This document shows, piece by piece, positions 1 to 64,000 of a stretch of 64,000 nucleotides of DNA (position 1 is the stretch's first letter; each line of letters starts with the position of its first letter). Origin of the DNA: an uncultured cyanobacterium (GTDB lineage Bacteria > Cyanobacteriota > Cyanobacteriia > Phormidesmidales > Phormidesmidaceae); NCBI GenBank assembly GCA_963793265.1, contig CAWBZI010000001.1, positions 160,001 through 224,000 of the forward strand. The letters run 5' to 3'. Position numbers and translations under genes: made by a program. The notes below the pieces were generated by a model. The model saw only the letters and a list, made by a program, of their open reading frames with translations, did not search any database and was not told the DNA's origin.

Positions 1-83
1 GGCGGACAGGTTGTGTCAATATAAAAACGGTTTGCCAAGCTGAGGAATCTCTTTAGCACAATTGGCAGGAAATGGAGTAATCA

Positions 84-2165
84 ATGGAATCCGCAGAGGC
101 CATTTATCAATACGCCTGGCTGATACCCGTACTGCCCTTATTAGGCGCAGCGATTGTCGGCTCAGGGCTAATTAGCTACAACGAAGCGACCAACAAGCTC
201 AGAAAGCCGGTCGCCACCTTTATCGTCAGCCTGATTGGCGCGGCGATGACCTTATCTATCTTAATTTTAGTCAGCCAAGTTCAGGGCCACGCGCCCTACA
301 CCTATTTGATTGAATGGGCCTCCGCCGGAGACTTCCATATCAACATGGGCTTCACTATCGACCACATCACCTCACTGATGCTGGTAATCGTCACCACCGT
401 TGCATTTTTGGTGATGATCTATACCGATGGCTACATGTCTCACGACCCGAGCTATGTTCGCTTTTACGCCTATCTGAGCCTGTTTAGCTCATCTATGCTG
501 GGTCTGGTCGTGAGCCCAAACCTGTTGCAGGTGTATGTATTTTGGGAGCTGGTGGGGATGTGTTCCTACCTGCTGATTGGCTACTGGTATGACCGCGATG
601 GCGCAGCAGATGCCTGTCAGAAAGCCTTTGTCACTAACCGAGTCGGTGACTTTGGACTGCTGCTGGGGATGCTCGGACTGTTTTGGGCAACCGGGACGTT
701 TGAGTTTGAGCTGATGGGCGATCGCCTCTCAGAACTGGTCACTACAGGCGTGATTTCAGGTGGACTTGCGGCCCTCTTTGCCGGACTGGTATTCATGGGG
801 CCGATGGCAAAGTCAGCGCAGTTCCCGCTGCACGTTTGGCTACCTGATGCGATGGAAGGCCCCACGCCAATTTCTGCGCTCATTCACGCGGCAACAATGG
901 TGGCAGCAGGCGTATTTCTAATCGCCCGCATGTATCCCGTCTTTGAAGACATTCCTACCGTCATGAGCATCATTGCTTGGACAGGTACTATCACCGCCTT
1001 TTTGGGCGCATCAATTGCGATCACGCAAAACGATATTAAGAAGGGGCTGGCCTTTTCTACCATGTCTCAGCTTGGCTACATGGTGATGGCGATGGGCGTA
1101 GGCGCTTATACCGCTGGCCTGTTTCACCTGATGACACACGCTTACTTCAAAGCGATGCTGTTTTTAGGCTCAGGCTCAGTTATTCACGGCATGGAAGAAG
1201 TGGTTGGCCACGATCCAGCGCTGGCGCAGGATATGCGCTTGATGGGTGGATTGCGCAAGTACATGCCGATTACAGCAATTACCTTTTTAATCGGTACGCT
1301 GGCAATTTCAGGGCTTCCTCCGTTTGCAGGTTTCTGGTCTAAAGACGAAATCTTAGGCTCCGTGTTTGAAGTGAACCCGATAATGTGGGCAATCGGCTGG
1401 ATTACCGCAGGTGCCACCGCGTTCTATATGTTCCGCATGTATTTCTCCACGTTTGAAGGTGAGTTCAAAGGGACTGACGCTGACATTCAGCGCATGGTGA
1501 AGCGGCAGTCTTTGCAGATGGCTGGGGCTTCTATGGGGCCGGGTGCCATGAGCACTCAGGAGCTAGCGGTAGAGACGGGGCATGGTGACGATCATGGGGA
1601 TCATCATCACGCTGAAGAGCCGCATGAGTCAGTGCTGAGCATGACGTTTCCGCTGATGATGCTGGCGATTCCTTCAACCTTGATTGGTTTGGTGGGCACG
1701 CCGTTTGCTAACTACTTTGAAGAGTTTATTCATCCTTCAGGCGAAGCGCTGACGGTAGCTGAAATTGCTGAAGAGGTTGATATCAATGAGTTTGTGCGGA
1801 TGGCTGGGCTGTCTGTGGCGATCTCGGTGGCGGGGATTATTTTGGCGGTGCTGATGTATCGGACTAAGGCGATTAGTGCAAGTGTGATCGCTAACAAAAT
1901 CAAGCCCCTCTACAACCTATCGCTCAACAAGTGGTACATCGACGATATCTATCGCGAGGTATTCATTAAGGGCACACGCAACCTTGCTAAAGGCGTGCTG
2001 AACGTAGACGTGAAAATTGTCGATGGTATTGTGAACCTCACAGGCTTTGTCACGCTGGTGACGGGTGAGGGGTTGAAATACTTTGAGAATGGCCGCGCTC
2101 AGTTCTATGCGCTGATTGTGTTTGGTGCGGTGTTGGGATTGGTCTTTGTGTCAGGACTGACATAA
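84..2165 (+). CDS. ndhF1: NAD(P)H-quinone oxidoreductase (NDH-1) subunit 5 / NdhF1
   Basis: 693 aa membrane protein with GPMAKSAQFPLHVWLPDAMEGPTPISALIHAATMV and His-rich loop before PHES. Confidence 0.97.
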   Translation: MESAEAIYQYAWLIPVLPLLGAAIVGSGLISYNEATNKLRKPVATFIVSLIGAAMTLSILILVSQVQGHAPYTYLIEWASAGDFHINMGFTIDHITSLMLVIVTTVAFLVMIYTDGYMSHDPSYVRFYAYLSLFSSSMLGLVVSPNLLQVYVFWELVGMCSYLLIGYWYDRDGAADACQKAFVTNRVGDFGLLLGMLGLFWATGTFEFELMGDRLSELVTTGVISGGLAALFAGLVFMGPMAKSAQFPLHVWLPDAMEGPTPISALIHAATMVAAGVFLIARMYPVFEDIPTVMSIIAWTGTITAFLGASIAITQNDIKKGLAFSTMSQLGYMVMAMGVGAYTAGLFHLMTHAYFKAMLFLGSGSVIHGMEEVVGHDPALAQDMRLMGGLRKYMPITAITFLIGTLAISGLPPFAGFWSKDEILGSVFEVNPIMWAIGWITAGATAFYMFRMYFSTFEGEFKGTDADIQRMVKRQSLQMAGASMGPGAMSTQELAVETGHGDDHGDHHHAEEPHESVLSMTFPLMMLAIPSTLIGLVGTPFANYFEEFIHPSGEALTVAEIAEEVDINEFVRMAGLSVAISVAGIILAVLMYRTKAISASVIANKIKPLYNLSLNKWYIDDIYREVFIKGTRNLAKGVLNVDVKIVDGIVNLTGFVTLVTGEGLKYFENGRAQFYALIVFGAVLGLVFVSGLT
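718..725. repeat. HIP1 octamer GCGATCGC (first example; recurs throughout the window, e.g. 3077-3084)
   Basis: Palindromic octamer seen many times in coding and non-coding DNA; hallmark of many cyanobacterial genomes. Confidence 0.95.
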
Positions 2166-2195
2166 CGCTTCAATTTTGAATACGGATATAGACTT

Positions 2196-2232
2196 AAGGA
2201 GCATTGGCATTTAGCCCAGTGCTCCTTGTTTT
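2196..2232 (+). terminator. Rho-independent terminator after ndhF1
   Basis: AAGGAGCATTGG-catttagc-CCAGTGCTCCTT followed by GTTTT. Confidence 0.75.
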
Positions 2233-2288
2233 ATTGCTATAGCCTTAGCCTTCTAGCCTATTGCGTTCACCATGGCTGTCATCTCGAT

Positions 2289-2729
2289 ATGAAAAACACT
2301 TACCAAACCGATTTCGATGTTTGGACACATCAAACGGCTCAGCTATTGCGTGAAGGGCGCTATGCAGAGATAGAAACCGAGCGTTTAATAGAGGAAGTTG
2401 AGGATTTGGGTAAGCGTGACCGTCGGGCTGTAGTCAGTCAGCTTATTCGTTTGCTGATGAACTTACTCAAGTGGGCATATCAGCCAGCGCGTAGATCTGA
2501 CAGTTGGCTGGACTCCATCACAGATGCTCGCGTTCAAATTCAGCTAGCTTTTGAAGATAGCCCAAGCCTTGAAAACTATCTATCTGCGCAGGTTGAGTCA
2601 AGCTATGAACGCGCGCGTCGCCAGGCTGCGCGGCAAACGGGACTAGATGTCTCTGTTTTTCCGAGCGATTGCCCGTATGAGCTAGAGTCTGTGCTGAACG
2701 AGGATTGGCTACCTTTAGAAAAAGAATGA
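2289..2729 (+). CDS. DUF29 family protein
   Basis: YQTDFDVWTHQTAQLLR...LIEEVEDLG...LLKWAYQP...SW...SPSL...FPSDCPY; ATG 2289 preferred over the TTG at 2226, which lies in the terminator. Confidence 0.9.
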   Translation: MKNTYQTDFDVWTHQTAQLLREGRYAEIETERLIEEVEDLGKRDRRAVVSQLIRLLMNLLKWAYQPARRSDSWLDSITDARVQIQLAFEDSPSLENYLSAQVESSYERARRQAARQTGLDVSVFPSDCPYELESVLNEDWLPLEKE

Positions 2730-2732
2730 ACG

Positions 2733-2776
2733 AGTTTGGATAGCGTCACTTAAAAGTTTGGATAGCGTCACTTAAA
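2733..2776. repeat. Perfect 22-bp tandem duplication AGTTTGGATAGCGTCACTTAAA x2
   Basis: Seen directly. Confidence 0.95.
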
Positions 2777-2809
2777 ATAGGGCTGTTTTGAACTCTATAG
2801 ACTCCCGCT

Positions 2810-3202
2810 ATGTTTGATCATATTTCTATCGGCGTTCTCGATTTGGCCAAGAGCCTTACGTTCTACGATGCTGCGCTGAAGCCGCTAGGACTTAGCCGGA
2901 TGTTTGCGATGGAAGACAGGGGCATCGCGGCCTACGTAGATGACAAGCAGGTTTCTTTTTGGCTTTATTCTAAAGATGTGAATCAGGCGAATTTAGAAAA
3001 CATGCCCAATCCACCGCGATTCCATTTGGCGTTTCGCGCGGCGGATAGAGCGGCGGTGGATGCTTTTTATGCAAGTGCGATCGCCCGAGGCGGAAAAGAC
3101 GAAGGCGCTCCCGGCATCCGCAGCCAATATCACCCGAATTACTACGCCGCATATGTGCGCGACCCTAACGGCTACAAAATAGAGGCAGTCTGCCAACAGT
3201 AA
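2810..3202 (+). CDS. VOC/glyoxalase family protein
   Basis: MFDHISIGV...HLAFRA...YHPNYYAAYVRDPNGYKIEAVC. Confidence 0.92.
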   Translation: MFDHISIGVLDLAKSLTFYDAALKPLGLSRMFAMEDRGIAAYVDDKQVSFWLYSKDVNQANLENMPNPPRFHLAFRAADRAAVDAFYASAIARGGKDEGAPGIRSQYHPNYYAAYVRDPNGYKIEAVCQQ

Positions 3203-3207
3203 AGAGA

Positions 3208-3627
3208 ATGGAAGTCGAAGGATCTATGGAAACAATCGCGCTAAGGCTAACGCCTGGATTAGATATTCGTAGAGACTTAGAAGACTTTGCAAAAAGAGAG
3301 GCCGTTGAAGCGGCTGTTATTTTAGGCGCGGTCGGCAGTCTGTCGCAGGTGTGCCTGCGCTTTGCCGGACAGGATGACCATACCCAGCTAGCGGGTAAGC
3401 ACGAAATTTTGACGCTCTCCGGCATGATCAGCAAAGCAGGCGTACATTTGCACATGAGCGTTTCAGATTCGCAGGGCAACTGCATAGGCGGGCATGTGGT
3501 GTATGGATGCAAGGTGTATACGACGCTGGAAATTGTGATCGCGCTACTACCAAACTTACAGTTCCACAGAGAGATCGATCCAACTACCGGCTTCAAAGAG
3601 CTAAAGATTGCTTCGGTTGAGTCATAA
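3208..3627 (+). CDS. PPC domain / DUF296 protein
   Basis: LRLTPG...GAVGSL...EILTLSG...HLHMSVSD..G..IGGH. Confidence 0.9.
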   Translation: MEVEGSMETIALRLTPGLDIRRDLEDFAKREAVEAAVILGAVGSLSQVCLRFAGQDDHTQLAGKHEILTLSGMISKAGVHLHMSVSDSQGNCIGGHVVYGCKVYTTLEIVIALLPNLQFHREIDPTTGFKELKIASVES

Positions 3628-3748
3628 GCACAGGCTGCCATAAGCATCGTCAACAACCTTGCTATATTCCAGATTTCTCTCAGGATGTCATTCGCCTGCT
3701 CTCATATTTGCCATGAGATAGAGGCGTAGGGTTGCCATCAACCTCTGA

Positions 3749-4955
3749 ATGCGCCCTCTAAAACGATTGCTATTAGTATTTTTGGCCAAGATATTTTCGA
3801 TAAAAATAGAATTGCGATCACAACAGATAAAGTCTATCGTCGGCGCTCTTACTACCGCTATTTTAATCCTGTTGTTTGGCCTAACATCGCCCCAACCAGG
3901 ACTGGCTCAGTCTACCGCGCCTGCCATCCCTAACGACACTGTAGCTGCAGATGTTGTTGTAGATGGTAGAGTTCTATTCCGTTTAGGAAGCATTCCTGGC
4001 TTCACGGCAAAGGCCAGGGCCGAAAGTGTTAACCGTGATTTGCAAGCAGCAATACGAACAACCCCATTCGATCAAGATATTCGAGTGGGCATTGTCGAGC
4101 GCGATCGCCTGAGCACCATTCGGGTGAACAATCGCCACCTCCTCTCAATTACAAACAGCGACTTTAGGATGGGCGTGAGCCCGCAGGAGCAGGCAGAAGA
4201 CTGGGTAGGGCTGCTGCAAACGTCGCTAGCTAATGCGCAAAGGGAGCGATCGCCTGACTATGCTCGTGCGGTCATTTGGCAAATTGCAGCGGCGTTAGTA
4301 GCGGCGATCACGCTGTACATACTCATAAGATTTGACCTGCAAAATATCGTCAACAACTTTATTAGCGGCTGGATTTTACTCATTGAGCGTCCGGTGCAGG
4401 TTGGCGACCTTGTAGACGTAGGCGCTGTCCTTGGCACCGTAGATCACATTGGAATGCGCAGCACTCAGCTAAAAACGGCTGATGGCTTCTCGATTATTTT
4501 GCCAAGCCAAGACAAACGGGACAGCGACTCAATTACACAACCCGCCATTTGCGCCACCGCCATCGTCAGAATCGCCTTCTCAAACTGATGTAGAGCCACC
4601 TGCAAAAGCGGGCACGTTCCCAGCCGATATCCTTGCAGATGTGACTCGCTATTCCATTCTTTTGAAAGGACATAAGAGCGTCGCTACTACAGAAATCGAT
4701 CGGCTTGTCGAACAAATGCTGGGGCCAGATGGGCTAGTGATTAGCGATCGCCGTTTTCGCCTGTCGGCCTATCCCAAATGCTTTGTCGGTAGCGAGGCGG
4801 TTAGCTGGATGATAAGAACGCAAAAAGCTATGCAGATAGAGGCGTTTCGGCTTGGACAGTTACTTGTAGATCGCGGCGTTGTTCATCACGCTAGCGATGA
4901 ACACGGGTTTAAAGATGAGCACCTGTTCTATCGTTTCTATAAAGATGAAGTTTGA
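3749..4955 (+). pseudogene. Decayed mechanosensitive channel (MscS)-DEP domain gene, split into ORFs 3749-4588 and 4482-4955
   Basis: MscS motif LQNIVNNFISG..ERPVQVGD...IGMRST present, but the preceding TM helices and the MscS C-terminal domain are missing; DEP domain (CFVGSEAVSWM...HH..DEH.FKDEHLFYRF) lies in another frame. Confidence 0.75.
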
Positions 4956-5020
4956 GCAAAATCGAGCCAACCACCAGATTCAAAGCGCTAAAGCTTTGAC
5001 GCTGCAATAGCTATATAAGC

Positions 5021-5045
5021 CAGTGGGCTCCAGTGGGCTCCAGTG
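5021..5045. repeat. 10-bp tandem repeat CAGTGGGCTC x2.5
   Basis: Seen directly. Confidence 0.85.
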
Positions 5046-5058
5046 ACGTGACACACTG

Positions 5059-5081
5059 ATGTATTACATATGTAGTACATA
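5059..5081. promoter_or_regulatory. Candidate operator: near-perfect 22-bp palindrome that is also an 11-bp direct repeat
   Basis: ATGTATTACATATGTAGTACATA upstream of the small-gene cluster. Confidence 0.4.
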
Positions 5082-5230
5082 CAATAGCTGTGTCTTCACT
5101 CAACTTAACGAAACTTTTTGGATTTTAAAGATAAGATTAAATTAACGTGAGGAAAGAGATTAATAAATTTAGCTTATTTGTTTGTGGCCTTAGTGCATTG
5201 ACAATTCAAGCTGCTAAGAGAGCGCCCATA

Positions 5231-5428
5231 ATGATTAGTAAAAACGTCCATAGCGTCGAGATTCAGCGGAATACTCGTGATCACAAAGGCTGTTTTGTCC
5301 CAGATGAAGTTTATCAATTAGTCGAGATCACGCCATCGGGATGGGCTTTGATTTGCCCAGATAATGCTGTTTGCCACTATGTTGATCCTGAAGAGGTACG
5401 TGAGGCTTCCAAGCGCTGTTTTCTATAG
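5231..5428 (+). CDS. Small hypothetical protein (~65 aa)
   Basis: ORF after AT-rich promoter-like DNA; ATG at 5231 chosen over GTG at 5147. Confidence 0.5.
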   Translation: MISKNVHSVEIQRNTRDHKGCFVPDEVYQLVEITPSGWALICPDNAVCHYVDPEEVREASKRCFL

Positions 5429-5444
5429 TCTCTAGAGGTATAGC

Positions 5445-5510
5445 CCTCAAGGTCATAGTCCTCAAGGTCATAGTCCTCAAGGTCATAGTCCTCAAGGTCA
5501 TAGTCCTCAA
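5445..5510. repeat. 15-bp tandem repeat CCTCAAGGTCATAGT x4.4
   Basis: Four perfect copies plus CCTCAA, no spacers. Confidence 0.97.
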
Positions 5511-5545
5511 ATTTAAAACAACCTTTCAAGGCAACAGTAATAATC

Positions 5546-5728
5546 ATGCACTACAACCCTTCCATCAGTGAAGCACCCCGAAATCAGAATACGCCTATCG
5601 TTCATAGAGCAACAGCAGAAACGATTTTAGGTTGGCTAGAGCGAAAGGGCCGATTGATTGCCTATGAAACGGATGATGCTGGCAACAGAATATATCCTCC
5701 TGTGCTGCCAATGAGGCAACACGGCTAG
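5546..5728 (+). CDS. DUF3134-like small protein
   Basis: YNPSISEAPR...ILGWLERKGRLI resembles the cyanobacterial DUF3134 pattern. Confidence 0.65.
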   Translation: MHYNPSISEAPRNQNTPIVHRATAETILGWLERKGRLIAYETDDAGNRIYPPVLPMRQHG

Positions 5729-5753
5729 ATTCACACAACCTGAGGAGAGAATT

Positions 5754-5954
5754 ATGACGAATCCTGGTGAACTTACCCTCTCGCAAGAGTTTCAGATAAG
5801 AGTTTTATCGAAACAGATAGAAACACTAGACATACAGCAGATTCGGGAATATGCAATAGAAGCGACAAGGCAAATTATGGTGAAAGACAATTGGGCAAAT
5901 CACGCCTTCAAATCATACTTTTTGGCCCCCTTGAAGTATCCCTTTAAACGGTAG
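5754..5954 (+). CDS. nblA: Phycobilisome degradation protein NblA family
   Basis: 66 aa; ELTLSQEFQIR...Q...L...Q.RE......RQIMVKDN; SD-like GAGGAG upstream. Confidence 0.8.
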   Translation: MTNPGELTLSQEFQIRVLSKQIETLDIQQIREYAIEATRQIMVKDNWANHAFKSYFLAPLKYPFKR

Positions 5955-6102
5955 TCGTGCCTTGAGTTCTGCACCTATGGATATGTAGTCGGTGAGTCAG
6001 GCACTTGGCATACTGAGGTATTGAGTAAACATACTGCTGTACCCTGAGCGCGTATCGCTTAACGAACGATGCGATCGCCTGCTCTCGAAGAACGTACCTT
6101 CT

Positions 6103-6888
6103 ATGGGTTTCCAACTGTCTGAAGTCAAGCTGATGGGCCTGTCTCGTCAGCGAAAAATGCTTTCTGCGCGCGCTAGAATGAGGGGCTTGCAAAGCCTGCC
6201 GGTAGCAGTCAGAAAAGGTCTGTATCGAGGAGGCACTTACGCCTGCCCGGTCTGTGAAAGTTCCATTCGACAGTTTGAATCTTTTGGCCATATTGACCAG
6301 GCTTGGTGCCCGGTGTGCTCGGCAATGCCATGGCAAAGATTAGGCTGGCTCGTACTTCAGCAACACACCAACCTCTTTGCAGGAGCGCCGCTGCGGATGC
6401 TGCACATGGCCCCTGAAGTTGCCTTTGAGCCCAGGTTGAAACAGCTATCTCATCTTGACTATGTTACCGCCGATCTTTACGAACCCGGCGTAATAGTCAA
6501 TATGGACGCTACCAATAATCCCTTCCCAGACGACTCGTTCAATGCCATTTACTGTAGTCACGTCATGGAGCATATTCCAGACGATAGTAAAGCCTTCAGC
6601 GAATTTTTTCGTGTTTTAGCGCCGGGTGGGTGGGCGATATTTATGGTGCCTATTCGGATGAATGCCCTCACTGATGAGGATGCAAGTGTCGTTGATCCCA
6701 AAGTTAGAGAAAAGCGCTTTGGTCAATACGATCACGTGCGTTTTTACGGCAAAGACTTTGAAGATCGTCTGAAGGCGGCTGGGTTTCAGGTTAGTTTATT
6801 TCGGCCAGAAGATGTGGCTGAGACTAACAAGCCGAATAGGGGACTACGCGAGTCTGAAGTTTTGTTTTATGCGAGTAAAGCAGCGTAG
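6103..6888 (+). CDS. Class I SAM-dependent methyltransferase with N-terminal CxxC...CxxC
   Basis: CPVC...CPVC, LHMAPE, IYCSHVMEHIPDD, RVLAPGG, RFGQYDHVRFYG. Confidence 0.88.
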   Translation: MGFQLSEVKLMGLSRQRKMLSARARMRGLQSLPVAVRKGLYRGGTYACPVCESSIRQFESFGHIDQAWCPVCSAMPWQRLGWLVLQQHTNLFAGAPLRMLHMAPEVAFEPRLKQLSHLDYVTADLYEPGVIVNMDATNNPFPDDSFNAIYCSHVMEHIPDDSKAFSEFFRVLAPGGWAIFMVPIRMNALTDEDASVVDPKVREKRFGQYDHVRFYGKDFEDRLKAAGFQVSLFRPEDVAETNKPNRGLRESEVLFYASKAA

Positions 6889-7174
6889 TGAGGGAATAGG
6901 CGCTTAGAAGATCAATGCCAGGCGATTGATCCTTAAGGTGGTGCTAAGTTGAGCGGCGTTTTTTGCTAGGGGCAGTATCATTCTTGGGCAGTGATCGCTC
7001 CTAATCATTCAGACTTCAAAAACACAGCCACACACTCTTAAGAAAAAATAATCACCTGCGCAGAATCAATTTTTCTCTCTACAGTGTGAAAAGAAGTTCA
7101 GCTTCGGCTTATACAGTTCGTCAGTAGCCTTATCGCATCACAGCTCATCCAAGCCGCAGACTCTCAAATTCGTT

Positions 7175-8761
7175 ATGGATCAATTCCCCTGGCTGTCGTT
7201 CATTATTTTCTTCCCGTTTGCAGCGGCGTTGCTCATTCCCCTCATCCCCGATGAGAATGGCCGCACCGTTCGCTGGTATGCCCTGGTGGTCGGTCTGATT
7301 GACTTTGCCGCCATCGTCTACGCCTTCTCCACCTACTACGACATCAACAGCTCAGGAATGCAGCTCTACGAAAGCTACACCTGGGTGCCACAGCTAGACC
7401 TGCGCTGGTCAGTTGGGGTCGATGGTCTGTCGATGCCGCTGGTGCTGCTAACGGGGTTTATCACCACGCTCGCAATTTTGGCCTCATGGCCGGTGACCTT
7501 TAAGCCCAAGCTGTTTTACTTTTTGCTGCTGAGCATGTACGCCGGTCAAATCGGTGTGTTTGCCGTGCAAGACATGCTGCTGTTCTTCCTGATGTGGGAG
7601 CTAGAGCTGCTGCCGGTATATCTGCTGCTCTCTATCTGGGGCGGCAAAAAAAGGCTGTACGCGGCGACAAAGTTCATCCTCTACACCGCTGGGGGGTCGC
7701 TGTTTATTCTGCTGGCCGCGCTTGGTATGGCCTTCTATGGCGATACGGTGACCTTCGACATGCAGTCGCTGATGGCGAAGGAGTTTCCGCTGAGGCTACA
7801 GCTATTCCTTTACACGGGCTTTTTGATAGCCTATGCGGTGAAGCTGCCGATTATTCCTTTCCACACGTGGCTACCAGACGCGCACGGTGAGGCGACTGCG
7901 CCTGTGCACATGCTGCTGGCGGGCATTCTGCTGAAGATGGGCGGATACGCGATTATTCGCATGAACGTAGAAATGCTGCCGGATGCCCATGCGGTCATCG
8001 CGCCAGGACTGGTGATTTTGGGCGTGGTGAATATTATTTACGCGGCCCTGACCTCGTTTGCACAGAATAATCTGAAGCGAAAGATTGCATACTCATCTAT
8101 TTCGCACATGGGCTTTGTGCTCATTGGCTTGGGATCGTTTACGAACTTGGGCTTAAGTGGCGCGGTGCTACAGATGGTTTCGCACGGTTTAATTGGCGCA
8201 AGCTTGTTTTTCCTAGTCGGCGCAACCTACGACCGTACGCACACGCTGATTTTGGACGAGATGGGCGGCATTGGTCGCAAAATGCCAAAGATTTTTGCGA
8301 TGTTCACTACCTGCTCAATGGCGTCTTTGGCACTGCCTGGCATGAGTGGATTTGTCGCGGAGCTAATGGTGTTTGTGGGCTTTGCAAACAGCGATGCTTA
8401 CGGCTTCAACTTTAAGCTGATCGTAGTGATGCTGATGGCAGTTGGCGTGATTTTGACACCGCTGTACCTGCTCTCGATGCTGCGCGATATCTTCTACGGC
8501 CCTGAGAATGAAGAGCTGATTTCTAAAGAAGTTCTGATTGACGCGGAGCCTCGTGAAGTATTTGTCATCGTTTGTCTGCTGATTCCTATTATTGGCTTTG
8601 GCTTGTATCCGAAGGGGCTAACGCAGCTTTATGATGCGAAGACAATCCAGATTACAGAGCGCATTCGGACGGAGATGTTTGCGATCGCTCAAGACAAAAC
8701 CCCACCGCTCCCCATCGCAACCACACCGTTGCTGAACGCCCCGGAGATCACGACGCCATAG
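7175..8761 (+). CDS. ndhD1: NAD(P)H-quinone oxidoreductase subunit 4 / NdhD1
   Basis: [42 protein letters not shown]. Confidence 0.95.
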
Positions 8762-8795
8762 CGTTAGAAGCTGTTATTTCGGGCTTTAAAAAACT

Positions 8796-8830
8796 AATCC
8801 CCTTCCGGCTACCACCGCGAAGGGGATTTT
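8796..8830 (+). terminator. Rho-independent terminator after ndhD1
   Basis: AATCCCCTTC...GAAGGGGATT followed by TT. Confidence 0.75.
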
Positions 8831-8990
8831 GCTATCCTGCGTGCGGCAATGGACAACCTAATAAATACCTTCACAAAAGCTCTACGCGTTACTACGCAAT
8901 ATCTTGACACCCCGCGTAATCCCCTATAGCTTAAACATCGTCTGGCTTTAAGCTCAGCTTCAATCACTATCTATCCATCGAGCCGATCCC

Positions 8991-10400
8991 TTGGACTCCA
9001 ACCTGACTAGCGGCACCCTCCAAATCTTCTCTCGCATTTTTTCCGTACGCGGCTGGGCCTTAGAAGCCCGGCTGCTGCGGTGGATGACGCTGCTGTGGGT
9101 CTGCATCGGCATGGTGATTTTGTTTTCGGCCTCTTACCCGGTAGCCGAAGCAGACCCGCAGCTAGACGGAACGCATTACTTCAAAGTTCAGCTGATTTGG
9201 GTGCTCGTTGGCCTGGTGATCTCTCGCTGGATTACCCGCCATCCCATTCAAAAGATGATGCGGATGTCGGGCTTTTTGCTGCTGATTTGTATGCTGATGG
9301 TCATGGCCACGCATATTCCAGGCGTCGGCATTTCAGTAAATGGGGCGACTCGCTGGCTACCCTTTGGCCCGTTTTTGATTCAGCCCTCAGAGCTGATGAA
9401 GCCTTTTTTGGTGATGCACAGCGCTCAGCTATTTGGAAAATGGCATAAGCTAACCAATCAAACGCGGCTGACCTGGCTCGGCATTTTTACGGGCGGACTA
9501 CTGCTGATTTTGGCGCAGCCTAACTTGAGCACCACGGCGGTTTGTGGCATCACAATTTGGCTAATTGCACTCGCTGCTGGGATTCCTTACCGGCAGCTCA
9601 TGATCACAGCGGGAACTGGGCTGATGGCGGCAGTGCTGAGCGTGAGCATTAAGTCTTATCAGCGCGAGCGCATCATCTCTTTTATCAATCCGTGGGCTGA
9701 TCCTAGCGATACCGGCTTTCAGCTCATCCAGAGCATCCTTGCCATTGGCTCCGGCGGGGTAGGCGGCACTGGCTACGGCCTGTCCGTTCAAAAGCTTTAT
9801 TTCCTGCCGATTCAGTACACCGACTTCATTTTCTCAGTCTTCGCTGAAGAATTTGGCTTTATCGGCTGCATTATGCTGCTGTTGTTCCTGGCGGTTTATA
9901 GTACGGTCGCGCTGATGGTGGCTATTCAGGCCAAAAAGACCGTTCACCGCTTAGTGGCGATTGGCTGCATGGTGCTACTTGTGGGCCAGTCGCTGATTAA
10001 CATCGGCGTCGCTACTGGGAGTATGCCGACCACCGGACTGCCGTTCCCCATGTTCAGCTATGGCGGTAGCTCTATGATTGCCAGCCTGATTACAGCGGGC
10101 GTTTTGATCCGCGTGGCCAGAGAGTCTAGAGATGCCGAAGTGCTGACGCTTAGAAGAATTGAGCAAACGCTAGAGCGAACGGCCCGCCGCAGAACGAATC
10201 AGGTGAAGAAGAAGGTGCAGACCCCCTTTGCCCAAAGCGGCGAGCTAAAGAAGTTAACTAAAGCCTCTACTGAGAAAGACTTGCGGACGGCGCATAATCT
10301 GCTTAAAGCACCCGTTGGACGGGTCAAAAAAGCCTCGCTGGCGGCAGAGGGCCAAAAGGATCAGGAAAAGGCACCTGCCGAGAGCAATTTAATCGAATAG
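8991..10400 (+). CDS. ftsW: Cell division SEDS protein FtsW
   Basis: NGATRWL, QPSELMK, QPNLST, TDFIFSVFAEEFG, PTTGLPFPMFSYGGSS. Confidence 0.92.
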   Translation: MDSNLTSGTLQIFSRIFSVRGWALEARLLRWMTLLWVCIGMVILFSASYPVAEADPQLDGTHYFKVQLIWVLVGLVISRWITRHPIQKMMRMSGFLLLICMLMVMATHIPGVGISVNGATRWLPFGPFLIQPSELMKPFLVMHSAQLFGKWHKLTNQTRLTWLGIFTGGLLLILAQPNLSTTAVCGITIWLIALAAGIPYRQLMITAGTGLMAAVLSVSIKSYQRERIISFINPWADPSDTGFQLIQSILAIGSGGVGGTGYGLSVQKLYFLPIQYTDFIFSVFAEEFGFIGCIMLLLFLAVYSTVALMVAIQAKKTVHRLVAIGCMVLLVGQSLINIGVATGSMPTTGLPFPMFSYGGSSMIASLITAGVLIRVARESRDAEVLTLRRIEQTLERTARRRTNQVKKKVQTPFAQSGELKKLTKASTEKDLRTAHNLLKAPVGRVKKASLAAEGQKDQEKAPAESNLIE

Positions 10401-10490
10401 ATCACATTGTCAAACTAAATCAAAAGCTACAGGCGTTAGCAGTTCGATACAATTGAGAGTATATACCTGCTAATTTTTCGGCCAATTCTT

Positions 10491-11231
10491 ATGGGCGAAC
10501 GCCTCCAACTTTTTTTATATCACCTCAGCCAGCAGGCCAACGGCTGGGTAGAAGGACAGCTTGGCCATTTGAGCTTTTCTAGTATTGGCATCATTGCCGC
10601 TGCTGGGCTGCTCACCAGCCTGACGCCCTGTATGCTCTCAATGCTACCGATTACGGTGGGATATATGGGTAGCTATGAGCTAGAAAATCGCTGGCAGGCG
10701 GTAGGACAGTCGGTTTGGTTTGCCACCGGCCTGGCGACGACGCTGGCTGTATTGGGCTTGTTGGCGAGTAGTTTGGGCTGGGTGTATGGGCAAATCGGGG
10801 TCGGTTTGCCGATTGTGGTGAGTGCGATCGCAATTCTGATGGGCCTAAACCTACTAGAAGCGCTACCATTACCACCGCTACCTTCTTTCAACGGCACAGA
10901 TTTTCTAGAGAAAAACATTCCACGTTCTGCCAAGTCTTACCTGCTCGGGCTGACGTTTGGCCTGGTGGCCTCACCCTGTAGCACCCCGGTTTTAGCCACG
11001 CTGCTTGCCTGGGTCGGTGAAAAAGGAGATCCGGTATTAGGCGCTTCCTTACTACTGGCCTACACCGTTGGCTACGTAGCCCCGCTAATGCTAGCTGGTA
11101 TTTTCACCGCCTCTATTAAGCGCATTTTAGAACTCCGCCGCTGGTCAGGATGGATAACACCCGCAAGCGGTGTACTGCTCGTCGGTTTTGGTCTGTTCTC
11201 TCTGGTCACCCGGCTCTTGCCCGTCGCCTAA
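10491..11231 (+). CDS. ccdA: Cytochrome c biogenesis protein CcdA
   Basis: [11 protein letters not shown] and ASPCSTPVL cysteine motifs. Confidence 0.93.
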
Positions 11232-11245
11232 CCACCTTTTTTCTT

Positions 11246-12667
11246 ATGTCCAGTGCTGTTGTTGCCACTAAAAGATACTTTCGCAAAGAGCTGATTCCTT
11301 TACTAGCTGATCTGAAGCTGGCGATTGGACTGCTGCTGGCGATCGCACTATTCAGCATCAGTGGCACCGTCATCGAACAGGGTCAGGGCCTCGCCTTCTA
11401 CCAGGAAAACTATCCCGAAAGCCCCGCCCTTTTTGGCTTCCTCACCTGGAAATTTATTCTCATTGTTGGGCTCAATCACGTTTACAGTACGTGGTGGTTC
11501 CTCGCCATTCTCATTCTGTTTGGCGCGAGTCTCACCGCCTGCACCTTCACCCGACAAATCACCGCGCTGCGCTGGTTCTCACGCACCTGGAACTTTTACA
11601 GCAAGCCGCGTCAGTTTGGCAAAATGGCGCTGAGTACTGAGTTGGATATGGGGCTAGAAGAAGGTTCGATAGAGGCGCTGAAGGCAAAGCTGGGCAATCG
11701 CCGCTACCGAATATTTGAAAAGGCAAACGAAACGCCTGCTGGCGATCAGCCTATGCTGTATGCCCACAAAGGCATCATCGGACGAATTGGCCCGATTGTC
11801 GTTCATGCCAGCATGTTACTGATTCTCATTGGTGCAATCATTGGGGCCATGACCGGCTTTTTTGCCCAAGAAATGGTGCCGAGCGGCGAAACTTTTAGAA
11901 TTCAGAATGTCTTTGAAGCCGGGCCTTGGGCGGCCTCTCAAGTGCCCAAAGACTGGTCAGTCAAAGTCAATCGCTTTTGGATCGATTACTCTCCTGAAGG
12001 CCGCGTCGATCAGTTCTACTCCGATCTTTCGGTACTCGACGACAGCGGTGAAGAAGTTAAGCGAAAAACTATCTGGGTCAATCAGCCCCTACGCTACAAA
12101 AACGTCACGCTCTATCAGGCCGACTGGTCAGTTGCCGCTGTGAGAGTCAGGCTGAACAACAGCCCGGTTTTCAACTTGCCCATGGCCCCGCTACAGACAG
12201 ATAGCGGCAAGGTGTGGGGCACTTGGGTACCTACCAAACCCGACATGAGTGAAGGCGTTTCGCTGGTAGCCCAAGACTTGCAAGGTACGCTGCTGGTGTA
12301 TGACATGAGCGGGCAGCTGGTGTCTACAGTGCGCGAAGGAGGCAGGGCGCAGGTAAACGGGGTGACGATGTTTGTTGATGAGCTGATTGGTAGCACGGGC
12401 CTGCAAATTAAAGCAGATCCAGGGATTCCGGTAGTGTATTTAGGCTTTGGGCTGCTGATGGTCGGCGTGATGATGAGCTACGTTTCGCACTCTCAGGTGT
12501 GGGCGCTGCAAACTGCCGACAAGCTGTATGTAGGCGGCAGAACGAACCGGGCACAGGTTTCTTTTGAGCGCGAATTGCTGGCTATCTTAGATGAGCTGAC
12601 ACAGGCTGAGGACGTTAAGACGAAGCCGGAAGCGGCGGCTTTAGCGGCTACCGCGTCTTTTAAGTAA
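11246..12667 (+). CDS. ccs1: Cytochrome c biogenesis protein Ccs1/CcsB (ResB family)
   Basis: [40 protein letters not shown] 11246 preferred. Confidence 0.92.
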
Positions 12668-12788
12668 AGTTTGGGTACGCGTTACGCCGTAGTCATGCGT
12701 CAAAGCTCATAGAAGCTTGTTGAAGTTGGCGGCGATCGCTGGCTTAAAATAAGGCGGTTCATCGAGCCTGGGGCCGCTAAACAACGGC

Positions 12789-13280
12789 ATGACGCTATAC
12801 CCAAAAATTCAGAGCAGCCTGCGACTTGGCGTTATTCGGGCCGTTGCCTGGCTGTGTCTGCTCGAAACACTGGCCTTTTCACTCCAAAGCTGTAGCCAAA
12901 GTGAGCTAGCAGGAGACTGCGATCGCCTCCAAAAATCTCTATATACCGCCCCCAACTATAGGGTTTTAAACGCTCTTCAACTGGACCAAGCCGCTGCGAT
13001 CGACGCTTCAAAGCAGCAGGCCATCCTCGCTCAGAAAATAGCTCAAATGCAGATTGACGACGAGACGCTTAGCGCCTATCGCAGCAACTTAGTCGATCTG
13101 TATCTCCACGATAGCGACTTAGGATTACAGGTCGCGTCATTTATGACGGCAGCAGGCGACATTTCAGTGGCAGGCAGCAATCGCACCGCCTACGACCAGG
13201 TCGCCAGCCAAAGAATTATGATTAGTCAGCAGGTGCAAGACCAGCACAATATGATCGCTGGCCATTGCAGTACGCCTTAG
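12789..13280 (+). CDS. Hypothetical exported/lipoprotein
   Basis: 163 aa ORF with hydrophobic N-terminus and LQSC lipobox-like site. Confidence 0.55.
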   Translation: MTLYPKIQSSLRLGVIRAVAWLCLLETLAFSLQSCSQSELAGDCDRLQKSLYTAPNYRVLNALQLDQAAAIDASKQQAILAQKIAQMQIDDETLSAYRSNLVDLYLHDSDLGLQVASFMTAAGDISVAGSNRTAYDQVASQRIMISQQVQDQHNMIAGHCSTP

Positions 13281-13970
13281 TTAGTACGATCTATTGCCGT
13301 GGCGAGATAGAGAGAGCCCTGCGATACCCGTTACAGCAACCAGTCCTAAAACGCTCAGCGGCTCCGGTGTCGTTGCTGTTGGCGCATCATTGGTTGCCAA
13401 AATTTGACCGCGTAGCTCTCCGGGAAAACCCGTGGACGCATCGAAGCGGTTGGTATGCACCTGCACGTAAAGTCCGCCTGTCTTTAGCGTATTGATAAAG
13501 TCAGTCAGCGGCTTGGTGTCGTTAGGATCGCTAAGGCCGTTACCATTCAAGTCGGAGACATCGCTATCGTCCCATACGCCGCTCAATGTGTTGGCTGCAT
13601 AGTCCACAACCAGATCAGCATCGTCTTCAGCGGGCAAGCCGAATATATTGAGCGTATGTGGGCCATTACTCCCAGCAGGCGCGACGTGAATATGAATTTT
13701 ATTGACATCGTTGGGAGCCGTGCGATCGCCCTCAACCAGCTTCTCAACCAAATTTACACCCTCAAACGCAAGCTCGTAAGCAAGCTGAGTTTCATCTTCA
13801 TTCAGCGTAAAGCTGCCTGTACCAACGGCAGTAGAGCCGGTGCCCGGAACCACCTGATCGCCCGTAATATTAGCTGTAAATGTAGCCGCCTGTGCAAGCT
13901 TTGCACTGCCTAATGTGGATGCGATCGCCACGCCACACGCCAGCCAACCTAAGTTCCAGTTACGATTCAT
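13281..13970 (-). CDS. CHRD-domain PEP-CTERM surface protein
   Basis: Signal peptide; HIH...LYVQVHT...FPGELRGQI; C-terminal TPEP-TM-basic tail. Confidence 0.88.
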   Translation of the reverse strand: MNRNWNLGWLACGVAIASTLGSAKLAQAATFTANITGDQVVPGTGSTAVGTGSFTLNEDETQLAYELAFEGVNLVEKLVEGDRTAPNDVNKIHIHVAPAGSNGPHTLNIFGLPAEDDADLVVDYAANTLSGVWDDSDVSDLNGNGLSDPNDTKPLTDFINTLKTGGLYVQVHTNRFDASTGFPGELRGQILATNDAPTATTPEPLSVLGLVAVTGIAGLSLSRHGNRSY

Positions 13971-14134
13971 CGAAAATCCTATTACTCACACGACTTACTT
14001 CTTTGCAACCCTTAGAAGCTGTTGGGGTACAGCGCTTCTGTAATAGATATTCAATCACTGTAGAATATTCTTTTCAAAAGACCAGCCGTCAATCTCGAAC
14101 TCAGCCACCAGAGCAGTGAGCGCGTATTTTATCC

Positions 14135-14839
14135 ATGCGAATTTTATTAGTAGATGACGAAGTAGAACTCACCGACCCGCTCAGCCGTCTGCTACAGCGG
14201 CAAGGCTACGAGGTGGAAGTGGCCGCAGATGGCCAGGCTGGCTGCGATATGGCGATTAGCAACCACTACGACCTGCTAATTTTGGACTGGATGCTGCCGG
14301 GCAAAAGCGGCTTGGATATTTGTAGGGAAGTGCGATCGCAATCGCAAACCACCCCAGTTTTATTTCTTACCGCCAAAGACACGCTGGATGACCGGGTAGA
14401 TGGATTAGATGCAGGCGCGGACGATTATTTAGTCAAGCCCTTTGAGCTACGTGAGCTGCTTGCTAGAGTGCGGGCGCTCTTACGCCGACCAACTGCGATT
14501 GAGAGTACATCTAGATTAGCAGGCGGCATCGCAGAAGGTGCTTTAGCATGTTCAGATCTCACGCTCAACATAGAAAGTCAGCTAGCCAGTCGCGGGGGGA
14601 AAACAATAGAGCTATCGGAGAAGGAGGTGCAGCTATTGGCTTATTTGATGCGATCGCCCCAGCAGCTACTCACGCATACTCAAATTTACGATGCCGTATG
14701 GGGCAAAGGGGCGACGCCTAATAGCAACGCCCTAGCCGCTCAAATGCGACTGCTACGAAAGAAAATAGAGCAGCCCGATCAGCCTGCCTTGATCCATACG
14801 GTGTATGGCAAAGGCTATCGCTTTGGCGCGGCCTCCTAA
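14135..14839 (+). CDS. rppA: OmpR-family response regulator (RppA-like)
   Basis: Receiver DD/D/K (LILDWMLP, YLVKPF) plus winged helix IHTVYGKGYRF. Confidence 0.8.
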   Translation: MRILLVDDEVELTDPLSRLLQRQGYEVEVAADGQAGCDMAISNHYDLLILDWMLPGKSGLDICREVRSQSQTTPVLFLTAKDTLDDRVDGLDAGADDYLVKPFELRELLARVRALLRRPTAIESTSRLAGGIAEGALACSDLTLNIESQLASRGGKTIELSEKEVQLLAYLMRSPQQLLTHTQIYDAVWGKGATPNSNALAAQMRLLRKKIEQPDQPALIHTVYGKGYRFGAAS

Positions 14840-15141
14840 AATTCAGCCAAAAATTCATCTAGATTTAACTGCCTTAAAAACGCAGTCACTTTTCTTGTTT
14901 GGACGGGCAAATGAACGGGAAATCTTATCTCGGCAGCGATTGTTTACGGGCACAGCCACCCCGAATAATGCCTGAGCGCACCTGTTTTCTCTGTAAAAAT
15001 ACTTAACTATTTATTCTCTGTGAAGTGGGATAAAACACGCAGGATTCTACGTCTACAAAACCAATACGCGTCAAAACGGCGCGATCACATCTGCGTTCAT
15101 CTCTTAAGCGCGCCCTCTTTTCAAGCTAGTGGAAAGCCTAC

Positions 15142-16464
15142 ATGAGCAACAAAAGGAATAGTATCTTTTCAGGTGTTGTCCCGGTAATGGGAGACTCTCA
15201 AACCGTTGTTCCCACCCTTGCTTCCCCAGTCGCAGGCTCTAGAATTCTGACGCAGGCGATCGCTCAAGCCCTAGCCGAAACTAGCCCAACTACGCGCCAC
15301 TCCACCGGCAGCACCCTGCTGGACTCCTTTATTGGCGATGCTGCTCACGACGCGTTTGCTTTGCAAAGGCAGCTCACTAGCCTTAGCTTTGAGCTAAAGC
15401 GCGTTGCTAACCCTAGAATTAGGCGACCGATTGCGCGAGATAAAACCGTCCGAGACAGGCCAATAGCTGAGCAAGCAAGACCTCGCCAGACAAAAAACAG
15501 CGATCGCCCCCAGCCGTCTGCTCAGCCGAGCCAAGCCCTGCCCACCGAAGCCCAAATTATCAGCGCCCAGATCGCTCAGGCTCAGGTCGCAAAAGCACAA
15601 ATTGAGAAGGCTAGAGTTGAAAAAACCCACGCCAGGAAAGCAACTATCCGGCCTTCTCAACCGCAAAAAGTAGCAACCCAGAAAGAAAGCAACCCCTCTC
15701 GGCAACCACTACCTGCGTCACAAAAGAAAGTATACGGCGGCTCTGACTACAAGGCGCTGCAAGCACGAGCGCAGGCAGGCGGCCTCGTTAATCTCGACGA
15801 TTGGCTGCTATTTGGCGGAGCTGATAAGGACAAGCCTATTGGTGGTGACCTGAGCATTCAGCGATCGCAGGCTAGCTCGCACCTCTCAAGCTACCTCAGC
15901 GAGCAGCTTCAAGACTTCACAGCCTCTCCCATTCCAGGCGGCTTTCACGCAACCTTGCACATCGCACAATCTAGTAGCGCCCAACAAGATCAGCATCAAA
16001 CCGTTCTAGGCGTTGATGTCTTCAAGCTCAGCGACTTAACAGCCGATAGCATCCTTGATTTAGTAGACGAGAGAGCTGTAAAGGAAGCAACAGAGAAGCA
16101 AGCAGAAGCGCGAGAAAAGACAGGTGTTGAACCAGTTGAGGTTTTTCGGTCTTCGCCCGAAGCTGTGAGCAACAATCAGCCTGCTGCTTTAGATGAGTTG
16201 AGCAAACAAGTTATCTATCTAAATCAACGAATAGAGTATCTCTCTCAAAAGCTGGCAATGCTCGATGAGGACGGATTGGCAGGCGATCGCACTCACCCGC
16301 CGCAGGCGATTACAGCCACAAAAGCAAATGGGACGCGATCGCGCAGCCACACAAAGGGTTGGAGCCCAGTCGTGCTTGGCACGGAAGTATTTACGCTTGC
16401 CGAAAGTGCCAGCTCACCACAGAAAAGAGTGGCGACTTTGGAATCACTATCGAAAGCGCTCTAA
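15142..16464 (+). CDS. Hypothetical protein, largely low-complexity, C-terminal coiled coil
   Basis: 440 aa ORF; no family recognised. Confidence 0.6.
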   Translation: MSNKRNSIFSGVVPVMGDSQTVVPTLASPVAGSRILTQAIAQALAETSPTTRHSTGSTLLDSFIGDAAHDAFALQRQLTSLSFELKRVANPRIRRPIARDKTVRDRPIAEQARPRQTKNSDRPQPSAQPSQALPTEAQIISAQIAQAQVAKAQIEKARVEKTHARKATIRPSQPQKVATQKESNPSRQPLPASQKKVYGGSDYKALQARAQAGGLVNLDDWLLFGGADKDKPIGGDLSIQRSQASSHLSSYLSEQLQDFTASPIPGGFHATLHIAQSSSAQQDQHQTVLGVDVFKLSDLTADSILDLVDERAVKEATEKQAEAREKTGVEPVEVFRSSPEAVSNNQPAALDELSKQVIYLNQRIEYLSQKLAMLDEDGLAGDRTHPPQAITATKANGTRSRSHTKGWSPVVLGTEVFTLAESASSPQKRVATLESLSKAL

Positions 16465-16500
16465 CGGCTAAAGCCAATCACCTAGCCACCCAATAGCGCC

Positions 16501-17562
16501 CTACCGATCGCCATACAAATTGTTGTAATAACCCTTGTACTCCTCAGAAAGCAACGGTTGCCACCACTCACGATTAGATAAATACCACTCAACCGTTTGC
16601 TTTAGCCCCGTCTCAAAGTTGTAGGCAGGCGTCCATCCCAAATCGCGCTCAATCTTAGAAATATCCATCGCATAGCGGCGATCGTGACCAGGGCGATCGG
16701 TCACAAAGGTAATCAAATCGCGTGGCGCGGTAGGCAAGTCTTGAGCCAGCTCACCCATCAAATCACAGAGCTGATAAACAATATCAAGATTCTTTACCTG
16801 ATTGTTGCCGCCGATGTTGTACACATCACCCGGATTTGCCTTTTGTAGCACCGTATCAATCGCCGTACAGTGGTCGCTTACGTGCAGCCAGTCGCGCACG
16901 TTTTGGCCGTCGCCATACACTGGTAAGGGCTTACCCAGCAGAATGTTCAAGCACATTAGCGGAATCAGCTTTTCAGGGAACTGGTATGGGCCGTAGTTGT
17001 TAGAACAGTTTGTGATTAGCGTGGGCATTCCATAGGTGTGGAAGTAGGCGCGCGCTAGGTGGTCGCTACCGGCTTTAGAGGCTGAGTAAGGACTGTTGGG
17101 CGCGTAGGGGGTTGTCTCAGTAAAAGCCGGATCGTCTGCTTCTAAGCTGCCGTATACTTCGTCGGTAGAGACGTGCAAAAATCGGTAGTCTTCGGGCTTG
17201 CCTTTGTCTTGCCAGCGATTGCGAAAGGCTTCTAGCAGCGTAAAGGTGCCGACTACATTCGTTTGCACAAAAGCCGCCGGGCCTAGAATTGAGCGGTCTA
17301 CATGGGATTCGGCAGCGAAGTGAATGACGGTATCAATCTCTTCTTCTTTGAGCACTGAAGCCACCAAGTCGCCATCGCAAATGTCTCCTTTGACCAGGCG
17401 AAATCGGTCTTGGCCTTCTAAATCAGCCAGATTCTCTTTATTTCCGGCATAGCCCAAAATATCGAGGACAATGACCCTTCCATCATGGGTATCACACCAG
17501 TGATGAACAAAGTTAGAACCAATGAATCCGGCACCGCCAGTAATAAGAACGCGTTTTGACAT
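16501..17562 (-). CDS. rfbB: dTDP-glucose 4,6-dehydratase
   Basis: TGGAGFIG, HFAAESHVDRS, VSTDEVYG, YSASK, DRPGHDRRY. Confidence 0.97.
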   Translation of the reverse strand: MSKRVLITGGAGFIGSNFVHHWCDTHDGRVIVLDILGYAGNKENLADLEGQDRFRLVKGDICDGDLVASVLKEEEIDTVIHFAAESHVDRSILGPAAFVQTNVVGTFTLLEAFRNRWQDKGKPEDYRFLHVSTDEVYGSLEADDPAFTETTPYAPNSPYSASKAGSDHLARAYFHTYGMPTLITNCSNNYGPYQFPEKLIPLMCLNILLGKPLPVYGDGQNVRDWLHVSDHCTAIDTVLQKANPGDVYNIGGNNQVKNLDIVYQLCDLMGELAQDLPTAPRDLITFVTDRPGHDRRYAMDISKIERDLGWTPAYNFETGLKQTVEWYLSNREWWQPLLSEEYKGYYNNLYGDR

Positions 17563-17621
17563 ATTGCTTTAGAGATGAGTGAAAAGATAGTTGAACAGAA
17601 AGAATTTGCTAAAAAGAGAAA

Positions 17622-18698
17622 TTATGTAAGTTCGATTTTTGAGTCGTCACCGACCATAAATCTCAGCGCTTTAGGACGATGCTCGGTAATCGTGAGCTTG
17701 GCGCGCTCGCCAATGAGGCTATCGACAATGCGTCTTTGAATGCCCGCAATAGTGGCTCCTTGCAGTACAACGCTGTGGTCAATTTCAATATTGCTCATGC
17801 TCACCCCATCAGCAATGCTGGTGTAGGAGCCTACAAAGCAGTTTTCAAGTACGCAGTTTTCGCCAATGACAACTGGGCCGCGCACGGTGCAGTTAATGAG
17901 CCTTGAGCCTTTGCCAATCACCGCTCTACCGCTGACTTTGCTCTGCTCGTCTACATCCCCGAGCACTTTTGCCTCAGTCAGATACTCATCTAAAATGATG
18001 CGGTTGGCTTCTAGCAAATCGTCTTTTTTACCTGTGTCTAGCCACCAGCCAGAAAGCTCTTTGGCTTCAACAGGCTGTTTAGAGATGATGAGCTGCTGAA
18101 TGGCGTCTGTAATTTCTAGTTCGCCGCGAGCAGAGGGTTTGATTTGGGCGATCGCCTGATGAATCTCAGGTGAAAACAAATACACCCCTACCAAAGCCAA
18201 ATTCGACGGCGGATCTTTAGGCTTCTCCACCAGCTTAATCACACTGCCGTCAGCAGCAATCTGGGCGACGCCAAACGCAGTGGGATTCGCCACCTGCTTC
18301 AGCATAATAATCGCGCCCAACGGCTTTTTCTTAAAGTCAGCAACAAACTCTACGAGCTGATCTTGAATCAGGTTGTCGCCTAAATACATCACGAATGGAG
18401 AATCACCGAGGAAAGGCTGGGCGATTTTTACAGCGTGCGCTAGACCATCAGGACTTTCTTGGGGAATATAAGTAATGCTTGCGCCAAACTTATCTCCCGT
18501 GCCTGTTTTCTTTTCAATTTCAGGCCCAGTCTCAGGGCTCACGATAATACCGATGTCAGTAATGCCAGCCGCAACAAGACTTTCGATGCCGTACCAAAGA
18601 ATCGGCTTATTGGCGACCGGCACAAGCTGCTTTGCACCCGTATAGGTGAGCGGTCTTAGCCGAGTGCCTTTACCGCCCGATAAAATTAATGCTTTCAT
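17622..18698 (-). CDS. rfbA: Glucose-1-phosphate thymidylyltransferase (long form)
   Basis: LSGGKGTRLRPLT, KQLVPVANKP, SARGELEITD, C-terminal beta-helix. Confidence 0.95.
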   Translation of the reverse strand: MKALILSGGKGTRLRPLTYTGAKQLVPVANKPILWYGIESLVAAGITDIGIIVSPETGPEIEKKTGTGDKFGASITYIPQESPDGLAHAVKIAQPFLGDSPFVMYLGDNLIQDQLVEFVADFKKKPLGAIIMLKQVANPTAFGVAQIAADGSVIKLVEKPKDPPSNLALVGVYLFSPEIHQAIAQIKPSARGELEITDAIQQLIISKQPVEAKELSGWWLDTGKKDDLLEANRIILDEYLTEAKVLGDVDEQSKVSGRAVIGKGSRLINCTVRGPVVIGENCVLENCFVGSYTSIADGVSMSNIEIDHSVVLQGATIAGIQRRIVDSLIGERAKLTITEHRPKALRFMVGDDSKIELT

Positions 18699-18740
18699 GT
18701 ATTCTCCCTTCAGGTCGTAATCTGGTAATAAAGTTGTTTT

Positions 18741-19700
18741 TTATGTAGCTGAAGTAGGCTGCGATACCTGGGTTTGGGCGGCTTCAGTCCGCGCGTAATC
18801 TTTGAGCATTGCTCGCAGGCTCGATCGCCAGTAAGGCGGGCTATGTTCTAACGTTCGAGCGAGCTTCTGAGTGCTCAGGACAGAATAGGCCGGTCTTTGA
18901 GCTGGCGTGGGATAGTCGGCGGTGGTGATGGGATTCACCTCCTGAATTTGTAGCGGGATGCCGAGTGCTTTGGCTTCTTCAAAAATGGCCACAGCAAAGT
19001 CGTACCAGCTTGCAACGCCGCTATTTGTGAAGTGGTAGGTGCCAGCTATCTCTGTAGGCTCGCTGATTAATTTTGAGGCGAGCTGAACAATGGCATCGGC
19101 AATGTCTTTGGCCCAAGTCGGCGAACCAATTTGATCGGCAACAACGCTGAGCGAGTCTCGTGATTTTCCCAGCCTCAGCATGGTCTTTAAAAAGTTGCCT
19201 TTGCCTTCGGTGCCATACACCCAAGCCGTTCTCAAAATCACGTGCGCTTCTAACGCTTCGCGAATAGCCTGTTCTCCGGCTAGCTTCGTTTTGCCATAAG
19301 CACTAATCGGGCCAGTAGCGTCTGTTTCACTACGCGGGGAACCCTCAGTGCCAGCAAATACGTAGTCTGTCGAAATGTGCACCAGCTTAGCGCCACACTT
19401 AGCGGCTGATTCAGCTAAAACCTTTGGCGCTTCGGCATTGAGGCGATAGGCCAAATCGTACTCAGTTTCAGCTTTGTCCACAGCGGTGTAGGCGGCGGCG
19501 TTGATGATGAGGCGAGGCTGTAAGGTGGCGATGGTTTGGGCGATCGCATCCAAATCTGTCAAGTCCAACTGCGATCGCCCTACCGCCGTCACCTCTCCCA
19601 GCTCAGGCACACTCGCCAGCGCCTTCACCAGCTCCTGTCCCACCTGACCGCGTGCGCCTACGAGTAAGATCTTCGGTGAAGTATCGTTGCGATCGCTCAT
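18741..19700 (-). CDS. rfbD: dTDP-4-dehydrorhamnose reductase
   Basis: GARGQVG, NAAAYTAVDKAE, HISTDYVF, YGKTKLAGE. Confidence 0.96.
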   Translation of the reverse strand: MSDRNDTSPKILLVGARGQVGQELVKALASVPELGEVTAVGRSQLDLTDLDAIAQTIATLQPRLIINAAAYTAVDKAETEYDLAYRLNAEAPKVLAESAAKCGAKLVHISTDYVFAGTEGSPRSETDATGPISAYGKTKLAGEQAIREALEAHVILRTAWVYGTEGKGNFLKTMLRLGKSRDSLSVVADQIGSPTWAKDIADAIVQLASKLISEPTEIAGTYHFTNSGVASWYDFAVAIFEEAKALGIPLQIQEVNPITTADYPTPAQRPAYSVLSTQKLARTLEHSPPYWRSSLRAMLKDYARTEAAQTQVSQPTSAT

Positions 19701-20275
19701 TATGCAGGCTCCTGTGAGAAGTCTGCATAATCGACCAAATCCGCAGATTCTAAGGTATCACCAGCAGCATCCTTACCCGATAAAATCGGCGTTTGATCGG
19801 CGGTGGGCCACTGAATATTGAGTGTAGGATCGTTCCAAACAATGCTGCGCTCATGCTCTGGAGAGTAGAAGTCAGTTGCTTTGTAGAGTACATCAGCTTT
19901 TTCAGAAAGCACATAAAAACCGTGGGCAAATCCAGGCGGAATCCATAGCTGCTTTTTGTTCTCTGCGCTCAAGATTTTGCCGACAGACTTACCAAACGTA
20001 GGCGAACCCTGGCGAATATCCACAGCGACATCATAGATGCTGCCAATGGCGACTCTAACTAGCTTGCCTTGAGCGTTTCGTACCTGATAGTGCAGCCCGC
20101 GCAAAATATTAGACACCGAACTTGAATGATTGTCTTGAACAAAATCGTAGTGTGTGCCGATAGCTTCATCAAAAGCCCGCTGGTTGAAGCTTTCCAAAAA
20201 GAAACCGCGTTCATCTTGAAAAACCCGAGGCTCGATCACCAGCACCTCGGGAATTTTGGTTTGCGTAATCTGCAT
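19700..20275 (-). CDS. rfbC: dTDP-4-dehydrorhamnose 3,5-epimerase
   Basis: DERGFFLE, FVQDNHS, RGLHYQ, IPPGFAHGF; start at MQITQT. Confidence 0.96.
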   Translation of the reverse strand: MQITQTKIPEVLVIEPRVFQDERGFFLESFNQRAFDEAIGTHYDFVQDNHSSSVSNILRGLHYQVRNAQGKLVRVAIGSIYDVAVDIRQGSPTFGKSVGKILSAENKKQLWIPPGFAHGFYVLSEKADVLYKATDFYSPEHERSIVWNDPTLNIQWPTADQTPILSGKDAAGDTLESADLVDYADFSQEPA

Positions 20276-20519
20276 GGGGCTAAAGCTCTTATCCGCATAA
20301 TCTACTAAGATGTACCGCATTTAAAGCATTTAGACGCATCAAATTTGCGGAGATTCATCGAATCTTGAAAAAATATGAAGCTAACCGACTAAGGCCCTAT
20401 CAAGACAAGTATCAGCGCTGTTACGGACAGCTCATACGTACAAGTCAAACCCCTATCACCACGCCCTCTCAAGCGGGAAAACTGAGTTTAGATTTAGTTT
20501 TTAAACCCGGTGGTTCCTT

Positions 20520-21608
20520 ATGACTCGTCCTTTTCTTTCGCTCGTAATTCCGATGAGGGAAGGGTTTTCTGCCCACTGGCTACAAGAGCTGCTCAAGGTC
20601 AAAGGCAATATTGAATTTATTTTGGTACATCCTGCTGGGGTGAAGCCTGAACCGTATGCAGATAGCCGAATGCGCCAGCTTATCAGTCCTTTTCGCGGTG
20701 AGATCATTCAGCGGCTCACGGGTTTGCTTAACGCCACAGGCACCTACGTTCTCACTTTTAACTGCGATGAATACATAAACCCCGACACGCCCGCGATTGC
20801 TGAGCGCTACTTTCAGCAGTTTCCTAATAGCTGGGTAATGCGCTTAGCTAAAGACGAATACGAGTATGGCGACACAGCAGCGCTCAATGCACCCTGGGTC
20901 GATTTGCCAGAAGCCTTGAACCAAATTCCGGTTTGTCGTAAAGCTGACAATAATTTGCGGCTATACGAAGAGGAAGGGCGGATGCTGGAAATTCCGATTG
21001 CACCGATGCACAATCGGTTTGACCTGGGCTGCATTTGGCGCGGGCGGCGCGATCATCTTGGGCCTCATGCCGAAAACTTTGATAAGAAAGTATGGATTAA
21101 TGCCATGGTGCAGGAGGCTTTGCAGGAAGTCATGCAGGGCTTTAAGCTAGCTGGCCCGATTAAATATTTGCCGTTTTGGTGCTTGGATCGGCTGCTGGGA
21201 CTGGCTTTGCAGGCTAAATTCTATGATGCGGCTCAGCCTGAGAAGGTGATCGGACACAAGCTGCCAGGGCCCGCGCAGCTACGGGTGGAAGACAATCCGC
21301 CGGAGTATCGCCGTCGCGGTCGGTTCTATCTGTTTGCAGAGATCATTTTGCTGCGTCGGTTTCCTCAGTACGGCTACATTTGGAATTTGACAATTCACCA
21401 AATTCGGGAGTTTCCCGTGCGAAGCTTTTTGGCGGTTCAGCGTAAGCTTGCCAGCAAGTCGGTAGCGGTGCCTGCGGCGGTTCAGGTGTCGCCCGTGGCA
21501 GATCCGCTGCCTGAGGTTCAGCTAATAGATATTCAGTCGGAAGTGAAGCCTGCTGCTTTAGGGCAGGTTGTGGAGATGCCTTCGTCTGACGTGAAGTCGG
21601 TGGCCTGA
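20520..21608 (+). CDS. Uncharacterised GT-A-fold-like protein
   Basis: N-terminal FLSLVIP and later TFNCDEY resemble GT2 elements; lies within the glycan cluster. Confidence 0.5.
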   Translation: MTRPFLSLVIPMREGFSAHWLQELLKVKGNIEFILVHPAGVKPEPYADSRMRQLISPFRGEIIQRLTGLLNATGTYVLTFNCDEYINPDTPAIAERYFQQFPNSWVMRLAKDEYEYGDTAALNAPWVDLPEALNQIPVCRKADNNLRLYEEEGRMLEIPIAPMHNRFDLGCIWRGRRDHLGPHAENFDKKVWINAMVQEALQEVMQGFKLAGPIKYLPFWCLDRLLGLALQAKFYDAAQPEKVIGHKLPGPAQLRVEDNPPEYRRRGRFYLFAEIILLRRFPQYGYIWNLTIHQIREFPVRSFLAVQRKLASKSVAVPAAVQVSPVADPLPEVQLIDIQSEVKPAALGQVVEMPSSDVKSVA

Positions 21609-22727
21609 TTACAAATAGCGCTTTAGTACCTCTACCGTCGCGCGGCCTGTTTTTGCCCAGCTAAACTGCCTTGCGCGCTGTAGGCTGGCCTGGCTGAGCT
21701 GATGGCGCATTTGTGAGTCGGTGGCGATCGCCCCCATCGCCCCAGCAATCTCTTCAAAATTCATCGGATCGATCAAATAAGCTGCATCTCCTACCACTTC
21801 GGGCAAAGAAGCCACCGCCGAGACGATGACCGGGGTGCCGCAGGCCATTGCTTCTAGCACAGGAAAACCAAACCCTTCCCACAGGCTCGGAAAGACTAGG
21901 GCAATAGCACCGCTAAGTAAGGCGGGTAGCTGATCGTAGGGGACGTAGCTGAGGAATTTTATACGCGATCGCACCCCCAATTCCTCAGCTAGCTTTTCCA
22001 GCTCAGGCGTATAGCGAGCATCTGTCGGCCCGGCAATCAGCAAATCATAATCATCAGACCGTTTTTTAGCAGATAGTTTAGAAAGTGCGTGAATAGCCGC
22101 GCTCACATTTTTGTAAGGCGCTTGCCTGCCCAGCATCAAAAAATAAGGTTGGCTCACCTCAAAGCCGTCCGGCAAATCAGGCTTAGCTTCAACGGGCCTA
22201 AAGTTATCAGCGTCGTAAGCCAGCAGGATAGGCGATAGCTTACGAGCTGGAATGCCGTAAAAATCTATGACATCGCGCGCGGTCGCCTCGCTATTGCAGA
22301 TGATGTGATCGGCTTGAGCAAGTACCTGCGGAATGTAATAGCGGTAGTAGTATTTAATCGCGCCGAAGTCTTTTGGAAAGCGCAGAGGGATAAGGTCGTG
22401 AAAAGTGACCACTGACCGATAGCAACGGGCGGATCTTATGCCTGGTAGCGTGAGCGGAATTTCGGGGATGGGTGAGAAGAGTAGAGAGGATGAGTGTGAT
22501 CGCACAAACTTCTCAAGCTGAAATTGAGTCCACCATAACCGTCGCAGGTGTCCGGCAGTGCCTTCAGCCGCCGTCATATTATCGGGAACTGGGATGTAGA
22601 GAGGTAGGCCGCTCGCTGGCGTCGCGAGAAAATCAGGCGAAAGTTCTGCGAGATAAGGCAGCAGGTTTAAAGCGTAGCTAGTGGTGCCTGTAGGCCGGTT
22701 GAGTAGGTAGGTCAGATTGATCAGCAT
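21609..22727 (-). CDS. Glycosyltransferase family 4
   Basis: [29 protein letters not shown]. Confidence 0.93.
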
Positions 22728-22731
22728 CGGC

Positions 22732-23763
22732 TCAAACAGCAGGGGGGCCAGCGGGTGGACGAGTGCGCGGAGCTTTGAGGAAGTGCCGTAGACCTAACCA
22801 TCGGCCTTTGGCAGCAGCCCGATCACTCATCCGTAGCCATAGCGACTGCATAAATAAATAGATCAGGTTCAAGCCCAAAGCAAAAACCGTCGCGTGGCGG
22901 CGCAAAAAGGTGAGCTTGCTAAAGGTGGCATGAACGTACTTGGGCTGAGTGTAGCGGCCTGTGATGCTAGAAACGGCGTGGACGACAAGCGGAACTGGGG
23001 CGATCGCAATCATTTCTCCTTTTTGAAAATAGCGCTCGCACAGGTCGCAGTCTTCGTAGTACAAAAAGTAAGTTTCATCAAACTGGGGGCAGTGGCCGAG
23101 CACGCCTAAGTTGAGCAGCATACTACAGCCGCTTACCCAGCGCGTCGGCCTCGGACGACCCAGCGGATCGCGGATCTCTCGGTGAGAAGAAATTGAGCCC
23201 GTCCAGCGATTAAACCGACCGCTGCCAAACCATAGCTTGCTGTCTTCGCCTAAGATCGGCGTGCCTAAAATAGCAATCTCTTGATAGTCAAAGCACTGGC
23301 GAACAATTGCGACCGCCTCGGGAAGCAGGCGAGCATCCGGGTTAATTAGCCATACAATCGCACGGGGCGATCGCGCATAAATCCACTGCAAGCCCAAATT
23401 ACAGCCCGACCCAAAGCCACCGTTCTCAGGCGCATCTAATACTGTTACCTGTCCGCCTGCGTAGGTGTGTCCATTCAGCCCATGCACCGCGCGATCGCTC
23501 GGTGAGTTATTCACAATCACAATCCCCTGGTTCTCTTCCAGGGTATGCATCAAATCACTGATGAGCGCCGCACTGTAGTAGTTCACGCTCAAAAAGTACA
23601 GAGGTGGTGGGCCTAGTGGCACTGGCGACTTTTGAGACAGCGCTTGAGGCTCACAGAGATCTGAAGACTCGTACTCAATCTCTATTTTGAAACCACTCTC
23701 ATCCGGCTGCGAGCCGTTTTGGTTCTTAGCTTCTGGTGAGGATGAATCTGTCTCAAACATCAT
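22732..23763 (-). CDS. Glycosyltransferase family 2 (WbbL-like rhamnosyltransferase)
   Basis: NGGFGSGCNLG, LINPD, WVSGCSMLL, FDETYFLYYEDCDLC. Confidence 0.9.
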   Translation of the reverse strand: MMFETDSSSPEAKNQNGSQPDESGFKIEIEYESSDLCEPQALSQKSPVPLGPPPLYFLSVNYYSAALISDLMHTLEENQGIVIVNNSPSDRAVHGLNGHTYAGGQVTVLDAPENGGFGSGCNLGLQWIYARSPRAIVWLINPDARLLPEAVAIVRQCFDYQEIAILGTPILGEDSKLWFGSGRFNRWTGSISSHREIRDPLGRPRPTRWVSGCSMLLNLGVLGHCPQFDETYFLYYEDCDLCERYFQKGEMIAIAPVPLVVHAVSSITGRYTQPKYVHATFSKLTFLRRHATVFALGLNLIYLFMQSLWLRMSDRAAAKGRWLGLRHFLKAPRTRPPAGPPAV

Positions 23764-24721
23764 GAGCCTGCCCCCGAAAGCGCTTCACCTGATCGGCGGT
23801 GGCTTTTAGCGCAGCGTATGTCAGGCTAAACCACTGGCGCGATCGCTGCTTTTGCAGCATCGGATGCTTTAAATACTTTTGCCATACGTGAGGCGGCGTA
23901 AACGTATAGCGATCGCGCTGCAAAACATCAGCCGGAAGCCGCTGCGGCTCAGCAATCTGATGATCGACCTGATACAGCAAAGACGGGCGCGCCCAGCCTC
24001 GATCGACTGAATCTTGCACGGTGGCCCGGCTAATTGCACCAGCGGTGACTGCCTTTAAAAGCGCACTGCACCATATGCTCGCTAACGGATTGACCGTCGA
24101 GAGCCAGGGCTGACGGGGCATGTCGGTGTAGTGCAAAAGGGCCGTCCGCATAGGGTCATAGCATTCGAGATCGTTCCAGCCTAAAGGCAAAGCGGCTATT
24201 TTTCTAGGCGCAGGACTCATTTCTAAGACGAATTGCTGATATGTCCAGGTTCCCCGCTGCAACGCATCAACTAACTGTGTTGGGTTCCACTGAAGCTGCG
24301 CGCAGTTGAGCAGCATGACACTGTATTGAGGCGATCGCACCGACCCTACCGGCTCTGGCACCGACAGCAAATCGGCCTGCTCAGCGTCTAAGCGATCATC
24401 TGTTTGCTTAAAGGGCTGCTGCCAAATCTCACTGATATCACGAAAAACCAGCATGTCTGAGTCAAGATAAATCGCCCTGCCCTGATATTGGCAAAGTTTT
24501 GGAATAGCAAACCGCTGAAAGGTAAAGGGCGTACGCGGCCTAAGCTGAGGATCAGTAGGTGTTGGAATCTCAATACCAGCGGCGGCTACCGCTTCATAAA
24601 GCGGCCTTATTTCTACGGCGTGCTGCGTGTGGCTCACAATCGAGTGCGTCAATACAGCCGTAGCCAAACTTTGCTCTATCTGCGTACCCAAATAAATTTT
24701 AATTGGCGGGGTAGAAGACAC
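23753..24721 (-). CDS. Glycosyltransferase (GT8-like)
   Basis: TPFTFQRF, GRAIYLDSDMLV, SVMLLNC, WNDLE, LLHYT; GTG start 5 bp after kdsC stop. Confidence 0.8.
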   Translation of the reverse strand: MSSTPPIKIYLGTQIEQSLATAVLTHSIVSHTQHAVEIRPLYEAVAAAGIEIPTPTDPQLRPRTPFTFQRFAIPKLCQYQGRAIYLDSDMLVFRDISEIWQQPFKQTDDRLDAEQADLLSVPEPVGSVRSPQYSVMLLNCAQLQWNPTQLVDALQRGTWTYQQFVLEMSPAPRKIAALPLGWNDLECYDPMRTALLHYTDMPRQPWLSTVNPLASIWCSALLKAVTAGAISRATVQDSVDRGWARPSLLYQVDHQIAEPQRLPADVLQRDRYTFTPPHVWQKYLKHPMLQKQRSRQWFSLTYAALKATADQVKRFRGQAHDV

Positions 24722-24726
24722 GGAAA

Positions 24727-25242
24727 TTAGCGTTGGGTCTGCTTTTGGGCGGTAATGATGCGATCGCACACTTCACGAACAGCCGCCTGCCCGCCGTCAC
24801 GCTGCGTAACATGCACCGCGCAGTCGATGTTTTCAGGCATCGCATCGGCAACCGTCATCGGCGTGCCCACGGCTTGCATCACAGGCAGATCGCTTAAGTC
24901 ATCTCCCATACTAGCCACCTGAGTGAGATTAATATTCAGGCGATCGCACAGTTCTTTTAGCGTCTTCAGCTTGTCTTTTACGTTAATAAATACGTGCTGA
25001 ACGTTTAGCCGCTGCGCCCGATGCAGCGTCGCTTCCGACGAATTAGCCGAAATAATCGCCACATCCACCCCCGAGTTAATCAGCCGCTTGATACCCAGAC
25101 CATCTTTGACGTTGAACTTTTTTAAGATCTCGCCCGATTCGGTATAGTACAGACCACCGTCCGTCAAAATACCGTCTACATCTAACACCAAAAGCCTGAC
25201 TGAGGCCAGCCGAGCTGTGAGGGCATCGTTAGAAAGAACCAT
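24727..25242 (-). CDS. kdsC: KdsC-family HAD phosphatase (3-deoxy-D-manno-octulosonate 8-phosphate phosphatase-like)
   Basis: LDVDGILTDG, FNVKDGLG, MGDDLSD, GGQAAVREVCD. Confidence 0.85.
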   Translation of the reverse strand: MVLSNDALTARLASVRLLVLDVDGILTDGGLYYTESGEILKKFNVKDGLGIKRLINSGVDVAIISANSSEATLHRAQRLNVQHVFINVKDKLKTLKELCDRLNINLTQVASMGDDLSDLPVMQAVGTPMTVADAMPENIDCAVHVTQRDGGQAAVREVCDRIITAQKQTQR

Positions 25243-25431
25243 TGAAAACTACCGCATTTTCCAAGCACTCTCTTCCTAGAGTATGCTTATTCGGGATCAA
25301 TCCAGCCAAGTCAGGCCAGATAGGGGGCAAAAGGAGGGACACTTGTCTTTAATGACACAGTTCGTAAAAATTGGATGGATACGATCGGTATGATTTCTAA
25401 GTTGCATTGTTAGTGTTCGGTCTTTTGCGCC

Positions 25432-26361
25432 ATGTCTCCTTCCAACTATGCTCTGACCCAATACACCGAAGCCCCAGCGATTAAAACGCTCGATTTATCA
25501 GCAGCAGGCACCGAAAAGCTGATTGCCTTTGGCGAAGGGCAGCGGCAAAAGTACCTCAACAGCGCGCCTTTTCCTCATCTTATTATTGATAACTTATTTG
25601 ATAACGCGTTGCTGACAGACGTGCTGCGCAATGTCGAGAACCTGGAGCATCCGATTGCTAAAAACTTCTACGGCTCTATTAAAAAGTTTGCTACGCCCGA
25701 TCCACAGGCACTGGGGCCAACGGCAAAGCGCTTTTTGCTTGATTTGTGTTCCTCTCGGTTTTGCCTATTTTTAGAAGCGCTTACAGGCATAGAAGGCATT
25801 ATTCCCGACCCACACTTTGAAGGCGGCGGCGTGCATGAGATGGCTCAGGGCGGCTTTTTGAAAATGCACTCAGACTTCAACTGGCATAAAAAGCTGCGGC
25901 TAGACCGACGGCTGAACATGCTGATATATCTCAACCCAGACTGGCAAGATAGCTGGGGCGGACACTTAGAGCTATGGGATAGCGAGATGAAAAATCAATT
26001 TATTAAAGTGCCGCCTGCTTTTAATAAAACGGTGATTTTCTCGACGACTGACTATTCCTTTCACGGCCTGCCGAATCCTTTGGAGTGCCCTGAGAATGTA
26101 AAGCGGCGATCGCTAGCCCTCTATTACTACAGCAACGGTCGCCCCAAAGGGGAAGTGAAATTTCACCAAAGCACAGGTACACAGTATAGAGAGCGGCCCA
26201 ATGAGATCTTTACACCACCGCATACCGTAGCGACAGGCGGTTTGTATAGGCGGTCTAGGCAAATGAATCTACAGCAGTCGGTGAAAAAAACATTGAAGAA
26301 ATCACTGCCTAAGTCGCTGATAGACCTTTATAAAGCCGGTAAGCGATCGCTCCGTGGCTAA
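25432..26361 (+). CDS. 2OG-Fe(II) oxygenase
   Basis: PFPHLIIDN, LKMHSDFN (HxD), WGGHLELW, FHG, RRSLALYYY. Confidence 0.9.
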   Translation: MSPSNYALTQYTEAPAIKTLDLSAAGTEKLIAFGEGQRQKYLNSAPFPHLIIDNLFDNALLTDVLRNVENLEHPIAKNFYGSIKKFATPDPQALGPTAKRFLLDLCSSRFCLFLEALTGIEGIIPDPHFEGGGVHEMAQGGFLKMHSDFNWHKKLRLDRRLNMLIYLNPDWQDSWGGHLELWDSEMKNQFIKVPPAFNKTVIFSTTDYSFHGLPNPLECPENVKRRSLALYYYSNGRPKGEVKFHQSTGTQYRERPNEIFTPPHTVATGGLYRRSRQMNLQQSVKKTLKKSLPKSLIDLYKAGKRSLRG

Positions 26362-26423
26362 CAGACCAAAGCTTTCTCAGAAAATCCTCTCATCAAACAT
26401 CTAGAAATCTCTTCAAAAGCCCT

Positions 26424-27236
26424 ATGAATCTGCTGACGCCCCTTAAAAACGTTTTTCGCTCAAAACCTCAGGCTTCTGACTGCTTCAACCAGCAGCTCAT
26501 TCAAGACTTTGACCCTACTCACTTCACCACTCGTCAGCCCTTCCCCTGGTACAACTTTCAATCTCTCTTAACTGACGAGACATTTCAAAGTCTCTATGAT
26601 GAGTTTCCATCGCTAGACTTCTTTGAGCAGCATGAGGGACTCTCTCGCAAGTACGGGCAGCGATCGCACGACCGCTACTATCTGGCATATGAGGAGACTA
26701 TTTATAAAAAAGAGGGAGACAAAAAAGAGGAAGGCGATTGCGAAAAAGGCGTCATTCGTCACGAACAGCTCTCGCCTAGCTGGCAAGCGTTTATGGACGG
26801 ACTGCTCAACGATCCTAGCTACCGACAGTTCATCTGCAATCTGCTCGGCGTCAAACACTTTACCGCTCGCTATGCCTGGCACGTAGCCACAGCAGGCCGC
26901 TCAGTCTCTCCCCACATAGACGCCCGCAACAAAATCGGCACCCATATTTTCTACTTCAACACCCAGGGCGACTGGCAGCAAGCGTGGGGCGGGTCAACCC
27001 TAGTATTAGGCGATAAAAATTACGAAGGGATGAATCCTGAGATCTCCGACTTTGGCACCGTAGAAGCGGTCGAAGTCATGGACAACCGCAGCTTCTTATT
27101 TAAAAACCAGCCGGAAGCCTGGCACGCGGTAGATACGATTAACTGTCCGCCTGACACCTATCGCCGTATCTTTAACGTTATTTTTGAAATTCCAAAAGGA
27201 GAAAAGCTCAAACGAAAGCTGTTTGCTGAAAAGTAG
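26424..27236 (+). CDS. 2OG-Fe(II) oxygenase (divergent)
   Basis: PFPW, SPHID (HxD), WGGST, WHAV, RRIFN. Confidence 0.8.
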   Translation: MNLLTPLKNVFRSKPQASDCFNQQLIQDFDPTHFTTRQPFPWYNFQSLLTDETFQSLYDEFPSLDFFEQHEGLSRKYGQRSHDRYYLAYEETIYKKEGDKKEEGDCEKGVIRHEQLSPSWQAFMDGLLNDPSYRQFICNLLGVKHFTARYAWHVATAGRSVSPHIDARNKIGTHIFYFNTQGDWQQAWGGSTLVLGDKNYEGMNPEISDFGTVEAVEVMDNRSFLFKNQPEAWHAVDTINCPPDTYRRIFNVIFEIPKGEKLKRKLFAEK

Positions 27237-27434
27237 CACCAGGAAAACAACGATAGACGCTCTCTGCCCAGGGAAGTAAATCGAGTGGCATAACCCCTGC
27301 TGTAGAGCTACTAGCAATGTCTACCTTTAGACCATTTAGCTAAAAAAATGGTTTCACTAAGCTGTGAACAGCAATAGGCAAGCCATGAATAGGGTTTACC
27401 TTTCGCTTAACTCACAAACTGGAACCGTTCTTCG

Positions 27435-27890
27435 ATGACATATACCACACTAGACAGTGTTAAACCCCCTCTCGATAAGTTCAACACATTTGACGCCGAC
27501 ACTAAGCTAGCTTTGCTATGGCGCGGCTATTTAGATCTCAAAGACAATCTTGAACCCAACCCAAGCAACGACGTTGAGGTTTTGGGTGGCGCTTTGGTCA
27601 ACCAAATCAAAGAGATGTCTGAAGAGGAGCAATTGCAGGCTCAAAGAGACGTTGTAAACAGCGCTGATACGGCTATTAGTAAAGAATATGGCGCGCTCAG
27701 CACGAGCGGCATGTTAGAGTTTTGGCTACTGCTAGCTCAAGGCATGGAAGCAGGCAGCGTCGTCAACGTACCTGACGACTACGAGCTACCCGAAGAAACG
27801 GGTGAGTTCGTTGATATGATTAAAGACTACGACTTTGAAGAGAAAGTGAACTTCACGCGCAATGCTGTAGCGCAGATGGGTTCTAAATAG
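27435..27890 (+). CDS. Helical carotenoid protein (orange carotenoid protein N-terminal domain only)
   Basis: LALLW, QIKEMSEEEQLQAQRD, ISKEYGALS, FWLLLAQGM. Confidence 0.9.
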   Translation: MTYTTLDSVKPPLDKFNTFDADTKLALLWRGYLDLKDNLEPNPSNDVEVLGGALVNQIKEMSEEEQLQAQRDVVNSADTAISKEYGALSTSGMLEFWLLLAQGMEAGSVVNVPDDYELPEETGEFVDMIKDYDFEEKVNFTRNAVAQMGSK

Positions 27891-27918
27891 ACTTGTACGC
27901 ATGAACCTGTGCGCTAAA

Positions 27919-27985
27919 AAGGCTCCCAATATATTGAGAGCCTTCTGTTTTCAATCATTGCCTGCCGATTATTCGACGGCAGGCA
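27919..27985. terminator. Two hairpins between convergent HCP and dps genes
   Basis: AAGGCTCCCAAT/ATTGAGAGCCTT (27919-27944) and TGCCTGCCG/CGGCAGGCA (27959-27985). Confidence 0.65.
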
Positions 27986-27996
27986 TTCGACGATCA

Positions 27997-28515
27997 TCAT
28001 CCAACCAGATGAGCTTCTAAGAACCAAAGGCGCTTATCGATAGTCCGAGAGATCTCAACATACAAATCATTTGTATCTTGATCGCCTAGCTCATCGGCTT
28101 TATCAATACTTGCACGCAGGTGCTTAGCATATGCAGCGTAGCGATCGGCTAACGCAGCGACATGCTCCATGCCACCGACAGCTTCAAAGTCATACTCAGG
28201 CAAAATTGACTCGCTCGCAGCAATTCGTACGGTGCCCATCGCCGTTCCTGCTAGCGCGGTGACACGCTCGGCTACCATATCGGCGTATTCCTCAAGCTCG
28301 CCTGCCATCTCATCGAATAGCAGATGAAGCTGATAGAAGTCTTTGCCCTTAACATTCCAGTGAGCCTGCTTGGTTTGAGTACGCAGGTCGGTTGTCGCTG
28401 CCAACGTGGTGTTGAGCATTTCGACGACTGGCTTGCGAGTGTCAAGCGGTAGATCTATCCGGGTGGGATAAAAGACGGGTTTGGAAGCTGTTGTTGAAAC
28501 CATAAGAGTCTCCAA
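27997..28515 (-). CDS. dps: DNA starvation/stationary phase protection protein Dps
   Basis: KQAHWNVKG..F..LHLLFDE, D.VAERV, DKRLWFLEAH. Confidence 0.95.
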   Translation of the reverse strand: METLMVSTTASKPVFYPTRIDLPLDTRKPVVEMLNTTLAATTDLRTQTKQAHWNVKGKDFYQLHLLFDEMAGELEEYADMVAERVTALAGTAMGTVRIAASESILPEYDFEAVGGMEHVAALADRYAAYAKHLRASIDKADELGDQDTNDLYVEISRTIDKRLWFLEAHLVG

Positions 28516-28766
28516 AAATTAAAGGGGTCTAAACGCTTTTAGAGCAGATAGCTGTAAAAGAGCGCCTCAGAGCAGCGGTAAACGCTAAGAATAGCGCAGG
28601 TGCTTTTTAGCTATTGTTCCATGATTTACGATTTCACAGATTGCTCAGGTGGTAAAACCCCTATCGAACTTCTATATTATACTCATAACGACTTCGCTTT
28701 AGCAATCTTTTACTAGCGGATATCCACCCCAAAAGGTTACTACTGAGGACTTGTATAATCTTTATT

Positions 28767-29681
28767 ATGAAAGTTTCCTGGGCTCAGCAAACAATTCCTA
28801 CTGACCTTCGGCCTTATGTTGCGTACCGGCAACAGGTTAAAGCTGATGAGCGATCGCACCTCCAAGCACGTCATCAATTGGGCATGGCGCAAGCACAGCG
28901 ACTCGCAGAGATCCTTAAAACGAAGTTTGGCGCTACTAGGGTCGTTTTATTTGGCTCTATGCTTTCAGCTAGTGACATTCATATGAGTTCAGACATTGAC
29001 CTGGCCGTATGGGGTTTACCAGTTGAGAAGTATCTGTCGGCGCTCGGCCATTTGCTGATGAGCGCTAAAGAATTTAGTGTGGATTTGGTACGTATTGAAG
29101 AAGCGCCATCTAGCCTTAAAGCTTATATATTGCGAGAAGGTCTGACGCTAGATGCAGCAGCGCCAACGGTTCATCCAAGCAATTCACTCACCATTAGTAG
29201 GTTGACTGTGGCAAGATATGCCGTCTTGATAGCCCGAATTAAGCGAGAGATAGCGGATATTGAAGCTCAATATGAGCAGACGCGATCACAAATAGAAGTC
29301 GCCCGCGAAACCGATCAAAACGCCTACTGGATGGCTGTAAGCCTGGGTCTGCATGGAATCTACAGCGGCCTGGAGAAAATCTTTGAGCAGATAGCGCGTA
29401 ATGTGGACAGCAGTCTTAATAAGCAGTCCGAACGATGGCATAAAGATCTGCTAGAGCAAATGGCGATCGCGCTGCCGAACATTCGCCCCGCCATCATCGA
29501 CGAACCAACCTTTCACGCGCTCGAAAAGTATCTATCATTTCGTCACGTCGTTCGCAGCAACTACGCCTACAGACTTGAACCTGAAAGAATAGACGATAAT
29601 TTCCAAACATTAGAAAACGCTTACGACTTGCTCATTCAGCAACTCCTCAACCACTGCAACTTTCTAGCCGCGATTGATTAA
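28767..29681 (+). CDS. Fused minimal nucleotidyltransferase (MNT) + HepT-like HEPN protein
   Basis: LFGS...SDIDLAV in the N-half; [29 protein letters not shown] in the C-half. Confidence 0.85.
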
Positions 29682-29803
29682 GCAATTACCCTAAATACGT
29701 CCGGGATGATAGCGATAGAGCTACAATGACCCCGTGTAAAACCTATCTATATATATACGCCATATACCTGCTTAATAGCGACCTCTACACCCACGAAGCC
29801 TTT

Positions 29804-31297
29804 ATGACTGCCGCTGCACCTGCAAAGACCACTGCTGCCTCCAAATACGAAGCCGTCATTGGGCTAGAAACCCACTGTCAGCTCAGCACAGAGACTAAAA
29901 TTTTCTCTACTAGCTCTGCGGCTTTCGGCGCTGATCCCAACATGCATGTCGATCCGGTGACGATGGGGCTGCCGGGCGTATTGCCTGTACTCAACGAAAA
30001 AGTTTTGGAGTACGCCGTCAAAGCAGGACTGGCGCTGAACTGTCAAATTGCGCCCTATAGCAAGTTCGACCGCAAGCAGTACTTCTATCCCGACTTGCCC
30101 AAGAACTATCAAATCTCTCAGTTTGACTTGCCAATTGCTGAGCATGGCTGGCTAGAAATTGAAATTCTCAAAGAAGGCAAACCCTTCCGTAAGCGCATCG
30201 GGGTCACTCGTCTGCACATGGAAGAAGATGCAGGCAAGCTGGTTCATGCTGGAAGTGACCTAGCAGGCGCAGCCTATTCGCTAGTGGACTACAACCGAGC
30301 GGGCGTGCCTTTAATTGAGATCGTTTCCGAGCCAGATATTCGCTCGGGCGAGGAAGCTGCTGCCTATGCCGAAGAAATTCGCCGGATTATTCGGTATCTG
30401 GGCGTGGGTGATGGCAACATGCAGGAGGGCTCGCTGCGCTGTGACGTGAATATTTCGGTGCGACCAGTGGGGCGTGAGGAATTTGGGACGAAGGTTGAGA
30501 TTAAGAATATGAATAGCTTTAGTGCGATCACTAAAGCTATTGATTACGAAATTGAGCGCCAGGTTGCCGCCGTTGAAGCGGGCGAGCCCATCTACCAGGA
30601 GACTCGCCTGTGGGAAGAAGGCCCCGGTCGCACCAAAAGTATGCGGATGAAAGAGGGCTCTAGCGACTATCGCTACTTTCCTGAGCCAGATTTGCCGCCG
30701 ATTGAAGTGTCGGTAGAGCAGCTTGACGCGTGGAAATCGGAGCTGCCTGAGCTACCAGCGGAAAAACGCAAGCGCTACGTTGATGATTTGGGCCTTTCGC
30801 CCTATGACACAGGCGTGATTGCAGACGATCGGGCGGTGGCCGAGTACTTTGAGCAGGCCATTTCTACCGGCGCTGACACTAAGCTTGTCGTCAACTGGAT
30901 TATGAGCGACATTGCTGGGTATCTTAATGCCGAAAAGCTGAGCATTACCGAGATTAAGCTAACGCCTGATGCTTTGGCTGAGATGGTGAAGCTGATTGAA
31001 GACGGCACTATTAGCAATAAAATCGGCAAAGATATTTTGCCAGAACTGCTAGAAAAAGGCGGATCTCCTAAGAAAATTGTGGAGAGTAAAGGACTCAGCC
31101 AGATTTCTGACCCGGCTAAGATCGAGGCTATGATTGACGAGGTATTAGCCGCCAACCCCGACGAGCTAGCTAAGTTCCGAGCGGGTAAAACGAAACTAAA
31201 AGGCTTCTTTGTCGGTCAGGTCATGAAGCAAACTGGCGGACGCGCCGATCCTAAGCTGACCAATCAGCTCCTTGGAAAGAAGCTAGCAGGCTCATAA
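29804..31297 (+). CDS. gatB: Asp-tRNA(Asn)/Glu-tRNA(Gln) amidotransferase subunit B
   Basis: [37 protein letters not shown]. Confidence 0.97.
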
Positions 31298-31451
31298 CAG
31301 GCTATATCCAGCTCCTATAGCCTGTTTCATACGCTCCGCGTGGTAGACAGTTCGTGATTACGCTCACAAATTCTAGAATACGGACGTATAATTCTAAAAT
31401 AAGTACAAAGAGGGGTTTCGCCCCTCACCCCTCACGTGCCATAATGTGTAC

Positions 31452-31511
31452 ATGTAGATGCACCCTGATGGTAGGGAGAGTCACCAATTCGATTTGGGGC
31501 TCTCCTTTTTT
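31452..31511 (+). ncRNA. Candidate ~60-nt sRNA with NsiR1-like 5' core
   Basis: -10 CATAAT (31440-31445), then ATGTAGATGCACCCTGAT, then terminator GGAGAG...CTCTCC-TTTTTT. Confidence 0.55.
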
Positions 31512-31598
31512 CTTTTTAAAGGCAGCTACGTACGCTAAGTCATAATGCTTGCGCAGGTATTTTTTGAGTGCGAGATGCCATTGGCGTTTCAATAATTG

Positions 31599-33239
31599 CT
31601 AGTCGGGTGACGAGGCAACCATACTTAGGGCCACGGCCTCTGCTACCTTAATGCCGTCAACCGCAGCCGAGAGAATACCGCCTGCGTAGCCTGCACCTTC
31701 TCCTGCTGGGTAAAGTCCTTGGGTATTTAAGCTTTGGAAGATGTCATTGCGTTTAATGCGGATAGGCGAAGAGGTTCGTGTTTCTACACCTGTAAGGACG
31801 GCATCGTTCATCGCAAAGCCTTTGATTTGTTTGTCAAAGGCGGGGATGGCTTCGCGGATAGCAGCGATCGCATACTCCGGCAAACTCTCACTCAAATCAC
31901 CTAAGTGCACCCCAGGCCGATAAGACGGCTTCACCTCACCCAGCTTAATTGAAGGTCTGTCAGCCAAAAAGTCTCCGACTAGCTGTCCGGGAGCCTCGTA
32001 GGTGCCACCGCCCAACTCAAAAGCCCTTTGTTCTAGCTTCCGCTGAAACGCCATGCCCGCTAGAGGATCGCCAGGATAGTCTTCTTCAGGGGTGATGCCT
32101 ACAACAATCCCGCTGTTGGCATTTTTACCACTGCGCTCGTATTGGCTCATGCCGTTGGTCACCACGCGCCCCGGCTCAGAGGTCGCAGCGACCACCTGCC
32201 CGCCCGGACACATGCAAAAGCTATAGACCGTTCGACCGTTGGAGCAATGATGAACAAGTTTGTAATCGGCGGCTCCTAGAATCGGATGTCCAGCACTTTC
32301 TCCATAGCGGCACTGATCGATTAAAGGCTGAGGATGCTCAATGCGAAAGCCGACAGAAAAAGGCTTAGGTTCAATGTAGACGCCCTGAGCGTGAAGCATT
32401 TCGAAGGTATCACGAGCGCTGTGTCCGACGGAAAGAACAACGTGATCGCTAGCGATAAATTCTCCATTTTCTAGCGTCACGCCTTTTACCTGTTGGCTTT
32501 CTCCAATCTTTTCTACTTCCAGCTTTTCTACTTCCAGCTTTTCTACTCGGCTTTGAAAGCGAATTTCACCGCCGAGCGCAATGATCTGATTGCGAATGTT
32601 TTCAACAATCTTGACAAGTCTGTAGGTGCCGATATGAGGCTTGCTGATATACAAAATTTCAGGCACCGCGCCATTCTCTACTAGCTCGGTGAGCACTTTG
32701 CGCCCATGATGGTCGTTGTCTTTTATGCGGCTGTATAGCTTGCCGTCTGAGAAGGTGCCCGCACCGCCTTCGCCAAACTGCGCATTAGATTCGGGATTGA
32801 ACTTGCGCTTGCTCCAAAAGCCGAAGGTGTCTTGCGATCGCTCATGAACCGCCTTCCCTCGCTCTAGCACAATTGGCCTAAAGCCCATCTGCGCCAGCAA
32901 TAGCGCCGAAAACATCCCGCAAGGGCCGACCCCAATCACAATCGGACGAGTATTCAGATCAGCAGGCGCTTGAGCCACATATTTGTATGTCATATCGGGC
33001 GTAGACGAAACGCGCCCGTTCTTTTTAGCCTGTGACAGTATCTTCTTTTGCTTGGGCGTCTCAATATCGAGCGCATATACCAGCGAGATCGCATCTCGCT
33101 TGCGAGCATCATAACTGCGTTTAAAAACCGAGTAGCCCTTTAGCTCCTTAGGAGAAATCTTGAGCTTTTGAAGAATCGCTGAACGCAAGTCTTCTTCTGT
33201 GTGATTTAGAGGTAGTTTAACTTCTTTGAGACGCAGCAT
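31599..33239 (-). CDS. NAD(P)/FAD-dependent oxidoreductase (uncharacterised FAD dehydrogenase family)
   Basis: IGVGPCG, FGEGGAGTFSDGKL, FCMCPGG, GEGAGYAGGI. Confidence 0.9.
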   Translation of the reverse strand: MLRLKEVKLPLNHTEEDLRSAILQKLKISPKELKGYSVFKRSYDARKRDAISLVYALDIETPKQKKILSQAKKNGRVSSTPDMTYKYVAQAPADLNTRPIVIGVGPCGMFSALLLAQMGFRPIVLERGKAVHERSQDTFGFWSKRKFNPESNAQFGEGGAGTFSDGKLYSRIKDNDHHGRKVLTELVENGAVPEILYISKPHIGTYRLVKIVENIRNQIIALGGEIRFQSRVEKLEVEKLEVEKIGESQQVKGVTLENGEFIASDHVVLSVGHSARDTFEMLHAQGVYIEPKPFSVGFRIEHPQPLIDQCRYGESAGHPILGAADYKLVHHCSNGRTVYSFCMCPGGQVVAATSEPGRVVTNGMSQYERSGKNANSGIVVGITPEEDYPGDPLAGMAFQRKLEQRAFELGGGTYEAPGQLVGDFLADRPSIKLGEVKPSYRPGVHLGDLSESLPEYAIAAIREAIPAFDKQIKGFAMNDAVLTGVETRTSSPIRIKRNDIFQSLNTQGLYPAGEGAGYAGGILSAAVDGIKVAEAVALSMVASSPD

Positions 33240-33490
33240 AGAAGGGAAAGTGGGCTAGGAAGGATTTAGAAAATGCCCTGTAGCTTCAGCTCAAATCCGG
33301 GCAGAACAGATTCGCCTGAGAGACGCAAAGGGCTAGATAGAATTTCTACCGATCTGCCTGGGCGATAGATTTCAACCTGCTTGTCCTTACGATTGATTAA
33401 CCAATAGTCTATCTTGAGAGCGGTTGAATAGACGGTTTGAGGTTATTTCATCTGGGTAAGGGCACAGAGATATATTCTAGGCAAAAATGG

Positions 33491-34900
33491 CTACTTGCCA
33501 ATACAAAAGCGGCTGAAGATTTCGTCGAGCATAGATTCTGTCATTTCTTCGCCAGTTACTTCGCCTAGCGCATGAATGGCCGTGCGTAGGTCAATTGTCC
33601 AAAAGTCTAAGGGCAGCTCGTTTTGAATGGTGGTCTGCACTTCAGCTAAGGCCGATTGGGCTCGGAGCAGGGCGGCTGCTTGGCGCTGGTTGATGGCAAT
33701 ATCGGTATCAGCCGCCGCGAGATTACCGCTGTGAACAGCCTTAAGAATAGCTTTCTCTAAAGCCTCAATGCCTTTTGACTGGGCGGCTGCGGTATAGACG
33801 GTAGCAGCGTTAGGAAGATTTTCAATGGTCTTGTTTGTTAAGTCTGTTTTATTCACCACTAAAATATGAGATTTGTTGCTTATTTGCGCGTACAAAGAAT
33901 CCTCAGCTTCTCCCCAGCCCTGGCTAGCATCTACAGTAAGAAGAACAAGATCAGCGGCTTGAGCAGCAGATTGCGATCTGGCTATGCCAATCTTTTCCAC
34001 TTCATCTACCGATTCTCGAATGCCCGCGGTATCGAGTACCCGCACGGGAATGCCGCCGACAGTTAGCTGAGACTCGACGACATCGCGAGTGGTGCCTGGG
34101 AGGTTTGTCACAATGGCGCGATCGCTCCGACTCCAAGCATTGAGCAAGCTAGACTTACCGACATTAGGCTGACCGATAATCGCGATTTTTATACCAGAGC
34201 GCAACAGTTCACCCTGACGTGCGCTCGATAGAATATGGGCGATTTGTGCCATGATCGCTTCGAGCTGCGATCGCACCTCATCCTCATCAATTGGCGGCAA
34301 ATCGTCTGCAAAATCCACCCGCGCCTCAACACTTGCGAGCACGTCTAAACACTGTGATCGCAACTGCCTAATCACGCCTGCAAGCTTTCCTCGAATACCC
34401 ATCAGCGCATTCTGCGCCGCCTGCGGTGACTGCGCGCCGACCAAATCAGCCACGCCCTCAGCCTGCGTCAAATCTAGCCGTCCGTTCAAAAAAGCCCGTA
34501 GCGTAAACTCTCCTGGCTGAGCGAGCCTGGCCCCCTGGCTAATACAGAGCTGTAGCACCTGCTGCACGGCCATAATACCGCCATGACAGTGAAACTCCAC
34601 CACATCTTCACGCGTGTAGGAGCGAGGAGAGAGCATGAGCAAAAGCAGAGACTCATCAATGACAGCCTGCGTGTCGGGTGATCGCACGTACCCATACAAA
34701 ATACGATGGCTCTCCCATACCTGCTGACCGGGCGCGTGAAACAGCGCTTGGGCAATCGCGATCGCCTCCACCCCCGAAAGTCGCACAATTCCCACGCTTC
34801 CCTGCTGCGGCACAATGGCCGTGGCGATCGCAACAATGGTTTCGCCCTGAATGATATCAGGAGAGACAGTAGGAGAAATAGAAGGCTGAGAAACGGACAT
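33491..34900 (-). CDS. mnmE: tRNA modification GTPase MnmE/TrmE
   Basis: [18 protein letters not shown]-terminal FCIGK. Confidence 0.97.
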
Positions 34901-35100
34901 GCAAAAATAGACGGCTGAAGAATAGACACCTTAAGAAACAGGCGCTCGGAAATGGTAGCTGATACTGTAAAAGTAAGTCTACTGCTTTGTAACTTCTCAG
35001 CGAATCTTCAGGTACCGCTATTTGGCCAAGCGGGTCACTACTATAGAATGGTGGTAGATCAAGAACAAAAAAGAACAAAGATTATCGTAACTGAGCACCC

Positions 35101-35832
35101 ATGCTAGATCCTGCTTCAAAACCTAATGTATCTGGTCAGGAGGCAAGCGCAAGCTATGGATCGAGATATGAGTATCCACATGGTATGAGTGCCAGAAGCC
35201 ATACGAGCCAAGTTCTTGAGAAGCCAAAGCAGTTACCAGAGCAGCCGTTGAAAAAACGCGATAGTAGACGCCCCTCTCTTCCTCAGAACTTTTTGCTCAA
35301 ATGGCTACATGCTCGCTATTGGCAGCGATTGCTACGCTATTTTTACATTCGTTTTTTGAGAATGCGGAGCAGTCCGAAGGCGATCGCACGGGGTATGGCC
35401 GCTGGGGTATTCGCCGGATCTTTTCCGCTGCTGGGTCTGCAAACTATTATTGGCGTTGCGATCGCCTCCTGCATTCGGGGCAATAAAGTCGTCGCCGCTG
35501 CGAGCACCTGGATCAGCAATCCTTTTACCTACGTCCCGCTGTTCGCGCTCAATTTTCACATGGGTCGCTGGCTGCTGCGTTTGCCAAGCATCGAGCTGCC
35601 CTCTTCGGCAGTCGGCATCAGAGTGTGGATGGAGATGGGCATGGGCGTAGTGGCAGCGCTGATGCTCGGATCTTTTATTACGGGCATTGTGTTTAGCATT
35701 GCGGGCTACTACGCTGGTCTGCGGATAGGGCGGCGCGTTCGGACGATTAAAGCGGCTAAAGCAAGACGCAAAAAGCAAATGCGATCAGAACAGATCACGA
35801 TAGAGGCTGGTTCTGACGAAAGCCGTTACTAA
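35101..35832 (+). CDS. DUF2062 domain membrane protein
   Basis: SPKAIARGMAAGVF...TWISNPFTYVP. Confidence 0.88.
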   Translation: MLDPASKPNVSGQEASASYGSRYEYPHGMSARSHTSQVLEKPKQLPEQPLKKRDSRRPSLPQNFLLKWLHARYWQRLLRYFYIRFLRMRSSPKAIARGMAAGVFAGSFPLLGLQTIIGVAIASCIRGNKVVAAASTWISNPFTYVPLFALNFHMGRWLLRLPSIELPSSAVGIRVWMEMGMGVVAALMLGSFITGIVFSIAGYYAGLRIGRRVRTIKAAKARRKKQMRSEQITIEAGSDESRY

Positions 35833-35916
35833 AACTGAAACCTGAGAGTCCTTCGCTAGAGCGCCTTGTAAGCTGATGAATAGTTGTTCCATTCACTGAG
35901 TTTGCAAGTCATCTCT

Positions 35917-36702
35917 ATGTCAAAAGCTATGTCAAAAGCTAACCTGAATCATTCCTGGCGTCGTTTGCGCCATTCAGCCGCGATCGCCTCTTTCCTGCTA
36001 GTGCCTATCGCCGGCTGCACGCTACTGCCTACAGCCGCCAAAGCGCAGCCCGCTATGTCTTCAGCCTATCAGCAGCCCGAGCAAACGCTGAGTGTGACTG
36101 GCCAAGGTATCCAAACCATTCCGACCACCCTCACAGAAGTTAGATTGGGCGTGCAGGTTGAAGCAGAAACGGCTGAAGAAGCGCAGCAGCAGGCCGCGCA
36201 AAGGTCTACGGCGGTGATTGAGTGGGTGCGATCGCAAAACGTAGACAAGCTGCAAACCGCCGGTATTTCGCTCTCACCTCGCTACGACTACAGCGGTGAA
36301 CGTCAGGTGCTCATCGGCTATCAGGCGACCAATACCATTAGCTTTAGGGCTCCGACTGAAGCTGCCGGGGTCATTATTGACGAAGCGGTTGAGGTAGGGG
36401 CAACCCAAATTGACGGGGTGAGCTTTGTTGCAGATGATAGTGCGATCGCTGCGGCTCGTCAGCAAGCGCTACAGGCCGCGGTGCAAGATGCTCAGGAGCA
36501 GGCTGATACTGTGCTAGCCGCGCTAGGGCTTTCTCGCCAGGAGATTGTTAATATCACCATTGGTTCTGTCAGTGCGCCGCCACCAGCACCCGCCGCACCT
36601 AGAGCAGCACGCGCGTTGAGTTCTGAGGTAGCAGCAGATACGCCCATTATTGGGCAAGAGCAATCTATTAATGCTCAAGTTACATTGCTGATTGCTTATT
36701 GA
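35917..36702 (+). CDS. SIMPL domain (DUF541) protein
   Basis: Signal peptide, LSVTGQG, LSPRYDY, IGYQATN. Confidence 0.88.
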   Translation: MSKAMSKANLNHSWRRLRHSAAIASFLLVPIAGCTLLPTAAKAQPAMSSAYQQPEQTLSVTGQGIQTIPTTLTEVRLGVQVEAETAEEAQQQAAQRSTAVIEWVRSQNVDKLQTAGISLSPRYDYSGERQVLIGYQATNTISFRAPTEAAGVIIDEAVEVGATQIDGVSFVADDSAIAAARQQALQAAVQDAQEQADTVLAALGLSRQEIVNITIGSVSAPPPAPAAPRAARALSSEVAADTPIIGQEQSINAQVTLLIAY

Positions 36703-36828
36703 GGATCTGAGGGCTAATAATTTTCTGGGCCATACGCCCCTACCGGTTAAATAACTACTTTCGTTGCTGGTTCGGCGTATGGGTGTCTTCAACTGGGTAA
36801 AATGTGCCCGAGAGAAACGCGGAAATAT

Positions 36829-39000
36829 ATGCTGGGACAGACGCTCGCTGGTCGCTATAAGCTTACGCGCATTTTAGGAGCGGGTGGATTTGGACAAACT
36901 TATTTAGCGATTGATACTCAAAAGAGCAGTCGGCCTCAGTGTGTTGTGAAGCAGCTTCAGCCTGCTAGCCAAGACGCTAATTTTTTGACGGTGGCACGTA
37001 GGCTGTTTGAAACTGAAGTAAAAACCCTAAAGCGACTGGGCTTCCACGGGCAAATTCCAGCCCTGGTAGACTCCTTTGAAGAAGACAGCGAGTTCTATTT
37101 AGTTCAAGAATATATTGACGGACAGTCGCTAGAAAATGAGATTAAGCAAAAAGGCCAGTTCTCAGAAGCGGACGTTGTTGCCCTCCTAGAAAGCGTGCTG
37201 CCCGTGCTGCGCTTCATTCACGAAAATCATGTGGTACATCGCGATTTGAAGCCAGACAATCTGATTCGCCGCCGCCATACGGGTGAGATTGTGCTGATCG
37301 ATTTTGGTGCGGTAAAGGAGATTCGCACGCGGGTGCTCACGGGCGAGCAAACTGCGCTGACGATTGGCATTGGCACTCAGGGCTATACGCCGAGCGAGCA
37401 GCTATCGGGCAAACCGCGCTACAGCAGCGATATCTATGCGCTGGGGATGACGGCTATTCATGCGGTAACGGGGCGATCGCCGACCGATCTTCCCGAAGAC
37501 TTCGACAGCCTAGATCCACGCTGGCAAGACTATGCAGAGGTCAGCCCTGGGCTGGCAATCCTGCTGGGCAAAATGACCCGGCACTATATCTATCAGCGCT
37601 ATGCCAATGTTGCAGACGTTGAGCACGACTTGAACCGGCTAGATGAGCTACCGGCTGAGGCCGCTGCTGCAGCAACCTACGTAGAAACATCGATTCCGCA
37701 GGATGCTTTTGTTAGTAAAGCACCCGTGCGATGGCGAATGCGCAAGCGGGCTCGGATTGTAACGGCTGCGATCGCTACCGCACTGACCAGTGCTTTTATC
37801 CTTGGCCTACAGCAAAAGGGGGCTTTTGTAGAAAGCGAGCTAGCCGCGCACGACTGGTTGGTGAGTACACAGCCTGATCAAGGCCCCGATCCTCGGCTGC
37901 TGATAGTTGAGATTACAAAAGATGACTTAAGTCGGCTCGGTGTTGCGACCCCAACCGATGCCTCAGTCGCAACCGTCATCGAAAACCTTCAAAAACATGA
38001 GCCAGCCAGCATCGGACTAGATTTGCTACGTGGCGTAGAGTATGCGCCAGGCCTTAGGCAGCTACAAGAGAGCCTCAAGAGCCGCAACGTCTTTGCGACC
38101 GCAAAGATTGGATCTCAGCCGGGCGCTGGCCCTGACTCGCCGCCTATAGGCATGACCTCTGATCAAATCAGCTTCAGCGACATCGTGACCGACTCCGACT
38201 TCATGGTGCGGCGATCGCTCATTCGTGACGCTTTGCCTGACGAGATTATCGATAGCGAAAGGGATCAAAATTTAGGCAATGACATCAACAACCCAGCGCC
38301 TGAGCCAGTAGACCAAAATATCTACTCTTTGAGCATTGATTTGGCTATTCACTACCTTGATAGTATTGAGAACGTTAGCCCGACTGGAACAGATCCCTTG
38401 CAGATAGGCGATGTCATCTTCAGGACAATCACCCCTACCTTCGGCGGCTATCAGTATGAAAAAGTTTCAGGCTATCAAATATTTATGCAATATCGCTCGC
38501 CTAAAAACGTAGCCCGTCGCATTAGCTTTTCGGATGTTTTAGATGACGACTTTGACGGGGCGCTGATTGAGAACAAAATTGTGCTAATCGGATCTACAAC
38601 AGCCGACGGACAGGACTTATCATTTACTTCTTACAATACAGGGGGTAACGATGAAAAAATGCCCCGCGTCATCTTACACGCTCAGGTCATCAGCCAAGTT
38701 CTCTCCGCCGTGATCGACGGTAAAACCCTTCCTTGGGCGCTACCGGACTGGGTGGAGACAATATGGATTGTCGCGCTCACCGCAGCAGGTGGCACGCTGA
38801 TGGTACTCACCCAGAAAGGGCCTGTGCTGATCGCCTTTGGCCTTAGCGGGCTATCTGTTGCCTGCCTGGTCAGTGTTGTATGCTTTCAGTTCGGCGGCTG
38901 GGTACCGATGTCGGCACCGATGAGTGCATTTTTCTTGTCCGCTGCCGGAGCACGTATCAGCAAAAGCTATCAACGCAGACATTGGGAGGCCAAACAATAA
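36829..39000 (+). CDS. Ser/Thr protein kinase with C-terminal CHASE2 domain
   Basis: LGAGGFG, VVKQL, HRDLKPDN, DFG; then TM, CHASE2 (PDPRLLIVEI, IGLD, KIVLIG) and 3 TMs. Confidence 0.92.
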   Translation: MLGQTLAGRYKLTRILGAGGFGQTYLAIDTQKSSRPQCVVKQLQPASQDANFLTVARRLFETEVKTLKRLGFHGQIPALVDSFEEDSEFYLVQEYIDGQSLENEIKQKGQFSEADVVALLESVLPVLRFIHENHVVHRDLKPDNLIRRRHTGEIVLIDFGAVKEIRTRVLTGEQTALTIGIGTQGYTPSEQLSGKPRYSSDIYALGMTAIHAVTGRSPTDLPEDFDSLDPRWQDYAEVSPGLAILLGKMTRHYIYQRYANVADVEHDLNRLDELPAEAAAAATYVETSIPQDAFVSKAPVRWRMRKRARIVTAAIATALTSAFILGLQQKGAFVESELAAHDWLVSTQPDQGPDPRLLIVEITKDDLSRLGVATPTDASVATVIENLQKHEPASIGLDLLRGVEYAPGLRQLQESLKSRNVFATAKIGSQPGAGPDSPPIGMTSDQISFSDIVTDSDFMVRRSLIRDALPDEIIDSERDQNLGNDINNPAPEPVDQNIYSLSIDLAIHYLDSIENVSPTGTDPLQIGDVIFRTITPTFGGYQYEKVSGYQIFMQYRSPKNVARRISFSDVLDDDFDGALIENKIVLIGSTTADGQDLSFTSYNTGGNDEKMPRVILHAQVISQVLSAVIDGKTLPWALPDWVETIWIVALTAAGGTLMVLTQKGPVLIAFGLSGLSVACLVSVVCFQFGGWVPMSAPMSAFFLSAAGARISKSYQRRHWEAKQ

Positions 39001-39908
39001 ATTCTCTACAGCCGCAGGACTTACGCTCACTCATTGAGGCGCTTAAACCATTAAGCGGCCTGCCTAAACCGCCCTCTGGTCAACTGGATAGCTCAGCGCT
39101 AGACGGCTGGTCTTTAGCAGGCAGAGATCCAGATGTCTTTCGGCATATTATGCCGCTCATGGGCTGGCTGTATGACCATTACTATCAGATCAGTACGGAT
39201 GGATGGGAGCATATTCCAGCCGACGAAACGGTGATGATGGTGGGCTCGCACAATGGCGGAATGCCTGCGCCTGATATGCACATGATGCTCTATGACTGGG
39301 TGCGTCGCTTTGGCCCGCAAAAGCCGCTGTATGGGCTGATGCACCCTAGCGTATGGGCAGCTTTTCCAGCCGTTGCTCACATTGCAGCGAGAATGGGCGC
39401 TGTGAGAGCACATCCTAGAATGGGAATTGCAGCGCTAAATAAAGGGGCGAGTATTGCGCTGTATCCAGGGGGTGCGCAAGATATTTTTCGGCCCTATTCG
39501 ATGCGCCACAAGATATATTTTCACAACAGAAGAGGCTTTATTAAGCTTGCGATTAAAAAGGCAGTGCCGATTGTGCCGATGATTTCTGTTGGCGCACACT
39601 CTACCCTAAGGGTATTAGGCGATATTTATCCGCAGGTAAAACAGCTTCACGACTGGGGGATACCCTGGGCGTTTGGCATTGACCCGGAAGTCTTTCCGAT
39701 CTATCTCGGACTGCCTTGGGGTATTGCGTTTGGCCCTATTCCAAATATTCCACTGCCTTTGAAGATACATACTCGCATTTGTGAGCCGATTCGGTTTGAG
39801 CGAACGGGGGCTGAGGCTTTGCGCGATCGCAATTACATAGACGCTTGCTACAACCGCGTACAGGCCAAAATGCAGCAGGACTTAGATGCATTAGTAGCAA
39901 GCACTTAA
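38982..39908 (+). CDS. Lysophospholipid acyltransferase family protein
   Basis: GSHNGG...D, LYPGG, GFIKLA; start uncertain (TTG 38982). Confidence 0.85.
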   Translation: MGGQTINSLQPQDLRSLIEALKPLSGLPKPPSGQLDSSALDGWSLAGRDPDVFRHIMPLMGWLYDHYYQISTDGWEHIPADETVMMVGSHNGGMPAPDMHMMLYDWVRRFGPQKPLYGLMHPSVWAAFPAVAHIAARMGAVRAHPRMGIAALNKGASIALYPGGAQDIFRPYSMRHKIYFHNRRGFIKLAIKKAVPIVPMISVGAHSTLRVLGDIYPQVKQLHDWGIPWAFGIDPEVFPIYLGLPWGIAFGPIPNIPLPLKIHTRICEPIRFERTGAEALRDRNYIDACYNRVQAKMQQDLDALVAST

Positions 39909-41134
39909 CCCAATACAACAGGCAGATGCTTGTACGTATGCCAGCCGGGTTTGACATCTAGCTTTAGCGCCGATGGTTCTATAGCCAAACGTAAGTTTGG
40001 ATTACGCTTTAATAAATTAGCTAGCGCAATCTTTGTCTCCATTCTTGCTAAAGGGGCTCCCAAACATGAATGAATACCGCTGCCGAAGCCGAGATGTTTG
40101 TTAGGAGAACGCTCAATATCGAATACTTCTGGATTCTTAAACACAGCGGGATCGCGATTGGCCGCGCCTAGAAAGGGGAAAACCGCAGACCCTTTAGGAA
40201 TCCTGACGCCGTGCAATGTCACATCTTCTAGAGCATAGGCAGGCTTCGTACTATGAACAGGGCCGCTATAGCGCAAAATCTCTTCTACGGCTGACTCAAT
40301 GAGATCGGGCCGTGCTCTAAGTTTCTCTAGCTGATCGGGGTGTTGCAAAGGCGCAAGTACGCCATTAGTAATAAGCTGTACCGTGGTTTCGTAGCCTGCA
40401 ACAATCAGCAAAAAAACCATAGCAACCAACTCATCTTCGTTGAGCTTTTCGCCTTCATCTTCGGCCTGAATCAGCTTAGTAAGAATGTCATCTTGAGGAT
40501 TAGAACGCTTGCGCTCAATCAGCCTGCGGACAAACTTAGACAAGCGCGGCATATCCCAAAACACCGTGCGCACCATTGACCAGCCCGAGAAACCGTTTTT
40601 CAGGGCAGTGAGGCCGTCTTGAAATTTGGGCATATCTTCATCATCTACGCCCATCATTTCTTGAATGACTGTGACTGGAATAGGTAGGGCATAAGCTTCT
40701 TTAAGATCGACAGTTCCTTTTTTCTCTGCCTTGTCTAGCAAATCGTGGGTTAACTGATCGATTCGCGCCGACATCTTTTCAAGAGAGTGCCGAGTAAATG
40801 CCTGATGCACCAAATTTCTCAGCCTGCGGTGGTCAGGTTCGTCTTCAGTAATCATACTTTGCGCTATAAGCTGAACGGCTTTAGGCATTGGGAAAGGCAT
40901 TCTACCGCCACCTGTTGCTGTCGTACGGTTGCGGACGAAGCGCGGATCTTTAAGAAAGTTCACGCAGTCGTCGTAGCGAGAGAGTACGTAGACATTTAAG
41001 ACGCTCAGTTTACCGCGGAAGACGGGCGACTCCTCACGCAGCCATTTGTAGTACTCGTATTTGTTGTTGGCAAACTCTTTAGAGTTTAGATTGAGCGGAA
41101 GCTGCAACTTGTGAGGGGTCTGTGTGGTAACCAT
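39905..41134 (-). CDS. Cytochrome P450 (CYP107-like)
   Basis: AGYETT, EILR, FGSGIHSCLG heme motif. Confidence 0.95.
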   Translation of the reverse strand: MVTTQTPHKLQLPLNLNSKEFANNKYEYYKWLREESPVFRGKLSVLNVYVLSRYDDCVNFLKDPRFVRNRTTATGGGRMPFPMPKAVQLIAQSMITEDEPDHRRLRNLVHQAFTRHSLEKMSARIDQLTHDLLDKAEKKGTVDLKEAYALPIPVTVIQEMMGVDDEDMPKFQDGLTALKNGFSGWSMVRTVFWDMPRLSKFVRRLIERKRSNPQDDILTKLIQAEDEGEKLNEDELVAMVFLLIVAGYETTVQLITNGVLAPLQHPDQLEKLRARPDLIESAVEEILRYSGPVHSTKPAYALEDVTLHGVRIPKGSAVFPFLGAANRDPAVFKNPEVFDIERSPNKHLGFGSGIHSCLGAPLARMETKIALANLLKRNPNLRLAIEPSALKLDVKPGWHTYKHLPVVLG

Positions 41135-41181
41135 TGACCGTCATCTCCTAATAACGCTTGCTCTGATAACTATCACGACCT

Positions 41182-44100
41182 TCAGCTTAGCTCTGCCTCC
41201 AGGTTTTCTGTTTTGGGCGTGAACTGCACGTACAGGCAAGGAATGACAATAAGCGCGGTGGCAGTCGCAGCAATCAGCCCAAAGATAATAGCGCTACATA
41301 AGGGCATCCAGGTGGGGTCGCTGAAGGCCAGCGGAATCAGGCCGAGGATAGTAGTGACGCTAGTGGTGATAATAGGCCGCAAGCGATCCGATACGCCGTT
41401 GGCGGCTGCTCGTCGCACCGTCATGCCTTCTTGCTGGTAGCCATTCATCGTATCAACCATGACAATTGCGTCGTTTACAACAATACCAACTAGGGCAATA
41501 ACGCCGATAAAAGTGGTGAAAGAGAACGGAATCCAGGCCAGGAAGGAGCCGACAAAGGTGCCAGTAAGTGCAAGCGGAATGGTTGCCAGGATGATGAAAG
41601 GCTGACGGAAGGATCTAAGCTGTAGCACTAGCACTGCGAAGACTAAAAAGATAGCGAGGCCCAGTGCTTGACCAGAGGAACCAAAGGTTTCGGCCTGATC
41701 TTCGCTTTCGCCGCCGAAGCTGTAGCTGTAGCCAGCGGGCCAAGACTGCTGTAGGTCTTCGAGTTTGGTTTCTAAGTCGGCAATGATTTCGTTTGCGGTG
41801 CGATCGCTATTTTTCGCCAATACCGTCACCGTCCTTTCCCCCCCGCGATGCGTCACCGACAGCGCCGACTCTCCCTGCACAGGCTCCACGACCGCCCCGA
41901 CTGGAATTACTTCGTTGTCAGCATTAGAGCCGAAAAAGCGAACCAAGTTCAGCTCATCACGTCGGGTCGGGCCACCTACAGCACCATCACGAGAAGGCCA
42001 CGCCGTACTCAACCGAATCTCCAAATCCTCCTCATTGCCGCCCACGTCAAAGTCTCCGACATCTACCGCAGTCGTGTAGTAACGAGCCTGACTGGTCACA
42101 TCCTCAGCCGTGAGCCCGTAAAAATCGAGCGCTTCTCGTCTGGGAATGAGCTGTAGGTCAGGCTGCAAGTCACCTAAATTATCACGCACGTCAGAGGTAC
42201 CCGAAATTTGTCTCAGCGCCTGCTGAATCTCGCCCGAAATCTGCCGAAGCTGGCTAATATCGCTACCTGAAACTTCTACCTGAATCGGATCGCCGCCGCC
42301 TGTAGCGCTTTGACTATTGATAACCAAAGACGCGCCTGGATACTGCCGTAGAACCTGACTAACTTCTGCGCGCAAGTCGTCTAGATAGGCATAAGAAATC
42401 ATGTCGCGCTCGTCTTCTGGTACAAACACCGCTGAAAAGCCTACTAAGTAGCTGCCTTCGGTAGGCTGTAACTCGCCTGAGCTAACTAAGTTGCTACGCT
42501 GCCCTGCATACTTAATCACGCTTTCAAAATAGTCTTTTTCTCTCAATAAGTTGCCAACATCATCAGCGAGCACCTGAGACGTGTTTAGGGTTGTTGTCGG
42601 CGGCAGCTCAACGTTAATACTCAAATTACGGCTGTCTTGCTCAGGAAACAGCGTCACCGGAACTTGAGTAAACGCGAATATTGAGCAGATGAACAGCGTC
42701 AGCGCGCCTAAAGACCAAGCTCTAGCGACTCCCTTGTTACGAACGGTGTGACTCAGGCTCCATCGCGTGAACTTCTCAGAGGCTTTTTCGCTTATGCGGT
42801 CAATTCGAGACTTTTTATTTTCTCCTTTAGCGCCTGCTAATAGGTAGCGAGAGAGCGGAATATCTACCAATAGCGCAATTACGAAGCTGAGCACCAGGCA
42901 GGTAATTGCCGTAATCGGCAGCACCCGAATAAACTTGCCCAGCGTACCGCTAATTGACATCAGCGGCGTCATTGCCAAAATAGTTGTTAGCTGTCCGGCA
43001 AAAGCAGGCCCAGCATAGGTTCTTACCGTCTTCAGCGCGGCTTGATTAAAGCTCAGACCTGACACATAGATGCCTTCGTGCATTCCCTCCATCATCAAGA
43101 TAAACACATCTACCAGAATGCCGAGCGCTAATACCATGCCGATAAGCACCATATTGTTTAGCGTTTGACCCATCAGCCACAGTATGGCTAAGGTGCCTAA
43201 AAACGTCAGCGGAATCGAGAGCCCAGCAATCAGCGCCTCACGCCACGAGAGCGCAATAAACAAAATAACAAACACTACGCCCATCGCCTGTAGTGCGTTT
43301 ACAAACAGGCTGCTGAGCTGATCCCAAATTACGTCCGCATCGCTAGCGGTAATTCGATACTCCATGCCAAACGGCCATTCACTAGATCTTTTAGCTGTCT
43401 CTAACGCCGCTTTCACATTGTTGATTACTTCAATAGAATCTTGCCCCGGTACCTTTTTTACCCCGACGCTTACTACTGGCTCGTAGGGTGCGCCCTGCCA
43501 GCTAATTGCCGCCCGCGTATCTTCTTGCTCTAGCTCTCTGCGAACTTGGGCAATCTCTTCAAGTCTGACGACGCGATCATCTATGCGAGCAATGGGCAAC
43601 TGCCGAAGATCTTCTAGCTGTCGAAATTTGCCGTAAAATCGAATCTGAGTGCCGATAGTATCGCTCTCAATTTCATTCAGCGGTGCGTCTATGTTGGCGC
43701 TACGAATCCGATTAGCTACCGTGGTTGGAGAAATTTGTAATGCTGCTAAGGCGGCAGGATCCATCTGTACCTGCACGACCTCTTCACGCGCACCGCCCAA
43801 GTTAACCTCTGTAACGCCTACAACGTCTTCGAGTCTATCTTGTAAATCTTCTGCGGCCTGACTGATAACTGTTGAATCGAGATCGCCAAATAGCGCAACC
43901 GTCACGATTGGCGCATCGTTGACAGAAACCTGTTCTACAACTGGCTGGTCAGCTTCGCGCGGTAGTTCTGGCGCTGCTTGAGATACCGCATCTCGCAGCC
44001 GTTGGATAGATTGGGTCGTATCGGCGTCTGAACGGAACTCAACGCTGATAAGAGAGAAGCCGCTGTAGGAAGCACTCTGAATCGACTTGAGTCCTTCTAC

Positions 44101-44424
44101 TGATTTAATCTCGGTTTCTAACTCGTTCGTGACCTGTTGTTCGATGGTGCTAGGGTCAGCGCCGCCCCAAGTTGTCGTCACCGTAGCGGTGGCAATGTCA
44201 ATGTCAGGGTTAGCCTCTTTCACCATTGATAGATAGCCTAATAGGCCACCGACAGTCAGCAAAAGTGCTAGCAGAATCCCAAAAATAGGCTGTAAAAAGA
44301 AGAAACGCATTAGCCCTGATGCCTTTTTAGGATCAGGGCCAGCTTTGGTATTGGGTGCTGAATTGTTGGAGCGGTGACCGTTTTGGCGATCGCGCAAAGA
44401 ACCCGGCGTAGAGGCTTGACTCAT
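41182..44424 (-). CDS. RND efflux permease (AcrB/AcrD/AcrF family)
   Basis: 1080 aa; ALGILVD, GIVVNDAIVMVD, RLRPIITT. Confidence 0.93.
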   Translation of the reverse strand: MSQASTPGSLRDRQNGHRSNNSAPNTKAGPDPKKASGLMRFFFLQPIFGILLALLLTVGGLLGYLSMVKEANPDIDIATATVTTTWGGADPSTIEQQVTNELETEIKSVEGLKSIQSASYSGFSLISVEFRSDADTTQSIQRLRDAVSQAAPELPREADQPVVEQVSVNDAPIVTVALFGDLDSTVISQAAEDLQDRLEDVVGVTEVNLGGAREEVVQVQMDPAALAALQISPTTVANRIRSANIDAPLNEIESDTIGTQIRFYGKFRQLEDLRQLPIARIDDRVVRLEEIAQVRRELEQEDTRAAISWQGAPYEPVVSVGVKKVPGQDSIEVINNVKAALETAKRSSEWPFGMEYRITASDADVIWDQLSSLFVNALQAMGVVFVILFIALSWREALIAGLSIPLTFLGTLAILWLMGQTLNNMVLIGMVLALGILVDVFILMMEGMHEGIYVSGLSFNQAALKTVRTYAGPAFAGQLTTILAMTPLMSISGTLGKFIRVLPITAITCLVLSFVIALLVDIPLSRYLLAGAKGENKKSRIDRISEKASEKFTRWSLSHTVRNKGVARAWSLGALTLFICSIFAFTQVPVTLFPEQDSRNLSINVELPPTTTLNTSQVLADDVGNLLREKDYFESVIKYAGQRSNLVSSGELQPTEGSYLVGFSAVFVPEDERDMISYAYLDDLRAEVSQVLRQYPGASLVINSQSATGGGDPIQVEVSGSDISQLRQISGEIQQALRQISGTSDVRDNLGDLQPDLQLIPRREALDFYGLTAEDVTSQARYYTTAVDVGDFDVGGNEEDLEIRLSTAWPSRDGAVGGPTRRDELNLVRFFGSNADNEVIPVGAVVEPVQGESALSVTHRGGERTVTVLAKNSDRTANEIIADLETKLEDLQQSWPAGYSYSFGGESEDQAETFGSSGQALGLAIFLVFAVLVLQLRSFRQPFIILATIPLALTGTFVGSFLAWIPFSFTTFIGVIALVGIVVNDAIVMVDTMNGYQQEGMTVRRAAANGVSDRLRPIITTSVTTILGLIPLAFSDPTWMPLCSAIIFGLIAATATALIVIPCLYVQFTPKTENLEAELS

Positions 44425-46082
44425 CAGTTACTCACCTCCTGACTCTTCACAAGGCTGTCTGTTTGACCCTGCGCAATTTGAACAGTAGCCCCCTCCACAA
44501 GCCGGTTTTGGCCTGCTGTAATCACCTGCTCTCCAACGGCAACACCGCTGACAATTTCTCTTGTCGTGAGTCCTTCAACGCCAAGCTCTACCCGACGTTG
44601 TTCAACGGTGTTACTTTCAGCATCCACCACAAAAATATAGGGGGTTTGCTCGCGATAAACAACCGCGTTAAGCGGTACAACGGTTGCCTCAGATTCTTCT
44701 GCAACTGCAACCCACATTGTCACATTTTGGCCATGCTTGAGAGCGTCACCATTCTGAGTAATTTGCGCAGTCACTTCAATTGAACGTCCACCGGGATCAA
44801 CCGCTGGATTTACAGCAAACACCTGGCCGCGAGCGTCAGCCCGCGAAAGCAAATCATCCCCTCGACTGTTTGAGCGATCGCTCGTCACCAAAGCCGTCTG
44901 CCCCGGCTCAACCCGCTCACCCTGATAGGCCGCAAAATCAGCCACCACCTCATACTGACTAGGGTCAACAACAACGATTGGCACACGATCCAAAATAGCG
45001 GAGTAGTCTTGGCCGAGCTGAGAAGATACCGACTGAGGCGTATAGTATTCGTTCTCTCGCAGGTTCATATAGGCGACTATGCCGTTGAATGGTGCATAGA
45101 GCCGCGTATCTTCTAGCGCCACCTCAGCCTGAGTGAGCCTGGCCCGCGCTGTTTCAATTTGAGAGTCGAGCGCCTGCTGCTGTTGTTGCGCTGCCAAAAC
45201 GCCTGCTTGAGCGGTGTCCACCTGGGCTCTGGCTGCTGAAACCTGAGACTGAGCCGCTGCCACTTGAGCGCTTGTGTCTTGAACCGCATTGCGACGAGAG
45301 TCTAGCTCGGTAGCTGCTAATGCGCCCTGGCTATAGAGCGTTTGATAGCGTTGAAAGTCTGTTTGGGCCAGCGTTTGCGCAGATCGGGCCTGGTCTAATT
45401 GGGCCTGAGCCTGGTCTACTTGTGATCGCGCCTGAGCCACCTGAGACTGAGCGCTTGCCACATCTGCACCCGCTGCTGCCCTTCTCTGCCTGGCTTCAGC
45501 AACCGCCGCTCTCGCCTGGTTAATATCAGCTTGCAGCGTCCGGTCATCAATTTGAGCCAGCAATTCGCCCTGCTGAACCGTGTCACCCGCGCGTAGCGTT
45601 CGACCGTTGCGGTTAGCAATAAACGTCACATCGCCTGCGGTATCGAAGGCCAAATGTTTGAAGCGTTCTGCTTGTACCGTGCCTTCGCTAGAAGTCCAGG
45701 CTTGGATAGGCGCTTGCTGAGTGATCGCTGTTCTTACTGACACCGCAGCCGCTTCTTCAACCGCTGGGGGCGGCGCATTGTTGTCACGAATACGAATATA
45801 TGAGAGCCCGCCGACTGCTATCGCTAAACCCAAAGCAGGTACGAGCCACCACTTTTTCTTTAGGCGATCACCCACAGACTTAGACTCATGATCCTGCTCA
45901 CTGTCTTCCTCTCTCCCTTCAGGCAACGCTTCCGGCGATCCTTCTAGCAGCGCGGCTGGCGGTAATGGTGCTGCAACTGTGCCCTCTGATCGACGCATTG
46001 ATGGATCGCGATTGAGTGAGACAGGTTCCTTTTCTTCATTGAGAGAAGCAGAGTCAAGGGTGATAGATGGCTTAGAAGGCAT
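44424..46082 (-). CDS. RND periplasmic adaptor (membrane fusion protein)
   Basis: N-terminal TM, GDTVQQGELLAQID, long coiled coil, LYAPFNG; 1-bp overlap with RND gene. Confidence 0.9.
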   Translation of the reverse strand: MPSKPSITLDSASLNEEKEPVSLNRDPSMRRSEGTVAAPLPPAALLEGSPEALPEGREEDSEQDHESKSVGDRLKKKWWLVPALGLAIAVGGLSYIRIRDNNAPPPAVEEAAAVSVRTAITQQAPIQAWTSSEGTVQAERFKHLAFDTAGDVTFIANRNGRTLRAGDTVQQGELLAQIDDRTLQADINQARAAVAEARQRRAAAGADVASAQSQVAQARSQVDQAQAQLDQARSAQTLAQTDFQRYQTLYSQGALAATELDSRRNAVQDTSAQVAAAQSQVSAARAQVDTAQAGVLAAQQQQQALDSQIETARARLTQAEVALEDTRLYAPFNGIVAYMNLRENEYYTPQSVSSQLGQDYSAILDRVPIVVVDPSQYEVVADFAAYQGERVEPGQTALVTSDRSNSRGDDLLSRADARGQVFAVNPAVDPGGRSIEVTAQITQNGDALKHGQNVTMWVAVAEESEATVVPLNAVVYREQTPYIFVVDAESNTVEQRRVELGVEGLTTREIVSGVAVGEQVITAGQNRLVEGATVQIAQGQTDSLVKSQEVSN

Positions 46083-46229
46083 ATGCTTGTGCTGTTACTG
46101 ACCAGGGGGTCACATGGCTAGATAGTTATGCTACAAAACAAAGAAAGGGTCTTCACATGCTCGAAAGGGTGAAAGTCCCACTATTCCTAAGGTAAGGATC
46201 TGACTTTGTATAGAGGGTCTTTTGTGAGT

Positions 46230-48567
46230 TCACTTTAAATCGCCGAATTTAGGCGACCAAAAACCACCATCACGGCTTTGAAAAAACGCCACATCTTTGC
46301 ATTTTCCCTTGCGATTTTCCAGTAGCGAGCAGCGCAGCATAACCTTATCAACGCCTTCTTTTTGGTAGGCATGACGGATGAGTAAGGCCCCACAGATTCG
46401 GGCAAGGATGGTCGGTGAACGCTTTTGGATCGACCGGGCGCTGGGCATAGGGCAGCTCGTATCCTTTCTTCGCCGGATTCCAAAACATGACGGTATCGCA
46501 GCTAGACGATTCGCATTTTAAAAAGTGGTTTGCCTTTAGTTTTTTAGAGCGCGATGGAATTTTGCTCATGACTTGAGCGCATTTTGGGCATTTGGTTTTG
46601 CTTTTTTGGATCTGAGACTTTTCGGTCTGGGGCTTGTTTGCTTGGGGCTTTCTACGAGATTGTTTGCGCAGCGGCTTGTTTGATTTTGCTGTTGGGCTAG
46701 CTGTTGAAATAACTTTGCGACGGGTAGGCGCTGAAGTCTCTTTTGCGACAAGTGCTTTGGCTGGCGGTTGACTGACGTAGGTATCGGCAGCGTGCTGTAA
46801 GTCTCGCATGACGCCTGCGGAGAGCTTGGTCTTAGCTTGAGCGATCGCAGGTGCAAAGTAGTCTTTATGCCAGTCGGTCAAATACGTTTGCCAGTCTTGT
46901 TTACCAGCAGCGATCGCATCCAATTCATTCTCCATCTGCGCCGTAAAATCAGGCTCAATCAAATCAGGTAATAGCTTCTCCAAAGCTGCATCTAGCGACA
47001 GCCCTAGTTCAGTCGGCTGAAGCTTCCCTTTTACAAGGGTTGCATACGTTCTTGTCCGCAGCGTTTTAATCGTCGGCGCATACGTACTCGGACGCCCAAT
47101 GCCTTTGCGCTCCATCAGCTGCACTAGCTTAGGCTCGGTATATCTTGGTGGCGGTTGAGTCTGCTTCTGGTCAGCCTGCGCTTTTTCTAGTGTCACAGCC
47201 TGCCCTTCGTTTAACGTTGGTAGCTGCGAGTCGGCGCTTAAGTTATTCCAGTACTGGGTGTAGCCTGCGAACTCAACCACCTGCCCTCTCGCCTCCCAAT
47301 AAGCCTCTCCCGATTGGGTCACAATTCGCGTTTTACGCAGTTGAGCCGGACGACACTGAGAGGCTACAGCGCGATTCCAAATTAGCTCGTAGAGGTTAGC
47401 GGCATCGGTAGAGAGTGCGTTTTTGAGCTGCTGTGGAGTGGCGGTAACTTCAGTCGGACGGATAGCTTCGTGTGCGGCCTGCGCGTTTTTGGCTGAGCGA
47501 TGTTTGGCGGTTTGTTTAGGAACGTTGGCCGCATCGTGCTGGCTAAGGTAGTCTCTAACAGCGGCGCAGAAAGGGGCCGACAGTACAACAGAGTCGGTGC
47601 GCATGTAGGTGATGTGGCCCGCTTCGTAGAGTGACTGGGCCACTTTCATGGTTTGGTCAGGGGTGAAGCGGAGTTTGGAGCCTGCGGACTGCTGTAGCGT
47701 GGAGGTGATGAAGGGCGGCGGGGGCGATTGGCGGGTGAGTTTGCCTTGGATGGAGATGATTTTGTGGGGGGTGGTGCGGGCGATCGCAACCAGCCGATCC
47801 GCCTCAGCCTGCGTCGTCACCCGTTCAGACTCAGGCTCTTTTGATTTACCCGCTGACTTACCCTTCGAGCTAGCTTTATCAGCGCTATCTATCTCACTCT
47901 CCTCAGTCTTCTTAGGCCGACTAGCCGTAGGCTTCCGTCGATAAAAAGCTTTAAAGCCTTCCTGATAGCTCACCCATACGCTCCAATAGTCTTGTGGGGT
48001 AAACGCTTGAATCTCGCGCTCGCGCTGACACAGCAAATGGAGCGTCGCACTCTGCACACGCCCCATAGACTTCGCGCCGTTATTCAGCGGCCACACCACA
48101 TGGCGGCTACCTTTATAACCCACCAGCTTATCCAAACAATCACGCGCTCGACCCGCCGCAATTAAAGACTGATCGAGCACACGAGGATTTGCGACAGCGT
48201 TGCGAACCGCAGCGGGCGTAATTTCGCTGTATACAACGCGGTGAGGTTTCTTGAGGCGCAAAGCCTGCTGCAAATGCCAGCCGATCGTCTCGCCCTCGCG
48301 GTCGGGATCAGTCGCGATGTAAACCGTGTCCGCCTGCTTTACGGCCTGACGCAGGCCCGATATTGTCTTCTTGGCCCGCTCATCTCGCGGCGCATACTTG
48401 CAGTGAATCTGTCGGCCTTCCATATCGAAGCCTAAAGCATCTTCACCTTCATTAGTCAGCTCTCTGATATGGCCCATACTGGCTTTCACGATCCAACCAG
48501 GGCCTAGAATTTGGCTAAGCTTCTTCAGTTTTCCAGGGCTTTCGATCAGCAGCAGCTTAGCCATCAC
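46230..48567 (-). CDS. topA: Type IA DNA topoisomerase (secondary TopA), frameshifted near the C-terminus
   Basis: IESPGK, ATDPDREGE, GRVQS, ITYMRTDS, GIGRPSTY; last zinc ribbon continues in another frame to 46230. Confidence 0.9.
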
Positions 48568-48696
48568 GGTTGTCCTTTTTATAGGCTTGCGTAGCGCAGC
48601 AAACAGCCACCCTGCGCAAGCCTATTTTAGTACAAACGATCTTACTTAGCGAATTAAGAAAATCTGAGTTCTCTTATGTTCTCTAGGCGTTGTTCT

Positions 48697-49203
48697 CTAT
48701 GCGTCTACTTTTCTAGCAATCTGACGAACTTCTTCTATGCTTGACTCCGAGCCTCTAACAACAACTCTATAAATATCAGTCGCGTTAGGATCTGTCTTAT
48801 CCCTTTGCTTTTGGGGCTGAGAGGCAAGTGCTGCTTTACCGATGAACGCACCGAGCGTAGCACCGCCAAACGCCAAGCCGAGAATCAACAGGCGGTTGAA
48901 GTTGCTATTGGCATACATGCTGTCGTTCCAATAAACAAGAATTGGAACAATGATGACGCCCAGCAAGCTCCCGTAGAGGCCACCTAGCCAAAACCCAGCC
49001 GCACCGCCAGTAATCGTGCCCATCGCCTCTAGTCTGCTACGCAAGCTCGTTCTGTCATCGATAGCGACCTGCTCAATGGATGAACCTGCCGATTCGATGG
49101 CTTCCTTAACTTTTTGTGCAGACTGACGGTTGTTAAAGTTAGCAATAACCTCATCTTTAGAGCGGACAGATGGCTGATTGGGCCGTACTGATTGACTTGT
49201 CAT
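48697..49203 (-). CDS. Hypothetical membrane protein (two Gly-rich TM helices)
   Basis: 168 aa; VIANF...A, GGAAGFWLGG, YRVVVRG. Confidence 0.65.
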   Translation of the reverse strand: MTSQSVRPNQPSVRSKDEVIANFNNRQSAQKVKEAIESAGSSIEQVAIDDRTSLRSRLEAMGTITGGAAGFWLGGLYGSLLGVIIVPILVYWNDSMYANSNFNRLLILGLAFGGATLGAFIGKAALASQPQKQRDKTDPNATDIYRVVVRGSESSIEEVRQIARKVDA

Positions 49204-49374
49204 AAAATTGTTTTCCGTTGAAAGTAAGCAATGATTCTATGATGACGAGTCTGTTGTGGTGTTTTCTCTATAGCTTGATAGAGCCTATTAGTTCCGTGGA
49301 GAGAAAAAACACATGCTAGCTAGCTCAACAGCTCTGTCGGAAGATCGCTAGAAGATATCATCTTAAGCACGAGG

Positions 49375-49404
49375 GCGAGCCATCGGATACGTTTAATGGC
49401 TCGC
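49375..49404 (-). terminator. Hairpin downstream of the 82-aa ORF
   Basis: GCGAGCCAT...ATGGCTCGC, 13 bp past the stop. Confidence 0.45.
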
Positions 49405-49417
49405 TATATGGCTAGCG

Positions 49418-49666
49418 CTACAGTCTGACGCGGCGGGTCAATACGACCATAACTTCATTGCGATCGCCCGTTGGCACAGGCTTACTCCAATCGTTAGGCT
49501 CGGCGTAGTTGAGCTTGAACAAGGTGCGAATGGTCGCTTGGACTGCATGAAGGGAGCCCCGTATGGTGTGGGTCACAATCTCGGGGCTATCGTCTGAGGG
49601 AAATGAGGAATTGCCGACAGGAGGAACGGTGAACGCAGAGGCGTCCGGGCGAGCTGAAGTAAGCAT
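49418..49666 (-). CDS. Small conserved-looking cyanobacterial hypothetical protein (82 aa)
   Basis: SD AAAGGA upstream; GS..AV..TI..L..L.YAE...WS.P.PT....EVM..LTR pattern. Confidence 0.7.
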   Translation of the reverse strand: MLTSARPDASAFTVPPVGNSSFPSDDSPEIVTHTIRGSLHAVQATIRTLFKLNYAEPNDWSKPVPTGDRNEVMVVLTRRVRL

Positions 49667-49716
49667 AACGTTGAATTTCCTTTGTTTTTGTAGGAAACCA
49701 GAACCCCACTAAACCA

Positions 49717-49890
49717 AGCCACCCCGCGAAAATGTAGTGCAAATCGGGGTGGCTAGAGTAAAGTGACTCTAGCCGCCGGGACTGCCGATTAGTCCGGGGG
49801 GTTAGCTATCGGTAGGTGTTGACGCACCTATCGATAGTGCTGAGCGAAATCGAGTTCTGGCAAGAACGACTGTGATAGGCATCACAGCTT
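49717..49890 (-). promoter_or_regulatory. Multi-hairpin structured leader / candidate antisense RNA locus
   Basis: Six inverted repeats in 170 bp, two of them mutually exclusive. Confidence 0.65.
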
Positions 49891-49897
49891 AGAACTG

Positions 49898-49926
49898 ACG
49901 ATAATCTGATTCTTTGCTGCCGTCAA
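49898..49926 (-). promoter_or_regulatory. Sigma70-type promoter TTGACG-N17-TATCGT
   Basis: Minus strand TTGACG gcagcaaagaatcagat TATCGT directly before the hairpin array. Confidence 0.6.
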
Positions 49927-50035
49927 GTGGAAACGTATTTTTTCCGAGACGCCTCGGCGATTAACCCAAGTGCAAAGTCGAAAGTGTCTCATTATTTTCA
50001 AACCGCTTACTATGCTCAACCGTCGCTCTGATCTT

Positions 50036-50272
50036 TTAAGCGGCTGAATCTGCATACTGATAGACCGGAACTTCTATAAATTGCTGAGGCTCTGAGTCAT
50101 CTAGGATAAACGATTGCAATTTCTCTACTGTATCTAGCGAAAAGAGCTGTTCGCCTGTCTCTTCGTTTACTCTTGCTGGCACTCCTTTAATTACGATAAT
50201 TTTGCCGTCTATCTCCAACGTGTAAGTGACCAGTTTTTCTACCAAAGGTTCCTGCCAATTGTTATTTGCCAT
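50036..50272 (-). CDS. YgiT-type zinc-finger family / MqsA-like antitoxin partner
   Basis: VTYTLEIDGKIIVIKGVPARVNEETGEQLFS; overlaps the DUF4258 gene. Confidence 0.8.
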   Translation of the reverse strand: MANNNWQEPLVEKLVTYTLEIDGKIIVIKGVPARVNEETGEQLFSLDTVEKLQSFILDDSEPQQFIEVPVYQYADSAA

Positions 50273-50588
50273 TTTCAGTTTGTCTCCTCTCAGTAAAGCT
50301 ATTTGTCCAGATCTGCGGATCGGGTTCGTATAAAGTAATGACTTTGATTGACGGCCTAGATGGATAGGAGCATTGAATATGGATAGGACGCATATCCCTT
50401 GTAAAGCCGAATACTAAGCAGCTTGGCCCATATTTGTCATTTGGGTATTTTTCGATGATCTGACCGCTAGCGATCGCCTCTTTGATCTCCTGCACTCTGA
50501 TTTTTCGGATACCTGATTGATCAATAGCATGTTTAGAAAGCTCAACTTGATTTCTTTCGACTTTTTCGCGAATTTCATCAATCATCAA
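50262..50588 (-). CDS. DUF4258 family protein (putative RelE-like toxin)
   Basis: SKHA...R.I...EI, IIEKYPNDKYGPSCLVFG, PIHIQC, VITLYEPD. Confidence 0.88.
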   Translation of the reverse strand: MMIDEIREKVERNQVELSKHAIDQSGIRKIRVQEIKEAIASGQIIEKYPNDKYGPSCLVFGFTRDMRPIHIQCSYPSRPSIKVITLYEPDPQIWTNSFTERRQTENGK

Positions 50589-52129
50589 CCTAGTCGCTCT
50601 ATCAAATGGTCGCCTACGCGCATAGCGTTAGCCATGATGGTGAGAGAAGGGTTAACGGCGGCGCTAGAAGGGAAGAAGCTGCCGTCTACAACATAGAGGT
50701 TGTCTATATCGTGGGTTTTGCAGTGGGTGTCTAGTACGGAGGTAGCTGGATCGGTGCCGAAGCGACAGGTGCCGACCTGATGGGCGATCGCACCAATCGG
50801 CAAAATCTTACTAAAATACCAGGACACCGGCAGCACGCTACCTTCATTGTCCACGTCCTGAACGACCTTAATCCACCGCTTAATCAGCCGCTTAAACGCC
50901 TTCATATTATTGGGCTCATACTTCAAAGTAATCTGCCCATCTTTTACCATCACCCGGTTCTCAGCATCCGGGGCATCCTCACCCGTGAGCCACCAGTCCA
51001 CCGTCCGCTTCGCCGCCACCCGCAGCGCCCAGGTCGGCGCAATCTTCGGCACATCTAGCGCCAGCATTCGATGGTTCACCTTGCCGAGTAGCTGAACGTG
51101 GCCCATCGGATAGTCAAAGCCAGGCTCGCCCCAATAGTAATCGTTAATCGCCAAAGTCTTTTGGAACACGCTGTCATTTTCTTTCAGAGAAAGTCCAACA
51201 ATCGCTGCTGCCAAATGCTTCATAAAATTGCGGCCCACCTGATCCGAACTGTTGGCAAGTCCATTCGGATGCTGTTCATTAGCAGACTTTAGTAGCAGCG
51301 CCGCAGAATTTACCGCACCACAGGCAACAACAACAATATCGCCCGAGAAAGTCTGCGTTTCGCCATTAATTTCAGCTTCTACGCCCGTAATCTCTTTCCC
51401 CGACTCGCTCGTATGCAGCTTGTTTACCTTCGCCTCAGTAATCAGCCGAACGTTGGCATTCCCCATCGTAGGCCGAATACAGTTCACATCCGCATCAGAT
51501 TTGGCATCAATAAAGCAGGGAAAGCCATCGCAGGTATTACAGCGAATGCACTCACTTAAAAAAGCATCTTTTTCATTGAGCTTCACCGACAGCGGCAGAT
51601 AAAAAGGATTAAGCCCTTTCTTTTGTAGCGCTTTATCCATCCAGGCAATTCGCGGCTCATGGCTCACAGGCGGATAGGCATAGTCAGCGCTGCGCGGCGG
51701 CTCAGTCGGGTCATCACCTTGTTTGCCGTGCACCTGATACAGTTTCTCAGCCTGTTCGTAGTAGGGCGCAAAGTCGTTATACTTCAGCGGCCAGGCGGGT
51801 GATATGCCTTCACTCAGCCTCACTTCGTCAAAGTCTTCTTCTCTTAAGCGAAACAGCGCACCGCCGTAGACTTTGGTATTGCCACCGACCCAATAGCCGA
51901 TGCCCGGATTAATATCGTTACCGTCTCTATCGGCCCACACCTCATTGGTTTGGTAGCGGCCATCTCGAAACACAGCGTCCGTGCTCCAGTTCGCTTTTTC
52001 TTTCGGTAAAAAGGAGCCGCGTTCTAGCACCAGCACTTTTTTACCGCTAGGCGCTAACCGATGGGCTAACGTACCGCCACCCGCGCCCGTGCCAATGATA
52101 ATCACGTCGTAATGTTCGGCTGCGGTCAT
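50585..52129 (-). CDS. GMC family oxidoreductase
   Basis: IIGTGAGGG, VGGNTKVYG, HQVGTCRFG, NLYVVDGSFFPS..AVNPSLT. Confidence 0.93.
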   Translation of the reverse strand: MTAAEHYDVIIIGTGAGGGTLAHRLAPSGKKVLVLERGSFLPKEKANWSTDAVFRDGRYQTNEVWADRDGNDINPGIGYWVGGNTKVYGGALFRLREEDFDEVRLSEGISPAWPLKYNDFAPYYEQAEKLYQVHGKQGDDPTEPPRSADYAYPPVSHEPRIAWMDKALQKKGLNPFYLPLSVKLNEKDAFLSECIRCNTCDGFPCFIDAKSDADVNCIRPTMGNANVRLITEAKVNKLHTSESGKEITGVEAEINGETQTFSGDIVVVACGAVNSAALLLKSANEQHPNGLANSSDQVGRNFMKHLAAAIVGLSLKENDSVFQKTLAINDYYWGEPGFDYPMGHVQLLGKVNHRMLALDVPKIAPTWALRVAAKRTVDWWLTGEDAPDAENRVMVKDGQITLKYEPNNMKAFKRLIKRWIKVVQDVDNEGSVLPVSWYFSKILPIGAIAHQVGTCRFGTDPATSVLDTHCKTHDIDNLYVVDGSFFPSSAAVNPSLTIMANAMRVGDHLIERLG

Positions 52130-52178
52130 AGCTTTAGTCCTAGAGAGTTGAGAACGAAGTCAGCAAAAAAGGGAGTGC

Positions 52179-53045
52179 TTAGATTCTTCTTTTATACGCT
52201 TTTAGTGTCAATGGGCCGAAGGTAATAAACAGTACCAGGCTCCAGGCTAGCGTAACTAATACTAATCTCATGGCAGGCTCACCGCTCGCCAAGGCTCGCA
52301 TTGCTTCAGAGATGGTGGAAACGGGGTTGAGGGTGACAAAGCCTAAGGCCCAGTCGGGAAAGCCTTCTTTGGGGACGTAGCCGACGCTCATGAAGGTGAA
52401 GGGCAAAATCCAGGGATTCATGATGGCGGAGATGGTTTCGGATGATTTTGCACCGACGGCGATGTAGAGGGCGACTAAGGCGATCGCTAATGTAAACACA
52501 GTCGGCAGCAGGAAAAAGCCAATCGCGCCCATCAGCCCACCGTAAAAGCGAAAGCCCACTAGATAGCCTGCCAAAACAATGCCGCTAATTTGAAAGAGCA
52601 CGCGCACGGCAGCAGCTAGGAGTCTTCCGCCCACTGCGGCGAGCCGGGCAATGGGCATGGCCCGCAGGCGCACGTCTCTACCGCTGCTGAGATCGTCGTA
52701 AAAAATGCTGCCAATATTAACGGTGGTAAAAATCAGCCCTTGAATGAGTGTGAACGGCAGTAAAAACTGGGCATAGCTGCTGTAGCTTTCGCCGGGCGCA
52801 ACGACTTTGGCAAAGCTGGCGGTAAATACCAGGAATAAGGACACCGGGAAGGCGGTAGACACGAGGATTTCGGCGGGGTTGCGAAAGTCTAGCAGGAGGT
52901 TGCGCCGGGCGATGGTAAGGATGTCGTTGAGCGATCGCCCCCATCCGCCCTCACGCCGCGCGGCTACCATCGCCGCAATCGAGTCTTGGTCAAGCTTTTC
53001 TGGTGTCATGGCGTCCGAGGGCATAGCGTCTAAGGTCATATTCAA
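52179..53045 (-). CDS. ABC-2 type exporter permease (DrrB/C-like)
   Basis: 6 TM, RLRAMPIAR, P.W......NPVS. Confidence 0.88.
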   Translation of the reverse strand: MNMTLDAMPSDAMTPEKLDQDSIAAMVAARREGGWGRSLNDILTIARRNLLLDFRNPAEILVSTAFPVSLFLVFTASFAKVVAPGESYSSYAQFLLPFTLIQGLIFTTVNIGSIFYDDLSSGRDVRLRAMPIARLAAVGGRLLAAAVRVLFQISGIVLAGYLVGFRFYGGLMGAIGFFLLPTVFTLAIALVALYIAVGAKSSETISAIMNPWILPFTFMSVGYVPKEGFPDWALGFVTLNPVSTISEAMRALASGEPAMRLVLVTLAWSLVLFITFGPLTLKAYKRRI

Positions 53046-53884
53046 AGCTGCTTATAAAGTCGAACCGACCAGAGCCCTAAGCCTATCCATAGCGCCACGA
53101 GCCACAGAAAGCTAGCTACAAAAAGCTCACCGCTTGCCGTACTGCCATCGACTAAAGCCCGCAACGCATCGCAGGTAACGCTCACCGGCTGATAGCGCAC
53201 AATTGGCTGTAGCCAGCTTGGAAAATTTTCGGTCGGGCTAAAGCCATTGCTGAGCAGTAGCAGCGGCGTGTAAGGAATAATGGCGACTGAATTTACCAGC
53301 GATGGATTGCGAAGCTTGAGCGCAAGGACGCTGTAGCCGGTAATGCAAGTGGTGGTAAATAGCGTGACCAGAATGAAGTAAGCCAGGAAGGCGAGCGACC
53401 CGCCGTAGAAGCGAAAGCCTAGCAGACAGGCGACTGCGAGCAAAATCACGGTCGCCAGTAATGCTCTTACCATGTAGGCCAGCACCAGCCCAGCCACCAC
53501 GGCCACGCGCGAAATTGGCATGGCCCGGCAGCGTTCCATCATGCCGGTTTCAATGTCGGTAGCGAGCATTACCGCTGAGCCAAACCCAGCGAAAAATAGC
53601 GTCTGCAAGTTGATTACGGGCACTAAATACTGGATATAGACCACGCCTTGAGCAGCCATCAGCTTTTGGCCGACGATCCAAAAGCCCAAGAGGAAAACCA
53701 TGGGGAAGATAGCGATCGCAACGATCACAATCGGGTTCCGCTTCAGCCGAATTAAATTACGCCAGGTAATCAACAGGCTGTCATCAATCGCCCTGCGCCA
53801 TCCCGTCTCCTGACGCTGAGCGATCATCTGCTGAGCTAGCTCGGCCACATCGTAAGTAGAAGGCATAGAAAATAAAAGAGCCAT
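53042..53884 (-). CDS. ABC-2 type exporter permease (DrrB/C-like)
   Basis: 6 TM, D.ETGMMERCRAMPISR, FPSWLQPIVRYQPVS. Confidence 0.88.
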   Translation of the reverse strand: MALLFSMPSTYDVAELAQQMIAQRQETGWRRAIDDSLLITWRNLIRLKRNPIVIVAIAIFPMVFLLGFWIVGQKLMAAQGVVYIQYLVPVINLQTLFFAGFGSAVMLATDIETGMMERCRAMPISRVAVVAGLVLAYMVRALLATVILLAVACLLGFRFYGGSLAFLAYFILVTLFTTTCITGYSVLALKLRNPSLVNSVAIIPYTPLLLLSNGFSPTENFPSWLQPIVRYQPVSVTCDALRALVDGSTASGELFVASFLWLVALWIGLGLWSVRLYKQL

Positions 53885-54130
53885 GGAAAAAATAGGCCAT
53901 CCAGAGTGTAGGCCAAAAAACTATCGAAAATCCAGGTTCGATTGAGGGGCGATCACCTGCATTCGGGCTGCGATCGCTTGCATTCGTTGTTTGAGGTTGC
54001 GGGCGGGTAAGTTAATAGCACGCTGAGCAAACAATCAATCTTGATATCGGCCATCTCGATTGATATCAGGCGCGCCGTTAAAAGTTCTCAGCATTGGGTG
54101 CTTTTTGATGGATATTTCTGGACTATAGCT

Positions 54131-55096
54131 ATGTTGAGAATTGCGATCGCAAAAACCCCTGAGCTAGTAGACGAAGTGCTCAAGCTGCGCCACCAGGTAT
54201 GGGGCGACGTGTGGGATGACGTTTGGGCCGATCAGCCCGATCAGCTTGTGCAAACCGATCCGACTCGCCTGATGGATCGGTTCGACACCTTCCCCTCCAC
54301 CACGCACATCGTTGCCATGGAGCAAACCCACCTGATCGGCAGCCTGCGCCTCACCCTCAACACATCCGCCGGAACCCCTGTCAGCGAGCTATACCATCTC
54401 AAGAGTACGCCGCCACCCGGACGCGTGCTCCTAAGCTGCGATTTACACTGCATTCACCCTTCCCATAGCGAGTCTTCAACTGCTGCTCAAACCACGTTGG
54501 GGCTAATGCTGATGGCTTGCTACGTCGGCATCAGCCAGCAGGTTACTCATATTGTCGCCTCTGTTCATCCTAAGAACGTCAGCCTGCTAGAGGGAATTGG
54601 GTTTCAGGTAATGGCCCATAAGATTACTCAAACCGCCGAAAAGCTCGATCATATTCCACTGATATTAAATATTAAAAGAGATCTTAAAGATGCATTTATG
54701 GAATTCTCTGAGCGCAACGAACTACAAGAGCTGATGCACTCGTACGGATGCGTACTCTATAGACCCGGAGAATCTATCTTGAGAGCAGGAACAACAGGCG
54801 ACTGCGCCTTTGTGATTGCCGATGGAGAAGTAGAAGTCAAGCACGCTGGCTCTCAAGCGGCAGTCGATACCATGGGCGTCGGTGAAGTGTTTGGCGAGCT
54901 AGCGCTATTAACAAATCAGGTACGCTCAGCAGACATTATCGCGAAAACTGAAGTGCGAGCAATGATCTTAGAAAAGTCTGTTTTTGTTGATCACCTCATG
55001 TCTGAGCCTAAAGTTGCGCTTAAGCTACTGACCAGCATGGGCCATCGTATGAAGCACCTGATCGATTATTGCAATACGCAAGAGATTAAAGCATAA
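54131..55096 (+). CDS. GNAT-fold N-acyltransferase (FeeM/LuxI-like) fused to a cyclic-nucleotide-binding domain
   Basis: LRHQVW, DRFD, IGSLRL in the N-half; GESIL..G..G..AFVI..GEVEV, FGELALL...RSA in the C-half. Confidence 0.75.
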   Translation: MLRIAIAKTPELVDEVLKLRHQVWGDVWDDVWADQPDQLVQTDPTRLMDRFDTFPSTTHIVAMEQTHLIGSLRLTLNTSAGTPVSELYHLKSTPPPGRVLLSCDLHCIHPSHSESSTAAQTTLGLMLMACYVGISQQVTHIVASVHPKNVSLLEGIGFQVMAHKITQTAEKLDHIPLILNIKRDLKDAFMEFSERNELQELMHSYGCVLYRPGESILRAGTTGDCAFVIADGEVEVKHAGSQAAVDTMGVGEVFGELALLTNQVRSADIIAKTEVRAMILEKSVFVDHLMSEPKVALKLLTSMGHRMKHLIDYCNTQEIKA

Positions 55097-55126
55097 AGGT
55101 CGCTTGCTAATAAACACAGTCACACT

Positions 55127-58100
55127 ATGCCCAACACATATGGCCTTTCGCTGGCATTCATAACGCCTGCTTTGACCGCTACAGTAGGGCTACTGCCAGC
55201 TCAGGCAGAGTCGATCATAGCCGCGCCTGATGGCACCGGGACGGTGATTGTTCAACAGGGCACACAGTTTGATATTGAGCAGGGCAGCTTTTCAGACGAT
55301 GGCGCTAATCAGTTTCACAGCTTTGAGCTGTTTTCTTTAGAAGCCGGGGAGCTAGCAAATTTTATAGCGCCCGCTGACGTTCAGAACATTGTCGCAAAAA
55401 TTAGCGACAGTGCGCCTTCAGTGATAAACGGCCAGCTACAGGTGTCAGCAAACGGCGGCGTGCCTGATGTGTATTTACTGAATCCTGCGGGCGTGCTTTT
55501 GGGGCCTAATGTCAGTCTAAATTTGCCTGCTAGTTTAACCATATCAACGGCGGATAGCATTGGGTTTGAAAACGGTTGGTTTGGCGGGGTTGACACAGGC
55601 AATCTTGGAGATTTGAGCGGTACGCCTACAGGTGAATTTGCCTTTTTGAGTGAAGAAAATGGAGCGCGTGGGGCGATCGCTAACCAGGGCACCCTATCGC
55701 TCACACCCGGCGCGAGCCTGTCGCTAATCGGCACCTCAATTACCAACACAGGCACAATATCCACGCCAGGCGGAAATATCACCCTAGCCGCTGTACCCGA
55801 AGAAAGTGTTGTTAAGCTCAGCAGGCAAAATAGCCTGCTGTCTTTAGAGCTAAGCGTGCCAGCCGGTTCAAACAACACGCTTTCCTTACTCGAACTGCCT
55901 GAGCTGCTTACCCATAGTGAGCGATCGCACGCTACCGAACTGATTACAAATCTCGATGGCTCTGTCAGCTTAGTCAATGCGGCCGCAAACAGTGTTGTAG
56001 CATCAGGCTCGCTGTCTGTTGAGAGTGAAACAGGGGTTGGTGGCGGTGTGGTGGTGGTGGGCGATCGCATCAATCTACAATCTGCCACCCTATCCGCATC
56101 CGGGCTCACAGGCGGCGGCACCGTCCGCATCGGCGGTAACACCAGAGGTCAGCGCGGTCTACCAACAGCTTCCTACACTCGTATTGATTCAAATACTTCT
56201 ATTGCAGCCGACGCCCTTCAGAGCGGGCAGGGTGGACAGGTTTCAGTCTGGGCCGACGATACCACACAGTATCTAGGCACAACGACCGCAACTGGCGGCG
56301 AACTTGACGGAGACGGCGGGTTTGTTGAAGTATCAGGCAAAAGAAACCTTTTTTTTGACGGCGTTGTCGATACGCGTGCCCCACAGGGTCAAACCGGATC
56401 GCTACTGCTCGACCCTGAAAACATTCTCATCATCAACGGCGCTTCAGCCCCAGACGACGATCAAATCACAGATGCCACCATCCTCGCCGCAGAAGGCGAC
56501 GGCCTCTTCACCATTGCCGAACGCACCCTAGCTAAGATATCCAGCCTCACGGATGTCACGCTAGAAGCCACTAACAACATCACCGTAGGCGTACTACAAG
56601 ACCAAACGCTCACCTTCGCGCCTAGCACCATATCTGGCACGCCTATTCCAAGCGGCGCTATCACGCTTAGAGCCGATGCGGACGGCGACGGCGCAGGCGA
56701 TTTCATCATGACTGATCCTGACACCATACTGATAGCGCCAGGCCGAGACGTTTCTATCTCAGGTGCCAACTTACAGCTAGGCGATCTCAATACAGCCGCA
56801 CTGTTTCAAGCGGGCAATATCACCCTTACAGCGAGCGGTTCGGTAACCACAGGCGATATTGACGCTCATGCCCCCCAGTCCAACAGTCAGGGCGGCAACG
56901 TTAGTATCACAGCCGCCGATATTACAACACGAAACATTCTTACTGACAGTCCTGCGCAAGCAGGCAACGTCTCGCTAATCGGTCAAATCGGCAGCATCAC
57001 CACAGGCGAAATTTCAGCCGCATCGCTCAATGGCCAGAATGGATTGATAGACCTCGCCTCGCCCGGCAGTATTTCAGTCGGTGGAGAAGTGATCCAAGCA
57101 CCACAGCCGCAAACGCCACCAGAATCTACGCCAGGAACACCACCAGATTTGTCACCAGAAGTACCAGCGACGCCAGCAATACCAGAAGTACCAGGCGAAA
57201 CGATAGGCGAAGCTGCCCTTGGTAATGCTGGGCTGACGGTTGGTTCACGTCAAACACTAGGTAGCTCAAACTCGGCTGGAGCAAGCGGCGGCGGTAGTGG
57301 GTTTGCTGGGCTAGGTGGCTTAGTCGGCGGCGGTGATGACGATGCTTCAGGGAGTAAAGGCGGTGGGAGCGTGGTGCTAAGTGAAGCGGAGGCTAATGAG
57401 GCGATCGCACAAATTGAAGGCGATCGCACCCAAACCTTCTCTAACTACTTTGGCCGCACCCTCGAATCCACTGAAAGGAACCTGGCCGATATTAAACAGC
57501 TCCTTACAGATGTAGAAGCCGAGAGTGGCAACCAATCAGCGTTTGTCTACGTAAAAGCGCCTGCTGCACGTCCAGACGGCACCGAAAGCCCCCTAGAGCT
57601 GATGCTAATAACCGCTCGCAGTGCGCCCGTGAAAATAACAATTCCCGAAGTCAAAAGCGCTGAACTGCTCAAAACAGTCTCAACCTTCCGCGACGACATG
57701 CTCACCTCTGTAAGGAGAGGCGGCACCCCTTATCTCACCTCAGCCCAACAGCTCCATCAGTGGCTCATCGACCCGATTGAAGCGGCCCTGCAAAACGAAC
57801 CGGGCGTTGATACGCTGGCATTCGCCATGGACGCTGGGTTGAGAACAATTCCGATCGCTGCGCTGCATGACGGAGAACAGTTTTTAGTTGAAAAATACAG
57901 CGTTGGCGTGTTGCCCTCACTGGGCTTAGTCGATCCGCACTACGCTTCCTTGCAGAACGCCCAGGTCATCGCCATGGGTGCCAGTGAGTTTGCCCGGCAA
58001 GATCCTCTACCGGCTGTGCCGCTCGAACTAAATCGCATCGATCAGCTTTGGCCCAGCGCTACGTTCTTAAACGAAAAATTCACCCGACAAAATCTCATCC

Positions 58101-58663
58101 AGCAGCGCGCCCAAACGCCCTACAACATTATTCACTTAGCCACACATGCCGACTTCAACCCAGGCAGCATCGACAATTCCTACGTTCAGCTTTGGGACGA
58201 AAAGCTCCCGCTCAGCGAACTAAAGCAGCTCGGGTGGAACTCTCCAGCCGTAGATTTACTTGTCCTTTCGGCCTGTAGTACGGCAGTGGGTAGCCCAGAA
58301 GCTGAACTCGGTTTTGCCGGGCTTGCCTTGGCCTCGGGCGTACGATCTGCTGTTGCGAGCCTGTGGTCGGTAGACGATGCCGGGACGCTGGCGCTGATGA
58401 GTGAGTTTTACCGGCAGCTAGCAATTATGCCGACGAAAGTAGAGGCATTGAGGGCTGCTCAGCTAGCCCTGCTGAACGGTCAGATGAACGGCCATCTTGA
58501 TAGAGAAGAAGATCCTGCAAGCGGACAACTACTGAATGGAGATATAGACGGAGGCAGTGAAAACGCACTTACGCACTCATTTGAGGCGGGTACTTTAAAA
58601 GACACAGACTTCTCTCATCCTTACTACTGGTCGGGCTTCACGATGATCGGGAGTCCGTGGTAA
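55127..58663 (+). CDS. Filamentous-haemagglutinin (TPS) N-terminal domain + CHAT caspase-like protease domain protein
   Basis: NQFHSF, LLNPAGV, GGFVEVSG, LLLDP; CHAT IHLATHA, LVLSACST, SLWSVDD, HPYYW. Confidence 0.92.
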   Translation: MPNTYGLSLAFITPALTATVGLLPAQAESIIAAPDGTGTVIVQQGTQFDIEQGSFSDDGANQFHSFELFSLEAGELANFIAPADVQNIVAKISDSAPSVINGQLQVSANGGVPDVYLLNPAGVLLGPNVSLNLPASLTISTADSIGFENGWFGGVDTGNLGDLSGTPTGEFAFLSEENGARGAIANQGTLSLTPGASLSLIGTSITNTGTISTPGGNITLAAVPEESVVKLSRQNSLLSLELSVPAGSNNTLSLLELPELLTHSERSHATELITNLDGSVSLVNAAANSVVASGSLSVESETGVGGGVVVVGDRINLQSATLSASGLTGGGTVRIGGNTRGQRGLPTASYTRIDSNTSIAADALQSGQGGQVSVWADDTTQYLGTTTATGGELDGDGGFVEVSGKRNLFFDGVVDTRAPQGQTGSLLLDPENILIINGASAPDDDQITDATILAAEGDGLFTIAERTLAKISSLTDVTLEATNNITVGVLQDQTLTFAPSTISGTPIPSGAITLRADADGDGAGDFIMTDPDTILIAPGRDVSISGANLQLGDLNTAALFQAGNITLTASGSVTTGDIDAHAPQSNSQGGNVSITAADITTRNILTDSPAQAGNVSLIGQIGSITTGEISAASLNGQNGLIDLASPGSISVGGEVIQAPQPQTPPESTPGTPPDLSPEVPATPAIPEVPGETIGEAALGNAGLTVGSRQTLGSSNSAGASGGGSGFAGLGGLVGGGDDDASGSKGGGSVVLSEAEANEAIAQIEGDRTQTFSNYFGRTLESTERNLADIKQLLTDVEAESGNQSAFVYVKAPAARPDGTESPLELMLITARSAPVKITIPEVKSAELLKTVSTFRDDMLTSVRRGGTPYLTSAQQLHQWLIDPIEAALQNEPGVDTLAFAMDAGLRTIPIAALHDGEQFLVEKYSVGVLPSLGLVDPHYASLQNAQVIAMGASEFARQDPLPAVPLELNRIDQLWPSATFLNEKFTRQNLIQQRAQTPYNIIHLATHADFNPGSIDNSYVQLWDEKLPLSELKQLGWNSPAVDLLVLSACSTAVGSPEAELGFAGLALASGVRSAVASLWSVDDAGTLALMSEFYRQLAIMPTKVEALRAAQLALLNGQMNGHLDREEDPASGQLLNGDIDGGSENALTHSFEAGTLKDTDFSHPYYWSGFTMIGSPW

Positions 58664-58722
58664 TTGAGGGCATGAGAGGGATTCAATGATTTTAGAGTCC
58701 TGTTTTAAGAGGCAACGCACCC

Positions 58723-59448
58723 GTGATAAACCTTAAGTTACCGCTGTTGATAACGGCTACTTTGCTACTGAGCACTTTGCCTGGCTATAGTCTAGAGTTT
58801 CCAAGAACTAGCGATCGCGGTGCTCCTTCTCGGACAGCCAGCGGCGGCACTCGGGGCGATCGCTGTCAGCTCCCTGCTAACAAACGCATCAGCGCCCTAG
58901 TACCCCGAAATAACATCAGCACGTTCACTAGCACCCAGGCCAGCCTTTGGCTACGCATTCCTACAGAACTCAGCCAAAAAAGAGCTGAAATCTTCGTTCA
59001 AAATCCTGAAACTTTCGAGATTGTCTACCAGCAGCAGTTTCTCTTATCAGACCTTGAAACTGGCATTTCAAAGATAGATCTACCGACTACGAATAACGAA
59101 GGAACCGCGCTATTAGCTATTGGGCAAGACTATTTTTGGGAGTTTGCAGTCATCTGCGACGCCTCCGATCGCACTAGAGATCATATTGCTCAAGGATTTG
59201 TACATAAACTCGAAACAACAGAAGCTTTTGAAGAAAAGCTTGAAACCCTTACACCCAGTCAGCAGGCCGAGCAGTACGCTGAAGCTGAAATCTGGCAAGA
59301 GACTTTAGAGTTAGCCTTGCAAACAAGAGCTGGTGACCCAACAGCATGGGCGCAGCTACTTGATTCTGTAGGACTCAACTTTTTGGCTGATGAACCCGAG
59401 GCTAACGACATCCTTTTAGACTGCTGTCAGCCTAGCGAGCCCAGCTAA
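58723..59448 (+). CDS. DUF928 domain protein
   Basis: Signal peptide, P.RTASGGTRG..C, Y.WEFAVIC, YAEAEIW, W..LL.SVGL. Confidence 0.88.
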   Translation: MINLKLPLLITATLLLSTLPGYSLEFPRTSDRGAPSRTASGGTRGDRCQLPANKRISALVPRNNISTFTSTQASLWLRIPTELSQKRAEIFVQNPETFEIVYQQQFLLSDLETGISKIDLPTTNNEGTALLAIGQDYFWEFAVICDASDRTRDHIAQGFVHKLETTEAFEEKLETLTPSQQAEQYAEAEIWQETLELALQTRAGDPTAWAQLLDSVGLNFLADEPEANDILLDCCQPSEPS

Positions 59449-59454
59449 AAGATT

Positions 59455-61668
59455 ATGAAAAGCTGGCGGCATCGATTATGGCAACAGCGGCACATTTTAA
59501 CCATTGCGCCAAGTGTTGCTGGTGTCGTCATATTACTCAGGCTAGCGGGGCTACTACAGGCGTGGGAGTGGGCCGCTTACGATCAGTACACGCGGCTGCG
59601 CCCTGCAATGCCAGTAGATGAGCGCGTTGTGATTGTCGGCATCACTGAAGCCGACGTGAGTGAGATTGGGCAGGCCATTATTCCTGATGGTGTGTATGCC
59701 AAGGTGATTGAAAAACTGCGATCGCAATCTCCCCGAGCCATCGGCCTAGACATCTATCGCGATCTTCCTGTAGAGCCGGGTCACGACAGGCTGGTGAAAG
59801 TATTTGAAACCACGCCCAACCTCATCGGCATTCAAAAAGTTGTTGGCAACGCAGATCGCCAGACCGTATCACCGCCGCCCGCACTTGCCGCACGAGGTCA
59901 AGTGGGCGCAAACGACCTGATTATTGATGCAGACAACACGCTGCGCCGAGGGCTGCTCTCTACCCAAACCGCCGAAGGCACGACAGCCTACAGCCTCAGT
60001 TTGTACCTATCTCTACTGTACTTAGAGGCCGAGGGCATCGGCCCCGAAATGGTTGATGACGATGTTTGGTGGCTGGGCAAAACCCTATTCAAACCATTTG
60101 AAGCCAATGACGGCGGCTACATTCGAGCCGATGCTAGCGGCTACCAGCACTTAATCAACTATAGAGGCGGCGATCGCGCCTTTACCCAAGTCTCCCTGCT
60201 AGACGTATTACACAACCGCATTCCTTCAGACTGGGCCACCGACCGCATCGTCTTAATCGGCGCAGTTGGCGATAGCTTTCAAGATACCGTTTATACGCCC
60301 TACAGCAGCACGCTGCGCTCTATTCCTGAGCCGATGTCAGGCGTAGAAGTTCACGCTAGTGTCACCAGTCAGCTTGTCAGCGCCGCACTAGACGGGCAGG
60401 TGCAGATGCGTAGCTGGCATGAAATTGGTGAGTGGCTTTGGATTTTAGGATGGTCGGGCGTGGGGGCTGGGTTTGTTTGGCAGAGTAGGCAAGCCGGAGG
60501 GCGTTGGAGAAAAGGAGGATTGGGGGTCGCAGCTTTAGGTGTCTTACTAGGTGGCACCTACGCACTCTTCCGCTTTGGCTGGTGGGTGCCTGTCATCCCG
60601 GCTGTGCTCGCTGTCGGTGGATCAGCCATTGCCACAACCGCATACATTGCTCGCAGCGCTCATGACATTCGCCGCACGTTTGGCCGCTACCTCAGCGATG
60701 AAATTGTCACCACGCTTTTAGAAAATCCTGAAGGCCAAAAGCTCGGGGGCGAACGCCGGGAGATTACCATTCTCACCTCCGATCTTAGAGGATTCACCTC
60801 TGCGGCTGAAAGGCTCGCCCCCGAAGTTGTTGTTAAAGTGCTGAACTTTTATTTAGGCGAAATGGCAAAAGTGATCGTGCGTCACAAGGGCACGATTGAT
60901 GAGTATATGGGAGATGGCATTTTGGTGCTATTTGGGGCACCGATTCAGAGAGAAGACGATGCGAAAAGAGCGATCGCCTGCGCTGTAGAAATGCAGCTCA
61001 CGATGGAAGCTGTCAACAAAACTATGAAAAGCTGGAACCTATCTTCTTTGGATATGGGCATTGGCGTTCATACCGGCGAAGTGGTTGTGGGCAACATTGG
61101 CTCCGAGCAGCGGTCAAAATATGGTGTCGTCGGCAGCCCGGTCAATTTGACCTACCGTATAGAATCTGTAACTGTGGGCGGTCAGATATTAATTTCAGAC
61201 GAAACTCTTCAGGCCGCAGGTACAGGTGTACAGACTATCAATCAACAAACGATTATGCCAAAAGGCATTGTCAGACCTGTTGTAGTGCATGAAGTAACAG
61301 GCGTTAGTGAACCCTATCACTTACAGCTAACGAAAGCGACAGAGACTTTTTCGCCACTAGCAGAGCCTCTACTCATTTGCCTACGGCACATCAAAAACAA
61401 GCAGGTCGGCACTGATTCTTTTATCGGTCAAATCGTTGCGCTCTCCGAAAAAGGCGCTTTATTCAAAACAGAAGAATCGGCAGTTCGCACTATCGAAACA
61501 TTGAGCAACTTGAAGATTAATTTTCTGTCACTGGGCTCAGTTACAGCGAGCCAGGACGCCTATGCCAAGGTAATTTCAAAAGATGAGCGCCAGTGCCAGC
61601 TACATATTCATTTTACGGCGCTGCCTGAGGCGATAGCGAGGCAGTTAGAGAAAGCAGTCCGAGCGTAG
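59455..61668 (+). CDS. CHASE2-domain class III adenylate cyclase
   Basis: CHASE2 (IGLDIYRD, GVEVHA); cyclase SDLRGFT, YMGDG, GNIGS, VNLTYRIES. Confidence 0.93.
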   Translation: MKSWRHRLWQQRHILTIAPSVAGVVILLRLAGLLQAWEWAAYDQYTRLRPAMPVDERVVIVGITEADVSEIGQAIIPDGVYAKVIEKLRSQSPRAIGLDIYRDLPVEPGHDRLVKVFETTPNLIGIQKVVGNADRQTVSPPPALAARGQVGANDLIIDADNTLRRGLLSTQTAEGTTAYSLSLYLSLLYLEAEGIGPEMVDDDVWWLGKTLFKPFEANDGGYIRADASGYQHLINYRGGDRAFTQVSLLDVLHNRIPSDWATDRIVLIGAVGDSFQDTVYTPYSSTLRSIPEPMSGVEVHASVTSQLVSAALDGQVQMRSWHEIGEWLWILGWSGVGAGFVWQSRQAGGRWRKGGLGVAALGVLLGGTYALFRFGWWVPVIPAVLAVGGSAIATTAYIARSAHDIRRTFGRYLSDEIVTTLLENPEGQKLGGERREITILTSDLRGFTSAAERLAPEVVVKVLNFYLGEMAKVIVRHKGTIDEYMGDGILVLFGAPIQREDDAKRAIACAVEMQLTMEAVNKTMKSWNLSSLDMGIGVHTGEVVVGNIGSEQRSKYGVVGSPVNLTYRIESVTVGGQILISDETLQAAGTGVQTINQQTIMPKGIVRPVVVHEVTGVSEPYHLQLTKATETFSPLAEPLLICLRHIKNKQVGTDSFIGQIVALSEKGALFKTEESAVRTIETLSNLKINFLSLGSVTASQDAYAKVISKDERQCQLHIHFTALPEAIARQLEKAVRA

Positions 61669-61860
61669 GTCTTTAAACAGTGGCAAACAGCAAATTTTGT
61701 ATACGATGTCACAAAAGCCTCACATGCACACTCAATTATTATGTTTTGTAGCTTGCAATACGGTTTGTAAGCTTGTACAACTTTAGATAGATATTTTATA
61801 AAGCAGCTAAAAAGAAAAATCGCACAAGTACCGCAGCGGACTACCTACCGGGAATTCAAT

Positions 61861-62553
61861 ATGGCCTCTCTCAACCAAGCCTCACGCCCTAACGCTCAAG
61901 CTAGAGATCAGTTCAATGACCTGCACGCTCAGCACACTATCGACAGTGGTGATTTGCTCGTCATTTGTAGCTTAGCCAACGTAGACAATATTTTTGAGCG
62001 CGTAGAGTCTTGGAGCTTCGAGCAGTTTTTTGGATTTGCAGCCTATCTGTTTATCACCACCGACTCGGCGGAGACTCGCCAGCAGCTTGCTCAGATCATG
62101 CCAAAATTTGGTAGCAGAGCGGTGCTATCACTGGTCAAAATTTTGCACCATGCTCAGCTATCAAATGACAATAAGAGCCTGTCGCTAAAAGCGCTAGCAA
62201 CGCAAAGCTTGGGTGCAATGAATCCCTACACCTTTGCGATTGGCCTAACAGAAGTGTTAGCTCAAGATAATGCGGCAGAACTAGGATCTGTTGCAGCTAA
62301 GGCACTGGTAAAAATTAGCTACGAAAGCAGCGACTCTATTCTTTTACTATTGCCTCAACTGCTGCCCGCGAAGTCCTGGCAACTGCTCAAGGCTAAACTT
62401 GTTAGCGAACCTTCTTTTACCAGCATTAAAAAGAGTATTAAAGAAGACACCGAAGCTCAGAAAATGGCGGTCAAAGCGTTGAACAAAATCAACGTCAGCG
62501 CTGATGAGCTGTCCTTTATTGAGAGTCCTCGACCTGTGTCGTATGGCCAGTAA
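61861..62553 (+). CDS. Hypothetical helical (HEAT-repeat-like) protein
   Basis: 230 aa; A..MPKFG..AVLSL, LATQSLG resemble degenerate HEAT repeats. Confidence 0.55.
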   Translation: MASLNQASRPNAQARDQFNDLHAQHTIDSGDLLVICSLANVDNIFERVESWSFEQFFGFAAYLFITTDSAETRQQLAQIMPKFGSRAVLSLVKILHHAQLSNDNKSLSLKALATQSLGAMNPYTFAIGLTEVLAQDNAAELGSVAAKALVKISYESSDSILLLLPQLLPAKSWQLLKAKLVSEPSFTSIKKSIKEDTEAQKMAVKALNKINVSADELSFIESPRPVSYGQ

Positions 62554-63478
62554 GGGCAAAAAACACGTCATCTAAGCTAGGGCGGCGGAGTGAAATATCG
62601 GCTAGCGGAATGTTTGCAGACTCCAGGCGTAGCACTATTTCTGTGAGTGTTTTTGCACCGTCAGGCGCAGCGATCGCAATTGCTTTCCCCTTACCGGCTT
62701 CATCACCCGCCCCACTCACGGTCATATCTCCCATATCAGCCAGCAAGCGCTGCACGCGCGGAATATCTTCTGGATTAGCCAGCCGTAGCTCACAAAATTT
62801 ACCGCCTACTTTGTCTTTAAGTTCGTCAACGGTGCCCTCTGCAATCACCTGCCCTTGATCGATCACAACAATCTGATCGGCTAGCGCATCGGCCTCTTCT
62901 AGATATTGAGTGGTCAAAATGATGGTAATGCCCTGCGCCTTTAAGTCTTGAACAACGGCCCAAAGCTGCTGCCGACTGCGAGGATCGAGGCCGGTAGTGG
63001 GTTCATCTAAAAATAGAACTAAAGGCAGTACAACAATACTCGCGGCCAAATCTAACCGCCGTCGCATACCGCCCGAAAAGGTTTTGACCTGTCGGTTAGC
63101 TGCCTCTGTTAAGTCGAACTGGGCCAGCAGTTCTTGTGCTCTTTTTTTCGCGGCTGCACCTGAAAGCCGCAGCAGCCGGGCAAATAAAATCAGGTTTTCG
63201 CGTGCGGTGAGGGCTTCATCAACGGCGGCAAACTGGCCCGTTAGGCCAATGAGCGATCGCACCGCCTCTGGCTGTGTCACCACATCGTAGCCCGCGATTG
63301 TCGCCGTGCCGCTATCTGGCGTCAGCAGCGTCGTCAGGCAGTTGATTGCCGTCGTTTTTCCGGCTCCGTTAGGCCCCAGTACGCCCAGCACCGTTCCGCT
63401 TGCCGCCGACAGGTTAATCCCACGCAACACTGGCGTATCCCCAAAGCGCTTCGTTAGATTCTTCACCTCTACAATCAT
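62516..63478 (-). CDS. ABC transporter ATP-binding protein (DrrA-like)
   Basis: GPNGAGKTT, FSGGMRRRLD, LFLDEPTTGLDP, LTTQYLEEAD, PSLDDVF..LTG; start MIVEVK assumed. Confidence 0.93.
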   Translation of the reverse strand: MIVEVKNLTKRFGDTPVLRGINLSAASGTVLGVLGPNGAGKTTAINCLTTLLTPDSGTATIAGYDVVTQPEAVRSLIGLTGQFAAVDEALTARENLILFARLLRLSGAAAKKRAQELLAQFDLTEAANRQVKTFSGGMRRRLDLAASIVVLPLVLFLDEPTTGLDPRSRQQLWAVVQDLKAQGITIILTTQYLEEADALADQIVVIDQGQVIAEGTVDELKDKVGGKFCELRLANPEDIPRVQRLLADMGDMTVSGAGDEAGKGKAIAIAAPDGAKTLTEIVLRLESANIPLADISLRRPSLDDVFFALTGHTTQVEDSQ

Positions 63479-63741
63479 CTCTGCCACTAGAGCCACAGAA
63501 TACCTTTCCTTAGGCGATACGCTAAACCAATAACCTAGCATCGTAACCTACCTGCTCCAGCATTATTCTTTCTACAGGGCGAGGCGGTTTTTGGCTAGCT
63601 AAACGAAAATACGTAAAAGCCGCTGTTCATTTTGTAGACAATCCTTCGGTCATAGCGCCGATTACTTTCCCTGATCAGGCTAGCTACGCTTGTTAAGGTT
63701 ACGGCCAGCACTACCGTTCGTTAGAAATCCAGGAAATTTGC

Positions 63742-64000
63742 ATGTCACGTTCGCTTCATCTTTGGTACCAGCAGCAGGCTGCTCGGCTTGCCTACCGCCA
63801 GGGACTTGCCCATGTTCGCCAGGCCGCTCACTCTGAAGCGATCGCAGCATTCACCGAAGCGATAGAAAAGGGATATCAAAAGTCGAACCAGGCGCTATTT
63901 GCCAGGGGTCTTAGCTATGCGCGGATGAGAGATGTAGAGGGCGCGATCGCAGACTTCTCAACCATTATTGACGAGGCTTCGCCAAGCAAAGGGCAGAAGC
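63742..64000 (+). CDS. TPR-repeat protein, N-terminal part (runs off window)
   Basis: Manual translation MSRSLHLWY...YRQG...EAIAAFTEAI...ALFARGLSY......GAIADFSTII, no stop; absent from the ORF track. Confidence 0.8.
   Translation, partial: MSRSLHLWYQQQAARLAYRQGLAHVRQAAHSEAIAAFTEAIEKGYQKSNQALFARGLSYARMRDVEGAIADFSTIIDEASPSKGQK

Follow-up and report, generated by a model that had tools for sequence, protein, structure and literature searches.

The DNA analyzed in this study, a 64,000-nt stretch referred to here as the window, comes from an uncultured cyanobacterium of the Phormidesmidaceae (assembly GCA_963793265.1, contig CAWBZI010000001.1, positions 160,001-224,000 of the forward strand). Between topA and a GMC oxidoreductase gene lies a variable island of 2.0 kb (48568-50584), which forms the context of, and reaches beyond, the cassette under study (49375-49926, gene on the minus strand). 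Besides the cassette, the island holds a DUF4258 gene (50262-50588) and a YgiT-finger gene (50036-50272), both upstream of the cassette and recognized by Pfam/NCBIfam matches, and a 168-aa membrane ORF (48697-49203) with two predicted hydrophobic stretches and weak family matches. The DUF4258 and YgiT-finger genes (50036-50588) make up a candidate MqsRA-like type II toxin-antitoxin pair, with related DNA at G000:C5:316345-316869; such a pair has been put forward as an MqsR-like toxin and antitoxin in Synechocystis (available text of bioRxiv 10.64898/2025.12.20.695498). The topA gene (46348-48567) encodes a type IA topoisomerase of 739 aa whose C-terminal tail is rich in lysine; it is probably a secondary topA, and many congeners have it. 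In congener G376, the GMC oxidoreductase gene and topA are 174 bp apart with no leader between them, so the island is missing there, and none of nine congener loci has a leader beside the GMC gene. A functional tie of the cassette to the DUF4258/YgiT pair or to topA was considered and rejected, because the neighboring genes change from copy to copy.

The cassette consists of a structured leader and an 82-aa ORF, and it is repeated. The ORF family has 24 copies in the 5.68-Mb genome of the window, 12 of them close and 12 distant. In the same genome, 23 matches were obtained with a covariance model built from the leader, every one ahead of a member of the ORF family, and the 24th member is truncated and has no leader (L090, G000:C4:698553-698765; it lies right behind an apparently broken PIN-type toxin gene). 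The three closest paralogues are 83-93% identical to the window copy, and this identity has sharp ends: it sets in 6-7 nt ahead of the -35 box and stops no more than 26 nt after the stop codon. A Uma2 gene lies within 1 kb of 6 of the 24 copies, where 0.46 would be expected. The copy in the window is carried by a 1.9-Mb contig. Beyond this genome, a protein profile found matches in at least 37 of 301 genomes of the phylum, with 18 candidates scored per genome; the ORF family forms 548 clusters at 50% identity and is present on 13 cyanobacterial plasmids. The leader model has matches in 31 of 101 genomes of the class, with the highest number, 48, in G331.

The gene is preceded by a minus-strand promoter signature with the -35 hexamer TTGACG (49926-49921), a 17-nt spacer and the -10 hexamer TATCGT (49903-49898), which places the predicted mRNA start at about 49891. 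The promoter scan alone returned 5 sites against 2.8 expected and is not significant by itself; the promoter scores at least 8/12 with 17-18-nt spacing in 72 of 77 homologues. Folding of the 256-nt leader gave z scores of -5.2 on the minus strand and -4.6 on the plus strand, and none of 200 shuffles was as good. Rfam returned nothing at gathering score in the window, and the seven matches down to E 10 in 49200-50100 were at chance level, none of them of C4 type. For comparative analysis, 80 fetched loci and 10 of the genome's own copies were reduced to 77 distinct leader cores (the training set, mean identity 65%) by leaving out 11 loci that lacked upstream DNA or a start, one truncated locus and one duplicate. 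A further 95 leaders served as a held-out set, whose alignment was fitted to the model.

Two sets of helices emerge from the alignment, and the labels a1, a', a2, b1 and b' were coined in this analysis. The first set, here called the ON fold, joins a1:a', b1:b' and the hairpins D, C and B. It is paired in 88.2% of alignment cells over the 77 leaders and has double-sided changes in 30 of 44 pairs; none of 500 shuffles reached it, and slid controls gave at most 49.5%. In the held-out leaders, with their alignment fitted to the model, 37 of 40 pairs have double changes. RNAalifold independently recovered a1:a', D, C and A. The strand on which a helix is maintained can be read from its imperfect pairs, as a G.U pair on one strand is an A.C mismatch on the other; the counts given below are of alignment cells and not of independent events. 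The helix a1:a' (a1 at 49850-49859, a' at 49693-49707, both on the minus strand) is paired in 96.7% of cells, is doubly changed in 7 of 10 pairs, and on the mRNA strand has 70 G.U against 9 A.C. The helix b1:b' (b1 at 49839-49844) is 92% paired with 102 G.U against 13 A.C on the mRNA strand, and since b' (49714-49719) is the 3' foot of hairpin A, b1 would provide the anti-terminator helix of the ON fold. Hairpin B (49751-49774, minus strand), predicted to be the first to form in the nascent mRNA and to hide the 5' arm of A, is 79% paired with 64 G.U against 23 A.C. At the 5' end of the leader is hairpin F (49870-49887), variable in sequence; among the 72 homologues whose promoter was scored, 70 have a hairpin in this region with an energy of -4 kcal/mol or lower.

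The second set is centered on the terminator-like hairpin A (49717-49754; 49714-49754 with b'), which would represent the OFF state. Hairpin A is 86% paired, with G.U over A.C counts on the mRNA strand of 68 against 39 in the training leaders and 62 against 33 in the held-out leaders. It excludes both B and b1:b', and a' pairs with either a1 or a2, the latter being the ribosome-binding region (AGGA, 49674-49681). At least four U follow hairpin A in 43 of 95 held-out and 10 of 77 training leaders; the window copy has no run of four U, so that control in this copy is more likely translational than terminator based. The anti-Shine-Dalgarno duplex a':a2 has a mean energy of -19.4 kcal/mol compared to -7.9 kcal/mol for shuffled sequences and beats the latter in 76 of 77 leaders, although it reaches only -9.4 kcal/mol in the window copy. 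Computationally, the leader is thus predicted to hide its ribosome-binding site through a':a2, as leaders do in type I toxin-antitoxin systems.

Hairpins D and C, in contrast, favor the other strand. Hairpin D (49805-49838) is 98.5% paired when read as antisense and 88.9% when read as mRNA, and on the mRNA strand it has 94 A.C against 5 G.U (held-out, 114 against 5). Hairpin C (49771-49803) has 144 A.C against 21 G.U on the mRNA strand (held-out, 99 against 11). The sign of the G.U/A.C bias therefore flips within one strand, which a general mutation bias does not explain. The segment with C and D folds to a lower energy as antisense than as mRNA in 75 of 77 and in 95 of 95 homologues, and positions 49771-49850 of the window fold with a z score of -5.63 on the plus strand and -2.72 on the minus strand.

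These comparisons bear on a preliminary description of the same DNA, whose promoter, hairpins and 82-aa ORF all lie where it had placed them. Its suggestion that the overlapping A and B form a mutually exclusive switch was borne out by alignment and folding, and its remark that the G.U pairs of D fall on the plus strand, so that a plus-strand transcript might be the folded species, agrees with the strand counts and folds for both C and D. It had proposed an RNA-plus-small-protein control unit and a search for covariation upstream of ORF homologues; with homologues collected and leaders aligned, the structure proved to be conserved and covarying in the 77 leaders and the 95 held-out ones. Two of its minor features are there but do not appear meaningful. 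Hairpin E is present in the window copy but kept in just 6 of 77 homologues, and the downstream hairpin at 49375-49404, also present, is not reached by alignment with the three closest paralogues, as these alignments stop no more than 26 nt from the stop codon. The opposite-strand promoter within B and A, the long-range helices a1:a' and b1:b', the anti-Shine-Dalgarno helix and a multicopy cassette unrelated to its neighbors go beyond that description.

A promoter signature for the plus strand lies within the loops of the two mRNA-strand hairpins. It combines a -35-like hexamer GTGCAA in the loop of A (49737-49742), a 16-nt spacer and a -10 hexamer TAAAGT in the loop of B (49759-49764). In all 77 leaders, two columns of the B loop do not vary, and these are A2 and T6 of the opposite-strand -10. 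The box itself is found in 77 of 77 training and 94 of 95 held-out leaders, and a -10 score of at least 4/6 in 76 training and 91 held-out leaders compared to about 12 in shuffles. A -35-like hexamer of at least 3/6 stands 16-18 nt upstream in 72 of 77 training leaders, against 32.7 in shuffled ones; by a second placement, the -35 is present in 67 of 77 training and 11 of 94 held-out leaders. The extended -10 TG on this strand shows the opposite distribution (73 of 94 held-out, 0 of 77 training). Sense and antisense promoter signatures, the one in 72 of 77 leaders and the other in 171 of 172, are convergent and flank the target stem-loops, as judged by sequence. We infer from these signatures a cis-antisense RNA of at least 70 nt on the plus strand, starting at about 49771, some 7 nt past the -10, and containing C' and D' as its first and second stem-loops; it would extend at least to 49838 and is drawn here up to a1 (49771-49860). 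Behind D', a U run is seen in 56 of 95 held-out but only 3 of 77 training leaders, and the subfamily of the window copy shows no U-run terminator for the predicted antisense RNA. YUNR (U-turn) motifs are more frequent in antisense than in sense loops (36 vs 20 and 34 vs 11 of 77), and they are not relied on because they are not universal.

The arrangement suggests a portable cassette with two convergent promoters, in which the minus-strand promoter would yield an mRNA with a 225-nt leader and the second promoter, hidden in A and B on the plus strand, a short antisense RNA with C' and D'. In the absence of the antisense RNA, the nascent leader would fold B, b1:b' and a1:a', so that A is blocked and the ribosome site is free (ON). 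The antisense RNA would kiss the loops of C and D and zip over the 5' arm of B, over C, D and b1, and perhaps over a1. Hairpin A would then form, acting as a terminator in the copies with a U run, and a' would fold onto the ribosome site (OFF). Leaving aside whether the cargo is toxic, we regard such an antisense switch as very probable on the sequence evidence.

Folding with the antisense-covered stretch masked is in keeping with this direction of switching. Hairpin A forms in 74 of 77 masked training leaders compared to 44 of 77 free ones, and in the held-out set in 83 of 92 compared to 43 of 92, with 3 of the 95 rows gapped at the scored pair. On average, masking reduces the openness of the ribosome site from 0.38 to 0.29, and a clear decrease is confined to 33 of the 77 leaders. 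At equilibrium the free leaders already have A in 44 and a1:a' in 28 of 77, the two folds being nearly equal in energy. The equilibrium switch is thus partial, and the model leans on the order of synthesis. Because B is finished while the 3' arm of A is still to be made, synthesis order should favor ON when the antisense RNA is missing, a co-transcriptional preference that we infer by analogy with known attenuators (available text of PMC2879508).

The loops of C (49784-49790) and D (49819-49824) are hypervariable. In 77 close pairs of leaders, chosen for a divergence of at most 10% outside the loops, the C and D loops have diverged by 50%, compared to 5.6% for the rest of the leader and 16% for the A loop, a contrast that the choice of pairs and the gaps inflate. 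Four-fold sites of the ORF diverge by 34.5%, and the loops exceed this value in just 55 of 77 pairs. Since pair selection and gaps favor the contrast, diversifying selection on the loops is likely rather than proven. Among the own-genome copies examined, no two share a C/D loop pair (10 of 10 and 12 of 12 distinct), and the pairs are distinct in 30 of 30 copies of G331 and in 16 of 17 copies of G313. Because target and regulator would be two strands of the same DNA, loop changes should be self-compensating, giving each copy a private address, and private addresses would allow two dozen copies to coexist. The copy-specific loops are consistent with such insulation between co-resident copies.

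The gene under this predicted control (49418-49666, minus strand) encodes 82 aa, comprising a variable N-terminal tail and a 55-aa beta-alpha-beta domain, and the product is predicted to be a soluble homodimer. The ORF is under purifying selection, with 7.9% divergence at second codon positions against the 34.5% at four-fold sites in the 77 close pairs. Its core was modeled as strand-helix-strand with a pLDDT of 93. The 19-residue hydropathy maximum of 0.43 indicates no transmembrane helix, and only 4 of 215 relatives reach 1.6. Type I toxins are usually short hydrophobic transmembrane peptides, with SymE and RalR as exceptions. A homodimer modeled through the first strand scored 0.70, the best of three controls scoring 0.00; the mark used for this score is reached by 20 of 30 solved homodimers and by 1 of 23 monomers. 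Dimer model runs agreed in at least 94% of contacts with pLDDT of at least 83, and a tandem fusion of two domains occurs naturally (P0079). The models thus support a homodimer via the first strand.

The family to which this protein belongs has no name in the collections searched. No family was matched in Pfam, NCBIfam, PHROGs or PADLOC, also when 123 aligned relatives were compared with NCBIfam, Pfam and PHROG models at useful E-values, and no toxin, defense or phage family matched the protein. A PDB sequence search gave one chance-level match. Fold searches returned nothing at E of 0.001 or below or Z of 5 or above, so that the fold is neither named nor excluded. The ESM Atlas returned only unnamed cyanobacterial clusters, and the automatic name of one of them, "putative peptide ABC transporter substrate-binding protein", was rejected as a label without a family. 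A likeness to MinE was dropped: comparison with 25 cyanobacterial MinE proteins gave a profile-profile probability of 0.4%, and the structures aligned with Z 4.0 and an rmsd of 5.1 over 59 residues, tied with unrelated folds. No fused forms of 199-2000 aa were scored, which is weak evidence. A shorter fusion is found at L081 (2464-2916, plus strand; G000:C5:175463), where a 150-aa ORF starts with the ribosome site and the opening 20 codons known from the 82-aa gene and continues into an unrelated domain. This ORF is followed by a 138-aa ORF, lies 1.2 kb upstream of an intact cassette, and has no leader and no family matches; it looks like an exchange of cargo by recombination.

Cargo exchange is also seen among leaders of other genomes, where the leader precedes at least five unrelated kinds of gene. 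A survey of 53 leaders (30 of the 48 in G331, 17 in G313, 5 in G231 and 1 in G002; clusters read by hand) assigned 18 to a 115-197-aa family, 11 to a 72-aa helical family, 5 to the 82-aa family, 4 to a winged-helix-like family, 3 to another 72-aa family and 1 to a 213-aa ORF, with 11 unresolved. No curated family was found for these other cargoes, and neither they nor a G331 leader had plasmid matches. The unnamed 115-197-aa family (L180, L191-L219 in G331, and L169) is the commonest cargo in G331, with 17 of the 30 loci read, and often has a palindromic insert between leader and gene. The unnamed 72-aa helical protein (L181, L217, L221, L226 and L228-L237, in G313 and G331) is the main cargo of G313, where near-identical copies have different loops. 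The 213-aa cargo (L186:1688-2326, G231) has a PD-(D/E)xK-nuclease-like motif by eye and no family match.

Conversely, members of the ORF family occur without the leader. Among 29 distant loci of the family, 8 have the leader and 21 lack it. Of the latter, 7 face a divergent gene of XRE/Cro HTH type, 4 a divergent ribbon-helix-helix-like gene (3 with ParG matches), 5 lie behind a small gene on the same strand (with a weak HTH match in one case) and 5 have none of these; a Trichormus plasmid copy also faces parG. The leaderless loci that stand head to head with small XRE-type or ribbon-helix-helix genes (L105, L107, L108, L112, L113, L116, L120, L124, L125, L127, L128 and L159) are possibly a repressor-controlled form of the same module. 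Four other leaderless members (L109, L114, L115 and L117) carry one or two small hairpins in a short leader, which in three of them are built on the HIP1-like palindrome GCGATCGC.

Leaderless loci that face repressor genes, together with a leader that swaps its cargo, point to a harmful product, and the tight, copy-specific silencing proposed here would make the cargo most likely growth inhibitory. The absence of any match to a toxin family speaks against toxicity. As in type I toxin-antitoxin systems, the cargo would be released when the antisense supply stops, either by loss of the DNA or by shut-off of host transcription. To the joint claim of an antisense switch and a toxic cargo, we assign a probability of about 0.58. 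A more tentative extension, which we place short of even odds, is that cyanobacteria possess a large, so far unrecognized class of RNA-antitoxin modules, in which antisense attenuators insulated from one another and numbering up to 48 per genome serve as a portable dead-man's switch for interchangeable, uncharacterized soluble effectors, responding for example to phage-driven shut-off of transcription.

The same antisense switch could instead control a harmless regulator or adaptor and act as a sensor that activates genes for a short time upon duplication, transfer to a naive cell or a drop in transcription. The lack of any toxin family match and the predicted soluble, dimeric fold would suit such a cargo, as would the winged-helix-like cargoes of 4 of the 53 leaders, which have weak HTH and replication-initiator matches (initiator E 0.007, one cargo), and the nine Bartonella Brt RNAs, which precede HTH regulators (available text of PMC5387305). 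Private loops in 23 to 48 copies per genome and patchy insertion in toxin-antitoxin/nuclease hotspots nevertheless fit a harmful, selfish cargo better, and the same is true of the replacement of RNA control by a dedicated repressor gene. A harmless cargo is therefore rather unlikely, though it keeps real weight.

A different emphasis would make the plus-strand RNA an sRNA that acts in trans by way of its variable loops, or the hairpins single-stranded DNA signals of a mobile element, with control of the ORF secondary. Hairpins C and D are indeed selected on the plus strand, and G.T pairs work in single-stranded DNA too; among congeners the leader is better conserved than the ORF, with matches that mostly cover the leader alone, and the cassette ends are sharp. 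Against this, promoter signatures on both strands, the anti-Shine-Dalgarno helix in 76 of 77 leaders and the G.U pairs that a1:a' and b1:b' keep on the mRNA strand connect the structure with ORF expression. In addition, the 23 covariance-model matches of the own genome include no orphan leader without an ORF-family gene behind it, and no transposase is found among the nearest neighbors of the 23 other own-genome copies. We judge this account improbable.

Still less probable is a switch that acts in cis alone, as a riboswitch, thermometer or protein-bound attenuator, with incidental signals on the opposite strand. Two exclusive mRNA folds of similar energy and an anti-Shine-Dalgarno helix do resemble expression platforms. 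The loops, however, are conserved less than any other part, whereas an aptamer would show the opposite; C and D contain A.C mismatches when read as mRNA; the invariant opposite-strand -10 with its compensating TG or -35 would have no role; and Rfam offers no match.

The antisense switch favored here has precedents. The plasmid systems pT181, pIP501 and pAMbeta1 are antisense-RNA-driven transcription attenuators. Together with Shigella RnaG/icsA (available text of PMC2879508), they are like the cassette as modeled here in having convergent promoters, a cis-antisense RNA of stem-loops, a long complementary leader that refolds to a terminator-like hairpin on binding, and variable loops as a specificity code. 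The exclusive anti-terminator and terminator folds of the cassette, shifted toward A by masking, reproduce an attenuator trait computationally. Unlike the pT181/pIP501 type, the cassette is chromosomal, has up to 48 copies per genome, precedes small unnamed ORFs and has an additional long-range anti-Shine-Dalgarno switch; its cargo is neither a plasmid replication initiator nor a virulence gene as in RnaG/icsA, and no sequence or Rfam relationship to attenuators of the pT181/pIP501 type was detected.

With type I toxin-antitoxin systems, the cassette shares a small ORF, a structured leader that hides the ribosome site, a predicted antisense RNA with its own promoter, and a multicopy, patchy distribution. 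It differs in that the protein is soluble and of no known toxin family, and in that both the cargo and the kind of repressor are exchangeable. For cyanobacteria, no such system was reported to be known before a candidate was described in 2025 (available text of PMC12390103). The cyanobacterial candidates MsoT1/MsoA1 and Ncl1450/Ncr1470 encode membrane peptides and are set apart from the cassette by their descriptions (available text of PMC12390103 and of bioRxiv 10.64898/2025.12.20.695498). Bartonella Brt1-9 are likewise structured leaders of about 200 nt that recur within one genome, each ahead of a small gene with poor expression; they differ in their Trp HTH cargo, in the proposed riboswitch plus trans role and in phylum, and the available text of PMC5387305 names no cis-antisense partner. 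The tandem-repeat RNAs of Trichodesmium, compared by description only, are called unique to that genome (available text of PMC4143802).

The preliminary description had likened the locus to the C4 RNA of phage P1 and to P4 CI. These RNAs, the C4 RNA of phage P7 and the multicopy chromosomal C4-like RNAs of Acinetobacter baumannii do share a variable loop, small genes beside them and an element complementary to sites on both sides; C4, however, is processed by RNase P from the same strand and pairs through short loops, whereas the RNA predicted here would come from the opposite strand and its own promoter with full complementarity (available text of PMC5320573). The kissing between GGCA and TGCC loops on which the analogy drew finds no counterpart in the homologues, as a TGCC-type C loop falls inside the loop columns in 0 of 77, and a D loop equal to the own -35 occurs in the window copy only (1 of 77). 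For the variable loops of 77 leaders, matches to the own transcript are no better than those to other transcripts (4.49 vs 4.47 and 4.57 vs 4.53 nt), and C-D kissing has no support in the same leaders, so that both the C4/CI scheme and GGCA/TGCC kissing were rejected. The least probable account is a regulator cut from the same transcript with loops that pair upstream and downstream: a' is complementary to the upstream a1 and the downstream a2 and specificity loops vary, as in C4 (available text of PMC5320573), but a' is constant and lies outside the loops, the proposed check against Rfam C4-type models gave no match, no same-strand loop target or icd/ash/kil-type family was found, and the phage collections searched hold no relative. 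A phage origin of the cassette was rejected on the last ground: the protein has no relatives in IMG/VR or INPHARED, and two leader patterns gave one match in phage collections, L240, a lone hairpin without C and D.

By its sequence, the cassette is best read as working like pT181/pIP501-type attenuators and 5'-overlap type I toxin-antitoxin pairs, and not as a member of the C4/CI group. The family is apparently undescribed, as no description of it was found in the literature searched or in Rfam, with the proviso that supplementary start-site tables or RNA-motif catalogues could already list the RNAs. Antisense-driven attenuation is known mainly from plasmids, and the present reading, if true, would add a widespread chromosomal family that joins it with type I toxin-antitoxin control. 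It would also add new RNA and protein families, allow a test in nature of how cross-talk is avoided among dozens of paralogous RNA switches, and supply cyanobacterial synthetic biology with a naturally occurring set of orthogonal antisense switches. The exact coordinates of promoters, loops and helices make each step open to reporter tests. Elsewhere in the window, a gene at 54041-55096 fuses a FeeM-like N-acyl amino acid synthase domain to a cyclic-nucleotide-binding domain and lies upstream of a large ORF that, judged by eye, is filamentous-haemagglutinin-like/CHAT-like.
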